Source: Eledone cirrhosa (Eukaryota). Taken from it: a DNA stretch of 64,000 nt. The notes under the pieces are model-generated. The model did no database searches, was not told the origin of the DNA, and saw only the letters and a program-made list of their open reading frames with translations. Of this stretch, positions 1 through 64,000 are shown piece after piece; within the stretch, counting starts at the first letter, position 1, and each line of letters opens with the position of its first letter. Where the stretch lies: the NCBI GenBank assembly GCA_964016885.1, contig OZ024740.1, positions 75,454,001 through 75,518,000 on the forward strand. The letters are read 5' to 3'. The position numbers and the translations under genes were made by a program.

Positions 1-391
1 GCGTGTGCGTGTTTGTATATGTATTTGTGTATGTGTATGTATGTGTTTATGTATTTGTATATGTATATTTATGTGCAAGAGTGTGTGTATGTATTTACTA
101 TTTCGTACGTATGTATACGTGCATTTGTGTGTATTACTTACCAAGCGTGTCTGTCCAGTTACCTGCAGTTTGTATCGCTGTCAAAATATTTTTTTATATA
201 TATATATTTTTTTTTTCTTATATTTATTTGCGTGTGTGAATATGTAGAGGAGTGCATTTATGTATGTGTATGTATGTACGTGTGTATATATGTATGATTG
301 TGTTCATGTATGTATGTAGGTATATGTATGTGTGTATGGCTATGTTTGTGTATGTGTATGCTTGTACACACATATATATATATATATATAT

Positions 392-443
<52 letters not shown>

Positions 444-672
444 ATATGTGTGTATGTATATGTATTTATATTTATGTTTCTATGTGTATGTATGTGTGTA
501 TATATATGTGTGTGGTTGTATATATGTATGTGTATGTATGGATGTGTTGATATTTATGTGCGTATGTATATATGTGTATATGTATGTGTTTGTGTGTATT
601 TATATACACATATATATGTGTATATATGTGTGTGTGTGTGTGTATGAGTGTATGTATATGTATATATATATG

Positions 673-740
<68 letters not shown>
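1..740. repeat. (TA)n/(TG)n/(TGTA)n compound microsatellite
   Basis: Direct reading; source of spurious V/Y/C/I ORFs. Confidence 0.95.
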
Positions 741-746
<6 letters not shown>

Positions 747-779
747 ATTAATAAATGGAAACTATATTTATAAAGCCAT

Positions 780-852
780 ATTTATTTCATTATATATATT
801 TCAAGGATACCAAGTTAAATCATGGTATCCCTTCATCAGACAAAATACAATA
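780..852 (-). ncRNA. Minimal type I hammerhead ribozyme
   Basis: Reverse complement of the 993-1066 HHR. Confidence 0.75.
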
Positions 853-992
853 TATATCAATTTTACAAATAGATATTGACGTACCCTTTCAAAAAGGTGA
901 CCGTTGCTTTTGGAACCCATCCGGATGGCCTCCAAAAGCACCGGTCACCTTTTTGAAAGGGTACGTCAATATCTATTTGTAAAATTGTTATA

Positions 993-1066
993 TATTGTAT
1001 TTTGTCTGATGAAGGGATACCATGATTTAACTTGGTATCCTTGAAATATATATAATGAAATAAATA
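993..1066 (+). ncRNA. Minimal type I hammerhead ribozyme
   Basis: tattttgt-CTGATGA-agggatacca..tggtatcctt-GAAA-tatata-TA-atgaaata. Confidence 0.8.
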
Positions 1067-1184
1067 TGGCTTTATAAATATAGTTTCCATTTATTAATAT
1101 TGTATATCTAAATATTTGTCGAGTGCTTTATATCAGTTATAATAATATTTGCTTGTTGTATCCTAACAATTTAAATAGAACTTT

Positions 1185-1255
<71 letters not shown>

Positions 1256-1410
1256 ATGTATGCTTTTGTGTGTGAGTGTGCGTGTTTTTGTGTGTGTTTG
1301 CATGTGTAGTTTTATTTTATTTTTCCTTTCCTTCTTCCTTCTCCAGCCTCACTTTCATATAGATTGCATTTTTGTTTTTAAAATCCAAGTTCAATAAACA
1401 GACCAGGATT

Positions 1411-1471
1411 TTTTCATTCTGAGGATTGAAAGCAAAATCTTTTGCTTTTAAGAAACCACTGGTAAATGGAA
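1411..1471 (+). ncRNA. Type I hammerhead ribozyme (CUGAGGA)
   Basis: ttcatt-CTGAGGA-ttgaaagcaaaa/ttttgcttttaa-GAAA-ccactgg-TA-aatgga; paralog at 19070-19130. Confidence 0.8.
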
Positions 1472-1500
1472 TAATTGCCTTATGTTTTTTATTACATAAC

Positions 1501-1502
<2 letters not shown>

Positions 1503-1570
<68 letters not shown>

Positions 1571-1582
1571 AGTATATATATA

Positions 1583-1639
<57 letters not shown>

Positions 1640-1644
1640 GTATA

Positions 1645-1723
<79 letters not shown>

Positions 1724-1744
1724 ATGTATGTATGTATATATATA

Positions 1745-1819
<75 letters not shown>

Positions 1820-1848
1820 ATATATATGCATATATATATATATATATG
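1503..1848. repeat. (TA)n microsatellite with TGTA interruptions
   Basis: Direct reading. Confidence 0.95.
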
Positions 1849-1898
1849 AGAGACGTAAAATAAGAAAATTATAAAATTAACTTACTTACTAAAAAATC

Positions 1899-1981
1899 AC
1901 TTCCAACTAATTAGTTTCTGGAATGGAGTAAATATATTTTCCGAAGAAACATATGGAAAATCATTCCGTCATCAGGAAAGT
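1899..1981 (-). ncRNA. Type I hammerhead ribozyme, extended loop II
   Basis: Minus strand: actttc-CTGATGA-cggaatg..cattcca-GAAA-ctaattag-TT-ggaagt. Confidence 0.75.
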
Positions 1982-2178
1982 CTTTTTCCGTGTAAGTCTC
2001 CAGGCATAGCGAGGACTCTGGAAACTTATTAAAAAAAATAATTCAGTGGAAAGGAAATAGCGAAGCGTGGACTGGATTCCTAGCCATTGAGAAAATCACT
2101 GCCTCTACGTCTTCAAAAAGAATCAATCACGTGACATCGAGGTCAATCAGTGGAAAGCGAGTGGTTAATAAGACAGCG

Positions 2179-3510
<1,332 letters not shown>

Positions 3511-3511
3511 T

Positions 3512-3897
3512 AGGGCGGGTAAAATTCCCGAGATCCGTGGACGAGTTCTCTCCAGCAGTCTCTGTCCCTTGTTATCGCTGCCATGTCCTGCGTCTCCAAC
3601 AGACGAGTGTCTGTCCTTAGGGCATCAACCTACGTTAACCTTGGTCTTCCTCTTCCAGTGTGTCCATGCAGGGGCTGCCACAGGAGCACTGAGTGCAGTG
3701 TCAACTCTGGATGTCGGTGAGCATATCCAGCTAACCTCAGTCTCCTCTTTGTCACTTTTGAGCTGATTTTTGGGAGGCTCCCATACAGCTCTGAGTTTTT
3801 CATCCTCAATGTATACTGATTAATGTTCAGAGCCATCCTCAGCATTCTCGTGTAACACCCATCCACCATCTGAGTGAGTTTCTTGGTCAGTGTCAGA
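3512..3897 (-). mobile_element. RTE-clade LINE 3' fragment
   Basis: [13 protein letters not shown]...[12 protein letters not shown]...LLWQP..GRGRP C-terminal motif; second copy at 6460-6668. Confidence 0.8.
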
Positions 3898-3930
3898 TAT
3901 ATATATATAAATACATATATATATATATAC

Positions 3931-4018
<88 letters not shown>

Positions 4019-4043
4019 TATACATATATATATATACCTATGT

Positions 4044-4074
<31 letters not shown>

Positions 4075-4137
4075 TATATTTTCGATTTCATCTCTTTTTC
4101 TTTATACTTTCAGTCGTGTAGGACACCTCACTTTCTA

Positions 4138-4234
<97 letters not shown>

Positions 4235-4455
4235 AATTACATTTTTAACTTAATTGTTTAAGCGTCAGTCATACAAAAGTGAGTTACAAACGAAACGAAA
4301 TTTAATTTCGTTTCGTTATTTGTTTTTATCGTCTCCGCTGAACCGGTGCGTACTCACACTCTATGCAAATTAGTCTGCCCACTACTAATTTTCATAGAAA
4401 ACGCATATAACGATATGTGCTTTTACAATTCTCCAGAAAGGCCGGTAGATAGGTA

Positions 4456-4500
4456 AATATTGCTGATGAGTTGTAACAACAACGAAACTAGTTCAATATT
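4456..4500 (+). ncRNA. Minimal hammerhead ribozyme
   Basis: aatattg-CTGATGA-gttgt aaca acaac-GAAA-ctag-TT-caatatt; helix I extends via ttctccagaaag/ctttctggagaa. Confidence 0.85.
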
Positions 4501-4923
4501 CCTTGTCTGGCTTTCTGGAGAATAGGGGGAAGGTGTTCCCCCGAAAAACCAGTATGACTCTAAAAACCGGTTTGTCTGTGTGTTTACATACAGAATAGCT
4601 GGGCCGCTCACTGTAAAGCGACCAGTGAAAGACTTGGTACACCTACATATGTATACGTGTGTGTATTCATATACACACTAGTATTTCAGTATGCATATGT
4701 AGATGTACATTTTTAACTTAATTGTTTAAGCGTCAGTCATACAAAAGTGAGTTACAAACGAAACGAAATTTAATTTCGTTTCGTTATTTGTTTTTATCGT
4801 CTCCGCTGAACCGGTGCGTACTCACACTCTATGCAAATTAGTCTGCCCACTACTAATTTTCATAGAAAAAGCATATAACGATATGTGCTTTTACAATTCT
4901 CCAGAAAGGCCGGTAGATAGGTA

Positions 4924-4968
4924 AATATTGCTGATGAGTTGTAACAACAACGAAGCTAGTTCAATATT
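4924..4968 (+). ncRNA. Hammerhead copy with GAAA>GAAG mutation
   Basis: Same as 4456-4500 but reads cgaagctag. Confidence 0.7.
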
Positions 4969-5256
4969 CCTTGTCTGGCTTTCTGGAGAATAGGGGGAAG
5001 GTGTTCCCCCGAAAAACCAGTATGACTCTAAAAACCGGTTTGTCTGTGTTTACATACAGAATAGCTGGGCCGCTCACTGTAAAGCGACCAGTGAAAGACT
5101 TGGTACACCTACATATGTATACGTGTGTGTATTCATATACACACTAGTATTTCAGTATGCATATGTAGATGTACATTTTTAACTTAATTGTTTAAGCGTC
5201 AGTCATACAAAAGTGAGTTACAAACGAAACGAAATTTAATTTCGTTTCGTTATTTG

Positions 5257-5370
<114 letters not shown>

Positions 5371-5547
5371 CATATATATATACATATATATATATATACA
5401 TATATATATACATATATATATATATTCATATACATATATATATACATATATATATATATTCATATACATATATACATATATATATATATACATATATATA
5501 TACATATATACATATATATATATATACATATATATATACATATATAC

Positions 5548-5578
<31 letters not shown>

Positions 5579-5585
5579 CATATAC

Positions 5586-5632
<47 letters not shown>

Positions 5633-5780
5633 CATATATATATATACATATATACATATACATATATATAACATATATATTTCTATATATATATTCATAT
5701 ATATATTTATATATACACAAGCAAATTATAAATGTAAACATGTAAGTATGTTTTTTGAAACGGTGCGCGAGTTTGAATTT

Positions 5781-5998
5781 AGAAATTAGAAATTATAAGC
5801 TTTCACCGTATTTTAGACTAAAGAAATTTCTAGCCTGATAGTGGGGTTTATATCCCTCGGAGAAATGGAAAAAGATGAGTGTTGCCGTACATGGCAACAC
5901 TCATCTTTTTCCATTTCTCCGAGGGATATAAACCCCACTATCAGGCTAGAAATTTCTTTAGTCTAAAATACGGTGAAAGCTTATAATTTCTAATTTCT
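5781..5998. repeat. Fold-back palindrome (about 107-bp arms)
   Basis: Inverted arms around gccgtacatggc near 5889. Confidence 0.9.
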
Positions 5999-6048
5999 TA
6001 TTTATATATACATATACATATATATATACACATATATATTTATATATA

Positions 6049-6136
<88 letters not shown>

Positions 6137-6420
6137 CTAGCAGAGGTACCCGGCGTTGCCCGGGTATTAAATAGCTGTCATGTATAGCATTCATGTCAAT
6201 AATTCAGTGCTGCTTCGAAAACTATACTTGTACAAAATCATCGGCTTTTTCCAAAAGGGGCTTCCTGCACCCAAGGGTCCCCTACTCAATATGTGCCAAT
6301 TCTGTGTTCAAATTCATCTGTAGAACATATGTAGCCAATGTGTCAAGTTTGATGAAAATCGGTTGCGAACTCCAGAAGTATGACGTTTTGCTGCATTGCA
6401 CTGCATTTCTTCAGTCGATT

Positions 6421-6425
<5 letters not shown>
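6137..6425 (-). mobile_element. Non-autonomous Helitron-like element (3' end at 6137)
   Basis: Minus strand: hairpin acccgg-gcaacg-ccgggt, 7 nt, then CTAG-T; internal caagtttgatgaaaatcgg motif. Confidence 0.65.
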
Positions 6426-6459
<34 letters not shown>

Positions 6460-6462
<3 letters not shown>

Positions 6463-6668
6463 CGAGTAAAATTCCCGAGATCCATGGACGAATTCTCTCC
6501 AACGGTCTCTGTCCCTCATTATCGTTGCCATGTTCTGCGTCTCCAACAGACTAGTGTCTGTCCTTAGCGCATCAACATACGTTAACCTTGGTCTTCCTCC
6601 TCCAGTGTGTCCATGCAGGGGCTCCTACAAGAGCACTGGGTGCAGTGTCAACTCTGGATGTCGGTGAT
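6460..6668 (-). mobile_element. RTE-clade LINE 3' fragment
   Basis: Highly similar to 3512-3720. Confidence 0.8.
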
Positions 6669-6959
6669 CTGGACATATATATATATATATCATAAAACAG
6701 GTCTATAGAATCACAAGATAAAATATATACCGTTTCCTCTCCCAATTAGCATAATTAACCATATAAAAAATCAATTAGACCAAGCTATAAGAATAAAGGC
6801 TCCTATGAAGAAATCTCCGACAAATAATCGAAACCAGCCCTTCGCGGCGGTTGCGACGGAGTATTTATCGAATATTTCGACACCATGTATAAATCGACCA
6901 GATATACAGTCAACTAAACAGAATTAGGTGTAAAATAAACTAGAAGAAAAGTGTACACA

Positions 6960-7053
6960 TTTAATTACCTCTACCATGGTTTCGTCCGCATTTTAAGACA
7001 TCCGATAACATTGGATATCTAGAGCTTCGGATTCTTCAGGAGTTAGCTCAAAT
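6960..7053 (-). ncRNA. Type I hammerhead ribozyme, extended loop II
   Basis: Minus strand: taactc-CTGAAGA-atccg..cggac-GAAA-ccatgg-TA-gaggta. Confidence 0.7.
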
Positions 7054-7588
7054 TTGGACATTTAATTTTCCAAAGTGATCGCGCCAAGAATACATTCAAA
7101 AATGGCTAAGAATCGTGACGTGGCAGCGGTCAAGTTAGAAAGGATGTGATTAGTTGCTTACGGCTGGTAGGCTTTTTGCTAGAAAGCGCAGCCCAATACA
7201 GCCAAAATTGTATCTCAACCTAACGGGAGATTATTACATATAAAGGTTTACATGTATATATATATATATATATAAAGTCATAGATATATATGTGTTTTGC
7301 AACATAAATATATATATATGTGTGTGTGTATGTGTGTGTGTGACGGATGGTAGCTAAGATGCTTCCATAGGCGGTTTGCCGGTTGAGCACTCTATACTCT
7401 TACAGAGCAGAGTATGATATAATATGTAGAAGAATATGGTCCGAAATGATTAGACGTGTCCGTCGAACCTGCGGGTCCAGAATCAGACAGATCCACACAA
7501 TGATCGCCTCTCGAGCTGTCCGCCGGCGAAACAATTGTAACACACAATAAATTGAGTTCAGATGCATCACTGATTTTTCGTTTTATAT

Positions 7589-7628
<40 letters not shown>

Positions 7629-8050
7629 GTAATACATATATCTATGTTTATATGAAATAAGATAGATTGAGGGGACGGGCGGGATGGAATTGGAAAAAAT
7701 GTCTTTAGATAAAAATAACAGGTCCATTCATGTTGACATCTCTTGCAAATTGTTGGTGCTGGTGTTTTGTGTATGATTTATTTTTTAGAAAAGTGGATGA
7801 TGGAGCGTGTCTACCTGAAATGGAAAACAACCGTTTTGTAAAAAGAGCTATACTTGTGCACGTGCGTAAGCATGTGTGTGTGTGTGTTATTATACGTCCA
7901 TATATATGTGTATGTGTGTATGTAATATATATACACAAACGCATATATGTGTCCATATATATATACATATATAAACATATATATATATGCATATATATAC
8001 ATATATACATATATATATATATATAAACACATATATATATGTATATATAT

Positions 8051-8081
<31 letters not shown>

Positions 8082-8083
8082 AA

Positions 8084-8171
<88 letters not shown>

Positions 8172-8515
8172 ATAATTAGAGAACATAGAAATAAATATAA
8201 AATCTACACACAGAAAAGACGCAATGTTTAGACAAATCACAGAAGCAATAAACATAAATGAACTCCAACCAAAATTAAATAGAAAACATGAATGGAATAG
8301 CAACATCACAACTTACAATTAAGGACAAAATGAAAACACACACACATAGAACAAACAACCAACTAGTAACATGTAAATAAACAAATAAATAAACAAATAA
8401 AAACACACACAGACACCCGGATGTAACACATGCGCAAACGAAACACACAACACACACAAAAACAAGATGGCGTAGGACAGAACAAAGAAGAGGCACAAAA
8501 CAAAGAGAAGAATCC

Positions 8516-8562
8516 CCAGTCACTGAAGAGGTCACAGAATGTGTGACGAAAGAACTTTGACA
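8516..8562 (+). ncRNA. Minimal hammerhead candidate (extra base after A9)
   Basis: gtca-CTGAAGA-g-gtcac..gtgac-GAAA-gaac-TT-tgac; paralog at 27821-27873 (-). Confidence 0.55.
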
Positions 8563-8717
8563 ATATATGAAGAACCGTCTGGTTGTGGAACCAACCAACC
8601 GGAAATTTATAAATTTAATTTATAATAAATTGGAGTGAAAGCAACTATAAAGGCAGCTAATCACTCGAAGTTGTGTCACTCGACCTTAAATATAATGTTT
8701 GCCTGATCATTTGATTA

Positions 8718-8824
8718 GGCAAACACTTGAAAAGTTCGGCTATTTATTTACCACGTTAAAAATTTTAATTTAGTCCAAAAATAGCCGTCGAAACGGCTTG
8801 AGCTCTGCCGTCGGGGTCATACAT

Positions 8825-8877
<53 letters not shown>

Positions 8878-9272
8878 AAGAGTCAGGACCCCAACGGCTG
8901 AGCTCCGGCCGTTTCGACAGCTAAATCCGAATGTTGTCGAAACGCCCGGAGCTTAGCCGTCGGGGTGCTGACTCTTTTTCTATTACCTACTCTACTACCC
9001 TAAGTATTGAGTACGCTGGTGCGATATGGTCCACCTGGTATCTTACCATACCCTCTTTGTTATATATATATAGAGAGTGGAAAGGAGTCAGGACCCCGAC
9101 GGCTGAGCACCGGCCGTTTCAACAACTAGATCCGAACTGTTCGGATCTAGCTGTCGAAACGGCTGGAGCTCAGCCGTCGGGGTCTTGACTCTTTCCCTTT
9201 TACCCACTCTACTACCCTAAGTATCGAGTACTCTAGTGCGTTATGGTCCACCCGATTCCTTACCACACTTTC
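8718..9272. repeat. Self-palindromic repeat family K copies (also 20186-20378, 21442-21620, 28740-28930, 29352-29542)
   Basis: gaccccgacggcagagctcaagccgtttcgac and its reverse complement, plus shared tail ctctactaccctaagtattgagtac. Confidence 0.85.
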
Positions 9273-10753
9273 TTTGTTTTATATATATATATATATACAG
9301 AATGACATCACGGCACTGCTCAATAATCTAAAAAACGCCAATGGAATTATTGTTAGAGCAGACAAAACATCAAACGTATATACCATGGATGTGGACACTT
9401 ACAATAACTTCATCCGTAAGAAATTGCATAAAAAATACAAAAAACTAATGAAGCTACACTTACAAACATCAACAACTCGGCATGTGAAATTGTTAAAAAA
9501 CTTTGTATTGACGATAGAACGCAACCTTAACACCAGCTACACCATCCTTCAACCTGAAGGACCATAAGGTAAACTTCGATACTGACCCTAAAATTAGACT
9601 AATATGCCCCTCTAAATCTGATACAGGCAAAATTAGCAAATATATATTAGACAGAATTATCCCCCAAGTTAAGGCTAAAGTAGATATTAAACTATGGGGT
9701 AACACCCATGAGGCAATAAGATGGTTTAATAGCATTACTGATAAGAAGAAATCAAAATTTATTCAGTTCGATATTGATGAGTATTATTCCTCAATCTCAC
9801 CTGATACTCTACATGAAGCCCTTTCGTTCGTTAAGGCTAACTCCGACCTTACGGATGATGAAATTAGTATTATTATCGAAGCGAGGAAAACTATTGTTAA
9901 ATTTGATGATAGCTACTGGGTTCGCAAACATAGACCTTCTAATTTTGATATAACTATGGGTTCCAATGATTCGGCGGAAGTAACTGATCTTGTGGGAATT
10001 TATATCACCCACAGACTACAAGGAAAATTCAAGGATCTCCACGGTGGACTCTACCGTGACGATACGCTCCTATTAGTTAAGCATATGAATAACCAGAATT
10101 TAGAAAGGATGCGTAAAAATATTAGAAAGCTTTTTAAGGAACTAGGATTAAATATTACGTTTGAATATAACCTCAAAGGGGTTAATTTCCTCGATGTTAC
10201 TTTGAATCTCAATACAGAAACGATTAAACCGTTCCATAAACTAAATGAGAACCTTAAATAGGTAAATACGGTTTCTAACCATCCACCCTCTATAATTAAA
10301 TCCATCCCTAGAAATATTTCCCTTAGAATCTCCCGCCTGTCGTCCAACCAGCAAACCTTCAAAGAACATGCCGAATATTATGATGATGCACTTAGAAAGG
10401 CTGGACACCTAGATAATATAGAGTATATAGTCAACGATCACCAAAACACCCAAAATAAATCTCATAGAGGTAAACATAACATAGAATCACCACCATACAT
10501 ACACTACCGCAATAGACACACTAATAGTCGCACACCACCAAACAGAAGGCGATGTAAAGAGTATATATGGTACAACCCGGTCTATAACAACTCTATTAAA
10601 ACCAATCTACCCTCACAATTCTTCCGATTAGTTAAAAAACATTTTCCAACATCACATAAATATAATAAAATCTTAAACCCTAACACTATTCGACTTTCAT
10701 ATTCAACCGCCCCTAATATTGAACAACATATAAAAAAGCTTAACGCAAAACGG

Positions 10754-11323
10754 TTGTATAAACGCCTTACAACACATAACAATACACGTAAAACATCGGC
10801 TATAACATCACAAAACAACAAACAACATCCCGTCCTGCCTAAGCAACCTCATCAACCCATCCATGGTAATACAACAACGCATAATTATAACTGTAACTGT
10901 GTCCAACCAGGAATGTGTCCGTTGAACAATCAGTGTCTTGAACGCAACATCATATACAAATGTACTATCGAATCGGGTAGCCAGAAGTGGTACTATGTGG
11001 GGTCTACAGCTATCTCCTTCAAATCTCGCCTTTATAGACATCGTTACTCGATAAAACATGAAAACCAGCGTTATGTAACAACACTCGCAGACAAGGCTTG
11101 GCAGCTGCGCGAAAATAACCAACAATTTAACCTAAAATGGGATATAATAGCATCTGCCCCTGCATATTTCCAAGGACAGGAATTTTGTAAATTGTGTAAT
11201 ATGAAAATATTTTGTATTATGAAATCCAAAAATATTGTATTAAATAACAGAATAGAGCGATCGTTATACTGTAACCATCGCTTGAAATCTACATTTTCAT
11301 ATTACAAACGCTACCAGGATTGA
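10754..11323 (+). pseudogene. PLE GIY-YIG endonuclease domain
   Basis: NIIYKC..YYVGST..FKSRL..H..CKLCN..LNNR. Confidence 0.85.
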
Positions 11324-11797
11324 ACGCCTGTCTCCATCTCCGTTTGATTTTCAAAATGCATTCTCTATTAGTCTTAATTCTATCAACTCTTCTATTCGTT
11401 ACCATTTAATATAAACTGCTTTACCATTTAATATAAACTGCTATAGATAAAATGAATTCCCTAATGCATATACCAGCAGGCTACCAGCATTGTTGTTATA
11501 CAGTAGCAGTGAAAATCTCTCTCTTCCTTACTTGACACTTTATATCTGTATTAATACTACTATACCAAACGACCAGCCCTGTCCATTGTTCAATTGGTCA
11601 AATATAGATTAAAATAGGCACTCCCCAAAATTCTTATTTAGATAAAATAAGCCATATACTCATTGTATTCTCATTAAAAACCTTCTATATATTTGTTTAC
11701 CAGCAAATTGAATTGCCATCTGTCATATACTATCCCTTCTCTTCTTCCTTTCTTACAACTAATATAAATATTTTGATTTTTTTGATTTTTTTCCAAT

Positions 11798-11932
11798 TTA
11801 TCCAATATCTCTGAAGAAGTGACAACTGATTATACATTTGCTATCGAATACTTGCTAACATTATATGATTACGCAAGCAGCGATACATAGGTATTCCGTC
11901 TGTTACAGAAACATATGTCAATACCTAATAAA
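11798..11932 (+). ncRNA. Hammerhead candidate in PLE 3' UTR, long loop II
   Basis: CTGAAGA 11811, gtgaca/tgttac, GAAA-catatg-TC; weak helix I. Confidence 0.55.
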
Positions 11933-12739
11933 TTCCTTTATAAAAGCACTTTCATTTTATATTCATCTTTTCTACATTTTCTCCGGAATATAATTTATAC
12001 TCGTTGAGCAAACATACACGTACGCTGTTCATCTCTAACGTGCGATATATTATCACTACATTATTGATAACTTGAAAATATACTGGCTAATTAATATATA
12101 TCTATATACATAATCGTTATTTAAATATTTCTAACAATAAGTACTTCATAAGCTTTACATACTGAATATGTTGACATTGATCATCTTCGTTAAAGTTTAC
12201 ATTTAGGAAAATATTCAACAGTGTAAACTTTCCTTTTCGCTGGCCAGCTAAATCCTTTAAATGTTATCCTCATAAAATTCAGAAGTTTAGAAATGTTAAC
12301 ACACTTATAGAATTTACAAAACTAATAAATATAAATAACCAGCAATTTAAAAAAAACCCTAACACCTTGATTCTTCACCCTAATAGCATAAATTAAATAT
12401 TTTCAAACTTAACCGTTTAACTTTCGGAAAAAATCTCCTTCTGCATATATTACCCCCTTATCTTTCCCTCTCTATAAATCCTATTCCAGTGGCTCTCATT
12501 GACTGTTATGATTCATGAGATGTTTTCCTAGATAAACATAAATTGTAGTATCATACATTTTAAAATCTCTATAACTATTACATTAAGCAACGTTTTTCTT
12601 ACTCACACATTGTCTATTGAATTTATTACGTTTTCGCATTTTCTCATTATTAGGGTATAAATGTTAAATTTTCTCTTAGGTTAATCACTACCTTGATTAA
12701 ATCTTAACCATTTAACATCTCAGGGTATGTCATGTATCA

Positions 12740-12800
12740 TTATATTTTGTCTGATGAGGACGTACTGTTGTACATCCGAAATATGTATAATAAAATGTAA
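12740..12800 (+). ncRNA. Minimal hammerhead ribozyme
   Basis: ttatattttgt-CTGATGA-ggacgtac tgtt gtacatcc-GAAA-tatgta-TA-ataaaatgtaa. Confidence 0.85.
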
Positions 12801-12934
12801 TTGATCAAAAGAACATCTTTTTATTAATATTTGTATTTTAATATTAATAACTCTGGAAAATTATTTCTCGTAGAGTGCTTCCAATCTACTGTAAAACTCA
12901 TTCTTTGATATACTCATTGAATCTTGTTTAACTC

Positions 12935-13007
<73 letters not shown>

Positions 13008-13897
13008 TTGCTAAAAATAAAGATTCATTAAAACTCTTTGAGTGGTGCCTCGGCATACCAATACTGCCGACAGATGTTTATGTCTGTATGTATGTGTGTA
13101 TGCGTGTTTAGTGTGCAATTTGCGTGTTTGCGTATGGCCGTATGCTCATAAATTTATATACGATTATAATTTTTTAAGGTGTGGTGTATGGGATTTTTTA
13201 ATTATTTATCTATTTTTCGGCTTTATAGCTGTAAACCTATCCTTATTTCTCAGATCATCATAAAATGTTGAGAACAATGCCGATACCGAACCTTTTCCTT
13301 CCCATAAACTCTAAGTTTTTTATTTACTCCTGTTATCCAAAACGTGTTACGCGCTGTTATACCATCTTCATATAAAAGTGTTTACAACGGAAGAAAAAAA
13401 AATAGAACTTGAGATCAACAAGTCAATAAATATTACGTTCTAGCAACACCCTTTCCATTTCCTTTCGCTTGTATATTTGTCGACCTAAATGTATTGTTGC
13501 TATTGGCAGTAGAAACCTTTTAAATCGGTCGAGTGTTAGCAGTAATTTAACGGTATTTGATCAACGCTTAGTTTAAACTGTAGATTAAAATACGATTTGA
13601 TCGATAGAAGTCCTCAAATAACCCGTGACTGCACATTGTATCAAAATAGACTTCTATTTGGATGAGGGACCGTTAATAAAGCTAATCGTTTAGTGTCATG
13701 GCAACCTAAATATCCTTATTATTGATTTCGTTCATGCGGAAAAAATGTGTATGAAACAAATAATTTTTCATTTGCAATGCTATAAGAAAATGGTCGTTTG
13801 TGTTAGATTTGTTCCAGTTCAAGCTGCAAATACATTCATACTCATAACAAAATGGAACCAAACTATTAATAGAACTAACTGCATTATACCTCAAATG

Positions 13898-13952
<55 letters not shown>

Positions 13953-14064
13953 TAAGAGGAATTCCAACTTTGTCTGATTTACTCGTTTTATTTACAATCC
14001 TTTAAAATTTATAATGGTATTATAATGAAATAGTATGATAGAATATTAAATGTTAAGTGTTAAT

Positions 14065-14103
14065 TGGACAAGTACTTTCATGCTTTCGCAATCTTCAGGT
14101 TCA
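14065..14103 (-). ncRNA. Minimal hammerhead ribozyme
   Basis: Minus strand: tgaac-CTGAAGA-ttgc gaaa gcat-GAAA-gtac-TT-gtcca. Confidence 0.75.
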
Positions 14104-14494
14104 TAATGTGTGGTGACAGTCAAGTTTGCAATTTTCAACTGTAATGAGATGGGTAAATTTTGTACCTTATATACAGTGAAACGTGGCTCCAGAATGCTAA
14201 ATCTTGCAAACTGTATTTCGATCAATCGGTGTGTAGTTTCACTGAATTACTAAAGCTGATTGGTTTAGGCGTCACGGTTGGTTGTGCAAGTCTAACGACC
14301 ACTAATTGATCCTATCCAAAGCATCAATTGTTTTGCTATTTTTAGAAATGATGAAAATAGCATTTTCTAGTAATCATCACCATCAACATCACTTTTATTA
14401 TTATTATTATTATTATTGTTGTTGTTGTTGTTAGTGTTCGTAGTCGACATGGTCGTAGTCATAGTCATAGTAGAAATAATACCCCTAAGCATTA

Positions 14495-15019
14495 TTATTG
14501 TTCATTTAGCTTGGGTTTGAATTTATCAATAAAATTCTTTTCTTTGATTTTTCTCTTGATTTCGCTTGGGCTGTGTAATTTGTAGAATGGGAATATTATA
14601 AATATTTCCTGACCACATGTTGCTAGATGGTTACTTAGGGGTATCTGACGGACATTTGGGTCTCTGATTTGCTGACGGTGTACCCGTGCACGTTCTGATA
14701 GTGCATTTCCAGTTTGACCGACATATAGTTCTTCACAATTCGGGCATTTAATGCAGTAAATTAGATTTCTGCTTTTGCAGTTCATATTTGCATTTGGGAA
14801 TATTTTTCCAGTTTTTGTTTTCATATATTGACCGGCGTGTATGGATTGACATGTGCCACATCGACTATCATTGCATTTAGATACAGTGAATGATTGGTCT
14901 TTGTTGTTAAGGTCAAACTTTGCTTTTGTTAGTAATTGCTTCAAATTTTTCGGCTGTCTTTTACTAAGAGTCAAAGATCGATCTGTGATTAAGCCTGAAA
15001 GTACTTGTTCAATTAACAC
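14495..15019 (-). pseudogene. PLE Zn-finger linker plus GIY-YIG endonuclease
   Basis: SKRQPKNLK..C..RCGTC..IYCIKC..YVGQTG..R..H. Confidence 0.9.
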
Positions 15020-16178
15020 TTAACATTTAATATTCTATCATACTATTTTATTATAATACCATTATAAATTTTAAAGGATTGTAAATAAAACGAGTAAATC
15101 AGACAAAGTTGGAATTCCTCTTATTAATATAATCTTCTATACACAATCATACACACCCGTGTATATTTATCTATATATATATATATTAAGACAGGGGGGA
15201 AGAAAAAAATGGCTTCACTTGTGCTTTCAACAAATTTATTTTCTTCACAAAATCCAAAAAGAATTTTTTTCCGGATTAGAAAAAATTTTTTTTTTTAAAT
15301 TTTATAAATTGAGTCGTTGGTTGTTGGTTAGGTCTTAGGAGTTCTTGGTTAACGTAGGAGGTATTGTTTCGTTTTTAGAAAGACCTTTCACGCTGAGGTG
15401 CGCTTGTCAAACTGATGTGTATGTGGTGTGTTGTTCTATATATAGGGATTTAACATGTTTGTGGTGCGGTGGGGGGGTTCTCCCCCTTTAATAAGTGTAG
15501 GGGTGTAGGTGTGTTGAAAAAATGTTAATAGCAGTAATGAGTTGAGACAGTGAGTGGGGAGAAATGTAGCAAGCGCGGCCTGCCCCGGTCATTCTCGAAA
15601 AATTCCTTTATTCAGGGGAAAAAGCTTTTAGTATTCCTTTGTATTAGAAAATGGTCATAGGCAAACCGCACCTGCCAAGCTTGTAAACAATTATTTTTTT
15701 CTGAAGGATTTTTCTACGTCCATCCCAAAATTAGTCCTTTGTTCAACACACACATATGCGCGTATATACGTACATACACACACGGGCATATGTAGGAATA
15801 TATAGGCACACACCATCAATCACACACCCATGTACATATACATCCACATACATACATAAAAACATATAAAGACACATATAAAAACACATATACACATACG
15901 TACACACACGAATATGTACTCATACCTCCACATGGGTATATATATATATATATACATACATATACACATATATACACACATAAAGATACATAACTAAATA
16001 TACATATATACACAGACACACACACATACACACATACATACACGTGTACACACACACACACATATACATATGCCCGTATATATACATCCGTTCACACATA
16101 CATGCATACACACATACACATTTATATATATAGAGAGAGAGAGAGGCATACACACACACATACATATATATATATATA

Positions 16179-16293
16179 TTAGAATTGGAGCTCTGAAATA
16201 GCAATATATATATGGATGTATATATAATGTATTTTGCAATACACTTATATATACATCCATATATATATTGCTATTTCAGAGCTCCAATTCTAA
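16179..16293. repeat. Short fold-back palindrome
   Basis: ttagaattggagctctgaaatagcaat...attgctatttcagagctccaattctaa. Confidence 0.85.
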
Positions 16294-16399
16294 TTTTTAA
16301 TTTCTGCCTGACCAACAACCGCTCTGCATAATCAGCTCCTGATTATTTACTAGATTTCTATAAGAATATAACATCATTGATCTCAGTAGACAGGTGGGT

Positions 16400-16448
16400 A
16401 GTTGGCCTTGATAAGCTTCAACCAAAGCGAAACATGTCATGTCGGCTT
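16400..16448 (+). ncRNA. Hammerhead candidate, U3-A8 core
   Basis: agttggcc-TTGATAA-gctt caacca aagc-GAAA-catg-TC-atgtcggct. Confidence 0.55.
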
Positions 16449-16597
16449 ATCTCCCCTGTTTGCTGAGATCAAAGTGAGTGAATTTGTCACTACTTTAAAA
16501 CAATAGCTTACGGTCTTCAAAATGCTTTTAATTAAGCATAAAGTGTATTGCAAAATACATTATATATACATCCATATATATATATATATATATATAT

Positions 16598-17155
16598 AGA
16601 GGTAAATATTTATATTATATTTTTTAATGTATTTTGAAAAATTGATTGAATTTTACTTGTTCTGCTTATCTTAATATTAGAGTTCTGGTGTATCAAATTA
16701 ACACCATTGAACAACCTTGAATCATAGACAACCTATGTATTTCTAGGGGTACCTAGTATCCCTGGACATATTAACTTCTACCTTTTTCTCCGTCCGTTGA
16801 GAACAAATCTGTTGCTCTACTTGGCTGCTATTTTTTTAGTAGTAATTGTAGACAGCAAGTCTTTGATTTTCCCGCTTTTACTTCGGTCCAGTTTACATAC
16901 GGGTCACTTTTACGACCTTTCAGACCTTTATTAGCTGGCAGGAGGTTGTATATTTTGTCGTTCCTGGGACGTTTAGCCCTAGGATGGGAAAATGCTTCTC
17001 TGATGAGCTTTGGTTTTCCATCATAAATCCATCGGATTTATGAGGTTTTACAAAGCGAAACTGATCAGTAAGGGCCACTAGAAGAGGTAAATATTTATAT
17101 TATATTTTTTAATGTATTTTGAAAAATTGATTGAATTTTACTTGTTCTGCTTATC

Positions 17156-17162
<7 letters not shown>
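16598..17162 (+). mobile_element. Retrozyme/pLTR-like unit: 485-bp monomer plus about 80-bp terminal direct repeat
   Basis: agaggtaaatatt...cttatcttaatat at 16598 and 17083; HHR just upstream of the second copy. Confidence 0.75.
16994..17075 (+). ncRNA. Type I hammerhead ribozyme
   Basis: gcttct-CTGATGA-gctttg..tcataaatcc/ggatttatga..caaagc-GAAA-ctgatcag-TA-agggc. Confidence 0.8.
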
Positions 17163-17234
<72 letters not shown>

Positions 17235-17281
17235 AGACACATACACACATATACATATATATACACACACATATATATATT

Positions 17282-17315
<34 letters not shown>

Positions 17316-17352
17316 CACATACACATACAAACACATACATACACACATACAT

Positions 17353-17449
<97 letters not shown>

Positions 17450-17482
17450 CATATTCATGTGTACACATAAGAAGAGTGGGGG

Positions 17483-18745
17483 TTAGTGAAATGGAATTTT
17501 ACCTCCGAGTGTTAATTCCTTTTTTTTCGTGTTCAGTAGTGGTTTAAATTTTTCAATGAAGAATTCTTCTTTATATCTGCGGAAATGTTCGTTATCCGAC
17601 CATATCTTGAAGAAAGGGAAGATTGTGAATTTTCCCTTCCCGCATGATGCAAAGTGTGCGCTACATGTGGTATTTCTGACTGTGGGGTCTTTAATTTGTT
17701 GTTTATGTACCCGGACTCTATCATGTAGTCCCGTTGCGGTTTCCCCAATGTAATACTCTTTACACTGTGGACATGTTGCGCAATATATTCGGTTTTTCGT
17801 TTTGCAGTTCATGTTTGCATTGACCTTGAAATTATCATGGTTTTTGAAGGACAACTGTTTTCCCTCTTCGATGAGTTCACAGGTTCCACATCTAGGGTCC
17901 CCGCATTTCGTCACTTGCATTGATTCCATGTTGGTCGTAAATTTTGCCTTGGTAATTAGTTTTTTAAGGTTGGGTGCTTGGCGTCTGCTATAAATTATCT
18001 GTGTGTTTTTTAAGAGTGCATTCATTTTGGTAGATTGCTGTAGAATCGGGAGATACTGCTTAGCAGTTTTTACAATGTTGACGTTCCCTGGGTTGTGAGT
18101 GATGACAAAAGAGATAGCAGGGTTTTCTTTTTTATGTTGTAGGTTTGGTTTTCTCAGTGTTGTTATTGGGATGTTCTTAGCCTTGGAGATGGCTGCGTTG
18201 ATGAGTTTCGTCGGGTATTCTTGTTTTTTAAGGAATTTTTTCAGGTCACATAATCTTTTTTCTTGTAGTACGGGGTGTGTTGCTATAGTGCAGATGCGCC
18301 TTGCCATGTTGAAGGGAATGTTCCTTTTCGTATGTGAGGGGTGTGCTGACCGGAAATTTAAGTATTGGTGTGTGTCTGTGGGTTTGCAAAATAGGTCCGT
18401 TATGATATTTTCCCCTTCTTTAATGATGAGGATATCTAGAAAGGGCAGTTCCTTTTCGTTACATTCCATAGTGAATTGTATAGCTTCATGAAGCCTGTTT
18501 AAGATCGAATAAAATTTTTGTAGGTCTGTTTGGCTTCTGTTCCAGAAGATGAAGCAGTCATCTAGGTAACGTTTCCAGTTTTTATTAATGTAGAAGGCGA
18601 AGTCGTGACTGAATGTTATCTGTAGTTGGGAATATAATTTTGCCTCTAAGTGACCCATAACGAGCGTTGCCTATGTAGGGGCCACTTTGGTACCCATGGC
18701 TGTTCCTTTTATTTGTAGATAAAGTTCGTTGTCAAAGAGGAAAAC
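17483..18745 (-). mobile_element. Neptune-like PLE (RT C-half, thumb, Zn finger, GIY-YIG)
   Basis: GTAMGT, WKRYLDDCF, LPFLDI, KPTDTHQYL, CGDPRCGTC, IYCATCPQC..YIGET; ORF 17483-18658. Confidence 0.95.
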
Positions 18746-18882
18746 ATTTTTTCTAATCCGGAAAAAAATTCTTTTTGGATTTTGTGAAGAAAATAAATTT
18801 GTTGAAAGCACAAGTGAAGCCATTTTTTTCTTCCCACTGTCTTAATATACCTAACTGTACCAAGGATTACACACATTTTCCA

Positions 18883-18977
<95 letters not shown>

Positions 18978-19069
18978 AAGTAATTCCGTCGGAAAGGTCC
19001 AGGAAAAAAGAGTGCTCTATGTAGGTAACAGAGCTTAATAGTTATGTAATAAACAACATAAGGCAATTA

Positions 19070-19130
19070 TTTCATTTACCAGTGGTTTCTTAAAAGCAAA
19101 CAAATTTTGCTTTCAATCATCAGAATGAAA
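19070..19130 (-). ncRNA. Type I hammerhead ribozyme
   Basis: Minus strand: tttcatt-CTGATGA-ttgaaagcaaa..tttgcttttaa-GAAA-ccactgg-TA-aatgaaa. Confidence 0.85.
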
Positions 19131-19505
19131 AAATCCTGGTGTATTTATTGGCATTGGTTTTAATATATATATTGTTATACTTGGGGAGGGTCATATTGTT
19201 GTAATAATATTACCAGAAATAATAACAGAACACACTCACTGTTTGGTTGGTTTTCGCTTCTGTATCTTTTATATCTCCATAGTTAATTTATCTGGCAATC
19301 AATGTTTATCATTGATTGACCAACGGTGAAAAATACAGATATAAATATATATATATATAGTCTATCAAAGTTCTTTCATATATATGATGATGATGATGAT
19401 TTCTCCCGAATGAAACAGTTCGAGACCTGTAGAAGCCATTTCTATATTAATATTTATACTCTGCTATGTACTGAGTACCTTACTTACTGTGGTTTCCCCG
19501 AGATA

Positions 19506-19544
<39 letters not shown>

Positions 19545-19547
<3 letters not shown>

Positions 19548-19962
19548 GAAGTTATATTTAATTTGTTGGGATTCAACAAGCTTAAAAATTGTTATAACGC
19601 ACTCAACAGCAGTGGAGTAAATATTCAATATATTAATAAATGGAAACTATATTAATAAAACCATAATTATTTTATTATATATATTTCAAGGGCAACCAAG
19701 GCAAATTATGGTGCGCTTTCATCAGATAAAATACAAATTTGTTTTATAAATATTGACATACCCGCATAAAGACAACCTTAACTGGATATCCAGCGAACCT
19801 CAACCTTTAAGGTTGTCTTTATGCGGGTATGTCAATATTTATAAAACAAATTTGTATTTTATCTGATGAAAGCGCACCAAAATTTGCCTTGGTTGCCCTT
19901 GAAATATATATAATAAAATAATTATGGTTTTATAAATATAGTTTCCATTTATTAATATATTG
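19545..19962. mobile_element. PLE-tail fold-back (palindrome 19626-19962), family of 741-1187
   Basis: Inverted arms with HHRs at 19668-19733 (-) and 19855-19920 (+). Confidence 0.8.
19855..19920 (+). ncRNA. Minimal hammerhead ribozyme
   Basis: tattttat-CTGATGA-aagcgcacca..tggttgccctt-GAAA-tatata-TA-ataaaata. Confidence 0.8.
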
Positions 19963-19970
19963 TATATATA

Positions 19971-20160
19971 GGCGGTGGATTGGCAGAATCGGTAGAGGGT
20001 CGGACGCCATGCTTTGACGCATAGAGTTACGGCCCTTGCCATTCTGAGTTCAAATCCCGCCGAGGTTAACTTTGCCTTTCATCCTTACGGGGTCGATAAA
20101 ATAAAGTACCAGTAATGAACTGGGTAATTGCTGGCCATGTGCCAAAAGTAGAAACAATTA
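19971..20160 (+). mobile_element. tRNA-derived SINE (family A)
   Basis: A box tggcagaatcgg, B box gagttcaaatcc, central tttcatcctt..ggggtcgataaaataaagtacc; multiple copies in the window. Confidence 0.85.
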
Positions 20161-20951
20161 ATATATTGTATATATATATATATATAACGAAGGAATTGTG
20201 GTAAGGAACCAGATGGACCATAACGCACCAGAGTACTCAATACTTAGGGTAGTAGAGTGGGTAATAGGAAAAAGTATGACCCCGACGGCAGAGCTCAAGC
20301 CGTTTCGACGGCTATTTCTAGACCTAGAAATAGCCGTCAAAACGGCTTGAGCTCTGCCGTCGGGGTCATACTTTTTCATATATATATATATATATTAGTA
20401 TAAGCAAAGTTTCATACATTTAACATGTAAGTGCTACCATTGGTTTTGAGGTCCAGAAATGACCATCACTATATAATGGAGGAGGCACTTTTAAACTGGC
20501 TCTTCCTTCAGGCACGTGGACATGGCATGAAAAAGGGAAATTATTGTCCTTCGACCAAAACTCTCTCCGAACAGATTTATATTTGAAACGGGATGCAACC
20601 CTGGTTTGAAATCTGCGTATACAAATTTATCAAATATTCCTGTGGCTATTCTGTCTAGCGGGTAAAAGGGAGGAAACTCATGAAATTATCCGATACTTTG
20701 TAGACAATAAGTTAAGAAGTTGCATATAAACGGACACACATAAGAAATTATTGAGATTTAAATGGTAAACATGGATTTGCGCGCTCATGTGCTCTCTTGC
20801 ATGTAAGTGTAGCTATATATATTCATACAAGCATACACACATACTCACGTATACATGTACACGCACACACACAGAGACACACATACACATATATGTATAT
20901 ATATATATATACACACATACATATATATATACATATATATACATATATAAT

Positions 20952-21037
<86 letters not shown>

Positions 21038-21039
21038 TT

Positions 21040-21290
21040 GATAATTTGGATAGGTTTCGGTCAGTATTGGCCCTGGCCATGTCTAACTTAATAGCACCAC
21101 CTGGTGAAGTCTTTCAAATCATGATTTGGACACCATAGCCCACTCAAGAAGGGAGTAAATGTTTGCGGTGACATATCCGGGAGTAGGTGGTTTATCAGGG
21201 ATTTTTAAAGGAATTTGTCGAAAGACTTCTTGAACTTTGTGGGGTCTGTTTCAGTTTTAATGTGTTTTTGGTGTAATGTTAAAGAGAGCG
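21040..21290 (-). mobile_element. CR1/L2-like LINE 3' scrap
   Basis: Minus-strand peptide FKKSFDKFL*KIPDKPPTPGY..SLLEW. Confidence 0.55.
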
Positions 21291-21400
21291 TGGCTAATTG
21301 AGGTGAAATAATTGTGTCGTATTGCGCACAATTGTACGAGTGCCTACATATTCATACAAGCATACACACATACGCACGCACACACACAATTGTACCGTAT

Positions 21401-21444
<44 letters not shown>

Positions 21445-21619
21445 AAAAAGTATGACCCCGACGGCAGAGCTCAATTTCTGGAAATAGCCAGATATACCCG
21501 TCGAAACGGCTTGAGCTCTGCCGTCGGGGTCATACTTTTTCCTATTTCCCACTCTACTACCCTAAGTATTGAGTACTCTGGTGCGTTATGGTCCATCTGG
21601 TTCCTTACCACAATTCCTT

Positions 21620-21656
<37 letters not shown>

Positions 21657-21744
21657 CAATAATAATGAGTTCAAATCTCAGGCGATCATTTACAATGAAA
21701 TAGCTCGAAGAAAGAGTATTTCTGAGCCGTGTAATATAGGTTAA

Positions 21745-22274
21745 TATAAATCAATATATTTGATAAACACAAATATCCTCATATTTATGTTTGTATTGTA
21801 AATGACCAAGTTAGCTAGATAGAAATATACTAATAATAATGTTACAGTTTGCCTATCATGACTTAAGATAATACATCATAAATCAACAAAAACAAATTGT
21901 ATTGGCAATGGCCGTAGTGCTTGGACAAATTTAAATTTCAAAATCAAACCTGTTCCGTAGACAGGTTTAAACCTTAAAATCCAAATATGTTTCGAATAAT
22001 GAAAAAGTGGAAGAAAATACCGCATTTTGATCTCCTCAGCAAGCACTATAAAAATTGGTATGTTCCACTTCAAAATATTTAGGAAGACTGTTTAGCGCAC
22101 GAGATAACCTCATGCGGTTATCCAGTGTCTAGCTAGCCACATACTCGTGCTGCTAGAAATAACAGCCGTTTGTATGGGGCTATTATTAGTATATTTCTAT
22201 CTAGCTAACTTGGTCATTTACAATACAAACATAAATATGAGGATATTTGTGTTTATCAAATATATTGATTTATA
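21745..22274. repeat. Element with about 94-bp inverted ends (21745-21838 / 22181-22274)
   Basis: Arms read as reverse complements. Confidence 0.8.
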
Positions 22275-22321
22275 TATATATATTAAGAGAGTAAAACAAA
22301 GAATCCTTTAATACATCAAAA

Positions 22322-22378
22322 GTTTTTATTAGCCGACAATGTTTCGTCCTATTAAGGACTCATCAGGGCAATCAAAAC
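22322..22378 (-). ncRNA. Canonical type I hammerhead ribozyme
   Basis: Minus strand: gttttgattgcc-CTGATGA-gtcc ttaata ggac-GAAA-cattg-TC-ggctaataaaaac. Confidence 0.9.
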
Positions 22379-22699
22379 AACAAGAGGTAATTTCGGCAGA
22401 TACAAGCCAGAAACTCTGAAGAATATGGAGTTTACATACACTAATGTCTTACAAAGATATACGATAATAAAAATGAAGATAAAAATAATAAAATTATAAT
22501 AACTAAGGATGTAGATAACATTAAGAACCATATTACAAATATAGTCCAAAGTCACCAACTTAAATCTAAACAAATTTGGTTATATAGAGCAGGAGTTATA
22601 TATAACACAGTATAATACATTATAATAATAATATATCTATACCAACATTAAAATTCCAAATTAAAAATCAAAAGGTACAATATATACATGTATATATGT

Positions 22700-22733
<34 letters not shown>

Positions 22734-24025
22734 TACAATACACATATCCACTTTCTATTACACAGAAATTAAGCCCTATTGGAAGTTTGCACATCAAAAA
22801 TATCAAAAATAAGCATGGTAATAGTGAAAATAATGCTAATACATCTACCCAATATACATGAGGCAATAATATGATATAATTACAAGAAACACTTATAATA
22901 AATAATAAACAACAAAATTATATAATACAATACAATATAATAAAGTAGAATATATAATAATCCCCGGTTAATTTACAGAAACAATATAGATGTCACGGTG
23001 AAATACAATGATAAATTGTTAACATTATATTAACAATTAGCATAAACAATATGTACAACATGATTCATACTGGGTTACATAATAAATGAGGAAATATCAA
23101 TCATATAATATAATACAATAATACTCAAAAAAACTATATTGGTACAGGGAACAATTATGATGTTACAGAAAAATATGTTGTTACAGAAAAATATACAGAC
23201 ATCAACATGATATGTAAAGTCTAAATACTATAATGTTACATATTACAATATTAAAATATTAAAAAATTAAAAAATTAAAAAATTAAAAAATCAAGACATC
23301 TTATATGATATATAAAGTTTAACTATCTCAATGTTATATATAATAAACGGTAAGTAATAAGGATCTATATCATAATGTAATATATTTTAAAAATTGGCAT
23401 AAAATATGTAAATAAATACTTATAGTTTCAAGGTTAGTAGACAGACATGTGTGGATGAGTGAACGAAGCCAGACAGTGAATAGTAAATAGAATATAGGAT
23501 AAAACAAATAAATACAATCAACCGGAAATTACAAAACAAGGCAAATGTATACACACTTAGGCCTCGCGTGCATTAAGAAATTTGGTAAACACCAAGGAAA
23601 GCGATCATTTTAAATGACTCTAAATCCTATCTGATAAATTAATATTAAAAATATCAAACCCATCCAATAAGGTAGTATAAAATTAGCTATAGTCTAAGTC
23701 ATTAAAGTATATAAACTTTAATGTATCGTTACAAATGTTTACAAAAAGGAATAAAATTACACTATCATATACGTAACGATATCTAAAAAACTGACTTAAG
23801 TAGAGTTAAGGTAGGCTAATGGGGACAGAATTAACAAAATATATGGAGGGTGCGAAGTGGCATAAAATATATTCGATATACTATAATAAATAATAGAACA
23901 GAGCATAAAAGAGGGGGGGTTTAATATAATCATATTCAATCTAGAGGGGTTGACAATAAGTTTATGCAGTGCATGGGGGGAGGGGGAAGAAGGGGGGGAG
24001 AAGGGGGGGGGGGGGGTATTCTAAT

Positions 24026-24070
<45 letters not shown>

Positions 24071-24195
24071 ATACGGCACAATTGTGTGTGTGTAAATACA
24101 AACATGCGCATTTATTCGAATTTGTGTTTCTATTGATGTTTCACTAATTTTTATTTCTGAGGTGTATAAGGGTCCACTTTAGCGTATATATATAT

Positions 24196-24486
24196 ATATT
24201 GAAAGGATAACAAGGACGATTGGTTACTCCTTCATTACATTTATTGGTAGGTGACGTACGTTTCGCCACTGATCAACTCAAGGTTCGATCTGTATTGATC
24301 CTACCCGACTCAATGATCGGCAGCTCGACGGACCCTTTAAAATGCTATGCTAGTCGAGCTGTCGATCATTGAGTCGGGTAGGATCGATACAGATCGAACC
24401 TTGAGCTGATCAGTGGCGAAACGCGCGTCACCTACCAATAAATGTAATGAAGGAGTAACAAATCGTCCTTGTTATCCTTTCAATAT
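24196..24486. repeat. Fold-back palindrome carrying HHR 3' half
   Basis: About 135-bp arms; GAAA-cgcgcg-TC at 24418 and mirrored gacgtacgtttc. Confidence 0.85.
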
Positions 24487-24584
24487 ATTACACTCTGTAT
24501 AGCTCTACACCTCATCACAGAAGTGAACCTAAACATCGAGTGCTCTCCCGGGTGAACATGCAGTAACTCCAAATTACACCCCCT

Positions 24585-24642
<58 letters not shown>

Positions 24643-25180
24643 GTTGGATTGATAATGTTTTCAAAAAAACTAATTAACCCGCGTGTATATTATTTTTTCC
24701 TCATTTCGTGGGTTGTCTCCCCTTCCCGCTTCGTGCCGCTATGATACTTCCTCAGTCAAAAACTGCTGGAATTTCAAATTTGGCGGTCATTCGAGGTGAG
24801 AGAGAGAAACTTTACGGACATGATTTTTGACAGCGGTAAGAAATTGTTTTCTTATATCAATGTTTAATGGGCTTCCACTGATGATTTATAAGTGCCCACC
24901 TAAATATATTCTTACATGAATATATATTAGGCTTCTACATAAACTGGAAACATTCTCCCAAACTTGTAGAAAACTTATAATGAAACAATTGTTTGGAAAG
25001 AGAGATATACTTTAACTTTAATTATATCTCATAAAATAATACAACTGGTTTTTCCACATTATACATATTGTTAGCACCCCAAACACTTAAATTGGGTTTA
25101 TATTTTAATATAACCTAATGTTTGTTGAGTGAGATGGTTACCAGTCAGAGTTTAGCTTTAAACTATCTCTGTTATTGTAT

Positions 25181-25274
<94 letters not shown>

Positions 25275-26958
25275 TTAGTTAAGCAAAACAAGACCACAAA
25301 TTTCACAAGGAAGACATTATTAAAAGATTGTCAACATATTTTAGTTTGATGTAAGGAGTGTAGAGAATAATAATAATAATATTAATAATAATAATGTCCG
25401 TTTACAATTGTTTCGCTACTCCATATAATGTTTCTGGATCATATGATTATAGATCTTTATTGATCTGGTTCAGTTGAAAATAATTAACTTAGGTAAATGC
25501 CATAACACACCACTTCACCACAACCATAATAAACTTAACACTAGAACTAGAAATACCTTAGCATATAGCCAGATTCGCCGGAACTTTAGCAGTAACTGCA
25601 CCTATACAGGGAACCTTAATGGTGGCACTGGCCTGCTTCCCACTCCAAGTAGCAAATTAAAAATCAACCCTAGAATAGGAATGAACAATGGGATGACAAA
25701 TAACAAATGCCTAGGTAAGAATAACCCTATGAAGGCCCGTACCAACTCCACTAGAACCCCTAGAAGGAATAGGCCTAGAAATATCACCTGGCTTAACCCC
25801 CCCATTCTCATCTAATCTAGCCACTAGTATCCCTAAACGCTTCTTCTCTATCCTATCTAAACATTCCCCCCCCCCCCAACCATAGATACTACAAACTCTT
25901 TAATAAAAGCAACATTAAAATCTCATTCTCCACAATACCTAACCTAGCTAGCCACATCGTATTCAGTAACCATCATAAACTAAGACAGAATAACTCCCAC
26001 ACCGCAGTACCACCACCCCATCAAATACACCACGCCACTAGACCAATACTTACTCTAGTAGCACACCTCCCCCATCTAATCCTTCTAGCACTGACCAACC
26101 GCTTAGGTTAAACAACCCTACTCTCACTAACCGCAGAAGTAACTGCAACTGCCGTTACCCTAATGCATGCCCACTAAATGGACATTGCCTGACACCCAAT
26201 ATAGTTTATAGGTGCACAGTTAAAACTGCTTCGCATACCAGCTCCTATATCGGCTCTTCCTCTAACCCTTTTAAGGTACGCTATAACGCGAACTCTTTTT
26301 CCTTCCGAGACCCTAACAACAGATGTTCGACATCTCTAGCTAGACTCATTAAAAACCTTACATTAACCAACATTGAACACTCACTAAAATGGGATATCTT
26401 GGCTAGGGCCCAACCGTTCAATGGATGAAGAAACTCTTGTGACCTCTGTCTTACTGAAGCATATTACATAACTCTATCACGACCTCTACTGATTAACGAT
26501 AGAACGGAGGTAACTATTAGCTGTCAACATCGAAGGGCTAATTCCTTCGCCAACAGAATATTTGACCCAACATAGTCATCTAGCCCCATTTTTACTTGTA
26601 GCTAATAAGTTAAATAGTTATAGCTAACTTAGATAATTATCAGTTACCTCCCTTACATTGTCTCTCAATTAAAAAATTAAAAAATTAGCACTTCTTAACT
26701 ATAAACTACCCACAATTTCTAATTTCTCGAGGAGTTACTTCCCCTGAAACCACCCTCTAATTAGTAAGGTAAATATGTCAATTGGCGGCCATCTTGTTAC
26801 CCATAGGCAGATCTCACACAATGCAGCCTTGACAGAAGAATACTGCTCGGCTATGGCAGACAATAGATATACCCAGGACACCATAGTGAAATACTAATAT
26901 ATGGAACATTACATTCATGTAACATTCTTTCCTTATTTTAATTTATATTCCCTTTGAA

Positions 26959-27077
26959 GTTCTGATGAGCTGCTCTAATTTTACCTAAGTTAATTATTTT
27001 CAACTGAACCAGATCAATAATGATCTATAATCATTTGATCCAGAAACATTATATGGAGTAGCGAAACAATTGTAAAC
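26959..27077 (+). ncRNA. Hammerhead ribozyme, about 80-nt loop II
   Basis: gtt-CTGATGA-gctgctct..ggagtagc-GAAA-caattg-TA-aac. Confidence 0.7.
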
Positions 27078-27103
27078 GGACATTATTATTATTAATATTA
27101 TTG

Positions 27104-27292
27104 ATGCAGTGGATTGGCAGTATCGGTAGAGGGTCGGACGCCATGCTTTCCAGCATAGTTACGTCCCTTTACGATCTGAGTTCAAATCCCACCGAGGTTG
27201 ACTTTGCCTTTCCTCCTTACGGGGTCGATAAAATAAAGTACCAGTAATGCACTGGGTAATTGCTGGCCTTGTGCCTAAAGTAGAAACAATTA
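27104..27292 (+). mobile_element. tRNA-derived SINE (family A)
   Basis: Homologous to 19971-20160; flanked by duplicated attattattaatattatt. Confidence 0.85.
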
Positions 27293-27605
27293 TTATTAAT
27301 ATTATTATTATTATTCTCTACACTCCTTACATCAAACTAAAATATGTTGACAATCTTTTAATAATGTCTTCCTTGTGAAATTTTTGGTCTTGTTTTGCTT
27401 AACTAATGAATATTTCCAGCTCTGTGCACCTAACCTCTGCATGAACCCAGCCACCTAGCTGCCTTCCACTGCATATTGCACATTGAACACATGCCTTTAC
27501 ACTTTGGCTTCTAACTAATTCACCAATCTCTCTCCTCCTCCCCTATCTTCTCTCCTAACTCCTCTGCTATCACCATCTCTCTTTTTAAGATTGGTTACTC
27601 TTGAA

Positions 27606-27674
<69 letters not shown>

Positions 27675-27679
<5 letters not shown>

Positions 27680-28038
27680 ATACTTTGGGAGGGTCATGTT
27701 GCCAATAAGAAACACACGCACCAGTTGCTTTCACTTCAATTTATTATAATAAATTTATAAATTTAGGAATTTATAAATTTCCGGTTGGTTGGTTGGTTCC
27801 ACAACCAGATGATTGTTTATATATTGTCAAAGTTCTTTCGTCACACATTCTGTAACCTCTTCAGTGACTGGGGATTCTTTTCTTTGTTTTTGTGCCTCTC
27901 CTTTGTTCTATCCTACGCCATCTTGTTTTTGTAATACACAAAAACAAAAACACACACAAAAACAAGATGGCGTAGGACAGAAAGCAACTGGTGCGTGTGT
28001 TTCTTATTGGCAACATGACCCTCCCAAAGTATAACAAT
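27675..28038 (-). mobile_element. HHR-tail element (family of 8200-8645) with inverted ends
   Basis: 27675-27731 inverted at 27981-28038; inner inversion cctacgccatcttg; HHR 27821-27873. Confidence 0.7.
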
Positions 28039-28094
28039 ATCGGTTTCAACACACGTTTTCAGATAAAGAATCTTGCTAAACAAATTCAGAAACG

Positions 28095-28132
<38 letters not shown>

Positions 28133-58311: not shown

Positions 58312-61300
58312 CCATAGCCACCAGACAGGAGAAAACCGCCTCTCCTTCATTCTTAAATGAAGGCGGCGGGTTGATCCTCACGGTGGAGTCGGCTGACGAC
58401 TGGATGCGTCCCACACGTGACAGTAGCTGTTCGACATAATTCCACAAGTCGGTCACCCCTGGGCACTGAACAATTGCGTGCAGAACGGTTTCGATGTCCT
58501 GCTTGGACAGGTCCTTTTAGCAGGATATCTGCCAGGGCGCCCGTGCCTGTAGATTTTGTCTCGAACTGGTAGATCTCCTCGGTAGCACTGCCAGGCCAGA
58601 GACCTCTAGATGTTATCCATAGGCCCTGGACGGAAAGTCCTCCCGAACAGACTGGTCAGTTCGTCCTCCTCGGTGCCTAGAGTTTCTCCGAGAACGTCGT
58701 CGCACTTATCCTCCACTAATCCCCTATAGAATGTCGAAGTGGAGTCTCCGCTGATTGCTGTTTCCGCTTGGTAGAGGGTTGTGAGCGCCTGAAGGCACTC
58801 GAAGTGCCAGGCACCCATTTTCGGTCTTCCTTTGACTCAGGACTGCAGCTCTGTTAGTGAGACGAGTTGTGGAAGAGCTCGTCTCACAAACGACAGCCAC
58901 ACCGGTTCACCGGTCAGGAATACCTGGAGATGGCGTAGCCTCAGCGAGTGTTTGCGCATCATCAGCTTCGGCATGCCCAGCCCTCCGTTAGAAAGGTGTT
59001 GACAGCAGGTGGATCTCTTCACCAATGGAGCCTGTTTCTTCCAGAAGAACTTGAAGAGTAGGCGTTCCATTTTGGTGAGGTATTCGCGGGGACAAGGCAC
59101 AACTGTCAAGCGGTAGTAGATGACGGACGCTTGACCTTTCAAGGAGAGTTTGCACTCAGCCCACTTCTGGGTGAGTGCAAACACCTTCGCCGTGACCTCG
59201 TTCCAGTTCTTGTCCACCTGGAGGTCTGGACCAAACCAGATCCCGAGCAATTTCACCGGTCCTTCCCTCCAGCGTCCAGCGACACTGTCGGAAGGCATAG
59301 GTTTGCCTCTCTATGTGCCGAGTTGCAAACCGACAGACTTGTTTGAGTTTAGTCTTGCTCCTGTTAACGTTTCGTATTCCTGTAATAGGTTGCCGATTAC
59401 TTCGATTTCCGAGGTTTTCGACACTATTACGGTTATGTCGTCGGCATAGGCCGACGCTTCTTTCCGCATTTCTGGTTCGATCGGAATGCCCTGCAACAGC
59501 TCCAACTTCCGCAGTAATGGCTCGAGAGTCATTACATACAGAATGGAGGAGAGGGGGCATCCCTGACGGATAGAACGCATTATTTGGAATGGCTCCGATA
59601 GGCACATTGACTGCCGAGCAGATGCTGGTGTGCATGGCAGCGATCCAGCCTCTGAAGACGGGACCGAAGCCGGCTGCCTTGAGAACCGCTTCCAAGCATT
59701 GATGGTCGATCCTATCAAATGGCTTAGACTGATCTAAATTGATCAGAGCCCCACCGAAGCCAGGTTTACACCCTACCCTCTCTATGGTGTATCGCATGAG
59801 GAGGAGGTTGTCCTGTATGGACCTGGTCGGGATTGCACACGTTTGCACTTCCCCTACCAAGTCCTCGACGACAAGCGCCAGCCTCGTTGTTAACACCTTG
59901 GCCAAAATCTTTAACTCTGTGTTGAGCAGAGTTATAGGCCTGAAATTGCTTATCTCATCCCCCTTGTTCTCATCTTTCCTGATCAGCGTTACTACGCCTC
60001 TGCCTACAGAACTGGGAATCCCCCCGTTCTGCTGCCAGTTGCAGTAGACCGCTTCGAGGACGCCAGACAACAAGTCTGGCATGCCTATGTAAAACTCATA
60101 GGGTAGACCATCTAAACCGGGTGATTTCCGTTTTCCGCAGCGGCCTAGGGCATCTTTTATTTCGCCTGCTGTGATCGACCTTTCGCAGCTCTCTGCATCC
60201 GTGCTCGAGAGTCGTGGTACGTCGTCGAGGTAGGAACTGAAGTCTATCACCTCGCTCGACATACCGCTTTGCCCGAACAGTTGTGCAAAATGCTGCTGGA
60301 AGGCCGTGCACATCTGCTTGGTTTCAAGTAGAATGCGTCCATCTTTGTCTTGCAAAGACCGAATTGTGGATTTGTTGCCACTTTTCGCCTCTGCCACTCG
60401 GGCCCAGCTCACAGCTTTGGCTCCCTCGTTTCTTAGAACACGTGTTCTACTTCTGACAATACAACCTTCGTATTTCACGTTGAAGAACTGGTCTAGTGTC
60501 GTTCTCGCCGCTAGCACGTCAGCTGTACTGCCATTCCTAAGTGCCTCTTCTACTTTAGCTACCAGTTCCTTTTCAGTTTTGTTTTTTTCTATAGCTACTT
60601 CCTTGCTAAATGCTATCGATTCTATTCTAATTGCTCTCTTGAGAGAGCTCCGCCACCTGTTCTTGGCGATCGCCCCCGTCAACTGGCACTTAACTAAGGT
60701 CCTAATCCGTTTACTGTATGCCTTACGCACCGGGAGCGACATGTTTAGCTTCCAGTATCCGAGAACCTGTCTATGTGTTCTATCAAGTTTGACTACGCAG
60801 GTGACTAATTTGTGGTCTGAATAGGCAACCATGTGCATTTGTGGACAGCTTCATGTTTCCTTATCATTCTGTCTAATTAAAAATCTATCTAAATACGATC
60901 TAGAAGACCCAGTGCAGTTGCTCCACGTCCACAGTGGTGCACTTGAGAAGTCTAGTCGATATCTATCAGCCAGTTGGAATTGGCTGATGAGATTTTTGAG
61001 GCTATTACACACCCCTCTATTATCACAAGCTCCTACATATTCCCAACGTGCGTCTAAGATGCCATTCAAGTACCCCGCTAACACTAAGGAGCGAGACGTT
61101 CCCAGGAATGGCTCCAGATGCTTGAAGAACTCTGGTCGCGATGTCCCAGTCGGGGCATATACGGCCACCAGTCTGAAAGCTCCACCTTCACTACCATTCA
61201 CGTCCAGGACCACCAGGCTGCCCTCCGGGTCCAAGTGAATCGTCTGTACTTTGAGATCCAAGTTTTTTCGAAACAGAACAGCAACTCCCCCTCCACCTCC

Positions 61301-63506
61301 TAGCTGACAGAGAGATGCGTAGATCTCAAAATCATCGAACATGGGGGTTAGCTGCTGCTTGTCGTGAATCCTGGACTCAGTGATGGCTATCACATCTATA
61401 CAATGTAACCTGAGATTATTTAAAAGCTGGCCCTGTTTCCAGGGTATGCCCAGGTTTCGTACATTCAAACATCCAACTTGTATAGTCGCCATGCTGGTGA
61501 AGAAGAATTAAGGAGAGAAAAGGCAGGAACACTTACCTCTTCGTTTCCTGGAGGTCGAGTTGTTCGATCTCCATGTCCAGATTGGTGGTATTTGGGGAGG
61601 GAGGGAATTCTTTTAGCAGGACACGGTTAATGGGTTTTTTGCAAGGGGGGTCCACATCATGTGGGAAGTTTCCTTTTAAAGTTTCGTACTGAAGGGTTGT
61701 TACCCTGATAAGTTTGAGGTTTGGGGGTGGGTCGTTGGTGGGGAAGGTTTTCCCTTCCGTTTGTATTGTGGGATCCTTTCGGACAGTTTCCACCAGTTCT
61801 GTGTTTCTTGTTTTTATGTATGTGTAATGTGTTTTGTTTTTTATGTGTACTGTTTCTGTTTGTAGTTTTCTTTTTGTGGTTGAGGTTTGTGATTGTGATG
61901 GTGTGGGTGTTTGTTTTGTTGGTGAAGTGTCGGGTTGTGTTGTTGGTTTGGTTGTCGTTTGTGGCGGTATGTTTATGTCAGTGTTGGGTGTGTGCGTGTT
62001 TTCAGTTGATGCTTTTGTTGTATTTTTTCTGTGTCTTTTTTGCTTCTTGGATTTTTGGAGTTCCTTTTCATCCTCACTTGGAGATGTAGAGGTTCCGTGT
62101 CTGAGGTGTTATCATTGTGTGTAGGTGGGAGGGGTATGTTGTGTGGTGGTGGAGTATTTGTGTGTGTGTTGTGGGAGTGTTGGACAGAGGGGGAAGGGGT
62201 GGGACAGAGTTCTTCAGGGGAATTTTTGGTGGGGTGTCTATTGTGGTTTGTGATGGTTGGGTGACTGTTGGTGGTTTGGGGGTTGTGTTTTTGTTTTGTT
62301 TTAGGGTGTGTCTGTTGTAGTTTTGGGGTTGGCAACAACGCCTCTTTTGTTTTTCAACATCCAGCATTGGGCAAAATACTTTTAAATGTGTGTTTTTTCC
62401 ACATTTGAAACATGGTTATCATCCACCGGCACCCTTTCCGGTATTTTTTCAATCCTCTCCGGTTTCATTTGAACCAAAAGCTCCATTGAGGTCCCATTCC
62501 AGTTCTGTCGGATTGATTTTTTTTACAGAGAGGAGGTTGTCTTCACCCTCCTCCAAAAAACCACCCATGATCCACCAAATGTTGGTGTTCGGCTGGATCT
62601 GGGAGATCCTTATTTTATGGGTTCTTCTTCTCATGTATGTTGGGAAGAAGATGCGTTGGCTCGTTCTAATTGGAGCCACCGAATATTTCTGGGCGCAAGC
62701 CTCGCCTTTAAAGAGCATCGAGATGCTCCCGTTCTGCTTGGCCCTCTGGAGGTAAGCAATGTCTGGCATTGCCTCCTTTAGTGTGGTTTCCACCGTGCTA
62801 TTGCTTAAAGCCATAGGTTTTTTGGTTTGTGACCAGATCGTCCGGAATAAAATTGTTTTTCTTCGCGGCCCTAATTTCCGGTGGGGTACTTATTCGAAAG
62901 CCGTTACCTTCGAAAGTTATATGTTGCGCAGCGTCCTTTAGGTGCTGCGCTTGGTTTGACAGATCTATTTCTATAAACTCTGTCTCTTTGGCAAGGCTTT
63001 CTGCAAACGTTTTTTTTTTTTTGTGTTTGATTGTTTTCGTTTGTGTTGGAGTTGTGTTTTTGTTGTTATTGTTATTGTTGTTGCTGGTGGTGCCGGTTGT
63101 GTTGTTTTTGTTCATTGTTTCACACTTTTGGTTTTGGTTTTTCTGCCATGGCAACGTCAAGTTGTTGGTCATCAGGTGAGGAAAATCTTTCCTCTCTTTG
63201 GCCTTTGTCTGAGACATCTGATACTATGACAGTGGAAGGGGGAAGCTGTAAGCATATCTTCCATTTCCTTCCTTCGAATGTTGGTGAAGAAGTTGTTGTT
63301 GCTTCAGGCATTTTTTTTAAAACGTTAGTTTTTCCCAAAAAATGTTTTCTTTCATGAACTATTTCGCCTAAAAGCGTAGAATATTTTGAGAGACTGACCA
63401 GATCAAAATTTGACCTGGCAGTCCCTCTATGAATTGGTATAAAAATGAGGGCTCACAGTCAAGAAGCAAAACTTACCCAGCAAGTTTCACACGTTTCATC
63501 TATCCC
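58312..63506 (-). mobile_element. L1/Tx1-like LINE, near full length, degenerate
   Basis: ORF1 with CFKCGKNTHLKVFC knuckle; ORF2 from 61492: LNVR, VYAP, LDRF, SDH, GYWKLN, SPGLDG, FRPITLLN, RQGCPLS, AYADD, LLGIWFG. Confidence 0.93.
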
Positions 63507-63627
63507 GAAAATAGATAGATAGATGTTTTTATGCGTGGATGAATACACACTTCGGTGTTATTTATAAATGGCTGCTATATATCTAGAATATATGTATGTA
63601 TGTATATATGCGTGTGTATGTATACAT

Positions 63628-63709
<82 letters not shown>

Positions 63710-64000
63710 ATATAAATATATATATATATGTGTGAGTGTGTGTGTGCGTGTGTGTGTGTGTGTGTGTTATAATTCTATTGATTGGTTAATTTTTTATGTT
63801 TGTTTAATAACATCAAGTTGAGAGCTTTTATTCGGGTTGTGTAAAGGATATAAATCCTTTGTTCAAATTTTGAATTTGACCGCCAAAACCGGGGGTTACC
63901 TCCCTTCGGATAAACCACGTGACTACTGGCGGTGTTTACTGCTAGTTCTTACAACTGGGGCGGCAGAATGAAAACTTGTTGACGAAGTAAATTCCACTGT

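What the first reader, a model, noticed from the sequence alone, without database searches (positions are those of the whole stretch)
16598..17162. 485-bp monomer with about 80-bp terminal redundancy just after the HHR
The direct repeat starts about 12 nt downstream of the predicted cleavage site. This is the footprint expected from copying once around a 485-nt circle plus a little more. No ORF.
Basis: partly seen in the sequence, partly recalled or inferred. Interest (0 to 1): 0.7.

Follow-up and report, generated by a model that had tools for sequence, protein, structure and literature searches.

The report
Hammerhead retrozyme with Penelope insertion footprint
This is one of several hundred recent insertions of a 485-base non-coding repeat that carries a predicted self-cutting RNA motif; it belongs to a known kind (animal retrozymes), but its two fixed ends and its duplicated private mutations suggest that a Penelope-type enzyme likely copies it by running round an RNA circle.

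Summary
Observation confirmed: exact 80-nt repeat at offset 485, starting 12 nt after a predicted type I hammerhead cut, no ORF. The unit is a young dispersed family (734 exact 24-mer hits, 333 ends running into (TA)n, arrays of 17+ units), never seen joined to a Penelope ORF: a non-LTR retrozyme. Its insertions carry the Penelope (PLE) signature: a fixed 3' end 90-92 nt after the cut, a second fixed end about 103 nt further on, and back-to-back two-armed inserts using one of each (33 of 39). Three insertions under two units long carry a rare allele in both copies of their overlap; two such alleles occur nowhere else in the assembly. This favours a circular template but does not prove it. Corrections: the 12-nt offset is one 5' truncation among many (0 of 150 arms stop at the cut); this copy has one ribozyme and could not release a monomer; back-junction reads are not diagnostic; long arrays also grew by local duplication. 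No RNA holder was listed and no autonomous partner found. The scan reported this architecture before in other families and genomes.

The parts
16598..17162 (+). Whole insertion: 1.16 units of a 485-nt non-coding retrozyme, 36% GC, 5'-truncated, single-armed
   Evidence: (L143)
16598..16677 (+). 5' copy of the 80-nt redundancy (unit 1-80); its left end is the point where copying stopped
17083..17162 (+). 3' copy of the 80-nt redundancy
16996..17074 (+). Type I hammerhead: stem I 16996-16999/17071-17074, core 17000-17006, long stem II 17007-17056, GAAA 17057-17060, palindromic stem III 17060-17069, predicted cut between 17070 and 17071
17160..17162 (+). Fixed end A (unit 78-80), 90-92 nt after the predicted cut; inferred reverse-transcription start
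16778..16783 (+). Position of fixed end B (unit 181-186), used by the opposite arm of two-armed insertions elsewhere; internal in this copy
16576..16597 (.). (TA)n target, left flank; it is also the right flank of a 316-nt hammerhead element
17163..17454 (.). (TA)n-rich target, right flank

Best explanation
This is a 5'-truncated insertion of a young, non-coding, hammerhead-bearing 485-nt repeat family (a non-LTR retrozyme), likely written into (TA)n by a Penelope-like RT-endonuclease acting in trans and probably copying a circular monomer. Shown: dispersed family, tandem multimers, conserved and covarying hammerhead, (TA)n targets, two fixed ends, variable 5' ends, two-armed inserts with one end of each kind, one haplotype per insertion. 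Inferred: arrays with two or more ribozymes are transcribed, the ribozyme (probably as a dimer through its palindromic stem III) cuts out monomers, a host ligase closes them, the PLE protein cuts both strands of (TA)n and primes inside the RNA at site A (90-92 nt after the cut) and, from the other DNA end, at site B; each cDNA runs on for a variable distance, often past one turn. In this copy it ran 565 nt from site A, giving the 80-nt redundancy. Some long arrays then grew further by local duplication.
For: Family size and youth. End A at unit 77-82 in 106 arm ends and end B at 180-186 in 23 among 106 pattern-picked loci; same two ends in a 74-88% identical older subfamily. 33 of 39 adjacent back-to-back pairs are A+B. 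Opposite arms agree at 116 of 136 common variable sites, 11% in shuffled pairs; units within an insertion agree at 223 of 241. Rare allele in both copies of the overlap in 3 of 34 young single-arm 1-2-unit inserts; genome-wide 2 hits only for L087 and L029. 126 of 143 arms read through at least one cut site, 38 through two or more; 272 of 294 crossings have the same 11-mer across the cut. Hammerhead: 8 of 25 pairs with two-sided change, stem III palindrome kept in 18 of 18 rows through two different changes. Unit folds far better than shuffles (z -5.3 linear; -7.1 circular). PLE protein in vitro cuts both strands of AT-rich DNA and starts inside the RNA at two sites that give the 'tail' (PMC11167929); its sites lie 85-92 nt after its ribozyme cut (my arithmetic from 111-118 minus 26).
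Against: No autonomous PLE sharing sequence with the unit was found. 16 rare alleles sat in only one overlap copy against 3 in both, and a shared allele also fits a lost or unassembled homogeneous source array, or gene conversion; one of four alleles checked (L070) also occurs in another young copy. Long arrays L082, L083 and L158 show 3-4-unit block repeats that a monomer circle cannot make. Single-arm inserts pile up 8-59 nt after the cut on the second crossing (14 of 38 against 3 of 77 on the first), which could reflect linear cleaved templates. In the PAc study uncleaved RNA was the main substrate in vitro. Stem I is short (4 pairs, two G-U), and 8 of 9 Xenopus retrozyme dimers did not cleave in vitro, so activity here is not assured. 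The tail is about 103 nt, against 30-40 nt in described PLEs.
Confidence: 0.62

Rival explanations
1. Same retrozyme and same PLE-driven insertion, but the template is a linear multimeric transcript, uncut or cut only at an upstream ribozyme; no circle takes part in copying.
For: PAc uses unprocessed RNA in vitro and is proposed to make multi-copy mRNA. Large homogeneous arrays exist as possible sources. Excess of single-arm 5' ends just after the cut on the second crossing.
Against: 0 of 150 arms stop at the cut, and over all crossings the first 60 nt after it show no excess (0.14 against 0.12 stops per 60 nt, p 0.25). Alleles doubled in one insert and absent elsewhere in the assembly. In the arrays printed I saw no ordered unit-variant pattern of one array repeated at another locus; this was read by eye, not counted.
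Confidence: 0.27
2. The unit is the solo pseudo-LTR of an autonomous PLE that I did not reach, and the repeats are by-products of its partial tandems rather than an independent element.
For: All insertion marks are those of PLE pLTRs (PMC8557442, PMC3846280); retrozymes derive from pLTRs (bioRxiv 10.64898/2026.07.22.740005). Only 178 of several hundred loci were read, with 1.5-5 kb flanks and one PLE protein as query.
Against: Upstream of the unit lies another unit or (TA)n, not an ORF: PLE-like hits in 7 of 128, 0 of 20 and 1 of 30 loci, none contiguous (nearest 324, 368, 497 bp; L108 has its own different ribozyme in between; the L195 hit is a 37-aa fragment about 140 bp away, not inspected further). 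Head-to-tail arrays of the bare unit reach 17+ copies.
Confidence: 0.07
3. The redundancy arose at DNA level: local tandem duplication or satellite turnover of an inserted monomer.
For: Block duplications inside long arrays; model favoured for arrays in the 2026 preprint.
Against: 5' ends vary freely while the 3' end is fixed; a 1.5-1.8-unit insert cannot come from a sub-unit insert that lacks the middle part; multi-unit runs occur in both arms of inverted inserts (L078, L162); old subfamilies keep the same ends.
Confidence: 0.04

Closest known systems
Metazoan non-LTR retrozymes (Cervera and de la Pena 2020, PMC7229834: passages and Discussion read; Li, Clavereau and Pollet 2026, 10.64898/2026.07.22.740005: parts 1-3 of 5 read, supplements closed)
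   Same: Non-coding tandem repeats with one type I hammerhead per unit, GC below 45%, monomers to multimers, proposed circular intermediate copied by a PLE.
   Different: 485-nt unit (150-450 in the first paper, 51-972 in the second). In what I read neither paper maps fixed ends, two-armed inserts, (TA)n targeting or doubled private alleles; the preprint leans to local amplification for arrays. Circles and cleavage are shown there, not here.
EN+ Penelope-like elements: PAc of Anolis (PMC11167929, parts 1-2 of 4 read), Adineta Pen2a (PMC3846280, passages), Naiad/Neptune/Chlamys and non-autonomous MRC1 (PMC8557442, passages)
   Same: 5' truncation, partial tandems, inverted 5' copy, one-sided tail, AT-rich or microsatellite targets, internal start a short way after the hammerhead cut.
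   Different: No ORF; tail about 103 nt rather than 30-40; hammerhead has a long stem II and a full stem III, not the minimal form.
Dimer-acting type I hammerheads with palindromic helix III (PMC4209133, passages)
   Same: Self-complementary helix III kept through compensatory changes.
   Different: Helix III here can form 3 pairs plus a tetraloop as a monomer, so dimer dependence is only likely.

Membership tests
Non-LTR retrozyme | Type I hammerhead with intact core in each unit | tested here: met
   (10 non-majority calls of 1795 at 15 core positions, 0.6%, against 2.6% over the unit)
Non-LTR retrozyme | Short head-to-tail repeats, dimers to multimers, dispersed | tested here: met
   this copy itself has only one ribozyme
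Non-LTR retrozyme | Non-coding, GC below 45% | tested here: met
   36% GC, longest ATG frame 34 aa
Non-LTR retrozyme | Self-cleavage of the transcript | not testable with these tools
   prediction only
Non-LTR retrozyme | Expressed as linear and circular monomers | tested here: inconclusive
   no RNA holder listed; four contig sets of unrecorded kind laid cannot show circles
EN+ PLE insertion signature | Fixed 3' end, variable 5' truncation, AT-rich target | tested here: met
   (179 of 180 A/B ends followed by TA repeats; partly built in, as many loci were picked with TA-ending patterns; 85 of 102 single-arm 5' ends also in TA)
EN+ PLE insertion signature | Inverted 5' copy with one-sided tail (two start sites) | tested here: met
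   33 of 39 pairs; tail longer than described
Autonomous PLE or its attached pLTR | RT plus GIY-YIG ORF joined to the repeat | tested here: not met
   (178 loci, one query protein)
Plant LTR retrozyme | Type III hammerhead in true LTRs | tested here: not met
   type I topology; redundancy length varies between copies

The most novel reading that the evidence does not exclude
The genome records rolling-circle, target-primed reverse transcription of a single circular RNA by a Penelope-type enzyme working from both ends of a double-strand cut in (TA)n, at two fixed internal start sites; alleles doubled within one insert and found nowhere else are variants that existed only in the RNA circle, which would point to RNA-level change or replication before insertion.
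Probability: 0.3. Interest if true: 0.75.

Novelty: new member of a known kind. Interest (0 to 1): 0.5.

Why it matters
How animal retrozymes get back into DNA, and whether their abundant circles are the template, has been proposed since 2014-2020 but, in the papers I read, not shown. This family is young enough to give base-level start sites and an allele test, so the question can be put directly: purified PLE protein plus circular or linear unit RNA and a (TA)n target. A retroelement enzyme that copies circles into a double-strand cut from internal start sites would also be of interest for gene-writing. The element class itself is known, and this single copy is an ordinary dead-end insertion.

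Tried and rejected
RNA evidence: no RNA holder listed; X1-X4 are contig sets of unrecorded kind from one study and showed no joints; no evidence either way. A-to-I editing as the source of doubled alleles: two checked alleles are A>G, but private changes show no strand bias (6 A>G, 6 T>C in singly covered sites; 1 of 7 fully shared alleles); not supported. U6-type internal promoter (lead from e1-8667645): 8 U6 loci fetched, 3 upstream regions aligned to the unit scored no better than shuffles, no octamer or A/B box. Spliced copies of a GT..AG stretch at unit 5-85: 0 of 232 crossings. Source units for the doubled alleles: the extra hits were two old-subfamily copies and one young copy covering the site once. 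Autonomous partner: a search with an old-subfamily copy and a loose ribozyme pattern (only the first 100 of 921 rows listed, flanks not fetched) gave only more retrozyme-type ribozymes; other hammerhead elements of the window gave only short AT-rich alignments. Run-off at the ribozyme cut: looked strong in single-arm inserts and vanished over all arms and crossings after correcting 5' ends for common alleles. One search was swamped by (TA)n; the script had an alignment error and was replaced. Rfam gave no family for the unit. Literature searches; none listed a paper on this footprint in retrozymes, but subscription journals and supplements were not seen.

Full report
Observation. The 565-nt stretch is one 485-nt unit plus an exact 80-nt repeat of its start, set between (TA)n tracts. 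A type I hammerhead lies at 16996-17074 with all core letters canonical and a predicted cut after 17070, 12 nt before the second repeat copy. Rfam does not list it. In an alignment of 18 copies that I picked for divergence, 94% of cells form the drawn pairs and 8 of 25 pairs change on both sides; slid controls give 31-48% (the structure was drawn from the window copy, and the copies are related, so these controls are lenient). Stem III is a 10-nt palindrome that stays a palindrome in 18 of 18 rows, through a stem change in 4 and a loop change in 1, which suggests dimer-type cleavage as described in PMC4209133 (passages). The unit is 36% GC, without a useful ORF, and strongly folded.

Family. 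In the window's own 3.0-Gb genome (G000; host not established by my calls) the best matches are 99-100% identical and many are head-to-tail at 485-486 nt (39 of 2012 candidates scored). Exact counts: 734 for a 24-mer near the 3' end, 333 for that end running into TA, 921 for a looser ribozyme pattern that takes in older subfamilies; reversed controls 0. I read 128 loci in detail, 20 more and 30 of an older subfamily. Arrays reach at least 17.6 units (L158, cut by the fetch limit).

Ends. Among 106 loci picked from the pattern lists, arm 3' ends fall at unit 77-82 (106 ends) or 180-186 (23), with 2 elsewhere; the first class is built into the picking, the second is not. A separate pattern confirms many TA junctions at the second site (153 rows, overlapping). 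Of 39 adjacent back-to-back arm pairs in 145 loci, 33 have one end of each kind, and the older subfamily shows the same two ends. This matches the PLE pattern of an inverted 5' copy with a one-sided tail, which PMC11167929 traced to two internal start sites of an enzyme that cuts both strands of AT-rich DNA. Site A is 90-92 nt after the cut; the PAc sites are 85-92 nt after theirs. The two arms share a haplotype (116 of 136 sites against 11% shuffled), so they come from one RNA or one source. 5' ends are spread over the unit; 126 of 143 A/B arms cross at least one cut site and 38 cross two or more (six loci left out as duplicates, gapped or cut off).

Not attached to a PLE. With the window's neighbouring GIY-YIG-bearing protein as query, 7 of 128, 0 of 20 and 1 of 30 loci had hits, none continuous with the unit. 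One query and flanks of 1.5-5 kb limit this test, and the driver was not found.

Circle or linear template. Units within one insertion agree at 223 of 241 common variable sites. In 34 young single-arm inserts of 1-2 units (6053 nt of overlap), 3 rare alleles sit in both overlap copies and 16 in one. Genome-wide, the L087 and L029 alleles occur only at those two places each; the L140 allele has one more hit in a 74%-identical old copy; the L070 allele, in all three units, has two more, one in a young copy. One template unit read twice explains this simply; an unseen homogeneous source or conversion can too. Against reading all arrays as rolling-circle products, L082, L083 and L158 hold repeated 3-4-unit blocks whose pattern breaks at the array ends, and L021 and L053 show period-2 alleles. 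The window copy belongs to a cluster of single-arm inserts that stop 8-59 nt after the cut on the second crossing (14 of 38 against 3 of 77). With all arms, stops are raised over the 120 nt after the cut on that crossing (0.31 and 0.26 per 60 nt against 0.08-0.12), not over all crossings (p 0.25), and none lies 0-7 nt after the cut. A stall after about one turn fits this, as does trimmed run-off from a cleaved RNA helped by likeness to (TA)n; the data do not decide.

This copy. It holds one ribozyme, so it could not by itself release a monomer; arrays with two or more are the likely sources. It abuts a two-armed insertion of a separate 316-nt hammerhead family on its left and lies about 320 bp from an opposite-strand PLE fragment on its right.

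Known and new. The class, the proposed circle and the proposed PLE driver are in print (PMC7229834 Discussion; PMC4209133; the 2026 preprint). In the parts I read and in searches I saw no mapping of PLE start sites, two-armed inserts or doubled alleles in retrozymes; supplements were not seen. Earlier unchecked notes of this scan report the same architecture for 310-, 422- and 468-nt families here and 488-493-nt families in other genomes; I reached my reading before seeing them and do not count them as evidence. No note matched this sequence or place. Verdict: new member of a known kind, with useful mechanistic footprints; interest 0.5.

Noticed in passing
window 16160-16583: Two-armed insertion of a second young hammerhead family with a 316-nt period (98-100% copies, tandem and inverted, 955 candidates). 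Its core reads U3-A8 instead of C3-G8, a natural covariant noted in PMC4209133; weak Rfam HH9 match at 16390-16466. Its ribozyme lies on the same strand about 630 nt upstream of the one studied.
   Followed up: partly
window 17483-18670 (-) and 14495-15019 (-): 5'-truncated PLE ORFs with GIY-YIG domains and a CxxxxCxxC linker that recalls the Neptune clade (label from recall). Both are near an approximately 100-nt segment present at 15200-15300 (+) and 18709-18830 (-) (translations).
   Followed up: partly
window 16602-16682 (unit 5-85): GT...AG stretch of 81 nt that looks like a spliceosomal intron; the GTAAAT start is kept in copies down to 74% identity and site A lies just inside its 3' end. 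No spliced genomic copy in 232 crossings.
   Followed up: partly
window 1006, 839, 1419, 4463, 12751, 19123, 19725, 19863, 22366: Nine further hammerhead-like cores, several in opposed pairs (839/1006, 19725/19863), from other families.
   Followed up: no
window 9518-11323 (+): Two consecutive frames (247 and 353 aa) that read like an RT followed by a YYVG-type endonuclease motif, possibly another PLE clade broken by a stop; not scanned.
   Followed up: no
L035 (G000:C1:58193000-58202000); L064-L066; L145: Whole insertions duplicated together with their flanks (tandem, segmental, inverted), left out of or noted in counts.
   Followed up: partly
G000:C19:31780605-31840331: Tandem cluster of at least 33 U6 snRNA genes at about 1.8-kb spacing.
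   Followed up: no
L081 6409: A 4.7-unit run joined out of register (unit 166 to 87) to an 11-unit run on the same strand with the same 486-nt haplotype.
   Followed up: no
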